Counted from the stretch's first letter, positions 1 to 64,000 are shown. The stretch: 64,000 nucleotides of DNA from an uncultured virus (IMG/VR IMGVR_UViG_2061766007_000649) (IMGVR_UViG_2061766007_000649), one strand, 5' to 3'. Program-made: numbers and translations. The notes: generated by a model from the letters alone, not told the origin.

Positions 1-493
1 GCTCCAATGTTTTGCCGCTATCAACAAGACATTCCACTGGTTGCTCCTTTTTATAGTAAAAATCAATCTCGTTCTGCGTAAGAGCGAATGCCCCGTGAGA
101 TGCGTTCTCTTCGTGCCAATCTTTCTTGACATCCAGCTTGTAACTCGGAGGTATTGAGCTAAACCCGGCGCAGACAGCCCTTTGGTCAAATTCTCTTTCA
201 GAATCAGGAGCTTTCAGCGACCACCCCTCCTTGAGTAAAAGCATAACGGCATCTTTAACTTCGGCTGAAACTTCCATCAGTTCCTTTTGCAGATTGACAG
301 CAGGCCGGATTACAATTGCTTTGGGCTTGAGTTTGGGTTGCTCCGGGAGGGTGTCGAGGAAGGCGAGAAGGTGTTCTGCTAATGTATTATTACCTTGTAT
401 CCTACCTAATTCAAGATAAGACGCATTGGTAGTCTCATTCCTTATTTGTCGCTTAATCTCGGTGCGGATGGTTTCTTTGTCTATTAGTGTCAT
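1..493 (-). CDS. hypothetical phage protein (3' end truncated by window edge)
   Basis: ATG at 493 (MTLIDKETIRTEIKRQ...) stays open to base 1; co-oriented with neighbours. Confidence 0.6.
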   Translation of the reverse strand, partial: MTLIDKETIRTEIKRQIRNETTNASYLELGRIQGNNTLAEHLLAFLDTLPEQPKLKPKAIVIRPAVNLQKELMEVSAEVKDAVMLLLKEGWSLKAPDSEREFDQRAVCAGFSSIPPSYKLDVKKDWHEENASHGAFALTQNEIDFYYKKEQPVECLVDSGKTLE

Positions 494-496
494 AAA

Positions 497-796
497 TCAA
501 TCTTCAAAATATATGGAGTCAACAGATACAATGCCACTACATTTCTCCAAATGCGTTTCGTCTTTCCATGCCTTTATATAAAAACATATTTGGTCACCTG
601 ACATTGTTTTTATTAAATTTTCTGGCTTAATTTGCAATGAAGGGTCTTGTAAATTACACCAAGATACTATGTCACTCAACACTGATTCCATTCTATTTTT
701 TGCTTTTTCTTGGGAATGATAATAAAATGGTCCCCAGGTAAGCATATGTTCGTCAGGAAAGATTATATTTCCTTCTATCTTACAATCCATATTCAT
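497..796 (-). CDS. hypothetical protein
   Basis: 99-aa ORF tightly packed in the minus-strand gene run. Confidence 0.65.
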   Translation of the reverse strand: MNMDCKIEGNIIFPDEHMLTWGPFYYHSQEKAKNRMESVLSDIVSWCNLQDPSLQIKPENLIKTMSGDQICFYIKAWKDETHLEKCSGIVSVDSIYFED

Positions 797-797
797 A

Positions 798-1184
798 TCA
801 AATTTTCAAGACAATATTTAATGGCTGNNNNNNNNNNNNNNNNNNNNNNNNNNNNNNNNNNNNNNNNNNNNNNNNNNNNNNNNNNNNNNNNNNNNNNNAT
901 ACATAACTCATGTCCATGTGTTGCTGTATTGATAAGAAGATGTGATGCACTTCCCTCAACCACTTCATTGCCATTTGGAGGGTTGGAGCAGAATAGCAAA
1001 CATAATAGAGGTGGTCACTTTGCTCTAAATCTGAATTAGATAAGGGCATATCAATGCTATCAAAAACTGGATGCCCAAACTTGTTAAGCGATTCTGTGTT
1101 ATAATAACAAATGCAACGCTCATCAAATCCCTTCTCTTTCAAGAGTTTGGCTGTTTCAAAACTTACATAATCTTCGGTAATCAT
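798..1184 (-). CDS. hypothetical phage protein (EDYVSFETAKLLKEKGF...APTLQMAMKWLRE type)
   Basis: ORF abutting neighbours; recalled as a motif type seen in Bacteroidota phages; contains N-gap. Confidence 0.75.
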   Translation of the reverse strand: MITEDYVSFETAKLLKEKGFDERCICYYNTESLNKFGHPVFDSIDMPLSNSDLEQSDHLYYVCYSAPTLQMAMKWLREVHHIFLSIQQHMDMSYVXXXXXXXXXXXXXXXXXXXXXXXXQPLNIVLKI

Positions 1185-1522
1185 GGCTGTTCAATTTTGT
1201 ACATATCTTTCGGTGCTTCAAGAGCAAGCCCTTTTTCAATCAGTCCACGATAATCAAAATGATGGACATTGAGCCAGTCATNNNNNNNNNNNNNNNNNNN
1301 NNNNNNNNNNNNNNNNNNNNNNNNNNNNNNNNNNNNNNNNNNNNNNNNNNNNNNNNNNNNNNNNNNNNNNNNNNNNNNNNNNNNNNNNNNGAATAACCCT
1401 TCTTCAGTATCATCTAAACCGACAATATATGCATCATCGTTATCTACAGTCTTAACGTGGGGCCAATACAGCAACCTCGCACAAAGGTCTTTAAGTAGTA
1501 AGTTTTTATTTTCCTGTGTCAT
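1181..1522 (-). CDS. hypothetical phage protein (LLLKDLCARL...HFDYRGLIEKGLALEAP type)
   Basis: ORF overlaps next gene by 4 nt; contains N-gap. Confidence 0.75.
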   Translation of the reverse strand: MTQENKNLLLKDLCARLLYWPHVKTVDNDDAYIVGLDDTEEGLFXXXXXXXXXXXXXXXXXXXXXXXXXXXXXXXXXXXXXDWLNVHHFDYRGLIEKGLALEAPKDMYKIEQP

Positions 1523-1573
1523 ATCTAAATCAAATTAAAAGGGCGCGTACTTGACGGGTAACGTCTAAATGTT

Positions 1574-1848
1574 CTATCTCGTGTTTATATGCGTTTGTCT
1601 TTCCGCGCCNNNNNNNNNNNNNNNNNNNNNNNNNNNNNNNNNCCAAGTGATTTCGGGGAAAAGTTCTTTAGGAAGTTCCCAAAGATCTCGCTCCACAAAC
1701 CACGTTTTGTTTCCATAGAAAATATCTCGAAATGGCTTATCATCATACATACATAGCCTCCCGTCTTCATCTCTCGCCACCCAGCCATGAATCTTGGGGA
1801 GAGATTCGTATTCTTCACAGGCTTTTCTAAAACCCTCTCGACATTCAT
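1574..1848 (-). CDS. hypothetical phage protein (W-x-ARDEDGRL motif), boundaries uncertain
   Basis: frame WVARDEDGRLCMYDDKPFR...LPKELFPEITW; N-gaps in and next to it. Confidence 0.5.
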
Positions 1849-2033
1849 AATCANNNNNNNNNNNNNNNNNNNNNNNNNNNNNNNNNNNNNNNNNNNNNNN
1901 NNNNNNNGTTAAGTTCTAATTCTAATGGGATTATTTCTTTTTCCTATTTAATAAGTCAAATGTCATCGCACCAACAGCTCCGCAGATAAATCCCACTATG
2001 GGAATAATCCAGAAGGGAATTGTTATTGTCATG

Positions 2034-3353
2034 TTATAATGCTTTTAGTTGTTCGTAGAGAGATTCAAGATTCGGTTTTATCCATTTCCTATCTCCATTA
2101 CAAACAGTACAATCTTGACTTATAGTTTCTTTCAATGCCTCCATCTGCTCCTCATTGGGTTTCCAAGAATATTTATGAAAATATCTTTCTATTTTCTCCC
2201 AGTCTCCTACCAAAAACGCTTTTTCAATCTCTTCGCACTCACTATTAGATAAACACATTTTCCCATTTGGTCTAATTTTATCGCAATACTTCATAAAAGC
2301 CAATGCTATTGCGTTTCTGGCCGTTTGAAAACCTTCTTTATATGATTCTTTTAATTGTTTTGGCTGAGGATGGATGGATTCGAGAAAATGAATATATCCG
2401 NNNNNNNNNNNNNNNNNNNNNNNNNNNNNNNNNNNGATTTCTTTTACCAAACTTATAAGACCAATTCTCATTTTCTCATCTTCCTCGCTCCATTCTTGTT
2501 TTGGCTGAAAGTTAATTCTTTCTGGAAGTTCTTGAAGCCAATGGATTTCTTCGGGCTTGCACTTTTTCCCGAATTTGGCGGCTATTGTGATATTATTTAA
2601 CATATCATAATCCTTCTCGCTCCAAGCGGACTTTGGCAAGTTATATTCTCCATCACGAATAGCTTTTAGAACCAAAATCTTTCCGTCATAACCACAGAAT
2701 GATTTAGAGGCTTTTTCATAGTCGTCTATTATAGAGTCTAACAGTTTTATCTCTTCCTCGTTCCACTCTGCAGGCTTGCAAAGACCGAATTGTTCTGGAT
2801 GGTCAATAACATCACTTCTCCCTGCCATTATTCCTTGGTAGAAATCAAGAGGAGGGACGCCATTTTCAGCGCGAGGCTTCTGCTCTTTCTGATAGTCGCA
2901 TTTTTCAAACCAATGCTTTTGAATGTATTGTAGCTGGGTAAGTCCATCTCTTTCTTCTGGGTTCTCTTTCCAAATATTACCGAGTTCCCATATACCAAGA
3001 ATGGTTTCACGAGAAGGTATGGGTTTCTGCTCTTTCTGCTTATCTTCCCTTCCGTGCTGATAACCGTCATTATATCCACTTTGATAAATGTCTTTGCGAA
3101 GTTTGTCAATATCAACTTTCTGCTCTTTCAGCTTTTCGAGCCAAGAAATACATTCCGGCGGAGAGAAAGGCCACCCCTTTTTCCAAGTACCGTGATTTAA
3201 AATGTCGATTAAGAACTTCCTTATCCTCTCGTCCTCGCTCTCGCGGAGTTCGGGGAAATAATGTTCTGCATCTTCTTTGGTCGCTCCATGAAGCCCGGGA
3301 TACAAATCTCGCATCCATGCAAGAGCCTCTTTGTATTTCTGTTCGTAGTTCAT
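2034..3353 (-). CDS. modular repeat protein (WSEED-type repeats)
   Basis: 439 aa with repeats EWNEEEIK, AWSEKDYD, EWSEEDEK, WKPNEEQM. Confidence 0.85.
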   Translation of the reverse strand: MNYEQKYKEALAWMRDLYPGLHGATKEDAEHYFPELRESEDERIRKFLIDILNHGTWKKGWPFSPPECISWLEKLKEQKVDIDKLRKDIYQSGYNDGYQHGREDKQKEQKPIPSRETILGIWELGNIWKENPEERDGLTQLQYIQKHWFEKCDYQKEQKPRAENGVPPLDFYQGIMAGRSDVIDHPEQFGLCKPAEWNEEEIKLLDSIIDDYEKASKSFCGYDGKILVLKAIRDGEYNLPKSAWSEKDYDMLNNITIAAKFGKKCKPEEIHWLQELPERINFQPKQEWSEEDEKMRIGLISLVKEIXXXXXXXXXXXXGYIHFLESIHPQPKQLKESYKEGFQTARNAIALAFMKYCDKIRPNGKMCLSNSECEEIEKAFLVGDWEKIERYFHKYSWKPNEEQMEALKETISQDCTVCNGDRKWIKPNLESLYEQLKAL

Positions 3354-3386
3354 TTTTCTCTTAATTATACATTATAAATAAAAAAT

Positions 3387-3412
3387 AAAGGGAGGACATA
3401 AATCCTCCCTTT
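3387..3412 (-). terminator. intrinsic terminator
   Basis: AAAGGGAGGA-cataaa-TCCTCCCTTT; upstream A-run reads as a U-tail on the minus strand. Confidence 0.7.
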
Positions 3413-3419
3413 GACTCAA

Positions 3420-3528
3420 AAGAATAAGTGTAAACTAATAAGATGTGAATATGATTAACTATCAACTAATACAACACTATATGACCGACAAACGTTTTCA
3501 GGAAATTTATTAGTTCACACTTATTCTT
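3420..3528 (-). repeat. 22-bp inverted repeat with 65-nt spacer (candidate structured RNA)
   Basis: AAGAATAAGTGTAAACTAATAA (3420-3441) vs TTATTAGTTCACACTTATTCTT (3507-3528); the single mismatch is a G-U pair on the minus strand. Confidence 0.75.
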
Positions 3529-3586
3529 ATTTTATTCAGCAAGGATTGAGAAAATTGACTCAAGTACTCTCTTTAATTTATCAGCA

Positions 3587-4192
3587 TTAATAGTAATGCC
3601 CCNNNNNNNNNNCAATCTTTACTGCAGGATTAATCTTTTTTCTGTCCCCAAGAATAAATGCTGCTTTCTTGGGGTCTTCAATCATTTTTTCTCGGAGATG
3701 GGCATAATACCTATNNNNNNNNNNNNNNNNNNNNNNNNNNNNNNNNNNNNNNNNNNNNNNNNNNNNNNNNNNNNNNNNNNNNNNNNNNNNNNNNNNNNNN
3801 NNNNNNNNNNNNNNNNNATCAATAATTTGATAGGTGAAACTCTTGCCTCCAAAATTGTCACAGGTACGTTTGAGATGGGCAATTAATCTCTGCTCCTCAG
3901 ATAGTTTCCTCCACTCTTTCACATTCTTGAACCACTCTGGACAAGCGATTGAAATGAAGTAATCATATGCATCCTTGCACATAGTGATTTTGCGAGTAGC
4001 AGTGGAAGGAATAGTAGGGGTAAATTTATATTTACCCTTTTTGATGACTTTGTATCCCTCATCATTCTTAAATTTCTGATTAGGGAACAAATCTTTCTTA
4101 GTCAAGGCGTATTTACGCACTTCAGTCTCTCCACGCAGGAGAGTACCCCCCTCCATATAAATGGTCAGGAGGATTTTGGGTTCGGTATTCAT
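3587..4192 (-). CDS. hypothetical protein (possibly two genes; gap at 3715-3817)
   Basis: ORF MNTEPKILLTIYMEGG...; the gap may hide a stop/start. Confidence 0.6.
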   Translation of the reverse strand: MNTEPKILLTIYMEGGTLLRGETEVRKYALTKKDLFPNQKFKNDEGYKVIKKGKYKFTPTIPSTATRKITMCKDAYDYFISIACPEWFKNVKEWRKLSEEQRLIAHLKRTCDNFGGKSFTYQIIDXXXXXXXXXXXXXXXXXXXXXXXXXXXXXXXXXXXRYYAHLREKMIEDPKKAAFILGDRKKINPAVKIXXXXGHYY

Positions 4193-4356
4193 TTATTTAG
4201 TTGCCCCATTTGGGTAGATTCTTTTTTATATTTGACACATTTGAGTGCCTCTAATCTCTTTATTTGCTCTTCTCTTGAGATAGAATTACTTGTAGAGTAA
4301 GTTGGAGACACTATTTTTTCCGTGTAATACCCCATTGTTGTAAAGCACTTATTCAT
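4189..4356 (-). CDS. small hypothetical protein (55 aa)
   Basis: manual translation MNKCFTTMGYYTEK...QMGQLNK*; TGA overlaps ATG of next gene. Confidence 0.5.
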   Translation of the reverse strand: MNKCFTTMGYYTEKIVSPTYSTSNSISREEQIKRLEALKCVKYKKESTQMGQLNK

Positions 4357-4433
4357 ATAATGTGAGATGAAATATAGTTATGAATTTTCAATGTAAGTTA
4401 AAACACCCTCTGGAAACAACAGCACAAAAAACA

Positions 4434-4457
4434 AGGAGTGGTCATAAGACCACTCCT
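4434..4457 (-). terminator. intrinsic terminator
   Basis: AGGAGTGGTC-ataa-GACCACTCCT with U-rich tail on the minus strand. Confidence 0.7.
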
Positions 4458-4529
4458 ATATACTTGAGATACAAGTACTTACAATCTTCAAATTAGAAAG
4501 ACTCTAAACTAATTTAGAAAGATTCTAAA

Positions 4530-4817
4530 TTACTTAATCTCAATACGCTGAATGTCAGCATCACCCTCACGGCTCAGCGTAACAACTTCAGCCTTCGTCA
4601 AATCAACACTGTCACCCACCTGCGTAGGCTTCGAGGTATTGGAGACGGGCATAAACTTCATACCCCCACTCTTGAGCATAAAGCACACGCTATGCCCAAA
4701 ATCAGAGGCAACAACACTCGCAGAGGCGACATCGTTGATGTCCTCAGCAGAGAATGCAGAACGGCCAGACTCCTCCCACTTACCGCGGTACAGACGAAGA
4801 GAATTAAGAATACCCAT
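4530..4817 (-). CDS. hypothetical small beta-rich protein, paralogue 1
   Basis: 95 aa; aligns by eye with 5311-5604. Confidence 0.8.
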   Translation of the reverse strand: MGILNSLRLYRGKWEESGRSAFSAEDINDVASASVVASDFGHSVCFMLKSGGMKFMPVSNTSKPTQVGDSVDLTKAEVVTLSREGDADIQRIEIK

Positions 4818-4933
4818 AATAGATGTTAGATTTAAAATGTTAGAAAATAGAAAATAATAGTACGGTTAAATACAAGATTGTAGATAACCAGAGGGAGGGA
4901 CAGGTAATTGCCAGGAGACAAGACCACAAGACA

Positions 4934-5077
4934 ACAACAGCCCCCAGACAACAAACTGTAAACAACAGACAAGAACAACAGTCATCCTCTAGGACACAAC
5001 AGACAAGGCCAGCCTCTTGGACACAACATACAAAAAAAATAAACAACAGCCAAGTAACAACACACAAGACACAACAG
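4934..5077. repeat. array of ACAACA(G) motifs
   Basis: copies start at 4934, 4948, 4962, 4975, 4996, 5023, 5043, 5057, 5071. Confidence 0.7.
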
Positions 5078-5103
5078 CCACTAGGAGAGGGAGAGTAAAA
5101 AAT

Positions 5104-5128
5104 AAAAGGGAGGATAAACCTCCCTTTT
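5104..5128 (-). terminator. intrinsic terminator
   Basis: AAAAGGGAGG-ataaa-CCTCCCTTTT. Confidence 0.7.
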
Positions 5129-5130
5129 AA

Positions 5131-5286
5131 TTAATATTGATCAGCATACCTATCAAATGGCCCCCCACAATCATCGGGCTTCTTAAAGCCTATAAGAATG
5201 TCTTTGCAGGTACTCTTATACATACACAGTGCACATGGTCCTATAGCAGAGCTAAGACCAAACTTTATCACTTCTTCAGCAGTCAT
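5131..5286 (-). CDS. small Cys-rich protein (51 aa)
   Basis: MTAEEVIKFGLSSAIGPCALCMYKSTC...DDCGGPF; manual translation. Confidence 0.5.
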   Translation of the reverse strand: MTAEEVIKFGLSSAIGPCALCMYKSTCKDILIGFKKPDDCGGPFDRYADQY

Positions 5287-5310
5287 AATATATAATGGTT
5301 AATTGGGGAA

Positions 5311-5604
5311 TTATTCATCCCCAAGGTACAACAACTTATCAGTCTCTTGGTCCATGCCTCTCTTGAGGTGGACAATCACACACTTTTCCTTCTTGAGGAC
5401 AGTGTCCACAGGAAGGTCAGCGCACTCTCTACTGAGAGAATAGAAGCAGTATCCAGTAGGAGTGGATACACGAGCAGACTTGCCATACTGAGCAGGCACA
5501 ACTTTGATTTCCTCAATCTCATTGAGTTCATCATTGGAGAAGCCTTCACGAGAAACCTCTTCCCAGCTCTTGTTATAGAGCACCTTAGAATCTAAAAGTC
5601 CCAT
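5311..5604 (-). CDS. hypothetical small beta-rich protein, paralogue 2
   Basis: 97 aa with an A/C-rich leader; similar to 4530-4817. Confidence 0.8.
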   Translation of the reverse strand: MGLLDSKVLYNKSWEEVSREGFSNDELNEIEEIKVVPAQYGKSARVSTPTGYCFYSLSRECADLPVDTVLKKEKCVIVHLKRGMDQETDKLLYLGDE

Positions 5605-5652
5605 AATTGTTTGTTGTTTAAATGTTTGTTGATTGTTGATTGTTAGTAATTA

Positions 5653-5802
5653 TTAAAAGGTAATATCATCCTCCTCTTGGCAATCCCACTCTCTCAATGC
5701 TTCATCAGGAGTATAACCATGATCCATAAGGTATTTAACCTCTTCCTCTAAGCCATAATTTGCTGCTACAGCAATGGCTTCATCATAAGTGTAGTATGAC
5801 AT
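5653..5802 (-). CDS. small acidic protein (49 aa)
   Basis: MSYYTYDEAIAVAANYGLEEEVKYLMDHGYTPDEALREWD...; manual translation. Confidence 0.55.
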   Translation of the reverse strand: MSYYTYDEAIAVAANYGLEEEVKYLMDHGYTPDEALREWDCQEEDDITF

Positions 5803-5814
5803 ATTCTTAATTAA

Positions 5815-6132
5815 TTAAAGGACAATAACTTTAGGAGTAGTCTTAACTTTGCTTTGCTTTGGTTCTACAAATGCCACACACGGGATGCCCCCAAACCTCT
5901 TTATGAGATAATATCTCTCATAGGAGGTTTTGTTGGTCTCATACCAATTGCCATCAATAAGCACAAGGTAATCAGTCTTGAACTTACCAGTCTTGGACTC
6001 ATAAGTCTCCTTATCAAACTTGATAGAGGAATACTTAACAACAGTAGTGTCTTTCTCAGAAACTTTGGTATTCTGAGCACCTGCAATAACACTTGCTACA
6101 AGCATCATTGCCCCAATGAACATTTTCTTCAT
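5815..6132 (-). CDS. secreted/periplasmic hypothetical protein
   Basis: Sec signal peptide MKKMFIGAMMLVASVIAGA-Q. Confidence 0.75.
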   Translation of the reverse strand: MKKMFIGAMMLVASVIAGAQNTKVSEKDTTVVKYSSIKFDKETYESKTGKFKTDYLVLIDGNWYETNKTSYERYYLIKRFGGIPCVAFVEPKQSKVKTTPKVIVL

Positions 6133-6140
6133 ATTATTTG

Positions 6141-6488
6141 TTATTTATTGTTAATGGCATCAATCTCATCATCAATCACATCAATCTTAGCCCGTCTGAG
6201 TTGAATCTTAAGTGCTTGTAAATCCAGGGATGCCTGACACCAACAAGATTGATTGAACGGAGTGCCATAATGGTAGGCGCGGGTAAACTGGACACAGTAG
6301 AACTTTCTGTTGAAAGCAGCACTTGGGGACAGAATCTCAGCATGACTGAAATCCAGATATTTGCCCACCTTGCTGGCAGCGGCAGCAGTGATTGGAAGAG
6401 CAATCACCACTTTGTAACCATCCTGACAAAGTTTCAGGGTAACATACTTAGGAGCATTGATGTCCACGAAGATTTGATTCTTTCTCAT
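6141..6488 (-). CDS. hypothetical protein
   Basis: 115-aa ORF in the gene run. Confidence 0.65.
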   Translation of the reverse strand: MRKNQIFVDINAPKYVTLKLCQDGYKVVIALPITAAAASKVGKYLDFSHAEILSPSAAFNRKFYCVQFTRAYHYGTPFNQSCWCQASLDLQALKIQLRRAKIDVIDDEIDAINNK

Positions 6489-6500
6489 GATTGTAAGATT

Positions 6501-6773
6501 TTAGAGGTAAATTTTGAAATGACAGTTTTGGAAGATTTTAATATCTGCTCTGCAGATGTAGAGTTTTCTACCAAACACATAAGTGTAAGGCTTATCACAG
6601 TCAGACACTCTTTTTCTTTTAGGTGTCTCATTGAGTTGCATCTCTTCTAAAGAGACTCTCACAGCATTAATGTTTGCCATAATACTTTTCCCAGAATTCA
6701 AAAGTATCAAGATGTTCATTATCAAGAGCCCTCTGCATTTCATATGCATATCTCTTGTAGTTCCATGTGACAA
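6501..6773 (-). CDS. hypothetical protein (start uncertain)
   Basis: ORF fills the space between co-oriented genes. Confidence 0.45.
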   Translation of the reverse strand: MSHGTTRDMHMKCRGLLIMNILILLNSGKSIMANINAVRVSLEEMQLNETPKRKRVSDCDKPYTYVFGRKLYICRADIKIFQNCHFKIYL

Positions 6774-6802
6774 TTCCTAATCTAATTAAGAATTTGTCTA
6801 AT

Positions 6803-7102
6803 TTAGTTAATCTTGTCATTTTGTCTTATTTTAATAAGTTGATAAGCAGTAGCATATTCATCATACACATCTCCCTCCCAGATAGTATCAGGTAAATACT
6901 CCTCATACTTCTCATCCACATAATCACACACCTCATCCAAAACAGCTTCAGTAGCATCCATGTACATTCTGTACTCAATACTTTCTTGAATAGAAGCTTG
7001 TTCTACAGTGTACAATTGATCAGACAGACTCTGTGCTTTCCAGTAGAGCCCAAAGCATGCAACACCTAGTATTGCGATGGCCCAATTCTTTAAACTAGAC
7101 AT
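6803..7102 (-). CDS. membrane-anchored hypothetical protein
   Basis: N-terminal TM WAIAILGVACFGLYW, acidic remainder. Confidence 0.7.
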   Translation of the reverse strand: MSSLKNWAIAILGVACFGLYWKAQSLSDQLYTVEQASIQESIEYRMYMDATEAVLDEVCDYVDEKYEEYLPDTIWEGDVYDEYATAYQLIKIRQNDKIN

Positions 7103-7423
7103 AATATTATTAGATAAACAGAAAAGTCAATTACCCCAATCATTATCACAAAAGTAACCCTTCCAACCACCCAATTCCTTCTACACAGTGCTGAGTAAGG
7201 GCTTCTGAAATCTTGCTGTCGAATAGTTGATGGCTATTTCAGAATCAGCAGGAAGGGCTTCTTGTAAGACAAAAAGCATTCCCTCTCCGAATGCCGGGGG
7301 GCAGAACCCCAATCTGGCGAAGCCAGGGGGAGGGGTTAAGTATCNNNNNNNNNNNNNNNNNNNNNNNNNNNNNNNNNNNNNNNNNNNNNNNNNNNNNNNN
7401 CCCCAATAAAACCCCTTCTACTA

Positions 7424-7456
7424 TTGTTTTTCTCAAAATTTATACTTACCTTTGCA
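7424..7456 (+). promoter_or_regulatory. Bacteroidota sigma-A-type promoter
   Basis: TTG (7424), N20, TACCTTTGCA (7447). Confidence 0.7.
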
Positions 7457-7474
7457 TCAATAAATTAAAGAACA

Positions 7475-8068
7475 ATGGTAGTAATTTTAGGAACAGCCCA
7501 TTCAAAAAGCACTCCTGGCAAATGCAGTCCAGATAAAACTCTTAGAGAGTATACTTACTCCAGGGAGATCTGCAAGAAAATAAAGGAGCAACTTATGGCT
7601 AAGGGCATAATAACTGTTATAGACATAGAAGGGGATGAAGAAATTTCTCTCCAGAACAGATGCAATATAGTAAATAAGTACTGTGCTCAATTTGGAAAAG
7701 ACAATTGTATATATGTATCTGTACATGTAAATGCTGCCGGTATGGGAGATAAGTGGATGAGTGCTAAGGGATGGTCGGTTTTTGTGTGTCCTATGGCATC
7801 TCAAAATTCAAGAACTCTGGCACAAACTCTCTGCACAACTGCTTTATCCAAGAATCTTAAAGGCAATCGTTCAGTTCCTATTAATAAATACTGGACATCA
7901 AATCTCTATGTTTTGAAGAATACCAAGTGTCCTGCAGTACTTACAGAGAATCTGTTCCAAGACAATAAGGAGGATGTAGCATTTTTACTTTCAGAGAAAG
8001 GAAAACAGACTATCACTGAAGTACATGTTGAAGGAATATTGACTTATCTTAAAACTTTAGGAAAATGA
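7475..8068 (+). CDS. N-acetylmuramoyl-L-alanine amidase (Amidase_3) endolysin
   Basis: Zn ligand/catalytic motifs ILGTAH, RE, SVHVNAAG, LYVLKNTKCPAVLTENLFQDN. Confidence 0.92.
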   Translation: MVVILGTAHSKSTPGKCSPDKTLREYTYSREICKKIKEQLMAKGIITVIDIEGDEEISLQNRCNIVNKYCAQFGKDNCIYVSVHVNAAGMGDKWMSAKGWSVFVCPMASQNSRTLAQTLCTTALSKNLKGNRSVPINKYWTSNLYVLKNTKCPAVLTENLFQDNKEDVAFLLSEKGKQTITEVHVEGILTYLKTLGK

Positions 8069-8556
8069 AGAGAAAATTACCCAAACTCCTACTCTTCCTT
8101 ACTCTCTCACTCTCGACCTTATGTTTGCCAAGTTGTGGATTGGTGAAGCACTGTCCTCAAAAGGAAGAAACAATAGTACATCACATAGACTCTATTGCTT
8201 GGCATGATTCTACTGTGATTACTTACTTAGAAAAGGAGAGAATAGTAGATGTGGTTAAACCTTATGATACTCTTAATCTGGAAACAACTTATGCTAAAGC
8301 ACAGGCTTATGTAGACACTACTTTAGGGGCACTCAAAGGGAGTATTGAAAACAAGCCTGATGTTCCTGTAAAAACTCAGATTAAATGGAAAGAAAAGATA
8401 GTATACAGAGATAGCATAGTAACCAAGGAAGTGCCAGTAGAGGTAACCAAAGAAGTTATTAAATACCCCAAAACTTATTGGTGGTTTATGGCAATTTCAA
8501 TTGCTGCTCTTGTATATATAATAATAAAGGTATATTTAAAATTCAAAAAGATATGA
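8065..8556 (+). CDS. lipoprotein with C-terminal TM (unimolecular spanin-like)
   Basis: lipobox LPSC after a signal peptide plus C-terminal TM WWFMAISIAALVYIII; adjacent to endolysin. Confidence 0.65.
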   Translation: MKRKLPKLLLFLTLSLSTLCLPSCGLVKHCPQKEETIVHHIDSIAWHDSTVITYLEKERIVDVVKPYDTLNLETTYAKAQAYVDTTLGALKGSIENKPDVPVKTQIKWKEKIVYRDSIVTKEVPVEVTKEVIKYPKTYWWFMAISIAALVYIIIKVYLKFKKI

Positions 8557-9368
8557 AGTATTCAATTGAACAATTAAGGGAACTGGTAAAGAAAGACAAT
8601 CAAATGCCTAAAATCTTAATCTTTGATATAGAGACTGCTCCTATGCAGGCTTTTGTGTGGAAGAGATATAAGGAGAATATTTCCCTAGAACAAACTATAT
8701 CAGAGAGTTATATGTTATGTTGGTCAGCCAAATGGCTATATAGTGAAGAGGTTCTAGGAGATACTCTGACCCCTATAGAAGCTATAGTTGAAAAGGATGA
8801 AAGGATTGTTAAGTCCTTATATAATCTAATTGAAGAAGCAGATATCATAGTTGCTTACAATGGAAGAAACTTTGATATTCCTTATATGAATCAGAGATTT
8901 CTAGTTTATGGCTTAGCTCCCTATACTCCAGTTCAAGTGGTTGACCCCTATGAAACTGCAAAACAAGTCTTTAGGTTCAGCTCCAATAAGATGGATAATA
9001 TTGCCACTCAATTAGGACTTCAAAATAAGATTAAAACAGACTTTTCTTTATGGAAGAACTGTGTTGAAGGAAATAAAGAAGCACTTGATGAAATGCTAAG
9101 ATATAATAAACAGGATGTAGTTGTTCTAGAAGAAATCTACTGCAGGATATTACCCTGGATTAAAAACCATCCTAACATTTCAAATTACTTCGATGATAAG
9201 GAAAGATGCACAAAATGTGGCTCTGAGAAAATAGTTAAACTGAAGAGATATTTTTATACTCCTTCTGGAAAATACGAGCTGTACAGATGCCAGAGTTGCG
9301 GGTCAATCTTTAGGGGTAAAAAGAATTTAAACAAAGAGACAGTTCCTTTTATTAATTGTTCACATTGA
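8553..9368 (+). CDS. RNase H-fold DEDD 3'-5' exonuclease with C-terminal Zn ribbon
   Basis: IFDIET, AYNGRNFDIPY, YNKQDV; CTKC...CQSC; ATGA overlap with upstream gene. Confidence 0.85.
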   Translation: MKYSIEQLRELVKKDNQMPKILIFDIETAPMQAFVWKRYKENISLEQTISESYMLCWSAKWLYSEEVLGDTLTPIEAIVEKDERIVKSLYNLIEEADIIVAYNGRNFDIPYMNQRFLVYGLAPYTPVQVVDPYETAKQVFRFSSNKMDNIATQLGLQNKIKTDFSLWKNCVEGNKEALDEMLRYNKQDVVVLEEIYCRILPWIKNHPNISNYFDDKERCTKCGSEKIVKLKRYFYTPSGKYELYRCQSCGSIFRGKKNLNKETVPFINCSH

Positions 9369-9372
9369 TATT

Positions 9373-9402
9373 AAAGCACCGGTTACTCCGGTGCTTTTTT
9401 AT
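9373..9402 (+). terminator. intrinsic terminator
   Basis: AAAGCACCGG-ttact-CCGGTGCTTTTTT. Confidence 0.8.
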
Positions 9403-9428
9403 TTTTATAAAGGATTTATTCAGGCCAC

Positions 9429-9461
9429 TTGCAAATGTCAAATATTTTACATATCTTTGCA
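9429..9461 (+). promoter_or_regulatory. Bacteroidota sigma-A-type promoter
   Basis: TTG (9429), N20, TATCTTTGCA (9452). Confidence 0.75.
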
Positions 9462-9699
9462 GTCACATATTTGAGTTAACTTTAGGGCTTTGAGTCCCCN
9501 NNNNNNNNNNNNNNNNNNNNNNNNNNNNNNNTTGGGGCTAGAGATAACTAAGAGAAGAACTAATAATATATAAACGCCTCAAAGAACTAAAGTTAGCTGC
9601 CTGAAACAAGAGCAACCCAGCCGATTCACAGGGAATTTCGGCAGGTCTCTTTATATCTTTTAAGTACTAATTTACTTTTATTTCACATATTAATGTATT

Positions 9700-12381
9700 A
9701 TGGCTAAAATTAGGAAAATTTATGATCAAACCATTAAGCCAGATGGTTCAAAAACAACGATTTATCCAATAACTTCTACACGCGCGGTGTACACCCCTGA
9801 GGGTGAGACACTGGATTCGTATTTGAAAGATGGATATTTCCACGGTGCTGACCTTGCTGGCTATAAAGTGGTTTTTAACGTCTATGAGCTTCCTACTACA
9901 GAAACTCCGTTTGGCTACCTTATGGACAGCAATCTTTATGTTTGGGTAGGGACTGGTGGTAATACTCTGGATGGGAAGTATCAAAATTGTGGTCCATTCA
10001 GGGGTCCAAAGGGTTTTGACGGTCTGGATGGAATTCCAGGTGAAAGAGGCTCTGCAGGTCTGCAGGGACCTAAAGGTGAAAAGGGTGACAAGGGTGATTC
10101 TGGTGTTGACCTAGGACAAGTTACTCTTACTACTGCCCTTGCTGAAACTGAAACAGGAAAAGCGCTTGATGCCTCTGTTGCTCAGTACAAGATTGGCTTT
10201 GTTGATGGTGAGCAGGAGATTGAGGATGTTCCTTCAAACTATTATAATAGACAGGAGGTAGACCAACAAATTGATGTTCTTCAGTCTCAAATTAATAGCA
10301 TTCATCCCAACATCGTTTATGGAGATGTAAATAATGTTCCAGATGAAGAAGATTTAACAACTGACAGTCACGGTCTTTTAAAGCTTAAAGACAGGGCTGG
10401 ACAGGATGGTATGGCATATTATATCCTTAGAAAGGATAAATCTTTTGCTGAGCAAGTTGTCCATACAAATGCTATCTATGAAATCAGATATGATTTTGAT
10501 TTGGACGGAGCAAGCGTTACCGTCCCCACGAATTGCGTGTTGAAATTTAATGGAGGAAGCGTTGTTAATGGAACCTTGGCGGGCCAACATACAAGCATGG
10601 ATGGCTCATTATATGACATTTTTGACAATGTTCTTATTACAGGGTCTTGGCTGGTTAGAGACATCTCCAGCGAAATGTTTGGAAGCGGGACGTCAGACGC
10701 CAAGATATATAAGAGCATTTCGTCGCTCATGAGCAGCAACTGCTACAACGAAGTTCTTATAAATAAGGATCTTACCATAACATTCACGCAGGATAACGAA
10801 AGTGCATTTGTTTTGCAATCCAACACAAAGTTTATCCTGAACTCAACCTTGACAGTTGCCACAAATGACTTCCCAAATTATAATGTAATTTATTGTATAG
10901 GCATAAACAACATTGAAATAACAGGTTCTGGGAAGATTTTGGGAGATAGCGCAACGCATGATTACACAACATATCAGCCGGCGCCGCCCAAAGTTAACAC
11001 CCACGAGTGGGGGCATGGTATCTTTTGCATAACGGTTCATAATGCAATTATTCGTGGTGTCACTGTGAAGAATTGCACCGGTGATGGTATTTGTCTGCTT
11101 GGCCCAAATAGCGGGACTTCTTGGGAAGACTCTGATAGCNNNNNNNNNNNNNNNNNNNNNNNNNNNNNNNNNNNNNNNNNNNNNNNNNNNNACAATCTCA
11201 CGCTTGGTTATGTTGATGATGTAATTGTAGATAACTGTCATATAATCAACTGTGGCGTCACGGCGGGAACTCCACCCATTGCAGGAATAGACATAGAACC
11301 GAATCAAAGAGTGGACGGATCAATCAAACAGAATGCGAAAAACATAACAATAAAGAACTGTTATATACAAAATAATGGCTCCGGCATTGATGTTCAGGGA
11401 CACAGATCCGACTTGTTTGAAAATATCAATGTCCTGAATTGCAGCGTGCAGTCTATCGTAATTGCGGGCAGCAATGTGAATATTGATGGCTGCCGAGACC
11501 TTGGGCTAATCACATTTGACGGAGCGTCCGGGAATGTAATAAGAAATAATACCATAAAGAATAGTTCCATAAAAGGATATGGCATTCTATTCTATGGCGG
11601 AGAGCACGACGGTGTAAATATTGATGGCTGCAGCATTATTGCTAATCCCACCAGTTCTGGGTACTATGAAGGGCTGGTTGCGATCAATAGCTACGGAGGC
11701 GGAGACAGCACCCTGGTATTCCCTCCCAGAAATGTATCAGTAAAGAATTGTTATATATATATTCCGGAAACATATAGCAGCTCCTACTATCTGACAAAAT
11801 TAAGTGTTAGAAATAGAGGATTTGTATTTAATAATTGCACCATTGACGTTCCAAATAGAATTGTTCTTGGAGGACAGGTTTTCATGAACTGTAACATAAA
11901 GTGTGAGTACTTTGGTCATGCCCTTGATCTATATTCCGGAACCTACCCTGACACTTTAGAAAACTGTATCATTACCTCGTCGGATTCCTCCTACTTAATA
12001 TATAGAGATGTCTCGAGTGATGCAAAAGAAGGAGTATTGGATAATGCAACGTGTCTTAAATTAGTTAGATGTAAAATAAATAAACCCAGCTCCGCGCTAC
12101 TAATATCAGAAACCGCATCTTGGGCCGCGGAGTCTTTTATCGTAAAAGGCAACACCATGTCCGTGCTTGGAGATAATTCAAAAGGAATACAAAGCAGAAT
12201 GACGGGCTCGAATTCAGATATTGGAGACAATAACTATGTCGGAGTCCCCATTGCGGCAAGGGCCAATGTGGTTTTATCTTCAACGCATCCAGCGGTCAAT
12301 ATCTTTGATAGCACCTCCGGAAAACCTATTTGGTGGAACGGTACAAATTGGGTGGACGCTTCCGGAACGGAGGTAGAATAG
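9700..12381 (+). CDS. tail fibre/tailspike with collagen-like segment and parallel beta-helix (pectate lyase-like) domain
   Basis: Gly-X-Y run GPKGFDGLDGIPGERG...GEKGDKGD; HEWGHGI, NCTGDGI, AGIDIEPN, repeated IxNC beta-helix rungs. Confidence 0.85.
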   Translation: MAKIRKIYDQTIKPDGSKTTIYPITSTRAVYTPEGETLDSYLKDGYFHGADLAGYKVVFNVYELPTTETPFGYLMDSNLYVWVGTGGNTLDGKYQNCGPFRGPKGFDGLDGIPGERGSAGLQGPKGEKGDKGDSGVDLGQVTLTTALAETETGKALDASVAQYKIGFVDGEQEIEDVPSNYYNRQEVDQQIDVLQSQINSIHPNIVYGDVNNVPDEEDLTTDSHGLLKLKDRAGQDGMAYYILRKDKSFAEQVVHTNAIYEIRYDFDLDGASVTVPTNCVLKFNGGSVVNGTLAGQHTSMDGSLYDIFDNVLITGSWLVRDISSEMFGSGTSDAKIYKSISSLMSSNCYNEVLINKDLTITFTQDNESAFVLQSNTKFILNSTLTVATNDFPNYNVIYCIGINNIEITGSGKILGDSATHDYTTYQPAPPKVNTHEWGHGIFCITVHNAIIRGVTVKNCTGDGICLLGPNSGTSWEDSDSXXXXXXXXXXXXXXXXXXNLTLGYVDDVIVDNCHIINCGVTAGTPPIAGIDIEPNQRVDGSIKQNAKNITIKNCYIQNNGSGIDVQGHRSDLFENINVLNCSVQSIVIAGSNVNIDGCRDLGLITFDGASGNVIRNNTIKNSSIKGYGILFYGGEHDGVNIDGCSIIANPTSSGYYEGLVAINSYGGGDSTLVFPPRNVSVKNCYIYIPETYSSSYYLTKLSVRNRGFVFNNCTIDVPNRIVLGGQVFMNCNIKCEYFGHALDLYSGTYPDTLENCIITSSDSSYLIYRDVSSDAKEGVLDNATCLKLVRCKINKPSSALLISETASWAAESFIVKGNTMSVLGDNSKGIQSRMTGSNSDIGDNNYVGVPIAARANVVLSSTHPAVNIFDSTSGKPIWWNGTNWVDASGTEVE

Positions 12382-12416
12382 AACCTGATGTAGACACAAA
12401 ATAATAAAACAATAAT

Positions 12417-14214
12417 ATGGCAAAAATAATTACATTAAAAGACCACAAGACAAACGAGCTGGCTTACCCACAGACAGTATCTGATGCTGTTTATATGGAT
12501 AATGGTTCTACTCTTGAACAATATAAGGAAAGTGTCTCTAGACAATTTGCAAATTACCCTAATGTTACAGTTACTGGAACTGTTACTAATCTACCTGATA
12601 ATGAGGATATTAGAGAAACAGAGCAACATACTCTTCAACTCGCTGATAGAAACAGTCTTGAAGGGATGGGCTATGTCATTCTTCGCAAAAACAAGTCCTT
12701 CGCAGAACAGGTCATCTACGATAATACTATCTATGAGGTCCGTTACGACTTCGATCTTGGCGGGACAAGTGTGACTATTCCGGCTGGTTGTGTGCTGAAA
12801 TTCAACGGAGGGATTTTGAGTAATGGAGGTATGAGGTTGAATGGGTGCGAGATTGTAGCCGATGGAACTGTCTTTGANNNNNNNNNNNNNNNNNAGTTGC
12901 ACTGCATGCTAAATGGTTTTCTTCATCATCTGATAGCGATTTGCTTGCCATGCTTATCAATGCCGTAGGGAAAAGCGGCCGTCTTGTTATTGACAGGAGT
13001 TTTTATCTGACAAAACGAGTTGTCTCTGGAAACGGCCTTGAAGGATTATCCAACATGACGATTGAGTCTCCCGCTGAATATTATGGTAAGCATAATATCT
13101 ATATCGATTTCATTCCATCGCCCGGCGACTCCCCAATAGTCCTGTACGTCCAGGGCTGCTTGTTCAAAGGCCTGTCCTTATATGATAACAATGATCCGGT
13201 TTTCACATCGCGTGGCGATGAGGCCGTTTTGGAACTGCGTCCAAGCTATCTTGATGGGGCGGAAGGCGATGTCGATATTGAGGGTTGCAAGATTCACAAC
13301 AAAGCATTCACGAACCATTTGATGGTGGTCGGCAGGGGATACAGAATAATGAATTGCGCTTTTTCCGGAAATGGGACTATCAATGAGGGTGTTATAAAAT
13401 GCGTTGGGAAGACAAATGACGAAGGAAGCTCCGAACAGCCATGGGATTATCCGTCCGTTTCTATGAGAAGGCTGACGATTCTGAACAATACCTGCCACAN
13501 NNNNNNNNNNNNNNNNNNNNNNNNNATAACCCAAGATCCCGACAATGTAGATACGGCATTCCTAAATGTTTCTATCAGCAACAACACCACAGACAACGGA
13601 TGCAGAATTATAAAGACTAATTCAATAATACGCGGGCTGAATGTCTGCAATAACACTTTTCTGTCGAAGCAGGGGCGGGTGAACGTTGGTGATAGAAGTT
13701 TTCTGTCANNNNNNNNNNNNNTCGATTTACGGATTGAATTTTTCCAATAATGTCATCAATGTCAACGATCACTATCCAAGTGGATTTGAGAAGAATGTTG
13801 AGAACTTGATGGCTTTTGTGGGCGGCGACAGCATTGTATATAAGAATATTGTTATTCATGGCAACAATATGAATACAAACTCTGCCGGAGCCTTCATCTG
13901 CGTCACGAACAATGCTGATATTGACGGGCTCCAGATTACAAATAATAACCTCGGTGAAGATTTCTTTGTGAATAACTCCTTTTTCGGAGGCGCGAAGTGC
14001 ATTCTCTATCTTCCTACGAATAACGCGTCGCATTCTATCAAGAATCTCGCAATCGCAGACAATACAAGTTCTACATTNNNNNNNNNNNNNNNNNNNTGGT
14101 ACATTGGATTTGACAAATGCTTGGATCGTAGGGAATATGTTCAGCTCAAACGAAATCACCAATTTAACCGTGACTAAAACAAACGTCGTATTGCAAGCCG
14201 ACTTGGTAAATTAG
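12417..14214 (+). CDS. second tailspike (beta-helix), one gene broken by N-gaps
   Basis: fragments 12417-, 12941- and 13686- change frame only at gaps; ends ...TKTNVVLQADLVN-TAG; shares N-proximal domain with upstream gene. Confidence 0.75.
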
Positions 14215-14292
14215 TCTTGACATTATAGAATACAATGAACAATACTTATCCTATCGGAACCCCTTTGACTTTTGTTAGGATTTAAATAATTT

Positions 14293-14322
14293 AAAGACAC
14301 AGATTTTTATCTGTGTCTTTTT
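14293..14322 (+). terminator. intrinsic terminator
   Basis: AAAGACACAGAT-tttt-ATCTGTGTCTTTTT. Confidence 0.75.
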
Positions 14323-14427
14323 ATTTTGATTTATCACAAATTTTTCATATATNNNNNNNNNNNNNNNNNNNNNNNNNNNNNNNNNNNNNNNNNNNNNNNN
14401 NNNNNNNNNNNNNNNNNNNNNNNNNNN

Positions 14428-15107
14428 CAGTAAATTCTGGTATTACTGACTTAAGGACTATTAGAGATGTCTATAATAGTTATGCTGAAGGTGGCCCTAT
14501 TGAGGATGAGTTTGTGGGACCTCCAGCACCCTATATTCCTTCTGATAGCATCAAGAATTATATTAAAGGAGCGGAGGCATTTAGAAGTAATTGGTATAAA
14601 GANNNNNNNNNNNNNNNNNNNNNNNNNNNNNNNNNNNNNNNNNNNNNNNNNNNNNNNNNNNNNNNNNNNNNNNNNNCAGATGATTACTTTGATGGTCTTG
14701 TAACTAGATTTGCTAGAAGAATGTCACAGCTTACTCCAAACATTGACAGACTTACACAAAATCAGAAGGATGCCCTTTTCAGCTACTTTTATAATATAGG
14801 CGAGGGAACCTATTCAAGGAAGAGCCCTAAGATGCAGAAGGCCCTACAAGATATGGATTGGGATGCTGTGATTCAAAACATTGATGCTGGGTATAATGAT
14901 AAAAAGAATCCGGGATTGAGGAAAAGAAGAGACTATGAAAGAGCACTGTTTGAAATGGATATTCCTCGTCCTCTACAGCCTATTCCTCCAGCAGTTAATA
15001 GAGAACCCCTGTATAATCCAACAATTAGCAGATTTAATACTACTATTCCTTTTAAAAATGGCAAAGAAGAGGTATTTAACCCCTTTATGTTTAGTCTTAA
15101 ACCCTAA
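14428..15107 (+). CDS. GH24 phage lysozyme (start hidden in gap)
   Basis: IKGAEAFR catalytic Glu, LTQNQKDALFSYFYNIG, GLRKRRDYERALF. Confidence 0.85.
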
Positions 15108-15132
15108 TTGTTAAAATTTTTTCAGGTTTTTC

Positions 15133-15165
15133 TTGCATAATTAAAATATTTGACTTATCTTTGCA
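15133..15165 (+). promoter_or_regulatory. Bacteroidota sigma-A-type promoter
   Basis: TTG (15133), N20, TATCTTTGCA (15156). Confidence 0.75.
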
Positions 15166-15184
15166 GTACAATAAAACAAAAGAA

Positions 15185-15478
15185 ATGGAGAAGAAGTATT
15201 GGTTTATTTTTGCAGCCGTTGTGCTGTTCTTTGGAGGAGCAATTTGGGCAAGTGAGGCCCCTGACTGGACCACACTTGCTATTTTGTTTGCTGAAGCTGG
15301 TGGTTTTGCATTAGGTTATTTCTTTAACAAGAGTGCCAATCAGGTTAAGATGGCAGTTGCTGAAGAGAATCAGCTTATGCTAAACAAGGAGATTGCCAGT
15401 CTTAAGGATGCTCTTAAGAAGCTTAAGGAAGAAAAGACTGAGAAGGCTCCTAAGGCAACAAAGAAAAATAAGGAGTAA
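15185..15478 (+). CDS. two-TM membrane protein with coiled-coil basic tail (holin candidate)
   Basis: two hydrophobic segments, Lys-rich C-terminus; follows lysozyme. Confidence 0.65.
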   Translation: MEKKYWFIFAAVVLFFGGAIWASEAPDWTTLAILFAEAGGFALGYFFNKSANQVKMAVAEENQLMLNKEIASLKDALKKLKEEKTEKAPKATKKNKE

Positions 15479-15491
15479 TAACTCCTTATAT

Positions 15492-15563
15492 TGAAGGATC
15501 GTCCAATGGTTAGGACTCAAGTTTTTGGCACTTGCAATCCCTGTTCGACCCAGGGCCCTTCNN
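15492..15563 (+). tRNA. tRNA-Gln(TTG)
   Basis: D arm GTCC/GGAC, anticodon arm CAAGT-TT TTG GC-ACTTG, TTCGA T loop; last bases in gap. Confidence 0.88.
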
Positions 15564-15619
15564 NNNNNNNNNNNNNNNNNNNNNNNNNNNNNNNGGGTTC
15601 AACTCCTACAAGGGGCTCA
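15562..15619 (+). tRNA. partial tRNA, anticodon masked (U73 suggests Cys or Gly)
   Basis: only GGGTTCAACTCCTAC plus acceptor 3' strand AAGGGGC-T is visible. Confidence 0.55.
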
Positions 15620-15620
15620 A

Positions 15621-15705
15621 GGAGAGTAAACCTGCTGGGAGCAGGGACTGCCTGCTAAGCAGCTTGTTCAATTATTTGGATGTGGGTCGGGACCACTGCT
15701 CTCCG
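15621..15705 (+). tRNA. tRNA-Ser(GCT), 8/4 fold
   Basis: acceptor GGAGAGTA/TGCTCTCC 8 bp, T stem GTGG/CCAC 4 bp, D stem CCTGCT/AGCAGG, loop CT GCT AA, long V arm, G73. Confidence 0.8.
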
Positions 15706-15708
15706 CAT

Positions 15709-15794
15709 GGAAGATCAACCAGAACGGCTTCTGGGCTTGTCTTGAAAACAATGCGTACTTTGATAGGTATAGGGATCGACACCTTGGTCTTCCG
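15709..15794 (+). tRNA. tRNA-Ser(TGA), 8/4 fold
   Basis: acceptor GGAAGATC/GGTCTTCC 8 bp, T stem AGGG/CCTT 4 bp, D stem CCAGAA/TTCTGG with 4-nt loop, loop CT TGA AA, G73. Confidence 0.82.
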
Positions 15795-15796
15795 CT

Positions 15797-15979
15797 ATGG
15801 GAATTAAAAAGATAACAATAGAATTTGATGAGGAATGGCAAGCGCCATACAATTTAACAGAACCAAAGAGCAATGATCCTTGTGAGTTCTGTAACAATAA
15901 TCCAAAGAATAATCCATATGCTTCTGGTTTTTGTAGTTGTGCTTTGCCCTACTTGGTTGGAAAGAAAGTAATATATTGA
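15797..15979 (+). CDS. small Cys-rich protein within tRNA cluster
   Basis: 60 aa with CEFC...CSC. Confidence 0.6.
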   Translation: MGIKKITIEFDEEWQAPYNLTEPKSNDPCEFCNNNPKNNPYASGFCSCALPYLVGKKVIY

Positions 15980-16063
15980 GGTAGTAGCAATTAAAACACC
16001 GGGCTGCCTAAATGGTGGGAAGTACGGATAGTTCTAGGTAATCAATCCTAGCCTCAATGCCCT

Positions 16064-16136
16064 CTAGATGTTGTACAGTTGGCAGTATGCTTGATTTGGG
16101 TTCAAGTGGTCGCAAGTTCGAGTCTTGCCATCTAGA
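16064..16136 (+). tRNA. tRNA-Pro(TGG)
   Basis: CTAGATG/CATCTAG, CTTGA-TT TGG GT-TCAAG, GCAAG-TTCGAGT-CTTGC. Confidence 0.92.
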
Positions 16137-16212
16137 CTAACTAGAAACGCTAGTTTACCATAATTGTTAAACCCAGTTTTCGCACTACACTGGCTAAAGA
16201 AAGTGCCATTTT

Positions 16213-16285
16213 GCCCCTGTAGTTCAATGGATAGTAACAAAGGTCTTCTAAACCTTAAATATGTGTTCGATTCACATCGGGGGTA
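16213..16285 (+). tRNA. tRNA-Arg(TCT)
   Basis: GCCCCTG/CGGGGGT, AAGGT-CT TCT AA-ACCTT, ATGTG-TTCGATT-CACAT. Confidence 0.92.
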
Positions 16286-16290
16286 CTAAT

Positions 16291-16602
16291 ATGGAACAGA
16301 AGAAGTTTAAAATTTTTGGAGAACCGTGGGAGATTAAATGGATTGACTGCATTAGAAATCCAGAGGATCGTGATATGTGGAGGTTTGGTGAAACTGATAC
16401 CGGTGAGCACCTTATTAGAATCTCTACTCAAACTATTAAAGGTAAGCCCATTAAGGCCAGAAGCCAAGAAGTTACAAAGATGCACGAGCTACTACATGCC
16501 ATCCTAGATGAGGGACAGTTTCTTGATGAGGCTGTTAATGAGCCTCTTGTGGAGTGGATAGCCAAATGCCTAGTTTCCTTGAAAGAACAAAAGATGCTAT
16601 AA
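16291..16602 (+). CDS. small zincin-like metallopeptidase
   Basis: HELLH motif with downstream Glu (NEPLVE). Confidence 0.7.
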   Translation: MEQKKFKIFGEPWEIKWIDCIRNPEDRDMWRFGETDTGEHLIRISTQTIKGKPIKARSQEVTKMHELLHAILDEGQFLDEAVNEPLVEWIAKCLVSLKEQKML

Positions 16603-16603
16603 T

Positions 16604-16747
16604 ATGGAAGATAAGAAGTTTAAAGTAGAGTCTTTTATGAAGATATCTGAGTTAGTCAAGTTTATGAACACAAAGAGACTAACTAAAGAGGATATAATAA
16701 GCACTCTTCTAAAAGATGATTTTGTATATTTAATTTATATTGACTAA
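16604..16747 (+). CDS. small hypothetical protein (47 aa)
   Basis: MEDKKFKVESF...LIYID*; stop overlaps next ATG. Confidence 0.5.
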   Translation: MEDKKFKVESFMKISELVKFMNTKRLTKEDIISTLLKDDFVYLIYID

Positions 16748-17046
16748 TGGAAGAGCAGGAGAAGAACCCACATGTGATGACTGAGGAAGAGTTTGAGTCC
16801 CATCTTCACAACACTTTGAACCTAGTTACCTTTGAGGCTGTCAGGCGATTTAAATCCGTATTGAGGGCATTCAGAAGGGGTAGGGTTACTAATTATGGAT
16901 ATGTTGTGCCTAACAGGGCTTTCCATAACAGAAAGAACACTTGTAAGAGAAGGGGCAGACATAGCAGGGCTAATAATGAATTTAAGAAGAGACTTTATGC
17001 AGAGTACAAAAGACACAACAAACATTCTCTGGGAGAGCGAATTTAA
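16747..17046 (+). CDS. basic hypothetical protein
   Basis: 99 aa, Arg/Lys-rich. Confidence 0.65.
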   Translation: MEEQEKNPHVMTEEEFESHLHNTLNLVTFEAVRRFKSVLRAFRRGRVTNYGYVVPNRAFHNRKNTCKRRGRHSRANNEFKKRLYAEYKRHNKHSLGERI

Positions 17047-17209
17047 CGATGAACCTGTATACTACTGCCCGCACTGTCTCTCACTTAAAATAAAGGTCTT
17101 AGACCAGTTTGTAGATTACTGTGACGATTGTGGTTGTACAGATGTAGAAACTACAGACATATTTACTTGGAGAAGTATGTATAAGAAAAGATTTGGTAAG
17201 GAATTTTAA
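16997..17209 (+). CDS. Zn-ribbon protein
   Basis: CPHC...CDDC. Confidence 0.7.
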   Translation: MQSTKDTTNILWESEFNDEPVYYCPHCLSLKIKVLDQFVDYCDDCGCTDVETTDIFTWRSMYKKRFGKEF

Positions 17210-17220
17210 ATTATATTATA

Positions 17221-17484
17221 ATGGAAAAGAAAGAAGTTACAAAAGAGAAGCTCACTTATGAAGAGCTTAACAATGTTTGCCATCAGCTGAGTGAGCAGTC
17301 CAGAACTCTATACCAGCAGCTTCAGGAGGCCAATTTAACAAATGCCTTCCGCAGACTTGATTATCTTTTTGCTGTGCTTGACAAGCATGAGTTCTTTGAG
17401 GATTCATTTGTTGAGAAATGTGCCGCTGAGATAGTTAATATGATTACTATCCCCGAGACAAAACCTGAAGAGGAGGAAAAGTAA
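17221..17484 (+). CDS. hypothetical helical protein
   Basis: 87-aa ORF directly abutting next gene. Confidence 0.75.
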   Translation: MEKKEVTKEKLTYEELNNVCHQLSEQSRTLYQQLQEANLTNAFRRLDYLFAVLDKHEFFEDSFVEKCAAEIVNMITIPETKPEEEEK

Positions 17485-17883
17485 ATGGCTGCTGGGGAGA
17501 ATAAAGCAAACAATGTTATAGGAATCCCCACCACTTTAGATAGATTCTTTAGATATTGGGTAGAGTTTTTAGAGCCTCTACATGGATTAACTGAAAGAGA
17601 AATTGATGTTATTACTGCATTCCTTAAAAAGAGATATGAATTAAGTAAAGACATTCTTGACCCAATAAAACTTGATAAGTACCTTATGAATGAGGAGACT
17701 AAAGCAGAGATTAGAGATGAATGTCATATTTCTCCTGCACATTTTCAAGTAATTATGGGTAAGCTAAGGAAGAGTAAGATCATTCTAAATGGTAATATCA
17801 ATCCTAGGTTTATACCTAATATTAAAAGTGATGGGGGTACTTTTCAGTTACTACTATACTTTCAGATAAAGAATGAAGTATAA
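17485..17883 (+). CDS. winged-helix DNA-binding protein
   Basis: LTEREIDV...IRDECHISPAHFQVIMGKLRKSKII...INP pattern. Confidence 0.65.
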   Translation: MAAGENKANNVIGIPTTLDRFFRYWVEFLEPLHGLTEREIDVITAFLKKRYELSKDILDPIKLDKYLMNEETKAEIRDECHISPAHFQVIMGKLRKSKIILNGNINPRFIPNIKSDGGTFQLLLYFQIKNEV

Positions 17884-18147
17884 AGATATCATAAAGAAAC
17901 TATCATCAGAAATGAATCTTGAGGAGGAAGTGGTGGATACGGCATATAAGTCATTCTTTGAATTTATAAGAGAGACCATATCTGCNNNNNNNNNNNNNNN
18001 NNNNNAACAGAAGAACAATTTAAAGAGTTAAAAACAAACTTTAATATACCTGCCCTAGGTAAATTACATTGTACCTATGAGAGGTATTTAAACAAGAAGA
18101 AACAGTATAAATATGGTAATAAAGAAAATAAAACCGCTGTACACTAG
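17873..18147 (+). CDS. HU/IHF-like DNA-binding protein
   Basis: MKYKDIIKKLSSEMNLEEEVVDTAYKSFFEFIRE...FNIPALGKL; spans gap. Confidence 0.6.
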
Positions 18148-18475
18148 GATTGTGACCACAATGGATATGTATCTTGAGGATACGGCAACACCTGGTGGCA
18201 TTATAGATGTTACTAAGTTAAAGCAGGGCATCAAAGAATATCAGAAGGTAATTGCAGTTGGTACCAGTGTCAGAACTGTTAAAGAAGGAGACCTGGTCTG
18301 CATTAATCCTGACAGATATGCTGTTAGAAAGTTCAGCAATGATTCTGTTAAAAATGATTTACTGGAGAACACTGTTACAAGATATAACTTCAATGTAGTA
18401 AAGCTTGAGGATAAAGATTACTTACTACTTGATGAAGCTGATGTTGAATTTGTTGTTGAGGATTGGGAAGATTAA
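18113..18475 (+). CDS. GroES-like co-chaperonin
   Basis: IKPLYTRIV, TPGGII, KVIAVG...VKEGDLV, DYLLLDEADV. Confidence 0.8.
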   Translation: MVIKKIKPLYTRIVTTMDMYLEDTATPGGIIDVTKLKQGIKEYQKVIAVGTSVRTVKEGDLVCINPDRYAVRKFSNDSVKNDLLENTVTRYNFNVVKLEDKDYLLLDEADVEFVVEDWED

Positions 18476-18477
18476 GC

Positions 18478-18510
18478 AAAAGGCTCAGCTAAATACTGAG
18501 CCTTTATTTT
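18478..18510 (+). terminator. intrinsic terminator
   Basis: AAAGGCTCAG-ctaaata-CTGAGCCTTT plus T-rich tail. Confidence 0.75.
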
Positions 18511-18517
18511 TTATATT

Positions 18518-18800
18518 ATGAAACTTAAATATATTGTAGACGCGCTTAATCACTACTTTCTTGAGAAATATCCTAATGCTAATGGATGGTTTATTGGCAA
18601 AGAATCTATAGAACCTACGAGATTAAATCTTTATAAAAAGTATAAAGTTGAAATTTTTTACCATGTTCCTGGTAAAAACCATTTGGNNNNNNNNNNNNNN
18701 NNNNNNNNNNNNNNNNNNNNNNNNNNNNNNNNNNNNNNNNNNNNNNNNNNNNNGGCTACTTACTGATATCTTTAGAAATTTAGCAGAATTTGAAAGTTAT
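18518..18800 (+). CDS. hypothetical protein (end uncertain, gap)
   Basis: MKLKYIVDALNHYF... Confidence 0.55.
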
Positions 18801-19318
18801 GAAGCTTTTTAAGTTAGAAGGGTATAATTTAACTATTTCTGAAGAAGCATATCTTCTCAAACCATTTAAGGAACTCTGGAAGAGGGATAAAACTAAAGGA
18901 AAAGAACGAGCGCTTCAAGAGCTGTGCTATATTTATATGATGGAAGATACTCGCTCTGACTATCAGATATATATAGACAGAGAGGAGAGAAGCAACCAGA
19001 TTAAACTTGGTGAAGGGTTACCAGAGGACTGGAAACCAGACAGAGCTGTAATTGCTGCACAGGAGTTCTACGCAAGCTTTAAGTCCGAATCTGCGCTTCT
19101 ACTAGAAGATATTAGAGCCGCTATAACAAAATTGAGAGAGTATATTAAGACAATTGACCTTAATGCTANNNNNNNNNNNNNNNNNNNNNNNNNNNNNNNN
19201 NNNNNNNNNNNNNNNNNNNNNNNNNNNNNNNNNNGAAAGGGCCATATCTAAGGAAGCACTTACTACTGATAAAGTTAGAGGATCTGTAGAAAAGGCAATG
19301 TTTGAAGATGATCTATAA
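18799..19318 (+). CDS. conserved pre-terminase protein (terminase small subunit candidate)
   Basis: MKLFKLEG...PFKELWKRDKTKGKERA...KVRGSVEKAMFEDDL*; position upstream of TerL. Confidence 0.6.
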
Positions 19319-19544
19319 GGAGTTTACACTTAAGATGCTTGAGGAGGCCCTTTCCGAAGTAGAGTTTGACGGCTTTCCCAAGTATCTTGGAAATGGGCTA
19401 TATCAAATGGCCCCAGGTTTTATTTGCGGAGAAAAATTTGCTAGACTTCTTGAAGAAACTATTAAAGAAGAGATAAAGAAAACAGCAGCAATAGATACTG
19501 AGAATTTATGGAAATTCCTACCAACAAATACCAAACCCAAATAA
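19308..19544 (+). CDS. small hypothetical protein overlapping both neighbours
   Basis: 78-aa ORF MIYKEFTLKMLEEAL... Confidence 0.5.
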   Translation: MIYKEFTLKMLEEALSEVEFDGFPKYLGNGLYQMAPGFICGEKFARLLEETIKEEIKKTAAIDTENLWKFLPTNTKPK

Positions 19545-21678
19545 ATGAAGAGCTATTAAGCGCTTATCCTGAGGAGGTTAGAGAGCAGCTATTTGATTTT
19601 ATCAACAGTGTTGATTTTATCAAATGGCTGATTTCTCCTGATAGGCCTTATGCAAAGGATTGTCCACATGATGAACAAGGAAGAGTAATTGTAGATTTGG
19701 CACATCCACATATAATTGAAGATGCTGATTACTTTAGACAACCAGCTCTTCATTTTATGAAACATGGGTGTTATACATTTTTAAGACCCAATAGCAATCC
19801 TCATTCAGAATATAGAAAGTTCTGGACTGAGGAGAAAAGGCGTTGTTATGAGGGCTATGTAAGAGAAAGTGATGGGGAATGGGTTACTGGCTTGNNNNNN
19901 NNNNNNNNNNNNNNNNNNNNNNNNNNNNNNNNNNNNNNATTGAGTCATTTCCTTTCTTTTTTGAGGGCATTTATTGGAGATACCACTATCTTAAGCAAGC
20001 TAAACTTGAGGGTAAACATGCTATAGAATTGGCAAAGCGTGGCTGTGCAAAGTCCTACGGTTTGTCCAGTATTATGACTCACAACCTAATTTTAGGAGAG
20101 GATGACCCAGACCCCAGAACCCACAGAAGAAGAACTACAGTACTTACTGCTTATGAGAAAGAGTATCTAAAGGATGATAAGGATGGTACTTTCTCAAAGT
20201 TTAAGCCTGCTTTGGGATTTATATTTACCCACACTCCCTTCCCTCACCTGATGCTCAAAAACTCTCCTAATGAAATGTCTTGGCAAATGGGCTATAAGAA
20301 TGAGTTAGGAGTAGACGACGGTTCTTTAAANNNNNNNNNNNNAAAAGATAACCCAGATAAGTTGAGAGGTAAGCGTGGTTGGGTATTATTTGAGGAGATG
20401 GGTTCTTTTAAGGGGCTTTTAGCTCTCTATGATTCTACAAGAAAGGGTGTTGAGGATGGTAATTATGCTTTTGCTACTATGTATCTGGTAGGTACGGCAG
20501 NNNNNNNNNNNNNNNNNNNNNNNNNNNNNNNNNNNNNNNNNGGTTACAATATTTACTCTATTAAGAATGTATTTGATAAGAAGGGTCAGGGTAAACCTGA
20601 GTTTGGATTCTTCTTTCCGGCCTATATAAACAGAGCAGGATGCTATAATAAAGACGGGATATCTGATGTTGTTAAGGCTCTTTTGGAGATTCTATTAGCA
20701 AGATATAAAGCTAAGTATTCTGCTGATCCTCAATCTGTTTTAAGAGTTATTGCTGAAGACCCCATTACTCCTGCAGAGGCCATTATAAAAGTTAGAGCAT
20801 CTTACTTCCCAACCTCTGCTCTGACAGAGCGACTTTCTCAATTAGATGAAGACCCTAAGGCATATAATGATGTCTATGTTGGCGATTTAGTGCTTAGAGA
20901 TGGGGAAGTTATATTTACTCCTACTGGAGACACTCCTATTCACAAGTATGGAGTAGAGAACTCCACAAGAGGTGCTATTGAGATATTTGAGATGCCAGAA
21001 AGGAATAGAGAGGGAAAGGTATATAACAATAGGTATATTATAGGGCATGACCCCGTTGATAATGACCAAGCAAACTCTTCTTCCTTAAGTTCTACCTTTG
21101 TGTTTGATTTATTCACAGATAAAATAGTTGCAGAGTATACCGGAAGACAGCCCTTTGCTGATGATAACTATGAGATAGTCAGGAAGTTATGTCTGTTCTA
21201 CAATGCAAGATGTTTATTTGAATCCAATAAGAAGGGTATATTTGCCTATTTTAGTAAGATGAACTGTACTCATCTTCTGGCAGAAACTCCAGAATACCTT
21301 AGAGAGAAACAATTGGTTAAGTATAGCGCTTTTGGAAGTAACAGGTACGGTGTAAATGCAAATGCAGTAATTAATGACTATGCCAATAGTTTGCTAAGGG
21401 ACTGGCTGNNNNNNNNNNNNNNNNNNNNNNNNNNNNNNNNNNNNNNNNNNNNNNNNNNNNNNNNNNNNNNNNNNNNNGAAGAGCTGATTACTTATACTCC
21501 AGAGCTCAATGTGGACCGCATTAGAGCTATGGGTATGGTTATGCTGTATAGACAAGAGAAGATTATTCTATATCAAGGTAATCCTAGTGCAGATAGAGAG
21601 GATGAAGCAGATGCTAGTTACTTGGGTAATGATGACTTTTTCAAGAAGAACTTTGATAAGAGATTTAACAAAAGCTAA
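19508..21678 (+). CDS. terL: terminase large subunit
   Basis: Walker A-like AKRGCAKS, LRGKRG-WVLFEEMG Walker B, nuclease YIIGHDPVD, FESN, NVDRIRA; frame change only at gap 19895-19938. Confidence 0.92.
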
Positions 21679-21706
21679 GATTACTCTTAATTTTTTATTT
21701 ATTCTC

Positions 21707-21739
21707 TTGGAATACCATAAAAGATTTTATACATTTGCA
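21707..21739 (+). promoter_or_regulatory. Bacteroidota sigma-A-type promoter
   Basis: TTG (21707), N20, TACATTTGCA (21730). Confidence 0.7.
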
Positions 21740-21759
21740 CCAAATTTAAATGGTATTAT

Positions 21760-24158
21760 ATGAAGGATAATTATATAGGATTCCCCCAACAACAACTTCC
21801 CCTCACAAGTAAGGGCAAGAAATGGAGAAAAGCATGTGTTGATTGGGGAACTGACCAAGCTACTATCACATATAGTCCAGTAAGAAAGTCATTAATTCAT
21901 AAGAAGATTAACTATGATTTGTTAAATGGCATTCTTCATATGCAGGACCTGGAGGCAGTGATAAATCCTAACCGTATTGAGGCTGGGTTTATTCCTGATA
22001 GAATCCAGCATTATCCTATTATGAATGCCAAATTAAATATTCTTAGAGGCGAAGAGTCTAAAAGAGTATTTGATTTTAAAGTTATAGTTACTAACCCTAA
22101 TGCTATTTCTGAAATTGAGGAGCAAAAGAAGCAGGAAGTCTTTGCCAGACTTCAGCAAACTATTATGGAAAGTGCTCAGTCTCAGGAAGAGCTTGAACAG
22201 AAGATTCAGAAATTGGGGCAATATTATACATATGAATATCAGGACATCCGTGAAATTAGAGGCAATGCTGTTTTACAGCACTACATGAAGGAATATAATA
22301 TTCCTTTTATGTTCAATCAGGGCTTCATGGATGCTATGGCTGTTGGAGANNNNNNNNNNNNNNNNNNNNNNNNNNNNNNNNNNNNGTAGAGAGGTTAAAT
22401 CCTTTAAAGGTAAGAGTGTTCAAATCTGGATACTCCAATAGAATAGAAGACGCTGATATGATTATTCTCGAAGACTACTGGTCTCCGGGAAGAATTATTG
22501 ATACCTATTATGATGTTCTGACCACCAAGGATGTTAAGTACATAGAGAATATTCCTTTTGCCAATGATGCATCTGATACAGACTCTATGGATAATATTGA
22601 TGAAAGAAGAGGCTTCATAAATATGCACATGATTGGTGATGTGTTTGAAAGCCAGCCCTTTGATCCAAATTATCTATTTGCTGCTAGCGATGAGGCGGAT
22701 GATTTACTCCCGTATGACCTCGCTGGTAACATTAGAGTTTGCAGAGTGTTTTGGAAATCAAGAAGAAAGATTAAAGAAATTAAATCTTATGATTTTCAAA
22801 CAGGTGAAGAGGTCTTCAATTTCTACCCTGAAACCTACATTCCTAAAGAGGAATTAGGAGAGGAGGAGAAAGTGTTTTGGATAAACGAAGCTTGGGAAGG
22901 TACAAAGATTGGCGAGGAGGTTTATGTCAATATGAGGCCCAGACCAGTCCAGTACAACAGACTTTCCAATCCTTCAAAGTGTCATTTTGGTATTATTGGT
23001 TCCATCTATAATCTCAATGATGACAGGCCATTCTCTATGGTTGATATGATGAAGCAGTACAATTATTTGTATGATGCTATTCATGACAGACTTAATAAAT
23101 TAATGGCCAGAAACTGGGGCAAGATAGTAAGGCTAGACCTTGCTAGAGTTCCTAAGGGTTGGACAGTTGAAAAGTGGATGTACTATGGGGAGACTATGGG
23201 TCTTGCCGTTGAGGACTCCTTTAAGGAAGGCAACATTGGTGCTGCCACTGGTAAGATTGCTGGTGCTCTTAATAATAATTCTACTGGAGTAATTGATGCT
23301 GAGCTAGGTAATTCTATTCAGCAGAACATCAATCTGCTTGAATTTATCAAGATGGAAATGTCTGAAGTTGTGGGTATTACCAAGCAGAGAGAGGGCCAAA
23401 TTGCTAATAGAGAAACTGTTGGTGGCGTTGAAAGGGCTACTCTACAATCTTCACATATTACTGAGTGGGTATTTACCATCCATGAAGACCTGAAGAGAAG
23501 AGTTCTTGAGTGCTTACTTGAAACTGCTAAGATTGCTTTTAGAGGTAGGAGTAAGAAATTCCAATATATCTTGCCAGACTTTACTCAAACTATTATAGAT
23601 ATAGATGGTGATGAGTTTGCTGAATGTGACTACGGTTTGGTGGTTGATAACAGTGCTCCTACTCAGGATTTAAGTAATAAAATTGATATGCTTGCTCAGG
23701 CAGCTCTTCAAAATCAGACGCTTTCATTCTCTACTATTATGAGACTTTACAGTTCAGCATCTCTTGCAGAAAAGCAGAGAATGGTTGAAAGAGATGAGAA
23801 TGAAATGAGAGAAAGGGCTCAGCAGGCACAGCAGGAGCAATTGCAAGCCAAGCAACAACAGGCACAAATGGAGATGCAGGCAAAGCAGGAAGAGATACAA
23901 ATGAAAGACCAGCTTAACATGAGAGACAATGAAACTAAGATTCTTGTTGCTACCATTTCTGCAAAGAATAATGAAGATGATGGTATTCAAGAACCAGAGT
24001 ACTCTCAGGAAGCTAAAGATAAATTAATGGAATCAATGCGGCAGTTTGATGCCAGACTTAGATTGGATAGGGACAGACTTGAGTTTGATAAAAAGAAGGC
24101 TGCCACAGATGCCAGACTAAAAGAAAAACAAATTAACAAAAAGACGATTAGTAAATAA
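21760..24158 (+). CDS. portal protein
   Basis: about 800 aa across gap; HYPIMNAKLNILRGEESKR, WINEAWEGTKIG, GITKQREGQI; follows TerL as in Crassvirales. Confidence 0.9.
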
Positions 24159-24502
24159 TGGAACACTTTTGGGAAATAATTGGTTATCTTGGAACTGCTT
24201 TTGCTGGAACCTTCTTTGGATGGCTCTTTAGCAGAAAGAAAGAAAAGGTTGAATTAGAGGGAACTAAAGTACAGAACTTCGATGCTGCACTTGATGCATA
24301 TAAGAAGATGTATGAGGATATGATTGGTGATTTAAAAGAGCAGGTGGAAGACCTTAAAACTGAGAACAATGGTTTAAAGGAAGAACTCTCTGAAACTCGC
24401 AAACAAATCATAACTCTCACCAACTTTGTTCTGGCCAGTGCCATGCAGGGGCAAAAGCCTGATGTAAATAACCTAGATGCATTAAAAGAAATCATTAAAT
24501 AA
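24158..24502 (+). CDS. TM plus coiled-coil protein (holin-like)
   Basis: N-terminal TM then heptads. Confidence 0.65.
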   Translation: MEHFWEIIGYLGTAFAGTFFGWLFSRKKEKVELEGTKVQNFDAALDAYKKMYEDMIGDLKEQVEDLKTENNGLKEELSETRKQIITLTNFVLASAMQGQKPDVNNLDALKEIIK

Positions 24503-24510
24503 TTAATAAA

Positions 24511-24888
24511 ATGAGAAAGCAAATTGAATTGAAAATTGAGGTTGGTGATGCCAACTATGTTAAGCCCGGTGAATACTTTGCTCAGTTAGACGCCAACAAT
24601 CAGCTTACTGCCATCAAGCGCAGAAATGATGACCTTACTCTAACAGATATTGTTGACACCCCAGTTGCTGTTGAGACGAACAAGGAGGTTACTATTACCA
24701 CAAGTCCCGCCACTGTCAATCCTACTTCTGGTAAAGACGCTATGGCTAAGGCTACTGTGACTGTTGCTACTGAAACTAAAAACCAAGAAGTTTCTATTGC
24801 ATCTCTAACTGCAGGTGACACTCTTGAAATTACTCCTTCTTCAAACAAGGTTGGTCTTACAAAGGTTACAATTAGCTTTACTGAGTAA
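24511..24888 (+). CDS. putative structural/fibre protein
   Basis: Thr/Val-rich, internal repeat VNPTSGKDAMAKATVT / ITPSSNKVGLTKVTIS. Confidence 0.65.
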   Translation: MRKQIELKIEVGDANYVKPGEYFAQLDANNQLTAIKRRNDDLTLTDIVDTPVAVETNKEVTITTSPATVNPTSGKDAMAKATVTVATETKNQEVSIASLTAGDTLEITPSSNKVGLTKVTISFTE

Positions 24889-25013
24889 TGGCTGAAAAGA
24901 AAAGAAAAGTTAAAACTGGGGGAAGACCCAAACCTTTAGCACATCCTCCGGGATTAACTAGAAGTAGGAGGAGATATGGATGCGGAGGAGGTCTCACGAA
25001 AAAGACTGCATAA
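24888..25013 (+). CDS. small basic peptide (41 aa) with YGCGG motif
   Basis: MAEKKRKVKTGGRPKPLAHPPGLTRSRRRYGCGGGLTKKTA*; TAATG coupling. Confidence 0.55.
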   Translation: MAEKKRKVKTGGRPKPLAHPPGLTRSRRRYGCGGGLTKKTA

Positions 25014-25362
25014 AGTGACTATTGGCAGCTTAAAGATAATCCCTATGTTGCTAGCTGCAATNNNNNNNNNNNNNNNNNNNNNNNNNNNNNNNNNNNNNNN
25101 NNNNNNNNNNNNNNNNNNNNNNNNNNNNNTGGCATTCTTATACTTAGCCAGTTATTGTTTTAGATTCTGTAGTTACCACAGGATGTTTCTACATTATATA
25201 GTAGTCTGTAATATTTTAACTGCATATGATTACTATGTGGGAATACCGATTTCTGGGGTAGTCCTGTTGCTCATTAATTTAATTATAGCCGGAGCATTCT
25301 TGTTTATAATTTTATATTTACACCAAAAACATGTTAGAGGCCATAAAGAGTCAGTTGCTTAG
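24976..25362 (+). CDS. multi-pass membrane protein
   Basis: about four hydrophobic segments; FRFCSYHRMFLHYI. Confidence 0.75.
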   Translation: MDAEEVSRKRLHKVTIGSLKIIPMLLAAXXXXXXXXXXXXXXXXXXXXXXXXAFLYLASYCFRFCSYHRMFLHYIVVCNILTAYDYYVGIPISGVVLLLINLIIAGAFLFIILYLHQKHVRGHKESVA

Positions 25363-25630
25363 AATAATTGATGATATTGATTGTGGCAACAGTAATATTT
25401 CAGAAGAAGAAGCGCTGGAACTTGCTGGAGTATTAAAGAAATATACCAGAAAGGATGTGCCCCTAAGTAAATATCAAGCATATACCTACTTAAATATAAG
25501 CAGGGCTACATTTGATAATTTGGTTAGAGACGGAAGCCTGCCCAGAGGTAAAAAGATAGCAGGTTTTAAAGAGTTGGTGTGGTACAAGAAAGATTTAAAT
25601 AAGTATATTAAAAATGGAAGAGCTACTTAG
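25331..25630 (+). CDS. excisionase/MerR-like HTH protein
   Basis: LSKYQAYTYLNISRATFDNLVRDGSLPRG...WYKKDL. Confidence 0.8.
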   Translation: MLEAIKSQLLRIIDDIDCGNSNISEEEALELAGVLKKYTRKDVPLSKYQAYTYLNISRATFDNLVRDGSLPRGKKIAGFKELVWYKKDLNKYIKNGRAT

Positions 25631-25757
25631 ACTTACTAGGGAAAATAATGCAATGCTAAAACAACTACTGGCATATATAGCAAATAGGGATAACAGTTCC
25701 TCAGTTAGGGACTTTATGATAAACTATTTTGCTAACAAGGCTGCTGATATATATTAA
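25614..25757 (+). CDS. small hypothetical protein
   Basis: MEELLRLTRENNAMLKQLL...ADIY*. Confidence 0.5.
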   Translation: MEELLRLTRENNAMLKQLLAYIANRDNSSSVRDFMINYFANKAADIY

Positions 25758-25779
25758 ATTAANNNNNNNNNNNNNNNNN

Positions 25780-26070
25780 NNNNNNNNNNNNNNNNNNNNN
25801 NTAGGCAGTGACCTAAAATTTAAAATTGAAATTACAGCATCTGGCTTTGATCAGGCCACTGATGATTATACTATAGATTTATACTGTGGTAATAAAAAGA
25901 TTGCCTATACAAGGGCAGACATAGTAGAGCAAGATGGTAATTATTATCTTCTTGTTGACACTTCTCTTCTGAGACCAGGAACTATGAAGCTGGTGATTAC
26001 TGCAATGGTTCCAGATGACACCTTTGAGTCAGGAGTTAGAAGAGAGATAGAGNNNNNNNNNNNNNATTAA
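25780..26070 (+). CDS. beta-sandwich structural protein (start in gap)
   Basis: GSDLKFKIEITASGF...VPDDTFESGVRREI. Confidence 0.6.
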   Translation, partial: XXXXXXXXGSDLKFKIEITASGFDQATDDYTIDLYCGNKKIAYTRADIVEQDGNYYLLVDTSLLRPGTMKLVITAMVPDDTFESGVRREIEXXXXX

Positions 26071-26390
26071 TGGGATGTCTTACTGCTGCAATTTATACTG
26101 CGTTCCTATATGATATTGACAGCAGTATAGAAAATGAAAATGTTAAGGTAGAGGTAGATACTTACAACTATTCAAGTATACCAGAGGNNNNNNNNNNNNN
26201 TGAGGTTCAATTAGATAACTTTAACCTAACCCCTACTACTTCAACCCTTTATATTGCTCAAACCTTAGATGTTCAAGTAAGCTTAGTCTGCTCTACTTCA
26301 ACAGGAGAATATGAACTTCTAAGTGTTACTGAGGGCAACATTATTACCATAGATGGACAATATATTAGAGTTTTGAGAAATGGCATATAA
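26070..26390 (+). CDS. hypothetical structural protein
   Basis: ORF coupled to both neighbours. Confidence 0.6.
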   Translation: MGCLTAAIYTAFLYDIDSSIENENVKVEVDTYNYSSIPEXXXXXEVQLDNFNLTPTTSTLYIAQTLDVQVSLVCSTSTGEYELLSVTEGNIITIDGQYIRVLRNGI

Positions 26391-26858
26391 TTTAAATAGA
26401 ACTGGAGATAATGTTGCAGAACTACTAGAACAGGTAGAAAATAAAACTATATACAGTAATGCTACTGAGGAAACTTCAGGACTTTTATCTGCAGAAGACA
26501 AGGCAAAGCTTGATTCTTTAACAAAAGTAGAATATGCTACAACAGCCTTTTGGAATAGCTGTAGAGGATTCATTCCTGAGAGAGGACAAATTATAGTCTA
26601 TTCAGATTATAAAACCATTCAAGTTGAGGGAGAGACTAAATTAGTTCCAGGAATTAAAATAGGCTCTGGCAATGGCTATGTGCAAGATTTAACATTTGTT
26701 ACAGACAGTCTGGCCAAAGACTTGTTAGCCCACATTAATGATGATGATAAACACGTCTCTTATACAGAGAGANNNNNNNNNNNNNNNNNNNNNNNNNNNN
26801 NNNNNNNNATGATTTCCAAGAGGTTATAGGAGAAACTCTAGTATTCAATAGAAATTAA
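26380..26858 (+). CDS. fibre protein (ATxxxSGLLSAEDKAKLD repeat, KIGxG domain)
   Basis: phage fibre motifs; C-terminus read across gap to TAA 26858. Confidence 0.7.
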
Positions 26859-26870
26859 TTATAATAAAAT

Positions 26871-27648
26871 ATGGCTGATATTAGCAAAATTACATTACCT
26901 TCAGGTAATACTTATGATATCAAAGACGCAGTTGCCAGACAAGCAATTGCTGGTGGGGTCTCCTTTATTGTGGCTTGNNNNNNNNNNNNNNNNNNNNNNN
27001 NNNNNNNNNNNNNNNNNNNNGTATACTGGCACTATGTCTGCAGAATTATCTGAACCTGGAGCATTCTACCTTGTGAATTCTTCTACAGAGACTCAAGATA
27101 TATATTCAGAATATGTAGCAATAGGAGATACTGGAAGCAAGTCTTGGGAGAAACTGGGCGATACTAAAGCCAATTTCAATGTTACCTTGAATAAAGGTGC
27201 TGGTGACCAAGTACTTGGAGAGGGAACTTCATTTACAGCAGCTGACTCTTCTGTTACATTTGCTGGAGGTTCCACAGACACTTTTGTTAAATCTTATCCG
27301 GGGGCCACTAGTAAACTGGTTACTACTACTGTTCCTAATGTTACTGCTGCTGGTTCTGCTTCTTCTTGGGCATTTTCTATGGGTACAGGCACTGACTCCG
27401 AAACCCTTATAATCTCTGGTGCCAATGGTTCTGCCCCAACTCTAGGGAGTGCGATTACTTGTGCAACTGGTGCTCTTGCCAATAATGGTGACGGATCCTC
27501 TGTTATGACAGGATTAGGAACTGCAAGTACTGGTTCTGCTATCACAAATGTTGGCACTGCTACAGCTGCTGCACAAACTATTACTGTTGGTACTGAGGAT
27601 AAGGTCAAGATTGCTAAGTATGATGACCTGTCTATAAGCACTTCTTAA
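26871..27648 (+). CDS. Thr/Ser/Gly/Ala-rich fibre protein
   Basis: MADISKITLPSGNTYDIKDAVAR...YSEY...WEKLG; frame change at gap. Confidence 0.75.
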
Positions 27649-27658
27649 ATAGATAATT

Positions 27659-28615
27659 ATGGCTATTAAGAAAATAAAACTTCCAGATAATACTACTGAG
27701 GATATAAATGACCCAAGATTGCCTGCTGTAACGACTACAGATAATGGAAAGCTGCTGGGAGTAGATGGAGGCATCTGGTCCAAAGTTAATAAGCCAAGCT
27801 ATACGCTGGACGATGTGGCAGATGGAAGCACGAGGAAGTTGGCGAATTATCTGCCGTTGACAGGCGGGACAATCTCCAACGCAAACTACGGGCAGATATT
27901 GACCGTTTACCGCAATTCTTCGTCTGGGGATAGCACGATTACATTTCAGAATTCCGCATCTGTCCTCGGCTATATAGGGGTTACGAGTGGTGGTGCTCCT
28001 TGCTTCCGGGATACGAGCGCAACCACACATACCATCTACCACTCCGGTAACTCAAATTTATCAACTGTTGATTGGGCGGCAAAGACCTTGACTTTGGCGC
28101 TTAGCGCACTGAGCCCGAAATATTGTACAAACGGAGCCTATGGCCTTGCGAAGGGAAGCACAATATCTGGCGGTATGACTGATAATGATGGTTGTCTATA
28201 TTATCCTGGTCAACTTTTAAGAACATACGCCACGACGTATGATGTTCAAGGCAACATAACTGCATCAGGTACAATCACGCCCGGTTCTGACACCCGAATC
28301 AAAGACAATCAAGAGGAGATAGCATCAGACCACGCATTTGAAATTCTCGAAAATCTCAACCCGAAGTCTTGGACTTGGAACGAAGATGCGGGAGAGAATC
28401 TTGTTGGTAAGAAAGCCGCAGGTTTGGTTGCGCAAGAAGTTAAAGAGGTCCTCCCCGAGGCAGTCAATATCTCTAAGACAGACAAGTTCGAAGACTTCCA
28501 TTCGCTGAACTACAATACTATCCAGGGCTATGAGATTGCGGCTATTAAAGGTTTAATTGAAGAAGTTAAATCCCTTAAAGCTGAAATAGCAGAACTTAAG
28601 AAACAAATCAAATAA
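27659..28615 (+). CDS. tail fibre with C-terminal intramolecular chaperone (peptidase S74)
   Basis: YLPLTGGT; SDTRIKDN...GLVAQEVKEVLPEAV...SLNY...AIK plus terminal coiled coil. Confidence 0.85.
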   Translation: MAIKKIKLPDNTTEDINDPRLPAVTTTDNGKLLGVDGGIWSKVNKPSYTLDDVADGSTRKLANYLPLTGGTISNANYGQILTVYRNSSSGDSTITFQNSASVLGYIGVTSGGAPCFRDTSATTHTIYHSGNSNLSTVDWAAKTLTLALSALSPKYCTNGAYGLAKGSTISGGMTDNDGCLYYPGQLLRTYATTYDVQGNITASGTITPGSDTRIKDNQEEIASDHAFEILENLNPKSWTWNEDAGENLVGKKAAGLVAQEVKEVLPEAVNISKTDKFEDFHSLNYNTIQGYEIAAIKGLIEEVKSLKAEIAELKKQIK

Positions 28616-28637
28616 ACTTAAACAAGTTACTAATAAA

Positions 28638-28672
28638 AAGTCTCTCACAGAGCAATCTGTGGGGGGCTTTAG
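28638..28672 (+). terminator. intrinsic terminator
   Basis: AAGTCTCTCACAGA-gcaa-TCTGTGGGGGGCTTT with G-U pairs. Confidence 0.7.
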
Positions 28673-28750
28673 TATTATTGTTTTTAGCATAATAATTTAC
28701 ATNNNNNNNNNNNNNNNNNNNNNNNNNNNNNNNNNNNNNNNNNNAAAATT

Positions 28751-29632
28751 ATGGCAGAAGATACTAAAACTTATGTCTTTGGTGGTGACCAGGTTCCTGC
28801 TTGGCTTGCCTATGGTAATAACAACAATGGTTGGTTTGGTGGTAATGGCTTAGCTGGTGGCGCTCTTGGCTTCCTTTTAGGCCTTGTCTTTGGTAATGGT
28901 GGCTTCGGTAACTGGGGTGGTTTCAATGGTGGCAATGGTGCCGCTGCTGCTTCTCTTGGTGCTCAGGCTACTGCTTATAATAACACTGACCTTCTGATGA
29001 ATGCTATTAATGGTACTGATGCTGATATTAGAGCCCTTGCTACTATGTCCAATAGTGACTTTGACTCTATGAAGACTGCTCTTGCTACTCTTAATGCTGG
29101 TCTTGTGAATGTTGGTTCTCAGATTGGTATGAGTTCTCTGCAGGTTGTCAATGCTATTCAGTCTGGTAATGCTGCTCTGGCTGCTCAGCTTGCTCAGTGT
29201 TGCTGCGAGAACAGACTTCTCACAACTCAGCAAGGCTATGAAGCTAGAATTCAAACCATTGAGCAAACTAATCAATTAGGTTCTCAGGCTGACAGAAATG
29301 CCAAAGCCATCACTGACGCTATTGCAGCTCAAACAGTTGCAATGAATGACGGGTTCTGTGCTATCAAGGAGAGAGAACTCCAGAGCAAGATTGACACTCA
29401 ATCTGAAATTATAACTCAACTTAGAGGTCAGATTGACAACGCCAACCAGACTGCTCAGATAGCCGCTATGCTTGCTCCTATTAAGAGCGAGGTTGATTCT
29501 ATTAAGGCTTCCCAACCAAACACTGTTCCTGTTCAATGGCCTAACCTTGTTGCCGTGAATAATACTCCTTATTCTGGGGGTTTCTATGGTTATGGCTATG
29601 GTTATGGTAATGGCGGTTCCTATTGGGGCTAA
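28751..29632 (+). CDS. Gly-rich hydrophobic / coiled-coil protein with CCC motif, function unknown
   Basis: GGNGLAGGALGFLLGLVFG, long heptads, QLAQCCCENR, GY-rich C-terminus. Confidence 0.9.
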   Translation: MAEDTKTYVFGGDQVPAWLAYGNNNNGWFGGNGLAGGALGFLLGLVFGNGGFGNWGGFNGGNGAAAASLGAQATAYNNTDLLMNAINGTDADIRALATMSNSDFDSMKTALATLNAGLVNVGSQIGMSSLQVVNAIQSGNAALAAQLAQCCCENRLLTTQQGYEARIQTIEQTNQLGSQADRNAKAITDAIAAQTVAMNDGFCAIKERELQSKIDTQSEIITQLRGQIDNANQTAQIAAMLAPIKSEVDSIKASQPNTVPVQWPNLVAVNNTPYSGGFYGYGYGYGNGGSYWG

Positions 29633-29649
29633 AGTATAGGAGGNNNNNN

Positions 29650-29980
29650 NNNNNNNNNNNNNNNNNNAATACATTAACATCAATGGAATCCCAACAATAG
29701 AGGTGAGGAGAATTGTAGTTTCGGATACTTCAGTGGTATTCCAGTTCAGGCCAGACTTTGACGGAACTCCTTTCAGGGGTTTACTCTTAGTCTATATGCC
29801 TGAAGCTATCCCTACTGGTACTACCACAACTTTACCTGTTCAACTTGCAATGGCGGGCAATACTCAAACATTAACCACTGCTGGTGGAGAGGATGTTACT
29901 GTTGCTGATATGGCGGGTACTGGGGTNNNNNNNNNNNNNNNNNNNNNNNNNNNNNNNNNNNNNNNNNNNNNNNNNNNNNN
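29650..29980 (+). CDS. small beta-rich protein of the CCC cassette (ends in gaps)
   Basis: YININGIPTIEV...FRGLLLVYMPEAIPTGTTTTLPV...VADMAGTG. Confidence 0.7.
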
Positions 29981-30487
29981 NNNNNNAAATTTATATATTT
30001 CATAGGGGAGACAATCCCAGAATGGAAATCGGATATGTTGTAAATCAGCCTATCCCCAGACCTAAGTATCAGTTGCCTGCTGCATTTGGGCAGCCACAAG
30101 AAACTGTAGTTGATNNNNNNNNNNNNNNNNNNNNNNNNNNNNNNNNNNNNNNNNACCTATAATTATAATAACTTGCCTGCACAGCAAGATGTAGCAGACT
30201 CAGTCAGTAATGGTGAGAGTTTAATTGTTTCAGACAGCAGAGATGCTATTAGCTCTGAAATAATCAATCTTAAGCAGAAGAGCCTTGATATTGCCAATAG
30301 CAAAGATTATCACCTAGCTATGGTAGATAAGTACGATAAGGTTCTTTTAGAGATTCATCCAGAGATGGCAGAGAAACAGGAGCAAAAGCAAGAAATGGAT
30401 ACTCTCAAAAAGCAAATGGATGAGATGTCTAAAAGTATTGCCGCCCTTATGGAAGCCAACAAGGATTTGATTGCTAGGCTAACTTAA
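29975..30487 (+). CDS. cassette protein with C-terminal coiled coil (start in gap)
   Basis: LYIFHRGDNPRMEIGYVV...LLEIHPEMAEKQEQKQEMDTLKKQM. Confidence 0.7.
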
Positions 30488-30499
30488 AAGTGTACTAAT

Positions 30500-30727
30500 A
30501 TGAAAATGTGGGAAATTAGAGAACAAGACAGCCACAAGGATGATTATAGAAGTGGCTATAGAGGAAGCTATCGCTATGGCAGCAGAATGGGTATGAAGAG
30601 CCCAGATGAGGCTTATGATGAAGGCTACGAGTGTGGCTATGAGGATGGTTATGCTAAAGCTATGAAAGACACTTTCTACTCTCATAGTGATAAAGATTCT
30701 TATGGTGAAAGAAGAATGTCGCGGTAA
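30500..30727 (+). CDS. low-complexity Tyr/Gly/Arg/Ser protein
   Basis: YRSGYRGSYRYGSR; AYDEGYECGYEDGY. Confidence 0.75.
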   Translation: MKMWEIREQDSHKDDYRSGYRGSYRYGSRMGMKSPDEAYDEGYECGYEDGYAKAMKDTFYSHSDKDSYGERRMSR

Positions 30728-30737
30728 GTTTAATCTT

Positions 30738-30765
30738 GGGGAGTAGAAGTCTACTCCCCTTTATT
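30738..30765 (+). terminator. intrinsic terminator/attenuator inside cassette
   Basis: GGGGAGTAGA-ag-TCTACTCCCC followed by TTT. Confidence 0.7.
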
Positions 30766-30776
30766 GTTTTTAGATT

Positions 30777-31184
30777 ATGAGACTAGATTATAAAGAAAAG
30801 TTTCCAGATGGAATGGAGGAATATCTCTCTATGAATGGTTGGCACTTCAATAAGAAGATGTGTGAGTGGGCTTCTTCTAGAATGTATAAGGAGAATAGAC
30901 AGGGCAAAAAGGAATATATTGAACCCTATACCAGGGAATCATTTAACAAGCTTTGCAATAACTTTGGTATAAAAGTAGAAGCTAAGGGCTATGATGATGT
31001 ATATATTGCCAATATGTGCAAGGCTGATTTCTTAGGAAGTTCTGTTCTAGATGAAATCAATTTAGTGCAGTATGTTAAGGATGTTGTGGAAGACCCAGAT
31101 GCATATGAGGGAATGCCCTTCACTAGATTCTATGCTGACTGCATTGGTTCTGGCACTCCTATTCCTTGGGGGGATGTGCTATGA
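30777..31184 (+). CDS. hypothetical protein of cassette
   Basis: YLSMNGWHFNKKMCEWA...ANMCKADF...DPDAYEG...FYADC. Confidence 0.8.
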   Translation: MRLDYKEKFPDGMEEYLSMNGWHFNKKMCEWASSRMYKENRQGKKEYIEPYTRESFNKLCNNFGIKVEAKGYDDVYIANMCKADFLGSSVLDEINLVQYVKDVVEDPDAYEGMPFTRFYADCIGSGTPIPWGDVL

Positions 31185-31223
31185 TTGTACAAGATATATA
31201 CTTGGAGGACTATGATTGGTCTA
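31181..31223 (+). CDS. 5' fragment of a gene running into a 767-nt gap
   Basis: ATGA overlap; MIVQDIYLEDYDWS. Confidence 0.55.
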
Positions 31224-31990
31224 NNNNNNNNNNNNNNNNNNNNNNNNNNNNNNNNNNNNNNNNNNNNNNNNNNNNNNNNNNNNNNNNNNNNNNNNNNNNN
31301 NNNNNNNNNNNNNNNNNNNNNNNNNNNNNNNNNNNNNNNNNNNNNNNNNNNNNNNNNNNNNNNNNNNNNNNNNNNNNNNNNNNNNNNNNNNNNNNNNNNN
31401 NNNNNNNNNNNNNNNNNNNNNNNNNNNNNNNNNNNNNNNNNNNNNNNNNNNNNNNNNNNNNNNNNNNNNNNNNNNNNNNNNNNNNNNNNNNNNNNNNNNN
31501 NNNNNNNNNNNNNNNNNNNNNNNNNNNNNNNNNNNNNNNNNNNNNNNNNNNNNNNNNNNNNNNNNNNNNNNNNNNNNNNNNNNNNNNNNNNNNNNNNNNN
31601 NNNNNNNNNNNNNNNNNNNNNNNNNNNNNNNNNNNNNNNNNNNNNNNNNNNNNNNNNNNNNNNNNNNNNNNNNNNNNNNNNNNNNNNNNNNNNNNNNNNN
31701 NNNNNNNNNNNNNNNNNNNNNNNNNNNNNNNNNNNNNNNNNNNNNNNNNNNNNNNNNNNNNNNNNNNNNNNNNNNNNNNNNNNNNNNNNNNNNNNNNNNN
31801 NNNNNNNNNNNNNNNNNNNNNNNNNNNNNNNNNNNNNNNNNNNNNNNNNNNNNNNNNNNNNNNNNNNNNNNNNNNNNNNNNNNNNNNNNNNNNNNNNNNN
31901 NNNNNNNNNNNNNNNNNNNNNNNNNNNNNNNNNNNNNNNNNNNNNNNNNNNNNNNNNNNNNNNNNNNNNNNNNNNNNNNNNNNNNNNNNN

Positions 31991-32952
31991 GTGAAGAGAA
32001 TCAAGAAAAGGAAGACACCATTTCTGAACAAGAAACGGGTTCTTCTCCTACAAACAACTTCTACTCTTCCATTGCCAAAGCCTTAAAAGAAGATGGTGTC
32101 TTCCCTGATCTTGATGATGAAACAGTTGACGGAATTAAAGAGGCCGAAGATTTAGCAAAAGCTATTGAGTCCCAGATTAAAGCTGGACTTGATGAGAAGC
32201 AGCGCAGAATTGATGAGGCTCTTGATTTAGGTGTTGAGCCAGACCTCGTCAAGCAGTATGAAAATACTCTTGCATACTTAGACAGTATTACAGAGGAAAA
32301 GATTTCTGCTGAAGATGAGGCTGGTGAGAACCTAAGAAAGCAACTGATTTATCAGGATTTAATTAACAAGGGATATAGCAAAGATGAAGCTATGGAAGAG
32401 CTTGAAGACATCTTTGCAAGTGGCAGTGACCAGAAGAAAGCCAAAAGAGCATTATCTGCTAACAAGGACTTCTTTAAGTCTAACTACAAGAAGGTTGTAG
32501 AAGAGGCTAGACTGGAAACTGAGAAAGAGGCACAGGAAAGAGATAAGCAGGCTGCGGCACTAAAGAAATCCATCCTAGAGGATAAGGAAGTATTCAAGGA
32601 CCTTCAGGTGGACAAGGCTACTAGACAAAAGATTTATGACAATATTAGTAAGCCTGTTTACAAAGACAAGGAGACTGGTGAATACTTCACTGCTCTTCAA
32701 AAGTATGAGAGAGAAAACAAGACTGAATTCTTAAAGAATGTTGGTCTGCTATTTACTCTTACTGATGGCTTCAAAAACCTTGATGGTTTAGTTAAACCTC
32801 AGGTTAAGAAAGAAGTTAAAAAGGGTCTCAGAGAATTGGAACATACGCTGAACAATACAGCAAGGACCTCCAACGGCAATATTAAATTTGTGAGTGGAGT
32901 CAGTGATGATCCAAATTCATTCATCAATGGTAAATGGGACCTTGATGTGTAA
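31991..32952 (+). CDS. acidic pre-capsid protein (scaffold-like), start in gap
   Basis: acidic and helical; immediately upstream of MCP as in Crassvirales. Confidence 0.7.
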
Positions 32953-32987
32953 TCACAAGTTCAATTTTATTATAATAAAACTAAATT

Positions 32988-34476
32988 ATGGCTGGANNNN
33001 NNNNNNNNNNNNNNNNNNNNNNNNNNNNNNNNNNNNNNNNNNNNNNNNNTTTTTCAGTTAGCTCCTCAAAAGGCCAGCAACCTTATGGTTCAACTGCTTG
33101 CCTATTATAGAGGTAAGACTCTTGATACATTCCTGAGTCAGTTCCCTGCCAAGGAGTTTGATACTGATGACGAGTACACATGGGATGTCGTTGGTTCTTC
33201 TAGAAGAAACATTCCTCTCGTTGAGGCCAGAGGCATCAATGGTTCTGTTATTAGCGCGGGTGTTGCCGGTGCCAATACCGAGCCTTTCTATGTTGTCTTC
33301 GGTGAGGATTGGTTTGCTGATGGTGAGGTGATTGTTGGTGAGAAGAATGAGGTCTATCCTCTTAGAATTCTCGGTGACCCTCGCATGGAAGGTACCAATG
33401 CTGTTTACAAGGTTGAGTTAATGGGTGCCAACACTGCTGGTATGCCTGCTTCTGAACTCACTGCTGGTAAGAGATTCTCTGTTGAGTATGCTCCAGTTGA
33501 GAAGGAACTCTCCAGAAAGGTTGGTGATGTCAGATTCAGCTCTCCTATCTCTATGAGAAATGAGTTCTCTACTATCAGAATCCAACACAAGGTTCCTGGT
33601 TCTATGCTTAACAAGAAGCTTGCTGTCGGTATCCCTGTTACTGAGGCTACTGAGAGTGGCAAACTTAACAAGACTGTTAAGGATATGTGGATGCATGTTG
33701 TTGACTGGGAGGTTGAGTGCCAGTGGTCTGACTACAAGAACAACATCCTCATGTATGGTAGAAGCAACAGAACTGCTAGTGGTGAGTATATGAACTTCGG
33801 TAAGTCTGGCAACGTCATTAAGATGGGTGCTGGTCTTAGAGAGCAAATGGAGGTTGCCAATACTATGTATTACAACACCTTCTCTCTTAAGCTTCTTGAG
33901 GATGCTCTTTATGAGCTCTCTGCTGCTAAGCTTGACTTTGGTGACAGATACTTCGTCATTAAGACTGGTGAGCGTGGTGCTTCCCAATTCCACAAGGCTG
34001 TCCTGAATGAAATCTCTGGTTGGACTCAATTTGAGATTGACAACAGCTCTGTCAAGGTTATCAACAGAACTTCTTCTCCTCTGCACAGCAATGCCCTCAC
34101 TGCTGGCTTCCAGTTCACTGAGTTCATGGCTCCTAATGGTGTCAGAGTGAAGATTGATGTGGATCCTTTCTACGATGACCCTGTGAGAAATAAGGTTATC
34201 CATCCTGATGGTGGTGTTGCCGAGTCTTACAGATATGACATTCTCTACATCGGTACTATGGATCAGCCTAACATCTTCAAGTGCAAGGTGCGTGGTGATG
34301 AGGAGTACAGAGGCTATCAGTGGGGTCTTAGAAATCCTTTCACAGGTGCTAAGAACAACCCTTACATGAGCTTCGATGAGGATGCTGCGGTTATCCACAG
34401 AATGGCCACTCTTGGTGTCTGTGTTCTTGACCCTACCATAACAATGTCTTTGATTCCTGCTGTCCTGCAGGCCTAA
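32988..34476 (+). CDS. major capsid protein
   Basis: ATG 32988, about 495 aa; MRNEFSTIRIQH, MGAGLREQME, TGERG; strong codon bias; position in head module. Confidence 0.92.
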
Positions 34477-34486
34477 GATAACACAT

Positions 34487-34518
34487 AAAGGGAGGAGTAA
34501 ACCTCCTCCCTTTATTTT
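34487..34518 (+). terminator. intrinsic terminator
   Basis: AAAGGGAGGAG-taaac-CTCCTCCCTTT. Confidence 0.8.
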
Positions 34519-34539
34519 AAATATAAAAAGGAGAATTAT

Positions 34540-35547
34540 ATGAAAAAAATGGAAGAGAAAGTTGATTATTCTGCACAGAACTTTGAAATTGATGATTCAC
34601 CCGTTGAGGTGGTTCCTGTAAAGGCAAGTCCCAAAGCTAGCAAGAAGGAAGTTGAGGATGTGGTTGAGGATACTTCAGANNNNNNNNNNNNNNNNNNNNN
34701 NNNNNNNNNNNTCAGAAATGAGAGAGTTGTGGTTAGGCACATTCCTAAGGAAGGTGGCACCATTACAAATCCCAAGCATCTTCTTTATGGTGGTATGGCT
34801 GAGGGTGCTTCAAGAACTTTTGTGGTCCCCAGACTACGCTCTGGTTCTTTTGTTAATGTTTTAACAAATGCGGAGAAGAAGTTCCTAGAAGATGTTATGA
34901 TGCTCGACCCTAATACATTGAGCTCATTAAGAAAGAATAATAACTACTGGGAATCTGCAAAAGTCAGACTGCTTAAGCAGGACAATTATTTAGACCTTTC
35001 AAGTCCTGAAGATTATATCAAGTATAAGATTTTGTTAGCCAACAAGGACTATATTGCTCCTTCTTTACAGGCTCTACAAGATGACCCTAAAGCCACTTAT
35101 CAATATGTTATTATTGCTGAGGGTGAGGAGAACAAGAGAGCTAAGGACAATATGAGTGCTGTTATGAAGTGCTACAAGGAATATGGTAAAGTTGAGGATG
35201 ATGCATATACTCTTAGAGTTATCATTGAGTCCATTGATGGTCGTCCTACCTCTCCTACTGCTAACCTTGAGTTCTTGCAGACAAAGATTAATAATCTTAT
35301 ACAGGCTGATAGTAAACTATTCTTAAGAGTCATCACTGACCCCTATTTGAATACTAAGGTTCTTATTAAGAAGGCCGTTGAAAAGGGAGTTATTTCTAAT
35401 AGAGATAATCACTATTACCTGAGAGAGGATAACACTCCTCTATGTGAGGCCAACGAGGAAGCCACATTATCAAGTGCTGCTAAGTATTTGAATTCCCCCA
35501 AACATCAGGATGTACTCTTTGCTGTTCAAGCAAAAGTAAAAGATTAA
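34540..35547 (+). CDS. conserved Crassvirales post-capsid protein
   Basis: LDLSSPEDYIKYKILLAN; position after MCP. Confidence 0.8.
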   Translation: MKKMEEKVDYSAQNFEIDDSPVEVVPVKASPKASKKEVEDVVEDTSXXXXXXXXXXXXRNERVVVRHIPKEGGTITNPKHLLYGGMAEGASRTFVVPRLRSGSFVNVLTNAEKKFLEDVMMLDPNTLSSLRKNNNYWESAKVRLLKQDNYLDLSSPEDYIKYKILLANKDYIAPSLQALQDDPKATYQYVIIAEGEENKRAKDNMSAVMKCYKEYGKVEDDAYTLRVIIESIDGRPTSPTANLEFLQTKINNLIQADSKLFLRVITDPYLNTKVLIKKAVEKGVISNRDNHYYLREDNTPLCEANEEATLSSAAKYLNSPKHQDVLFAVQAKVKD

Positions 35548-35548
35548 A

Positions 35549-36200
35549 ATGTCAAATCAAGAATTTAGTAACGAGTTTGATATTCTCTATAATAACATTG
35601 CCTCAAACCAGGCTCCTGGCTTAGACCTATATGAGAAATCTGTATATCTAACTTTGGCTGAAGAGCAGCTGGCTCTTACTTATTATAATGGTAAGAATAG
35701 TTCATTAGAGTCCTTTGAAAAAACTGAGGAACTGAGAAGATATCTAGCAACTTTAGTTAGAACAGAGAAGATCACACCTGAAGGAACTTCTTCTCTTTAT
35801 CCACACAAATCAGCAGTGTTTACTCTTCCTAATAAACTTTGGTTTATTACTTATGAGAAGGCTGAATATGCTAGTGATGAAGACAGATGTGCTGCAGGAA
35901 AGGATGCTTCTGTAGTTCCAGTTACTCNNNNNNNNNNNNNNNNNNNNNNNNTTGAAAATCCCTTTAGGGGACCAAATTTAAGAAGAGTCTTAAGATTAGA
36001 TATAGAGGATAATCAAATCGAATTACTTTCAAAATACAGAATTGCTAATTACACAGTTAGATATTTAGAATATATTTCTCCTATAGTTCTTACAGACCTT
36101 GATGATGGCCTGACAGTTAATGGAGAATCCCAAGAAACTGAATGTAAATTTCCTGAAGGANNNNNNNNNNNNNNNNNNNNNNNNNNNNNNNNNNNNNNNN
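35549..36200 (+). CDS. tail ring/adaptor protein (end in gap)
   Basis: MSNQEFSNEFDILYNNIASNQAPG...EKSVYLTLAEE; synteny. Confidence 0.65.
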
Positions 36201-36267
36201 NNNNNNNNNNNNNNNNNNNNNNNNNNNNNNNNNNNNNNNNNNNNNNNNNNNNNNNNNNNNNNNNNNN

Positions 36268-37245
36268 GCTAAAGCTGTGGATGCCAGCCTTGACACTGTT
36301 GGTGATATCAAGTTCTCTGCTGCTGGTGATGGCCAAATCATTGCTAAGTATGTTGGTAATGATGGTGTTGTGAGAACTGACCTTATTGACCTTGCTACTC
36401 TTAAGGGTAAGGCTATTAAGGCCTCCAGCATGGCTGAGAATCTTGAGAGTGCCTTTGTTGCCTCTACCTCTGCTGTAGCTGGTCAGGACTATATCCTGAA
36501 GGTTACCTGCACTGAGTTTGGTGGTATGACTCCTGAGGACAAGGGTTTCATCTTTGCTGATTATAGAGCCAAGAGTGGTGATGCTGCTAAGAATGTTCTT
36601 GCTGAACTCGCTGTTGCTCTTGCTAACAACGCTGCTAAGGCTGCTTATAGCAAGGTCATCAATGTCTTTGTGACTACTGCTGCTACCCCTAGCACTGCTC
36701 TTACTCTCAACTCAAACCTTTGGGCTGTTGAGGCCGGTGCTTCTGCTACTACCGTTGCTGCCTATGGTTCCCTCACCGCTATCATTGTTGAGGCTGCCGA
36801 GCAACCTTGGGCTCTTGGTAAGTCTGATGCTGCCAGAGTGAGCATTGAGGTTTCTTCTGACCCTATCATGTCCTCTGGTATTGAGACTGCTTGGGCCACT
36901 GTTACCAAGAATGTTGCTCATCCTTCTGGTCCTGTCAAGAATAGCAAGAAGATTGCTGACCTTGAGTGGTTTGCCTTTGGTGAGAGAGCTGACATCTACA
37001 GAGGTATTGGTTATCCTAACAACTTTGAGTTCACTCCTCTTGTGAACCCTGCTGCTACCTATGGCTATCATGTCATTGAGCTTACTTGGGCTTACCAAGG
37101 TGATGCTGAGGACATTCAGAAGTCTCCTAAGGAGCTTGTGATTGTTTCTCCTGCTGAGGGTGACACAACCTACACGGTTATCAACGCTGTTGCTGGTGAT
37201 ATCAACTCTGCTGCTGGTACAACAGTTGTTGCCACACTTGCTTAA
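36268..37245 (+). CDS. abundant structural protein, probable auxiliary capsid protein (start in gap)
   Basis: MCP-like codon bias; IADLEWFAFGERADIYRG, QKSPKELVIV; followed by terminator. Confidence 0.7.
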   Translation, partial: AKAVDASLDTVGDIKFSAAGDGQIIAKYVGNDGVVRTDLIDLATLKGKAIKASSMAENLESAFVASTSAVAGQDYILKVTCTEFGGMTPEDKGFIFADYRAKSGDAAKNVLAELAVALANNAAKAAYSKVINVFVTTAATPSTALTLNSNLWAVEAGASATTVAAYGSLTAIIVEAAEQPWALGKSDAARVSIEVSSDPIMSSGIETAWATVTKNVAHPSGPVKNSKKIADLEWFAFGERADIYRGIGYPNNFEFTPLVNPAATYGYHVIELTWAYQGDAEDIQKSPKELVIVSPAEGDTTYTVINAVAGDINSAAGTTVVATLA

Positions 37246-37262
37246 TTGAAAATAACAAACTA

Positions 37263-37290
37263 AGGAGGAGGCTAGTCCTCCTCCTTTTTT
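37263..37290 (+). terminator. intrinsic terminator
   Basis: AGGAGGAGG-ctagt-CCTCCTCCTTTTTT. Confidence 0.8.
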
Positions 37291-37301
37291 AATTTTCTCA
37301 T

Positions 37302-37859
37302 ATGATTAAATTTACAGAATTACGAGTTCACAAAGGGCACCTCATTATAACTGCAGAGGTAAGGCAGACTAAAGATTACTATGATGATGTCTACATTAAG
37401 CAGATTAAAATAGATACTCAGGATACATTTAGCTCTTCTGGACCCTCTGACCACTTAGTCTATGAGAGTGAGATTTTTGCAGACAATCCTAGATATATTA
37501 CATTGGATTTAGGGCCTCAGGACTTCTACACAGATTTAGATATGAATAGAACTATGTTCTTTGTCTATGCTATTTCTGGAGGGTACCCTGCCCCCGATAC
37601 CCCTTGTGGATTTGATGATGAAGTTTCTGTAGGTGTTACTTTCTCATTATGCCCTATTTATAATGAGACAATGCAGTATGTTAAGCAAGTTGAAAATAGC
37701 TGTGAGCTACCGAGAGACTTTATTAATATGATACTGCNNNNNNNNNNNNNNNNNNNNNNNNNNNNNNCTGGACACTTCACTCAAGCCATTAAATATTACA
37801 ATAAGTTTTATAAAAACTTTAGTGCGGGTGTCGTTGATTCCTGTGGTTGTCATGGATAA
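37302..37859 (+). CDS. tail hub-like structural protein
   Basis: PAPDTPCGFD, terminal CGCHG; synteny. Confidence 0.65.
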   Translation: MIKFTELRVHKGHLIITAEVRQTKDYYDDVYIKQIKIDTQDTFSSSGPSDHLVYESEIFADNPRYITLDLGPQDFYTDLDMNRTMFFVYAISGGYPAPDTPCGFDDEVSVGVTFSLCPIYNETMQYVKQVENSCELPRDFINMILXXXXXXXXXXXGHFTQAIKYYNKFYKNFSAGVVDSCGCHG

Positions 37860-38207
37860 TTTATTGTATGAATCTTGTTTAAGGTATTTTACTTCTCTTG
37901 CTAACTACGGTTTCAGGAGTGAGAAGGATGTCAAAAAATTATTATTTTATNNNNNNNNNNNNNNNNNNNNNNNNNNGAGGAAGATTATAAGCATTTAGAG
38001 AACGCTCTATACTGCATGTATGGAACTACTTGTTTAATGCCTTATCCAAATTATTGTGAAAGACCTATGTATGCACATTTAGGAGATATTGCAGAACTCT
38101 CTGCCAGACTGGGTAAACTTGAAGATACCCATGTTGATAAATCTGATTTAACTGCTAGTGAGGAGGCTGATCCAGATGCTCCTTATGAGCCTATAACTAA
38201 GGACTAA
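37852..38207 (+). CDS. tail hub-like structural protein 2
   Basis: MDNLLYESCLRYFTSL...LYCMYGTTCLMPYP; spans gap. Confidence 0.6.
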
Positions 38208-38254
38208 GTCCTTAGAGAATCATTTAGTTAAATGATAAGAAAATAATAAGAACA

Positions 38255-38287
38255 TTGCAAATATGAATTACTTTATTTATATTTGCA
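38255..38287 (+). promoter_or_regulatory. Bacteroidota sigma-A-type promoter embedded in an inverted repeat
   Basis: TTG (38255), N20, TATATTTGCA (38278). Confidence 0.65.
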
Positions 38288-38311
38288 ATGTTTTATTAAT
38301 TATAATAGGAT

Positions 38312-39027
38312 ATGAATACATATAGAGAGATAGTANNNNNNNNNNNNNNNNNNNNNNNNNNNNNNNNNNNNNNATACTCAAGACCATATAATATTTCTAG
38401 CAGATAAGTATAGAGCTGCACTATTAAAGCAGGCATATAATGACATAAAGAAGCCTGTCCCAGATAGTAATTATCAGACTATATGCTTAAATCTNNNNNN
38501 NNNNNNNNNNNNNNNNNNNNNNNNNNNNNNNNNNNNNNNNNNNNNNNNNNNNNNNNNNNNNACCAGATATTCTGCCTTTAGGTACTCCAAGAGTTTCCCC
38601 ACCAGACTTTCTGGTTGGAGAGGTAACATATGTTAGTTATGAGAGATTTAGGTTTGTAGGACATAACAAGTGGCTCAAGAACATTATCTACTGTACTATA
38701 GGACCAGATAATAAATTATATTTAAATGGGNNNNNNNNNNNNNNNNNNNNNNNNNNNNNNNCTGGAATATTTGAGGATGGGGCCAAAGCTGCGGCACTTT
38801 CTTGTGATGGAGATGGCACTGCTGCCTGTGACCCTTTAGATGCAGATTTTCCTCTTGAGGAGGCTTTTATTCCTAACCTAATTGCTGCTATTGTTAAAGA
38901 CCTTCTTGGTGCCTCATACAGACCTAAGGATGAGAATAATAACGCCAATGACGATTTATCTGACCTTGCTGCCTTTATTAGAAGAAACATTAAGTCGGAA
39001 TTAAATAAACAAATTAGTGGCTCCTAG
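38312..39027 (+). CDS. tail ring protein (gap-broken)
   Basis: MNTYREIV...YRAALLKQ...YQTICL...GIFED...CDPLDADFPLE...DENNNAND. Confidence 0.65.
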
Positions 39028-39029
39028 TT

Positions 39030-39573
39030 ATGGAAGAAGAGGAGTTTATTGCCAGAGTAAAGAATGTAAAAGGAAATAGAACTCATAAAGTTACTGGCTC
39101 TCTTGGAGTATATGATGCCTTTAAATGGTATAGAAAGCACAAACCTGAAGGCAAGAAGTTTGTACTAACTGATTCTCAATATTTTAGAATCATAAGATCT
39201 GTTAATATGCTTCTTAGGGAAGAACTCCTGCAGAGTGATGATATAGTTCTGCCTTGCAAAATGNNNNNNNNNNNNNNNNNNNNNNNNNNNNNNNNNNGAG
39301 CCAGTGATTAAAAGAGTTTCTGGGAAGATTAAAACTAATCTTCCTATAGATTGGCAGGCAACTCTTAAACTTTGGTATGAGGATGCAGAGTGTTTTGATA
39401 AAAAACTTACAGTCAAAGCAAATGTTCCTAAAATATTTAAAGTATACTACAACAAGAGCACTGCTAACTATAANNNNNNNNNNNNNNNNNNNNNNNNNGA
39501 ACTTAAAGTTTTACTGAAGCAAAAAATAAAATCAGACAGTAAGTTTGATGCTTTCTCTGTAAATTATCAATGA
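39030..39573 (+). CDS. IHF-like protein of the Crassvirales tail module
   Basis: YFRIIRSVN...IVLPCKM...PIDWQATLKLW; two fragments joined at gap. Confidence 0.65.
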
Positions 39574-39574
39574 T

Positions 39575-40238
39575 ATGAAATATATAAGTGTTAGACAAAT
39601 TCTTGATGACCTTCTTGCAGATGATATGATGCGGGGGCTGTCTCTTGAAAGAGCAGTTAACTATGCTGCAGAATTTATGCAGGTTGTAGGAATGCCACCA
39701 GAGTTTGAAAACAAAGTTGAAAAGGTTGAAATAGAGGACTGGAGGGGCAAACTTCCCTGTGATTTATATGAGATAGTCCAAGTGAAGGACCCTAAGGGAT
39801 TTGCCTATATTTCAGCTGAAGGAAGTTTTGGTAATAGGAATCACCCAGAGCAGTACCCCGCTTTTACTTATATGGTGAAGGGGGATATAATCTTTACTTC
39901 TACAAAGAGTATTGATTTACTGGTTTCTTATTTGGCTATTCCAACAGATGATTATGGGTTCCCTTTAATTCCTGAAAATGCCGCATATATCAGAGCATTA
40001 GANNNNNNNNNNNNNNNNNNNNNNNNNNNNNNNNNNNNNNAAGATTAATCAGAATGTTTTAGCCAATACTCAACAGGAGTATGCTTTCTATGTTGGACAG
40101 GCTCAGTCTGATTTAATTCGTCCTTCTCTTGACCAAATGGAGTCTATCAAGAATATGTGGACCACCCTTATTCCTAAGGTACATAAACACGCTGATGGCT
40201 TCAAGACAGTCAACAATCCCGAGGTTCTAAAATTTTAA
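39575..40238 (+). CDS. tail tubular/ring protein
   Basis: GKLPCDL, SYLAIPTDDYGFPLIP...AL; continues past gap to TAA 40238. Confidence 0.75.
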
Positions 40239-40241
40239 GTT

Positions 40242-43200
40242 ATGCCTAGTCAGAAAGTACAATTCACGGTTAAAGGAATGTCAAGAGATTTAGCCGATTC
40301 CAAGTTTAACCCTGAATATGCATTTGAGAATAAAAATATTAGAATTACTCCTACTGAAAACAGTACCCTTCTCGTTCTTAGCAATGAGAAGGGGAATACT
40401 GTTATAGATACTCATACTAAATATAAAGGAGTGTCATACACTGTTTCTAGTAGAAAGGTTCTTGGGTATGCAGTTCTTTATAAGACTATAGTTCTTTTCT
40501 TTAAGGGCACAAATAATAATGTTGAGGAGGACTATATCAGCACTTTAAAGAGGAATAATACCGATACTCAATGGGAAGAGAACATTCTCTACAAGGGCAA
40601 TCTAAAGTTCAATGAGAACAATCCTATAGAAACTCTGCCTCTATATGAAGCGGAGGACATTCAAAAGGTATACTGGGTTGATGGTTTAAATCAGCCCAGA
40701 GTCATTAACATAGTGAATGATGAGGATCATGTAATTAGGGACAATGATAATACCCAGTTTGACTTTGTCACTACTCTTGCTTTAAATGAAGCAATTTTAA
40801 TAGAGAGAAAGCCAGATACTAGAGGAAGTTTTCCGGCAGGCGCTCTACAATATGCCATAACTTATTCAAAAAAGAATGGGCAGGAGTCAAGAATAGCTTG
40901 GATATCTAATGTTTACTATACCACATTTGAAGACAGAGCTGGTGCTCCAGATGAGCTAACTACTTCTTCTTATAAAATTACCATAGACTATNNNNNNNNN
41001 NNNNNNNNNNNNNNNNNNNNNNNNNNNNNNNNNNNNNNNAGGATGCAGGATTACAAACTAAGTTGGTTACTCAATTAGATATTAATCCTGACCAAAGTCA
41101 GAACTATGTTTATATTGATACCAATCTGTCTGGACAAACTATTACTCCTACTGACCTACTATATAAGGGAGGGGAAGAGTTAGTTGCTGACACCCTATCT
41201 ACAAAGGATAATACTCTATTCTTANNNNNNNNNNNNNNNNNNNNNNNNNNNNNNNNNNNNNNNNNNNNNNNNNNNNNNNNNNNNNNNNNNNTTATACTAT
41301 AATTGAGGGTTGGGAAGAAGAGGAAGGCTACTATCCTTACAAAAATCCACTACTTGAGAATACAGTTACCTATCTGAGAAGTGGAAATAAATATAGACTT
41401 GGAGTTCAAATTCAAGATGATAAGGNNNNNNNNNNNNNNNNNNNNTGGGAGACCAGTAATTAATCCTCTTGACCACTCATTAAGATTACCAAAGGTTCAG
41501 ATTACTCTTCCTTCAGGATTTGTAAGTGCCGCACTAACCGCTCATTATAAGAGAGTTAGACCAGTTGTTGTATATCCAGGGGTGAGTGAAAGGGGTGTTA
41601 TTGCCCAAGGTATAGTGTGTCCTACTGTATTTAGAAAAGATAGCAGACTGTCCAATAATCCATTTGCTCAATCTTCTTGGTTCTTTAGACCATATAATGC
41701 CAAGGGATATGCTGGAGATTCAGCATCAAAATACTCAGTAGAAGCCAGACNNNNNNNNNNNNNNNNNNNNNNNNNNNNNNNNNNNNNNNNNNNNNNNNNN
41801 NNNNNNNNNNNNNNNNNNNNNCTACCACTAACCCAAAGGACTACTATGTTGATGGCTCTATACTAAGTTTTTACTCTCCTGAAGTAAATGATACCCTAAT
41901 GGAGACAGACCTAGTTAATAGTGATATTAAGATAGTAGNNNNNNNNNNNNNNNNNNNNNNNNNNNNNNNNNNNNNNNNNNNNNNNNNNNNNNNNNNNNNN
42001 NNNNNNNNNNNNNNNNNNNNNNNNNNNNNNNNNNNNNNNNNNNNNNNNNNNNNNNNNNNNNNNNNNNNNNNNNNNNNNNNNNNNNNNNNNNNNNNNNNNN
42101 NNNNNNNNNNNNNNNNNNNNNNNNNNNNNNNNNNNNNNNNNNNNNNNNNNNNNNNNNNNNNNNNNNNNNNNNNNNNNNNNNNNNNNNNNNNNNNNNNNNN
42201 NNNNNNNNNNNNNNNNNNNNNNNNNNNNNNNNNNNNNNNNNNNNNNNNNNNNNNNNNNNNNNNNNNNNNNNNNNNNNNNNNNNNNNNNNNNNNNNNNNNN
42301 NNNNNNNNNNNNNNNNNNNNNNNNNNNNNNNCTGCGTGGAAGGACAACTTCTATGTTTTATATGCACAAAACTACGGACTTTATTTTGCCACTTACCCTT
42401 GGCATAAGGCTGGCTTATGGGAGAACCTTTCAGGAATAACAGAAAATAGCAGTATTATCACTAAGGTAATCTCCAACATCAGAATATCCCAGAACTTTGG
42501 TTATTACTCTACTTCAGGAGAAGAAACTGTTTCTACCGGAATCAGAGATAGGAGAATCTTTAGAAAAGAAANNNNNNNNNNNNNNNNNNNNNNNNNNNNN
42601 NNNNNNNNNNNNNNNNNNNNNNNNNNNNNNNNNNNNNNNNNNNNNNNNNNNNNNNNNNNNGCGCCACTTATATCAGATAACCAATATAATATATATGCAG
42701 CAGAAAGCTTTAATGGTACCCTAACTTCTCCAAGTGAATCGCCAATCACTACTGAATTTAAGAGCACTGCTCCTATTAATATTCAGTATAGGTCTACTGA
42801 CCATATAATTATTGCCTTAGAAAATGATGCTAACGGCAGAAGCGTTGAGCTTCCTACTCCATATTTTAGCTCTGATCCAAATGGTGATAAAACTATAAGT
42901 AAATATGAGGGAAATCTATTCTGGCTAGATGGTCAGGGAAGCNNNNNNNNNNNNNNNNNNNNNNNNNNNNNNNNNNNNNNNNNNNNNNNTATTATACTTC
43001 AGAGTATGGGACAGAGTATGTTATAAGATGTACTCCAGAGGGAGGTTCTGGTGATGACTATTTCCCTTGGACATTCACTGTTTGGAGATATACTGACGGT
43101 CAGTTTGTTAGTGACAACTTGCCTAGAACTGACTATAATATATTAGACGCCTCTGCTGCAACCTTGGTTGGTTCATTGCCTAACTTACTAGATTACTCTA

Positions 43201-44734
43201 CCTTCAACTTCTCAACAACTGATAGTGGTCATACCTGGACAGTTAGTAGTGCCTATCATTATAATGAAACTAAGATTTTGCCACAGGGAGTAGATTCTAC
43301 AAATGGAACCGAAGTGATGTGGGTTACTGAGTTGGTAAGACCTATTCCTGATGGTATCTTTGGTGGAAACAGTGAGTATGCTATTAAGAATAATAAGTGG
43401 TATCCTTGTGGGGAGCCAAAGAAGCTTGATATTAATGACAGAGTAATTGATGTAACAGAGGGAGACACTATATTTAATAGGTGGGATTGCTTAAAGACAT
43501 TGCCTTATACTCCAGAGGACACTAATCAGATAGTGGAGATAATGTCCTTTATGTGTGAGTCCTATATTAACACTGCTGGTAGATATGATAAGAATAGAGG
43601 CTTGCAGGACTATACTTTCCTTACAGATGCTGTTCCATTCAATCAAATTAACCCAGCATANNNNNNNNNNNNCACTTATAGAATTACTGACCTAGAGAAA
43701 AATAAGGAGACTGACTATCCTACTCTGGTCACTTGGTCTATGAGTAAAACTCTTGGTGAGGAGATAGATTCTTGGACACACATTGTGCTGGCTTCANNNN
43801 NNNNNNNNNNNNNNNNNNNNNNNNNNNNNNNNNNNNNNNNNNNNCAATTTTTGCTTTCCAGGATAAGGGCATTGCTGAGATTATTTATAATCCAACCACA
43901 GCAATTGCCACTACAGCCGGCGTTCCTATTGAAATTGCTAATTCAGGTAAGGTCGAGGGCAAGAGGTATATATCTGAAAATATAGGATGCACTAATAAGT
44001 GGTCTATTTGTACTACTCCTGCGGGTATCTATTTCATAGACAGTATCAACAAGAAGGTATATTTATGGTCAGATNNNNNNNNNNNNNNNNNNNNNNAGCA
44101 GAATGGATTTACTTCTTGGTTTAATACTCAAATAAACAGAGTAAAAAGTGATGGCTGGAACTTCGAGGTATTTGATGACTTTGTTACTCAGTATGATAGG
44201 ACAGTTGGAGATGTTTACTTTATTAATAAAGATAAGTGTTTAGCCTTTAATGAAAGCCTTGCTACATTTACTTCATTCTATGACTATGAAAAAACTCCAT
44301 TCTTTATTAATCTAGATAACTACTGCGTTTCTGTACATAGCGGTAAACTCTGGGATCAGCATCTAGGACAATATAATATCTTCTTTGATGCCTCTCAGAA
44401 TCCAACTCCTAAACCCTATTGGACAGAGGTTGTGGTTAACCCAAATCCTACTCAAGACAAAATCTTTGATAACATTGAATTCAGAGCTGATAGCTGGAAT
44501 GGGGCTACTCTGNNNNNNNNNNNNNNNNNNNNNNAAAGTGCTTTAACTTGGCTAAAAGGTTATCCTTCTACTCTTAAAAAGAAGTTTAGAATATGGTATG
44601 CTAATATACCAAGAGATAAAACCAGTAAGAGGGATAGAATGAGGAACACCTGGTTACATCTAAAACTTGAAAAGAAAAACCCAGGAACTGAAAGAACAGT
44701 TCTGCATGACCTTCAAGTGAAATACTTCATCTAA
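40242..44734 (+). CDS. tail stabilisation/muzzle protein, about 1500 aa, gap-broken
   Basis: GMSRDL, KVYWVDGLNQPRVIN, GDTIFNRWDCLKT, GCTNKWSI, FTSFYDY, KKFRIW...RMRNTW. Confidence 0.8.
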
Positions 44735-44739
44735 AATAT

Positions 44740-44783
44740 AGTGGGGTAATAAGTTAAATTCTTATTGCTCCACTAATTTTTTT
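44740..44783 (+). terminator. intrinsic terminator
   Basis: AGTGGGGTAATAAG...CTTATTGCTCCACT plus T-run. Confidence 0.65.
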
Positions 44784-44792
44784 GGAATAGTC

Positions 44793-44825
44793 TTGTTTAA
44801 TTGAAATAGATTTAATATTTTTGCA
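44793..44825 (+). promoter_or_regulatory. Bacteroidota sigma-A-type promoter
   Basis: TTG (44793), N20, TATTTTTGCA (44816). Confidence 0.65.
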
Positions 44826-44906
44826 CAANNNNNNNNNNNNNNNNNNNNNNNNNNNNNNNNNNNNNNNNNNNNNNNNNNNNNNNNNNNNNNNNNNNNNNNN
44901 NNNNNN

Positions 44907-47234
44907 AACAAGCAGGTGGAAAGTCAGCAGATGAACTTTGGGGCATGACTAAGTCTGGTATAGGTGATGCTCTAAAGGGCAATGCTGCAAATATTGCTCT
45001 GGGAATTGGCAGCAAAATTATAAATCCTAATGGTAATACAACTGCTTTTAGTGATTTTGGCAATACTGTTGGCAACCTTGTTGGAATGATTCCTGGAGTT
45101 GGAACAGTGGCTGGATTAGGTATTAAAGGCATCACCGCTTTGACTGATGCTGCTTTTGGTTCTAATGTTAATGAGGCTGCAGTTAGAGGCTTGAGGGCTG
45201 ATTTAAATGCTGCACAAAATAGCANNNNNNNNNNNNNNNNNNNNNNNNNNNNNNNNNNNNNNNNNNNATACTTTAGCTGATAGCGTAGAAGACCTTGGTG
45301 ATATTAATGTTGCTGGTGCAGACTTGGGCTCTCAAGGATGGTTCAATCATGATGTAGATAAAGCCAGAAATAGATTAAAAAGACAACAGCAAATGGCTCA
45401 GGCAGCTATTGATTATGCTGCTGATAATATAAATACTTTAGAGAATAGACAAATGATGGGTACAGCACTTGCTGATGGGGGNNNNNNNNNNNNNNNNNNN
45501 NNNNNNNNNNNNNNNNNNNNNNGATGGGTATGGGTGTTCAAGAGGCTGCCAGTCATATATTAGCCAATAAGGAGAGATATTCTCCAGCTATGGTTAAAAA
45601 GGCAAACTTCGCTAAAAATGCATCTAAGTGGCATGCAGAAGGGGGCCCTATCTTTAAGACTGATTATGATATGGGTTTAACCTTCATTAANNNNNNNNNN
45701 NNNNNNNNNNNNNNNNNNNNNNNNNNNNNNNNNNNNNNNNNNNNNNNNNNNNNNNNNNNNNNNNNNNNNNNNNNNNNNNNNNNNNNNNNNNNNNAAAGTT
45801 CCTAAAGCTGTGAGAAATAAATATAAATTAAGAGAAAAGAAGGATCTATCCTTTGCAGATGCTATTGAAGAATACATCAAGAAGAACGGCATTGAGGAAA
45901 GAAATAATGACCCTATTGCTAATAGAGGACTTGAAGCATTTGCAAGTGAACTAGCTATGGAACAAGAAATGGTTAAAGCTAAGAAAGAAATGAAAGAAAG
46001 TAGACAAGCTGCTTTTGGTGGACACCTATTTGACAGAGGCGGTCCATATATTCTCTATGATAGAAACTATAGAGACTTTGATACTCTTTATAATGAAGAG
46101 TCTCCTTATATGCAAGCATTGAATTGGTTTAATCAGCCAGAAAATAGTGCACAAAGAGATGCCCTTATTGCTGATATCAACTCTGGTAAGTATAATAATA
46201 CTACTGATAATATCAATGGTTTTACTGTTACTCCAGATAATTGGTATGGTCTAGCCACGGATTATAAGAAGGGACCAGTTCACAACGCATTAATTGCTTG
46301 GGCCAATCAGACACATGCTGACGCGGAAGCTAATAGGGCTTTAGGGGCGTTGCCAGAAATTAGTGACTCCAATATCCTTAATAACGGAGTAGTTAGCACT
46401 AGGGCCCTTAATAAATTCGGAAAATTAGATAATACCAGTGCTACCTGGAATTATGCTACTGATAAGGGAGGTTTATACTACAATACAGAGCCAGAGCTTC
46501 CCGGCTCTTCTATTGAGGAAAGAGTAAAGAAAGCACAAAAACCTGCTGAGGATGAAGAAACTGGCTATGACCCTGCTTATTGGTTAGCTGGTTTAGGAGC
46601 TAATGTCTCTGGGTTAATGGCTAACATTTTAGACCCATATAGGCCTCAAGTTCTTAATGAGATTAGGGCTCCTAGAATGATCAACCCTAAGTACATAGGC
46701 GATTATACGGAATATACTCCATACGATATCAACTATGCTACAANNNNNNNNNNNNNNNNNNNNNNNNNNNNNNTAATGCAGAGCATAGCTCCAATCAGAA
46801 ATGCATCACTGCTTGCTAATGACTTCAACAACAATGCTACAAGGGGTGCAACTAGAAGACAAGCACTTGAATATAATGACAGTTTAAGAAAGGCTGTTGC
46901 TGATTTCAATAGAAATACTAACGAGTTTAATGCTCAGATGTATGTTGATGCTGCTGCTAGAAATCAGGCTGCTAAGCAGGCCTACTTTGAAAATAGAATG
47001 AGGCAGGCTCAGTTTAATGCTCAGATGGACTTTCAACATAAGATGGCTAAAGACCAAGCTATTGGCCAAGGCATTACAAGCATTGCTGACTACTTAAATA
47101 ATGTAGGCAAAGAGGATGTCGCTAGAGCTGGGGTTGATGTATATCAATCTACCATGCCAACAGGAAATGCTGCAACTCAAGAGTATACTAGATTAGCAGG
47201 AAGAAGAAATTCAAAATCTAGAAGGAGAAGATAA
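44907..47234 (+). CDS. virion cargo/ejection protein 1 (start in gap, gap-broken)
   Basis: Gly/Ala hydrophobic segments, KKANFAKNASKWH, repeated GG motifs; follows muzzle gene. Confidence 0.65.
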
Positions 47235-47235
47235 T

Positions 47236-48592
47236 ATGGCATATATGGTTGTTAATAGCAGATATAATCCATATAGCTATGAGGAATTAGTTAAGCCTCT
47301 AGTGGATTATACTACTGCATATGAAAAACAGGAAGCTCTAGCAGATGCTTATGCAACTGCTGCTGCTAGTCTAGACTCGCTGTCTCCAGACTTAGATAGT
47401 GCTGAATATCAGAATTATAATAACTGGAAGAGTGAGCTAAAGGCTGCTAGTGATTTACTTGCTACATCTGGACTGACTCCAGAGGTTAGGAGCACCCTTA
47501 AATCTTTAGGTACTAGATTTAGTACTGAGCTAAATCCTGCATTAGAGAAAATGAAAACTAGAGCAGAATTAGTAAAAGAACAAAGGGCTGCTCTAGCGAA
47601 GAATCCCAATCTAATGTTTGATGTAGATTATAGTGCTACTCCATTAGGTAGTATTAGCCCCTCCTCTACCTACAATACTTACGACTTAGATAATATACTT
47701 AAAGAGGTTGGTAATGATGTTTATAGTAGAATGAGTGCTGGGGNNNNNNNNNNNNNNNNNNNNNNNNATATTTAACTAAATATGCTACTGGATTATCTGA
47801 TGCTAATAAAATCGCTTTGATAAATAATGCTGTTACCTCTGGTATGAATTTAGGTAGCTCTACCTACCAACAGAAAGAGTTTGATAACTACATTAATAAG
47901 ATTAAAGCAACCAAAATAGGGAGTAGAGGAGGTACGGGTACACCAAGTCCTACCGGAAAACTAACTACAATTAATGCTTATGATGGTACTGCTATCAATG
48001 TTTCCTACAATAAAAAAACCGGGAAATATCAGATAAAAAACAAGGATAAAAAAGATGTAGTTCTTCCAGATAATTATACTGCAGATGATATCCTAAAACA
48101 GTACTATGGGGGAGATTACAATTATATTAATGTCTTTGGCAGTACAGTTCCTAGNNNNNNNNNNNNNNNNNNNNNNNNNNNNNNNNNNNNNNNNNNNNNN
48201 NNNNNNNNNNNNNNNNNNNNNNNNNNNNNNNNNNNNNNNNNNNNNNNNNNGCGGCAATACTACTAAGCGGGAGCTCTACAAAACCCTTACCGGAGAGAAC
48301 TTAACTGCTCTTACTCCTTCTGAGAAAAGCAGAAGATTGGGGGCTGTTTCTGATGATGATATAAGGAAGAATCTAGAGANNNNNNNNNNNNNNNNNNNNN
48401 NNNNNNNNNNNNNNNNNNNNCTCTGCTAATTTAACTGAGGCTTTAGTTAAAAAGTTAGATGCCCTAGAGAGTGTGGGAGCTTCCTTCCATACTACCTTAT
48501 ATAGAGATAAAAATGGTCAGACTGTGGGCTGGGATATTGCATCTGAGGGAGATAATATTGATGCTCCTATCGAGGATAAATTTGGTGCTTAA
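47236..48592 (+). CDS. virion cargo/ejection protein 2 (gap-broken)
   Basis: YNPYSYEELVKPL...; fragments in series to TAA 48592. Confidence 0.6.
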
Positions 48593-48602
48593 ATAAAATA
48601 TT

Positions 48603-51600
48603 ATGGCATTACCAGGAATAAGACTTACAGATTTATATAACTCTGAAGATTACAAGAATTGGATGGCAGACTCTACTAATACTAAGTTAGTAGAGTCTAN
48701 NNNNNNNNNNNNNNNCCCAGAATTAATTAAGGGTCACCTCTATATGAATTCTAGAATTAAGCAAGATATAGGAGAAGATGCTTTTAACAACCTTCCTGAA
48801 GGTCTAGGTTTAAGTGCCAAGATTGACTGGTACAATAATAATCTTCCAGAGGACTTTGGTGAGGAAGAATTAGAAGTTCCTCAGCAAGATACTGCTAGTA
48901 TACTACCTACTCAAGAACCACAGGGCATAACCCCAGAAATAGATGGTGGAAATGTAGTTCCAACATCAGAGAATGGGCATGCTATGTTTGATTGGTTTAG
49001 GGAGAAATCTAATGCTGCCTCTGATAGGATGTATCAACAGTATTTAGATGCCAATAGACCAAAGACTGCCAGAACTGTTATAGATCCNNNNNNNNNNNNN
49101 NNNNACAAAAGCATATCAGAATTTAGAAAAGATGAAGGAAGAGCATCCAGAGAATGTAGCTGGTATTAAGATTCTTGAAAATGCTCTAAATGTTGCCATA
49201 GCTAAGCAAGAGGAAGAGGAAGAGCAGGCTTCTCAAAGAGCTGCAGATAATCTCAGTGACTTCAGGTTTATCTTTGATAATGTTAATGACAGTAGATATC
49301 TCCCTGTAAATAGGGAGATGTGGAATAGTGCCAAAACTCAGAATACTGTTGATGATTTATCTGGTGAGCTAAGAGATAAAATGGAGGCAGACCCTCAGTT
49401 TGCCTTTAGTGCTTTTGAGCAGTTTGATAGACTTTCAGCTGAGATGATTCCTCAGTACAGAAATTATCATGACACAGATGCTATGCCTCTTACTCCTAAT
49501 GAGATGAAAGATATAATGGCTCAATACTATGCTATTAGAACCATTAAAGACTTAAATGAGGCCAACAACTATGTTCAGTCTACTCTTCAAAACACTTTAG
49601 CTAGTCATCAAAGTATCCTTCAAAAGGCTAATATCGCATTAGAGCAGGCTGCTGTAAACTTCACTGGAAATACAGCAGCTACCATTGGTATAATAGCTAA
49701 TACTCCAAATGCTATAGCCTGGGCTCTTAGAGAAGACATGGATATTGAGGACCTTGGAGGGTTCAAGGAGTTTCTTTATTACACTACTCAGAATCCTATT
49801 ACTCAATGGGCCAATGATTTACAAAGAACCGGTACTTGGTTACCTGGAGCACAAGAGGCCTATAAAGAGTTGGAACTTAATAGATTACAGCTTCAAAGAC
49901 AGGCTGGAAATGAAACTAAGTTCCTTGATTGGAATACACCATTCGATCTTTTTGCTCAAGGCGCCTACACTGTTGCTGGTATGCTTACTGGTGGTGCCAC
50001 TGCACAGGTTTTAAATGCTACGCTAGGACAGGGTGCTTCTCAAGTTGCTACAAAACTTCTTAGTAGAGAAGCAGCTGGTTGGGGTACTAGATTCGCTGCT
50101 AGAGCCATTAATACTTTAGGCAATGCAGTTGCTGTTGGTGCTACTGCTTATCTTCCTGCTGCTGCTGAAGCATCTATGGATGCTATGGAGAAATATAATC
50201 TAGTTAAGGATGCTGCTGAGCAGGATGTTTTAGCTGGTATTGAGAAAGAACTTCAGGCTGATTTAGAGGACGGTACTTTTGAGGCATGGTATAATGTCAA
50301 TAGTAGACTTCCTCTTATGATGCCACCTAAAGAGGGCTGGGCCCCAGGTGAACTTGAGAGGCAGACTGAACTAAGAAGCCAAGAGAGAGCATATCTTTGG
50401 GAGCAATATAGAGATATGAAAGTTCAACAGGCATTGAATGATCCAGAAACTAAGCAAGCTATTGATAATCTTGCTTTTAGAACTGGTGCTAAAACAATGT
50501 TTGATGAAGCTACCTGGATTGCTTTTGGTGATACCTTCTTTAGTAACATTCTAGGTAGAAGCTTTAGGGAGTTGAAGAAGGGAGTAGTTAGGGGGGTTAC
50601 TGGTAAGCCAGTGACTCATTATAATTGGGTACCTGAAGGAGGTTATTATAAGGCTGTACCTAAGCCAGTTACTGGATGGCAGAAAGCAGGTGCCGTTGGC
50701 AAGGGAGCATTTGAAGCATTTGAGGAAGGTTTTGAGGAGTTATTCCAGACTGTTGATTCCCAAATGAGAGAGGATATTGCTCACAATTATATTGCTGAAT
50801 ACATTGCTAACAGATATGACCCAGGTGCTACCGGCCAGCTATCAGATAACTTAAGAGAGAACTGGGATATTGCAAAGAAGAGTATAGGTGAAAATGTATT
50901 CAGTGAAGAGGCATTATACTCATTTATGCTCGGTGCTGTCTCTGCTGGTTTTGGCTCTCCTACTGTCTTACAGGGCATTAAAACTACTGCTGATAAAAAG
51001 AAGAAAGGGCAGAGTTGGTCCATTTGGGACTTCTGGAGAAACCCTATTGCTGAGAACCTTCAAGAGCTAAAGATTAAGCAAGTTCAGGATGCTGAGGAAG
51101 CCNNNNNNNNNNNNNNNNNNTATAATGATGAAGTTGCAGTACTAAAGTTCCTTGCAGACCAAGATATTGCTGCTACCAGAGATGATGAAGTATCTTATAG
51201 AGATGCTTTAATGGGCCAGAAGGTGGCTACTCTGCTTATGATGGATAGAGTAAATCCTAATGGTATGAAATTAAATCTTCATGCTAGATTAAAGGCTTTA
51301 TCAAATCTAAATGCTAGTAGTCCTGAGGCCAGAGCTATTGTAGATCAGATGCTTCAAGGGGATGACTCCATAGTCAGAACCACTGAAGGCCCCCTGAATG
51401 AGGAGGAAGTTGCTGTGCTTAATAAGGCTGTTAAGAGAGCCAAAGAAGATATTAACACTTATAAGAATGTTAAAGCACAGATGGCTATTCTCAACTCTCA
51501 GTTTGGTAATAGCATTAGTACAGAGGCTAAAGAAGCCCTTGCTTATGGTATTGTAATGCACACTGATTGGGGTAATAGAGTTAATGAGATTGTTNNNNNN

Positions 51601-54600
51601 NNNNGCAAATCCCAACAATCAAACTATTCCTATCAGTCAGGAGGAATTAGAAGCCAAGAACGCTATTGCTAGATATGGCAATCTGCAGGAGGTTGAGAAT
51701 GAGTATAAGCAACTCATGGCTGCTAGAAATATTCTCAAAGCAAGAAAGAAGAGTATGTACAAGTATGAGTACAAATCTGCTCTTGAGAAGAATGCACAAC
51801 AAATCCGTGAGAACAGAGCAGCCAAGCAAGCATTAAGTGGGGAGAATCTGCCATTAGTTACTGCTAATGAGATATTAAGTCTATCTAACAAAGCAAGGGC
51901 TTATATGCTAGATGAAGCTAATAGAAAGAACTACTCTAAAGCTCAGCTTGAGGAGATTGATAAGTTTACTTCTTCTGATGGTATCAATGGTCAAACTCTC
52001 ACTGATCTAAAGGATGCTGGTAGACTTGAGAATAAGATGAATTACTTCAAGCAGGAGTATAATGAACTTATCAAGAGTAATGGTGCATTAGTTCCTCTAT
52101 TTGATAGAGATGTTAGAGCCAAAGCCTCAGAGAGATGGAGCAGAGCTAAGCTGGAGAATGTTCTAAATGCTGACACCTATGGGGCATTTAGAGATGAGAT
52201 GGATAAGGCACTTTCTACTGGAGAATTTAGTGTTAATGATAGAGCACAATTCTCTAAAATCTTTAATGATGAAAGTAACCTCAACCCCAACTCCTCTAAA
52301 TTCTACCAACAATATAAGAAAGAAGAAGTCAGTAGAGCACAGACTAGAAAGATATTAGAGAATAGTCCTGCCTACCAANNNNNNNNNNNNNNNNNNNNNN
52401 NNNNNNNNNNNNNNNNNNNNNNNNNNNNNNNNNNNNNNNNNNNNNNNNNNNNNNNNNNNNNNNNNNNNNNNNNNNNNNNNNNNNNNNNNNNNNNNNNNNN
52501 NNNNNNNNNNNNNNNNNNNNNNNNNNNNNNNNNNNNNNNNNNNNNNNNNNNNNNNNNNNNNNNNNNNNNNNNNNNNNNNNNNNNNNNNNNNNNNNNNNNN
52601 NNNNNNNNNNNNNNNNNNNNNNNNNNATAAAACTAGATATCAAAGCAGTAAAGATTTATTTGATACAATCTTTAAGAAAGTTGCATCAATCTTTACCAAG
52701 AAAGATCCTCAAATATTATCTAAAGAGGACTTCATTAACTTAATGAGTCTGTACTCCACTGAAGGGCTGTCAACAGATANNNNNNNNNNNNNNNNNNNNN
52801 NNNNNNNNNNNNNNNNNNNCTGTCTACTCTTGAGAATGCTTCTTATCTAAATCCTGAAGCTGCCAAAGATATTAAGTATCAGAATACAGTCAACTTGGTT
52901 AAAACTATAAAGGATATACTGGGAGTAATTGATTTAAGTGAAAAAACCTCTAAGCCTACTGACTTAAATTCTTTCATTAGAAACTCTATTATAGAACTTA
53001 ATCCTAGTATGACTGCTGACTTCAAGACAAAGGATGTCAAGCTGCCTAAAAGGTTGAAAGAATTCAACTCAAAGAAGTTTAGTGCCTTAGGAACTCAGGC
53101 AGAAAAAGACTGGTATAATAGCAATGATATTGAAGGTAATCTAAGTAAAGTTGCTGCTCTTAGAGCCCAAAAACAAGAGTATGTATTTATTAAGGATTCC
53201 TCTTTAATAAATGATGTTAGAAATGAGCTTGGAATTGAAGAGTTCACAGATGACAATGTGCCAATCATTATAGCTGCCAGAGTCACCAAAGGTACAGAAG
53301 GAGCCATTCAATTAGAAGATGGAAACTATTACCTCTATGTTGGCTTATTACAGGACTCTAGAGTTTCTCCAGGACTGTATGATAGAAACGAACTTAATGC
53401 TTTAAGAAATGTAGCTATTCAACAAGAAGAAGATGGCCCAATTAAACAGGACGGAAAGATTTATTTCTCTAAAGGAGGCACTATCAAGTATGCTAATAAA
53501 TCAGAAGATGCCAAGACTGAAACTGATTCTTTAAAAGAGTGGTTACTTGATAAGTATAAGGGAGATAAGGACGCTGCTAAAGCGGACTTTATAAAGCACT
53601 TTAGGGGGCTAGTCGCACATATTAATCCTGAAACCAGAGAAGCGTCTGGTAGTGTTGAATGGAATGGTAAAAGAATAAATATATCATTTCCCTATAAAGG
53701 AACTCTCGGCAGAGACACCTACAAGTATGCCATCTATATGCTTGAGAAACCAGATGGTACTGTAGATCCTAAGATATTATTTGTTAGAGACTTAGATGAG
53801 TTTAGTTTTGATACAGAATTAGGAATATCCAATGTCTATGAGGCTCTTAGTGGTCCACTACTTACTGATAAGCAATATAAGGATGTTAAAGAGTTAGATT
53901 TCTTAAGGAGACCTGTAAATTACATTTACACCAGACTTATTGCTCCTAATATTGAGGGACTTAGTTCCTCAAGAGCAAGCACTAAGCAAGAAGCTATAAA
54001 TGCTATGCAGCATAGTCNNNNNNNNNNNNNNNNNNNNNNNNNNNNAAGCAATCAGCAAAGCACGGTCCAGATTTTGAGGTTAACTTTAGAATTAAGGATA
54101 ATAATCTAGAATTTACTGCTTATCAAGAGACAGATGCTGGCAAAACTCAATATGGAGATATTCCTATAGTACTGTCTAGTCTTCCATTAGAAGATCTTAA
54201 ATCTGCAGAAGCAGCCATTAGATTTGTTCAGAATGNNNNNNNNNNNNNNNNNNNNNNNNNNTCTGGAATTCTCAGAAGAGATGATAATGGATATCCATTA
54301 GTTAAGTTCCAAATCAATTATAGAGAGAGTGAGAGTGAGGCTAAGAATGTCTTTGATGAGGATAAAGTTGAGGATCTTCTTCTAGCAAATGCTTGGAAAC
54401 TTANNNNNNNNNNNNNNNAAAGCATTGCTGTTAATCCTACTGTTCAGGGTGGACCTGCCCCTATAAAGAATACAGGCAATCCAGTTCAAGATGCTATTGA
54501 TGCTATTACTCAGCCAGAGTTTATAGACGAGCATGAGGGTGAACACTTTGAGGTTGGTCCAAATGAAACTGAGGTTACTACATTCATTCATGGTACTGAG

Positions 54601-55593
54601 GAAGGAACAGACTTTGACAGTTTAACAAATCAGTTAGCTACTAACTTAGGTACATCTGTTGATAAACTATATAGAGTTTGGAGAAAAGAAAAAACTGTTG
54701 ATTCTGTAACTCAATATATGAAATCTCATAATCTTGGAAGCTGGGTTGGTATAACAAGAATGTATATACCTATAATATGTCAAGAGTTTGAGAGAATTGA
54801 TAAGTTCTTTGCTGACAAGAAAGAAACTCCAATACCTGTAGATCTGATATTCAAGGGCCCTATAAATGTTAATGGAAAGACCCATGATTTCATAGGAAAA
54901 CCAGATATCATAACTGTAGATAAAGATGGTAAATATCATATCTACGATATGAAGTCTTTCAGATATCAGGCTGGTGCAAGCAAGTCAGTTCCTGGATTTA
55001 AGAATACTACATTTATCTTAAATGGTATTAGAGGATTTGACAGCAAATATTCGTACTGGCAACAGCAGATGAGTATCTACAGAATGCTTATCGAATCTAA
55101 ATTAGGTAAAGGCACTGTAGTTCCAGAGTTTGGTGTTATTCCTGTGAGACTTGGATATGCTGTAGAAGGAAGTATTGATGACTATGTAGTTCCAGGAATT
55201 GGAGCACACAAGTTAACAGGAAAGGACGGAAAAGCACTACATCTAGATTTCTCAAATGCTCCTTTGGAGATGTCTCCTAGTAAGCATCCAGAAAGGGTTA
55301 CAAGATGTTACGATGATGCTATTAGAATTCCTGCCATAGAGGATATCACAACAATTAATCCTACTGGATGGAAGCAGATGTCTAAAGCAGATGAATTAAA
55401 GAGCTCATTACAGCAAGTTAGACAAGACGGTGTTTCGGTTAAATCTGAACCTAAAGCTGAAGTTGAAGTTGTAGCTGCTCCAAGTGAGCAAAGAGAACTA
55501 AAGAGTATGAGCCCAGATGAAATTGCTCAAGAGCTAGCTGGTCCTGAGGTAGATGTTAGTATTGAAGATCTAATCAACGGAGCTTGCTCCTAA
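48603..55593 (+). CDS. giant virion cargo protein (about 2300 aa) with C-terminal PD-(D/E)xK nuclease domain
   Basis: frame changes coincide with gaps; EAFEEGFEELFQ and hydrophobic segments; GKPDIITVD...IYDMKS...QQQMSIY. Confidence 0.65.
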
Positions 55594-55603
55594 CAAAAAA
55601 AAT

Positions 55604-55633
55604 AAAGGGAAGTGATTTTATCACTTCCCTTTT
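55604..55633. terminator. bidirectional terminator between convergent blocks
   Basis: AAAGGGAAGTGAT-ttt-ATCACTTCCCTTT flanked by A- and T-rich runs. Confidence 0.85.
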
Positions 55634-55639
55634 GTTTTA

Positions 55640-58600
55640 TTATCTCTCTAAAGTAGGAAACTTTTGTTGCTGTTTCTGGTACCTATCTATTGATTCTTGT
55701 TTTCCATACCAGTCTATTAATTGTACCTTATCCATACCTGGATCAGGGGTACTATCATAAGTAAATCCTATTTTAGTTAACCAGAATTTAGCCTCCTTTG
55801 CATTCCACTTTTCAAATCTCTCTCCTCCAGAAAGTAATGCAGAAACACCGTCAAACGCAGTCTTTAAACCAGAGCTGAACATGATAGAACTGGAGTAGTC
55901 ACCCATCTGAATTAGGTCGTTTGCAAATCTAACTGGATTCATCAAAGTAATGCCCTCATCCCTTACACNNNNNNNNNNNNNNNNNNNNNNNNTCCTGTCA
56001 TATAATACAAAGGATCCTTGGTATCATATATAGTATTCTTGAGCTGATAAGACATTACTCTATCATTAAACTCATCAGTGCCAGGAGTAAAGGCTCCATA
56101 AGAATAATCATTAATATTCTTAGGATACTGGAGCTTCCTATTTGGACTACTCCAATCAGCTAATTGCTCAGTAGCCTTTACCTCATCCCTATAAATAGCA
56201 CCCTTTGGAGCTAATATTCCGGGTTTGACTAATTTATTCTCACCAAGTAACTCAGGATACATTAAACTTAGCCCAGTTACTGAAGTTTTAAGTGGTAGTT
56301 TACCCTTCTTCTCATATACCTTCTTACCAATTTGCTGTTCATTTCCCCTATAAAGACTTCTAGCAAGAATAGCAAGTAAAAAGTTAAGCCAGAATCCTAT
56401 ACACATATCTGTAACTTTCTTTAATTGGTCAGGATCCCAACCACATCTAGTCATATGCTCTACAAGATTCTTATTTTTAAGTGCAAATGGCCAAGCTAAA
56501 AGCTCAAGAGTGTACGCAGCATACTGTCCCCTAGATATATTATCGTATTTAACTAACTCTCTATTGCTAAATACACTCCATAGAGCAAGTCTATAGGCGT
56601 CAAGCATAGCGTGCTTATATTCTCCAGCAGAAATAGAGTAATTACTATAATAGTTCCTCTGAATGTAGCCAAACATATAGCCCTTAATCTTGCCAAGAGA
56701 TTGAGTATAAACACCAGACTGGAATTCAGTGGCATTTAGCATTCCATAGACACCTTGAGAAGAGATAATATAGTCATTGATTCCATTGCAGAGCTTATAT
56801 TCATCATCCTCAGTAAAGCTGATTTCCCTAATAAGTTCCTTCAAGACATTTTCAATCTCATCTGCAGTCTTATAACCACCAGAAGGGTTATATATATTTA
56901 GACTTTCCCCGCTATTATTATAGAAATCCTCAAGTCTTCTAATTGCCTCAGAATCCTGAACTCTCATTATCTCTACATCTGGATTCTCTTCAGCAAGGCT
57001 GTTGTTCTCTATGATATCTGCTAGCTCTTTTCTGGCGGCATCAAGTACTTTATATTTAGAAATATCTCTAGAATCCTTAAGAATACCATTTAATATATAT
57101 GGATTACCATTATTATCAAACCCATAAACATCCGTAGCCTTAATTGCCTTACCTGTCTCGGCACTATATAGCCTCTTAGATCCTAACATAGAGTTATAAA
57201 TAATACCAATTAAGGCATTATCAGTAAGACTATAGTTGGCCATAGCTACATTTACAAGAGTTTGAAGAGATAAGAATCCCTTTCTTCTAGTAATCTTAGC
57301 AGGAGTTCTATATGAATCCCATCTGTCAACCAGCTTCTGGTACCTGTCAAATCCCATAGTTCCACCAGAGAATATTCTAGCAATCTCACCACCAACATGT
57401 TTAGGATTAAGGTTTAAAAGGGTTTGTTTAACTATATCTCTTAGTGTAACCCCCTCAACAACTCCCGCACCAACATCTTGAATGAAAATACGCATACCAG
57501 CAAGATAATTCTTTAAGCCCGCTATAGGAGAAATACATAGGGCTCTAATAGCACCAAAAGCACTGATAGCACCGGCTATACCCTTAAGATTTGTTGCTTT
57601 ATTAAGGAATCTCCCTAACCAAGTTTCCTCACTAAATCTCTTCTTTTGCTGACCTCTGTAGATAAGTCTTCTCATTATATTTTCTCTTTGTTGAGAAGAC
57701 ACTTCAGCGGCCTTACCTGCCTTACCGGTATTCTGTAAATCGGCTTNNNNNNNNNNNNNNNNNNNNNNNNNNNNNNNNNNNNNNNNNNNNNTAGCAACTT
57801 CCTGAGAGGTATGAAATCTACAGGCCATCTCCACATATTTATCTAATGACTTAAATAAATCTGTAGACAGGTCTTCCATATTATCAAGAAGATTAATGCC
57901 ATAGAGGGCAAGCTTATCAAGTTGAAGATCATCCTCTTCTTCTTTAACTAGAGCCACTGATTCAGTAATAGGACTACCAAAGTTATTAGAAGTCACATCT
58001 TCACAGTATGCAGCCAGGTCAGAAGTGTCAGATAAATCTTTCTTAATCTGCCTCTTATTCTTAATCCTGTTGATGAAGTTAGCCTTAAACTGAGGAATTC
58101 TTCCANNNNNNNNNNNNNNNNNNNNNNNNNNNNTCATTGCTAGTCTGATCAGTAAGATAGTCAGAGTCAATATGGTTCTTAAACTCTAAGATAGAATTAT
58201 AGAGCTCTCTAAACTCAGGGAACTGATTACAAAAATCAATAAAATTCTGATTGATATATGTTTTAGATAATATTCTATTCTTCCTATCAGAGTAAGCAGA
58301 ATCATAGAAGTCCTCCATTAGAGGATGATTATCCCTGTAATCCTGAAATACATTATATTTTTGGGCCTTGGACAGTCTCTTATATGAAGCCATATCAAAG
58401 GTATAGCTACCATCAGAAGTGGTTAGAGTACCATCTTCAAGTTCTTGTCTGAATTGGTCTTTAATTTCTTTAATTACAGCGCTCTTATCAGCCTCAAATT
58501 GACCCTTCTTAATATCTGTGATAAACCAGCCAGTCAGCTTTCCATCCTGAGTTCTCTCATATAGCATAGTTTCAGGATCATAGCCATACTGTTGAATTAT

Positions 58601-60364
58601 CCTCCTAGTCTTAGGGTCAGAGATAAACTTTCTCCATCTATTTTCTAAGTCAGTAAGGTCTGAGATCTCATTATTATATAAGATGGCTTCTTTAGCCTTT
58701 GACTTTCTAACTATATCATAGAAAATCTGAGTAGTAACATCTCTCTGATTAGAATAAGTTCTGAAGAAAGTAAGTACTCTACTAGTATCACTAAGTCTAT
58801 CTATATAGGAGGTAGCCAGTTTAGCAGCACTAATATGCCTTGCCTCTCTGATTTTTGCAGGGGAGAATAAACCGGGAGAAACNNNNNNNNNNNNNNNNNN
58901 NNNNNNNNNNNNNNNNNNNNNNNNNNNNNNNNNNNNNNNNNNNNNNNNNNNNNNNNNTCTGAAATGAAATTAGATATTCCATCCAAGAAAGTTGTGTCTA
59001 CAGAGGGCTCCCCGTCCTTAAAAGTTTTAAATGTTTCAGAGATATCACGAAGTGCCTTTGTTATCTCAGAGGCTTCAAATATAGTATTAATAGTATCTAT
59101 ATCAATGTCCTCCTCAAACATATCTTCAGAGAGAGCAGTAAGAGGCCCTGCTAGAATACCAAGTCTATCTAATAGACCCTGTACAGCACTTGAGGTAATT
59201 GCCAAGCTCTCCTCTTCACTTAAAGATACTAAATCTTTACCTTCTAATAGACTTCTACTAGAGAGCTTCTGATAGACATCTTTATAAGCAACCTTACTAA
59301 AATTATCAACTCTTGCACCCAGTCTTTTAATTCTGTCTAAGGTACCCTTTAATAATTTATTTTCCTCAGGGATAGAGCCTGCAGAGTATAGTGTAGTAGG
59401 ACTCTTTAATGCCTCATGAACGTCAAAGTTCTCATCAAATAAGAACCCATGAGCCAAAGTCTCAGCCATAACTCTTGCCTTCTGCTTCNNNNNNNNNNNN
59501 NNNNNNNNNNNNNNNNNNNNNNNNNNNNNNNNNNNNNNNNNNNNNNNNNNNNNNNNNNNNNNNNNNNNNNNNNNNNNNNNNNNNNNNNNNNNNNNNNNNN
59601 NNNNNNNNNNNNNNNNNNNNNNNNNNNNNNNNNNNNNNNNNNNTAATAGTATTCTCATTAATAGCTCCTAATAGTCTATTAATAAACACAGAATCTTTAC
59701 AGGCAATGGTGGCCAAGTGAGCACTCTCTTCTACTAGAACTTCCTCTATTGGGGCTCCTTTAGAGATCTCTATTAGATGATATAGGCCATCAAATGCAGT
59801 CTGAGCATTCTCGGTTGAAAACCTACCATTGTATTTATTTTTACCAACAAAATCATAGGCAACCCCCAACTGTTTAAGTCTATCGGAGATAATTTTAATA
59901 ATTCTATTGTTTTCAAGGTAGGTCTGCAAAGCAGCACTTCTATTGGGAGTTCTTTGGGAAAGGGTAAATTTAACTGTGTTGCCCTCATTTGGCATAATCA
60001 CTGGAACAAAATCATCTTTTAATTCCTCCTCAGCATTAAACTTAGAAACCTTTGAGGAAACTTCCTCAGTGGGAAGAGAGGACTCTTCCCACTTTTTGGA
60101 AAGTTTCTGTTTAATTTCATCAGAAGTAAAAGTGATTCCAGTAATATCCAAGAAGGCATGTGCATCAATTTGCCCGTTCTTGTCCAAAACAACATCAATA
60201 GCATCTACAGATGAGAGAAACCCCTCATCTGTAGCTATCTTATATTGTTGCTCTGCCCATTCATAATTGCCAGATATCTTCCATAAATCCTCAAATAACT
60301 TACTTGGGACATCTTGGTTCTTAGAATTCTTAACGCATGGAATTATAAAACAAGATTCACTCAT
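55640..60364 (-). CDS. giant RNAP-associated virion protein (about 1570 aa, gap-broken)
   Basis: fragments 60364-, 59658-, 58567-, 58170-, 55945- in series; degenerate zincin-like EESAH. Confidence 0.6.
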
Positions 60365-60370
60365 ATTTCA

Positions 60371-63300
60371 TTAATGTACTTTACATTGTGGTCTATCATC
60401 ACTGCTAGTTAACTCTTCATCTGCAGTTCTTTCTTTGGCATCATCATATCCCTCTTCAGCAGTAGAACTGGGAGCCTCTTCAGCATCAGTAACTATCTCA
60501 TCTGCTCCTAAAACTTTAGTAACTTGCGTTACTGCTGTATTATAGTTAAAGATGATTCCATTTCTCTGATTATATAATCCGGAGAGTTTGCTAGTTAATT
60601 CTTCTACATCTTCTCTAATATCATCGTTACTTACGGGGACATACATAATGGTTCTTTCAGATATTGGCTTATAGCTATCATAATCAATAGAGTACTTACC
60701 AAAGCTCTGTTTAGCCAATACATACATCATTCCGTCTACTCTAATAATAGGAACATAATAGAATCCAACAACTGCGTTGCCTTCCTTCTTAGCTTGGAGC
60801 TGAACTAAATCTGCAGAATTCCTGGGAGACACCTGTCCTTTCTTTGCTGAAATAAATATCAACTCTTTGATATTCGGATCCACCTCGGCATCCACAGTTC
60901 TGACCATCTTAGAGTCTTCATTGTGTGCCATAATGAACTGGTATAACTTCTTTTTTGCTTCTAGCTTTTTAGAAGTATCCATTTCATCATAGTATATATC
61001 GTTGGTGTGTCTATCAAAGAAATCAGCATAGGTCATACCAGAAGTTTCGTCTACTATAATAGATTGAAGAACAGAAACTGGAGCAGCTTCCATCAGTCTA
61101 TTATAAGCAGGATTTAAACCACTTCTGTAATACATATACATATAGAGGCCTTTAGCAACTTCTGGATATTTTTGCATAAGAACTTCCCAGTCAGAAGTAA
61201 TATTGAACTTCTCCCAAGAATCCCAAGAACTGGAGTAAGAAGGCTCAATTTCCAGTAAATCAGACCTTCCTTTTACCTCTCTAATACCTGAAACAAGAAT
61301 GGAGGTAAGTTGGCTATCTCTAATCTGAGGATCTTCTGTTGCTTCATTCCACTGCATGATCCAGCCATTAGTTTCTTCAGAAGCTTCTTCTGGATTTTCA
61401 GCATAATTTGGTAACAAGTATCTCAGAGCATTACTTACTGTCTGTCCCTCCATAATATAAGAAGGATTGAATTCACCAGGTAGGGATGAAAGAATTATTG
61501 TGGGTAAATCTTTATGTAATGCTTCCATTTGGTCTGCCCCAAGTCCCCAAGGAGCAATCAGCTTAGAAAGCACATCTCTGTAGCCCTGATAAAGAGGAGT
61601 GTTTAGAACAGTATATTTACTCATCATCATCATCATAGCATTGTCAACAATGTTAGCAAGTATGTTTTCATAGACGAAAGGATGGTCTTTATACTTCTCT
61701 AATAACTCCTTACTCTTATTCTCATCAAGTAAATCTTCTAATGTTATATCACGAGTGATTGGATATGCACCTTCACTGGTCTGAATTGTTATTCTACTAA
61801 ATTCTCTATTAGACTTATCTGCTGAACTAAGATAATCCTCACATCTAGATTTAATAGTATTAGCAGAAGTATTTCTAGTTTGCTGAACATAGTTACTAAA
61901 GTCTTGTTTAGTAGCCATGATAGAATTAAACAATTGAGCAACAGCAATTTGAGACTGATTAGAAGGACTGGCATCTAATGAAAGATTCTTAGCAAGTTCT
62001 TCAGAACTTAACCACCTACCATCAATAGATGCCTTAGCACCAAACATAGCACTTGCACCTTGAACTCCCCTGTTAGACAGCATTCTAGTAAGTGCTCTTC
62101 TAACACTAGTTTCCCCAGTTCTCTTCATAAATCTACACATGTCCTTGATAACTGGCTGATTAAGTAGTAAACCAATATCTCTAGTAGTGTAGCCCAGTCT
62201 TGCAAGCATTGCTGCGGCGTCTGCAGTAATAGAGTTAAGATTCAAGAAATTCAACACAGGATCCTTAACAGCATCAACTGATGCAGCAAGTAACTCTGCT
62301 AAAGTCCTCTTAATCAACACTCCATTAACTGTAGTATGAAGGAATGAAAGGCCAATATCATTAGTATCAATGCCCTCGGTAACTCCGTCCACCTCAGTGA
62401 CTGCATCTTTAAGGCTTCCAAACAGAATTCTATTCTTTGGATCAGTGATCTTAAAGGTTTTTAGCCCCTTAGATATGAAGTTATTAACACTATCATTAGC
62501 AAATATACCAATTAAAGTACCAGCAATTTGATTCTGTTCTTTGAACACAATGGAAGTCATAGGTTCTGAATAGTCATATTCAACCTTTGCATCTTCCATG
62601 CTAGGAGCATCCTTAACAAACTCAGAGAAGGGCTCGACTTCTGGATTCCATTTACCTGCAAACAGAAGTCTCATTAATTTTGCATCCTCTGAAGACTGAG
62701 CAAATCCACCAATAGTATATCTATCTTTAAGAGTAGACTCATCTGAGAGAATGGCAACCATACAATCTATAATAACATTGTCAAGGTCACTTTGGGACAT
62801 CTTCATTAGATCTTGAACATTCATATCATAGCTGATATGAGTACTCTGCATTTTGCCTTTTTGCAGCTTGTTCTTAGTCTCAGCAAAGACATCTTCCTTC
62901 TTTCCAAAGATAGTATCAAGGCCTGCAATATCCCAGTAAGTATGCCAATCTCTTCCTTCAGGACGACCCTCTTTCTCCCATTCTTGTCTGACAGCCTCTC
63001 TAACTCCGGGATTCTCTTCATAAATGGCCTTCCAAACATCTTCATTGCTGATAGGTTCAGCCTTGAAGTTATGGCGCATCAAGAAGAGCTTATCAATATC
63101 AAAGTCAAAGCCAGCAATAGTAGTACATTCAGCAGGGAGTTTAATGGTATTAGCTGCAGTTTTAGCATTGCATTTAACTATCTTAAGATGGAACATAGAG
63201 TACTCCATCTCAGTAGGAATACGATATGCGATTACATCAGTAATTCCAGGATAATCAATTTCAATCTTAGGAACTGCAGTATCATATCTGTCCTCAGTAA

Positions 63301-64000
63301 TGGCTTTGCCTTCAGCATCTAAGAAATAGCCATTCTCATCACAGTAATCTTGAAACCTAAGAGGCACCATATTTCCATTTTCATCTGTGTAATGGAAGTC
63401 AAATGCCATCTCTGTTTGCATAGCAACTGGAATGCCATTCTCAATAACTGCATGTAATCCAGTGTCAGTTAGGGCATCTTTACCATATCCCATAGAAGAT
63501 GCCTGAACAATACTACCGCCGGAAATTAACTGTCTAATAACGGTCTTCTTGAAGATGCTAATAACACTACTGTTGATATCACTAGCGTTGCTAGGCTCAC
63601 CAAATGGAATTGTAGGATTCTCACCATCAACTAAAGTTAGTCTAGAGATCGCAGCAAGATTACCTCTACCATTATTGAGAAGATTGTAAATCATATCACT
63701 AATGGCTTGAGNNNNNNNNNNNNNNNNNNNNNNNCTTTTGGAAGGACTTCATATATTTGAGGGCATGAGCAGCACCATATATCTGAGCAAGCTTCTTACC
63801 TGAAATCTTTTCTCCAGAATTATTAGAGGTTTTGCCAATAGTATAATCCTTGTCCTGCTTAATAGCACCAGTTCCAATCTTTCTACCCTGAGTACCAACA
63901 ATACTATTGCCATCAGTGTGATCAGGAATGTTGCTTTGGATCAAGTAATTCTCATTGGGAATAGTATGAACAATGTATTCAGTAGTATCCTCTCCAGTTC
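60371..64000 (-). CDS. virion-associated DNA-directed RNA polymerase, catalytic part (5' truncated)
   Basis: AYRIPTE, AGFDFDIDKLF (DxDxD), IGIFAN, LAASVDAVKDP; upstream GTQGRK fragment joined across gap 63712-63734. Confidence 0.88.

What the first reader, a model, noticed from the sequence alone, without database searches (positions are those of the whole stretch)
28700..31600. Self-contained six-gene cassette led by a fusion-protein-like CCC coiled-coil protein, inserted between portal/fibre and capsid genes
Seen: a terminator at 28638, then six tightly packed genes. The first protein (293 aa) has a Gly-rich hydrophobic segment (GGNGLAGGALGFLLGLVFG), long heptad helices interrupted by QLAQCCCENR, and a GYGYGY tail, with the strong T/C-ending codon bias of the capsid gene, which suggests high expression. 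It is followed by a small beta protein, a coiled-coil protein, a low-complexity YRSG/YxxGY protein, an internal terminator (30738) that would lower expression of the distal genes, and two more genes. Established: none of these correspond to the core Crassvirales head/tail set. Inference: a dedicated module building a multimeric, possibly disulfide-linked or membrane-inserting structure. The hydrophobic peptide + heptads + Cys cluster layout recalls class I viral fusion or pore-forming proteins; a protective matrix around virions is an alternative. I recall similar proteins in other gut phages but know no assigned function.
Basis: partly seen in the sequence, partly recalled or inferred. Interest (0 to 1): 0.75.

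Follow-up and report, generated by a model that had tools for sequence, protein, structure and literature searches.

The report
Mobile triple-cysteine rod cassette, function unknown
A six-gene add-on unit in a crAss-like gut phage, led by a very highly expressed, probably membrane-anchored rod protein with an invariant triple cysteine, recurs in many unrelated phages, and nobody yet knows what it does.

Summary
The cassette is real. Two terminator hairpins, five readable genes and a sixth (unreadable in my copy, seen in relatives) sit between an S74 tail-fibre gene and the scaffold-like and capsid genes of a crAss001-related phage. The genes keep their order in 34 of 34 related loci, but only 15 of those lie beside the capsid genes, so the block moves as a unit. 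One RNA contig covers genes 1-4 and stops just before the inner terminator.

Gene 1 uses codons like the two capsid shell proteins and unlike the other 60 ORFs scored. It has a short hydrophobic core with Gly/aromatic flanks, a predicted 126-residue helix, an invariant QLAxCCCE motif and a Gly-Tyr tail.

The family includes phage T5 gene T5.077 and genes of Clostridium perfringens phages, so a spanin role cannot explain the family. Nothing supports a class I fusion or pore-forming protein, and no fold or family match assigns a function.

Best reading (about 0.35): a mobile accessory late operon that builds an abundant, membrane-anchored, cysteine-locked rod acting on the infected cell's envelope around lysis. 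An optional virion fibre (0.2) and superinfection exclusion (0.15) remain open.

The parts
28637..28670 (+). Terminator-like hairpin that closes the tail-fibre operon upstream of the cassette
   Evidence: 15 pairs, 6 G-C, followed by a T-rich tail. The same hairpin stands in the relative L004.
28671..28750 (+). Intergenic region with the cassette's presumed promoter (partly unreadable in my copy)
   Evidence: In L004 a TAccTTTG box lies about 50 nt before the gene 1 start. It fits the Bacteroides -7 consensus TAnnTTTG, which I recall and did not test. RNA contig X1 record 1 begins about 38 nt before the start codon.
28751..29632 (+). Gene 1, 293 aa. It has a Gly/aromatic-flanked hydrophobic core, a long helix with an invariant CCC (C150-152) and a Pro-rich stretch with a Gly-Tyr tail.
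   Evidence: (phrog_16490, E 3.4e-37).
29644..29986 (+). Gene 2, about 108 aa. Both ends lie in unreadable stretches, and the readable part is 29668-29926.
   Evidence: phrog_31654. The full ORF is seen in L004 at 3226-3552. Alignment A3.
29927..30487 (+). Gene 3, about 170 aa: a small beta-barrel, a helical hairpin and a long C-terminal helix. The start is unreadable, and the apparent frame change at 30115-30154 is an artefact of the unreadable stretch.
   Evidence: phrog_28898. RNA contigs have 16 letters fewer there. AlphaFold2 mean pLDDT 88.5 on the L004 orthologue.
30500..30727 (+). Gene 4, 75 aa, a charged Tyr/Gly-rich protein with GYxxGYxxGY spacing
   Evidence: Only weak hits below the cut-offs, to Yae1_N and FliH.
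30738..30759 (+). Internal terminator-like hairpin between genes 4 and 5
   Evidence: 9 pairs, 6 G-C. Conserved in L004. RNA contigs from two studies end at 30724 and 30722.
30777..31184 (+). Gene 5, 135 aa, Pfam DUF7841
   Evidence: E 1.3e-27; phrog_38431. Present in 34 of 34 related cassettes.
31181..31600 (+). Gene 6, about 138 aa in relatives. Only the first 43 bases are readable here and the end is approximate. Relatives carry an HExxH...E motif and a C-terminal CxxC.
   Evidence: Alignment A5 has H88, E89, H92 and E108 invariant in 14 of 14 sequences.

Best explanation
The cassette is a mobile accessory ('moron-like') late operon, not part of the core crAss virion. Genes 1-4 are made from their own promoter in very large amounts. 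Genes 5-6 are made by read-through of a terminator.

Gene 1 inserts into the host cytoplasmic membrane by its short hydrophobic core. It forms a parallel coiled-coil oligomer about 19 nm or longer, in which the invariant CCC sits in the helix core as a thiol layer (a disulfide knot or a metal site). It ends in a sticky Gly-Tyr tail. Genes 2-4 are partners of the rod, and gene 6, a small zincin-like peptidase, may process one component.

The assembly acts on the envelope of the infected cell at or near lysis, in timing, completeness of breakdown or release of progeny.

Shown: the operon structure, its mobility, the expression signal, the family's range and the long helix. Inferred: membrane insertion and its direction, oligomerisation, partner binding and the link to lysis.
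For: Unit and mobility:
- The order g1..g6 is kept in 34 of 34 crAss-type loci that have room downstream. Gene 5 is found in 34, gene 3 in 30, gene 2 in 29, gene 6 in 28 and gene 4 in 17. Only 15 of the 34 are followed by the scaffold-like gene.
- Among 50 crAss001-like loci with enough upstream DNA, 42 carry the gp27-gp30 block at this site and 8 carry this cassette. L163 carries both.

Transcription:
- One 2027-nt RNA contig spans from about 28713 to 30724. A second study's contig ends at 30722, just before the hairpin at 30738.

Expression:
- Codon usage groups gene 1 with the two capsid shell proteins. The same holds in 7 of 14 related loci examined.

Membrane rod:
- The best 15-residue stretch has a mean hydropathy of 1.81 across 94 family members.
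- AlphaFold2 gives a helix at 129-254, with pLDDT above 90 for residues 170-250.
- Hydrophobic periodicity is 3.5-3.67, and the CCC continues the core spacing.

Not a core virion part:
- crAss001 has a 73% identical capsid protein and a solved virion (PMC10172136, passages read). It has no homologue of gene 1.

Link to lysis:
- A peptidoglycan hydrolase lies within about 1.5 kb of the cassette in 7 of 17 distinct contexts: L001, L020, L025, L027, L028, L037 and L163.
- Holin or endolysin families lie within 5 kb in 3 of 6 distant loci examined.
- The same site in crAss001 holds genes annotated as lysis regulator, holin and peptidase.

Accessory nature:
- The remote member T5.077 has its own promoter and terminator in the T5 record (hhalign probability 97.6% and 95.2%).
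- T5.077 was scored 'Not Fit' in a knock-down screen.
Against: - Capsid-like codon usage fits a stoichiometric structural protein better than a lysis accessory.
- In this window the cassette is not next to a lysis enzyme. The amidase is at 7475-8065 and a gp28-like gene at 24158-24502.
- Closeness to lysis genes may only reflect where accessory genes tend to land.
- Topology is unresolved. The flanks carry almost no charge. Where they differ, K/R lies on the C-terminal side in 31 sequences against 6, with 57 equal. That would put the rod in the cytoplasm.
- In T5 and in Clostridium phage CPD1 the gene lies among early or accessory genes, not late ones.
- The T5 screen found only 17 Fit genes of 162, so 'Not Fit' is weak evidence.
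- Oligomerisation and partner binding were not modelled.
Confidence: 0.35

Rival explanations
1. Gene 1 is an optional virion decoration or head fibre. It is made in capsid-like amounts and binds the capsid surface, and genes 2-4 are adaptors or tips. In this clade it stands in for the crAss001 head fibres.
For: - Codon usage matches that of the major and auxiliary capsid proteins.
- The cassette lies directly before the scaffold-like and capsid genes here and in 15 of 34 loci.
- No gp21 or gp29 homologue was found in the window.
- None of the 8 cassette-bearing crAss001-like loci has a gp29 hit within 10 kb upstream of the capsid gene, against 31 of 42 others. These lineages are not independent.
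- The crAss001 paper says that uncharacterised proteins may play the fibre role in other groups (PMC10172136, passage read).
- GenBank records name relatives 'outer capsid protein/viral fiber'.
Against: - The family has a membrane-like hydrophobic core.
- The family occurs in T5 under an early-region promoter, and in CPD1 between the lysis and replication genes.
- It is carried by phages with unrelated capsids: podoviruses, siphovirus-like phages and T5.
- There is no match to any solved crAss001 virion chain.
- The GenBank names are unexplained. I judge them to be coiled-coil look-alikes, but did not trace them.
Confidence: 0.2
2. The cassette is a superinfection-exclusion or receptor-masking device. 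A dense lawn of membrane-anchored rods blocks DNA entry by other phages, or stops progeny from sticking to infected cells and debris.
For: - It has the layout of an accessory unit with its own promoter and terminator.
- In temperate phages it lies beside the lysogeny genes. L053 has it next to a serine integrase, and L020 has a LexA-like repressor downstream.
- In L053 its codon usage differs from that of its neighbours.
- T5.077 lies in the early region.
- The bitopic outline resembles known exclusion proteins. This comparison is recalled, not tested.
Against: - In the crAss-type phages it is a late gene on the structural strand.
- An invariant QLAxCCCE motif across hosts as far apart as E. 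coli, Bacteroidales and Clostridia is not expected of a steric shield or a receptor-specific mask.
- No homology to any exclusion protein was tested.
Confidence: 0.15
3. The cassette encodes a new kind of spanin. Gene 1 bridges the inner and outer membranes (N-terminal anchor, periplasmic rod, C-terminal aromatic tail in the outer membrane) and fuses or breaks them at lysis.
For: - An N-terminal hydrophobic segment plus a rod of about 19 nm or more is close to the width of the periplasm.
- The tail ends in an aromatic residue in many members.
- The cassette is often close to lysis genes.
Against: - Family members occur in phages of hosts without an outer membrane. Three cultured Clostridium perfringens phages carry it, and 6 of 7 genome loci carry Clostridia-class labels.
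- L163 carries the cassette as well as the gp27/gp28-type genes.
- No conserved lipoprotein partner exists. Only 1 lipobox-like hit was found in 560 start sites of 8 cassettes, and it is not conserved.
- The expression level is far above what a spanin should need.
Confidence: 0.04
4. One reading: gene 1 is a class I fusion-like or pore-forming protein that inserts into a target membrane.
For: A hydrophobic Gly-rich peptide, long helices and a cysteine cluster give a superficial likeness.
Against: - There is no second anchor and no hairpin of two heptad regions in the model.
- There is no structural match. None of 160 Foldseek rows has E <= 0.001.
- The phage has no envelope.
- The family is spread over phages with quite different entry machines.
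Confidence: 0.04
5. The cassette makes a cross-linked matrix. The hyper-expressed Cys/Tyr/Gly-rich proteins form a coat or aggregate around progeny or cell remains, as very late hyper-expressed proteins do in some insect viruses.
For: - Very high expression.
- Gly-Tyr or Gly-Cys repeat tails.
- A peptidase partner.
- The unit seems dispensable in T5 (weak evidence).
Against: No evidence of self-assembly was obtained, the gut lumen is reducing, and the hydrophobic core argues for a membrane anchor.
Confidence: 0.07

Closest known systems
T5.077 of phage T5 and the unnamed family behind PHROGs 16490 and 9288
   Same: - A Gly-rich hydrophobic segment followed by long helices and the motif QLAECCCE.
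- hhalign gives 97.6% (E 3.3e-12, 115 columns) against the crAss-type profile and 95.2% (E 2.6e-8, including the CCC) against the distant profile.
- In T5 it also heads a small unit with its own promoter and terminator.
   Different: - T5.077 has two other partner genes, not genes 2-6.
- It lies in the early region.
- No function is known for it. A full-text search for 'T5.077' found no paper.
Spanins (lambda Rz/Rz1, T1 gp11)
   Same: - An N-terminal anchor with a coiled-coil rod.
- Cysteines that could link chains.
- Frequent closeness to lysis genes.
   Different: - No lipoprotein partner.
- The family is also present in phages of Gram-positive hosts.
- About twice the length of Rz. The Rz length is recalled.
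- Capsid-like expression.
Bitopic lysis regulators (T4 holin T, antiholin RI) and crAss001 gp27/gp28
   Same: One N-proximal membrane segment with a large non-membrane domain. The cassette occupies the site that holds gp27-gp30 in crAss001.
   Different: - hhalign finds no relation to gp27 (probability 0.1%).
- No holin family match.
- L163 has both sets.
- The features of T4 T and RI are recalled, not tested.
crAss001 head fibres gp21 and gp29
   Same: High copy number is expected of both, and gp29 lies at the same place in the genome (PMC10172136, passages read).
   Different: No sequence or profile match. The fibres are about 100-120 aa with no hydrophobic core.
Phage morons (autonomous accessory transcription units)
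   Same: - Own promoter and terminator.
- Present or absent among close relatives.
- Codon usage unlike the neighbours in L053.
   Different: It has six genes rather than one or two, and an expression signal equal to that of capsid genes.
Class I viral fusion proteins
   Same: A hydrophobic Gly-rich peptide and long helices.
   Different: No C-terminal anchor, no hairpin and no structural match. The virus has no envelope.

Membership tests
CCC-rod family (phrog_16490, T5.077-like, unnamed) | Profile match to the family model | tested here: met
   phrog_16490 E 3.4e-37 over residues 19-293. There are 544 representative clusters at E <= 0.001.
CCC-rod family (phrog_16490, T5.077-like, unnamed) | Invariant QLAxCCCE motif inside the long helix | tested here: met
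   C150-152 are at least 90% conserved in 80 sequences and invariant in 20. QLAQCCCE.R is invariant in 19 distant members.
CCC-rod family (phrog_16490, T5.077-like, unnamed) | N-proximal hydrophobic core with Gly/aromatic flanks | tested here: met
   The best 15-residue stretch has a mean hydropathy of 1.81 and starts at a median residue 40, in the 94 of 99 sequences that carry a CCC.
Spanins | Outer-membrane lipoprotein partner, or a lipobox in the same chain | tested here: not met
   1 lipobox-like pattern in 560 start sites of 8 cassettes, out of frame and not conserved.
Spanins | Confined to phages of hosts with an outer membrane | tested here: not met
   Clostridium perfringens phages CPD1, XP41-N3 and HMD-PC1 carry members. 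6 of 7 genome loci carry Clostridia-class labels.
Spanins | N-terminal membrane anchor with a periplasmic coiled coil | tested here: inconclusive
   The anchor-like core and the long helix are present. The side of the membrane on which the rod lies is unresolved.
Holins and antiholins | Match to a holin family model | tested here: not met
   No holin family in Pfam or PHROGs for any of the six genes.
Holins and antiholins | Encoded next to the endolysin | tested here: inconclusive
   Not so in the window (amidase at 7475-8065). A hydrolase lies within about 1.5 kb in 7 of 17 other contexts.
crAss001 head fibres (gp21; gp29 = Pfam Head_fiber_dimeric) | Sequence or profile match | tested here: not met
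   No Pfam hit, no PDB chain at E <= 0.1 and no tblastn hit of gp21 or gp29 in the window.
crAss001 head fibres (gp21; gp29 = Pfam Head_fiber_dimeric) | Present in the virion, bound in hexon pockets | not testable with these tools
   Needs virion proteomics or cryo-EM of a cassette-bearing phage.
Class I viral fusion proteins | C-terminal membrane anchor plus a fusion peptide, on an enveloped particle | tested here: not met
   The one hydrophobic segment lies near the N-terminus and the C-terminal 40 residues are Pro/Gly/Tyr-rich. The genome is that of a tailed crAss-like phage.
Class I viral fusion proteins | Two heptad regions that fold into a trimer of hairpins | tested here: inconclusive
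   The monomer model gives one continuous helix at 129-254. No oligomer could be modelled. Foldseek gave no match.
Phage moron (autonomous accessory unit) | Own promoter and terminator | tested here: met
   Hairpins, the -7-like box in L004 and the extent of the RNA contig.
Phage moron (autonomous accessory unit) | Present or absent among related phages and found at different places | tested here: met
   8 of 50 crAss001-like loci carry it. Only 15 of 34 cassettes lie next to the scaffold-like gene.
Phage moron (autonomous accessory unit) | Dispensable for growth | tested here: inconclusive
   Evidence exists only for the remote member T5.077, scored 'Not Fit' (supplement file 7). That screen found just 17 Fit genes of 162.
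Superinfection-exclusion membrane proteins (HK97 gp15, lactococcal Sie2009) | Homology or demonstrated exclusion | not tested
   No sequences of these proteins were at hand. The resemblance is recalled only.

The most novel reading that the evidence does not exclude
Gene 1 and its partners build a so far undescribed late phage structure. It would be a hyper-abundant lattice of membrane-anchored rods locked by a tri-cysteine layer (disulfide or metal), shared by phages of Gram-negative and Gram-positive hosts. It would remodel or mark the dying cell's envelope so as to govern release and survival of progeny. That would be a fourth kind of player beside holins, endolysins and spanins.
Probability: 0.2. 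Interest if true: 0.85.

Novelty: categorically new. Interest (0 to 1): 0.64.

Why it matters
- The lead protein belongs to one of the larger phage families without a function. The search returned 7507 proteins at E <= 0.001, capped at 8000 candidates, and 544 clusters at 50% identity.
- The family reaches from crAss-like gut and rumen phages to T5 and Clostridium phages.
- In this phage the gene carries the same expression signal as the capsid shell.
- A function would explain what many abundant gut phages spend a large share of late protein synthesis on.
- T5 and a cultured Bacteroides uniformis phage carry members, so the question can be tested directly at the bench.

Tried and rejected
Searches that found no informative match:
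- Sequence search of solved structures for gene 1 found nothing below E 0.27. Profile searches for genes 2, 3 and 6 found nothing credible.
- Foldseek against the PDB gave no row at E <= 0.001 for the gene 1 model or the gene 3 model.
- The wide VIA search for gene 3 gave a best Z of 6.7 (EF-P domain I, rmsd 1.8 A, 58 residues). That is below the tool's own caution line of 8, so I take it only as a common SH3/KOW-like barrel.
- BFVD gave 3 hits at E <= 0.001. The two that carry a name are uncharacterised phage proteins.
- The ESM Atlas gave only unnamed phage clusters or the label 'Spike protein/glycoprotein'.
- NCBIfam and PADLOC gave nothing near their cut-offs.

Pairwise comparisons that found no relation:
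- hhalign of gene 1 against crAss001 gp27.
- hhalign of genes 2 and 3 against the partner genes of the distant subfamily.
- BLASTP of the 125-aa ORF at 24511-24888 against gp29-type head fibres.

Runs that could not answer the question:
- A genome scan with the 80-sequence alignment could not run for lack of a conserved stretch.
- No whole genome is held for this window.
- RNA depth in X1 was 19.6 for the gene 1-4 contig against 3.9-5.1 for capsid contigs. It cannot rank genes, because the runs were chosen by gene 1 and contigs give one figure each.

Literature:
- Full-text searches for lysis genes of Crassvirales, DUF7841, 'outer capsid protein/viral fiber', T5.077, and glycine-zipper coiled-coil phage proteins found no paper on this family.
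- bioRxiv supplements are closed and could bear on the 'spanin' family named in the recoding preprint.


Full report
WHAT IS THERE

The window is a crAss-like phage related to crAss001.
- The ORF at 33085-34476 matches Pfam Crass_capsid (E 2.2e-196) and is 73% identical to the crAss001 capsid protein.
- Ring, auxiliary capsid, tail hub, muzzle and cargo families follow downstream.
- Upstream of the finding lies a tail-fibre gene with an S74 chaperone domain (27659-28615).
- Downstream lies a homologue of crAss001 gp31, 56% identical over the readable part 31993-32949, and then the capsid gene.

I also find genes at 28751-29632, about 29644-29986, about 29927-30487, 30500-30727, 30777-31184 and from 31181 onward.

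Several stretches of my copy read N. These hide the ends of genes 2 and 3 and nearly all of gene 6. The relative L004 shows six ORFs of 294, 108, 170, 75, 134 and 138 aa in the same places.

The N stretches are not true to length. RNA contigs have 16 letters fewer at 30115, and 91 letters where the window has 60 N. The apparent frame break in gene 3 is therefore an artefact.

CO-OCCURRENCE

A scan of viral contigs with gene 1 matched 133 stretches. Of these, 100 encode a relative and 80 were kept. I added two GenBank records.

37 loci carry the crAss-type gene 1 (30-96% identical), and 34 of them have at least 2700 bases downstream. Among those 34:
- gene 5 is found in 34, gene 3 in 30, gene 2 in 29, gene 6 in 28 and gene 4 in 17;
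- the order is the same in 34 of 34;
- only 15 are followed by the scaffold-like gene.

The block therefore travels as a unit.

TRANSCRIPTION AND EXPRESSION

In a bovine-gut RNA run, one 2027-nt contig starts about 38 nt before the gene 1 start codon and ends at 30724. A contig from a different study ends at 30722. Both stop just short of the hairpin at 30738.

In L004 a TAccTTTG box lies about 50 nt before the start codon. It fits the Bacteroides -7 consensus, which I recall and did not test. The inner hairpin is followed after about ten bases by the gene 5 start. Genes 5-6 must therefore depend on read-through. Contigs cannot prove transcript ends, so this is a consistent hint, not proof.

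The share of A-ending codons in four-fold boxes is 0.024 for the capsid gene, 0.033 for the auxiliary capsid gene and 0.040 for gene 1. The next ORF has 0.15 and the other 59 have 0.19-0.52 (63 ORFs scored). Gene 1 is similarly low (0.12 or less) in 7 of 14 related loci examined, and not in L001, L002, L010, L014, L029, L036 and L037.

ANATOMY OF GENE 1

Alignments of 80, 20 and 19 members show five features:
- a conserved N-terminal peptide;
- a short hydrophobic core flanked by Gly, Asn and aromatic residues;
- a helical part with the invariant QLAxCCCE;
- a Pro-rich stretch;
- a tail of Gly-Tyr/Trp/Phe repeats, or Gly-Cys repeats in the distant branch, that often ends in an aromatic residue.

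AlphaFold2 with the 80-sequence alignment gives a mean pLDDT of 69.8. It predicts short helices at 37-47 and 75-125 and one helix at 129-254 (pLDDT above 90 for 170-250). Both ends are disordered. At the usual 0.15 nm per residue, 126 helical residues make about 19 nm.

Hydrophobic periodicity is 3.5-3.67, and the CCC continues the 3-4 spacing of conserved core positions. In a parallel oligomer the thiols would therefore face each other. This is an inference.

The flanks of the hydrophobic core are almost uncharged, and the N-tail is acidic (1.3 K/R against 3.2 D/E). Where the flanks differ, K/R lies on the C-terminal side in 31 sequences against 6, with 57 equal, among the 94 sequences with a CCC. 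By the positive-inside rule this leans weakly towards a cytoplasmic rod. I treat the topology as open.

RANGE OF THE FAMILY

Earlier notes of this scan named T5.077 as a member, and I tested this. hhalign gives 97.6% (E 3.3e-12, 115 columns) and 95.2% (E 2.6e-8, across the CCC motif). In the T5 record, T5.077-079 stand between promoter P12 and a bidirectional terminator.

The distant branch keeps QLAQCCCE.R invariant in 19 sequences.
- It occurs in three cultured Clostridium perfringens phages.
- It occurs in 7 genome loci, of which 6 carry Clostridia-class labels and 1 a Bacteroidales label. These are MAG labels, so host assignment is soft. The cultured phages are firm.

A role that needs an outer membrane therefore cannot explain the family.

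NEIGHBOURHOODS

A peptidoglycan hydrolase lies within about 1.5 kb of the cassette in 7 of 17 distinct crAss-type contexts that are not simply 'before the scaffold gene'. One more, L015, has a DUF5675 gene, which is the family of crAss001 gp30.

In the distant branch:
- L053 reads holin, amidase, three small genes, the family member, one gene, then an integrase;
- L041 reads tail genes, two genes, the family member, three genes, then a holin;
- L064 and L049 have the member between a minor head protein and the scaffold gene;
- L038 has it among replication genes;
- in CPD1 it lies among small genes between the lysis and replication modules.

Among 50 crAss001-like loci with enough upstream DNA, 42 carry gp27-gp30 at the site and 8 carry the cassette. 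L163 carries the cassette directly before gp27- and gp28-like genes and an amidase. The cassette is therefore added to those genes, not swapped for them.

PARTNERS

- Gene 3 folds with confidence (pLDDT 88.5) into a small six-stranded barrel, a helical hairpin and a 40-residue helix. The barrel resembles EF-P domain I only at Z 6.7.
- Gene 6 has H-E-x-x-H and a Glu 16 residues later invariant in 14 of 14 sequences, plus CxxC. That is a zincin-like outline, but no Pfam family matched.
- Gene 5 is DUF7841. It also occurs alone before the scaffold gene in L148, L150 and L152.
- Gene 4 has GYxxGYxxGY spacing.
- None of genes 2-6 is detectable next to the distant family members (0 of 26 loci).

READING

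The evidence fits a mobile accessory operon whose lead protein is made in capsid-like amounts and is probably anchored in the cytoplasmic membrane as a cysteine-locked rod. I place its action at the envelope around lysis (0.35), on three grounds: the neighbourhoods, the site it shares with the crAss001 lysis-type genes, and a host range that points to the cytoplasmic membrane as the common target.

The strongest counter-signal is the capsid-like codon usage, together with the lack of any gp21 or gp29 homologue here. That keeps an optional virion fibre alive (0.2). Superinfection exclusion or debris masking is the third option (0.15). Spanin, fusion or pore, and matrix readings are weak.

The invariance of QLAxCCCE across such distant phages is not explained by any of these readings and is the best handle for experiments.

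The knock-down result for T5.077 ('Not Fit', supplement file 7 of PMC11879866) supports dispensability only weakly. That screen called 17 of 162 T5 genes Fit, and its T4 screen missed 13 of 50 known essential genes.

LIMITS

- No oligomer or partner complex could be modelled.
- Gene 2, gene 5 and gene 6 were not folded.
- Gene 6 and parts of genes 2-3 were read only in relatives.
- Host labels of metagenome bins are soft.
- RNA contigs give neither true ends nor levels.

Noticed in passing
window 24158-24502 and 24511-24888: Right after the portal gene lies a 114-aa protein with an N-terminal membrane segment and a coiled coil. It is 30% identical to crAss001 gp28, which is annotated 'lysis regulatory protein/holin'. 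Next comes a 125-aa ORF with the fourth-strongest codon bias in the window (A-share 0.15). That ORF shows no BLASTP likeness to gp29 head fibres.
   Followed up: partly
window 40242-44731: The muzzle protein matches are spread over five ORFs in different frames. Each break falls at a stretch that reads N, and such stretches are not true to length. The split is probably not real.
   Followed up: partly
window 7475-8065 and 14313-15104: An Amidase_3 gene and a protein with a phage-lysozyme domain lie 14-21 kb from the cassette. The phage's wall-degrading enzymes are therefore not next to it.
   Followed up: no
window 24976-25362: A 128-aa ORF with several hydrophobic stretches could be a holin-type membrane protein. 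It has no Pfam match.
   Followed up: no
L163 4262-8575: One crAss001-like contig carries the cassette, then gp27- and gp28-like genes, then an amidase with a PG_binding_1 domain, all directly before the scaffold-like gene.
   Followed up: partly
L148, L150, L152 (about 8186-8386 in L150 and L152): A gene 5-like (DUF7841) stretch stands alone just before the scaffold-like gene in phages without gene 1. Gene 5 may therefore work without the rod protein.
   Followed up: no
L022 1483-3169: A diversity-generating retroelement (bAvd-like protein and reverse transcriptase) lies about 3 kb upstream of the cassette.
   Followed up: no
L053 5953-7067: The family member and the next gene use C- and T-ending codons, while the surrounding late genes use G-ending codons. 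This suggests recent transfer into that temperate phage.
   Followed up: no
window 28745-29643 (runs X1-X18): Seventeen of the 24 listed runs that hold part of gene 1 are on record as RNA. Their organism labels are bovine, sheep or unspecified gut metagenomes. This phage lineage therefore seems to live in ruminant guts.
   Followed up: partly
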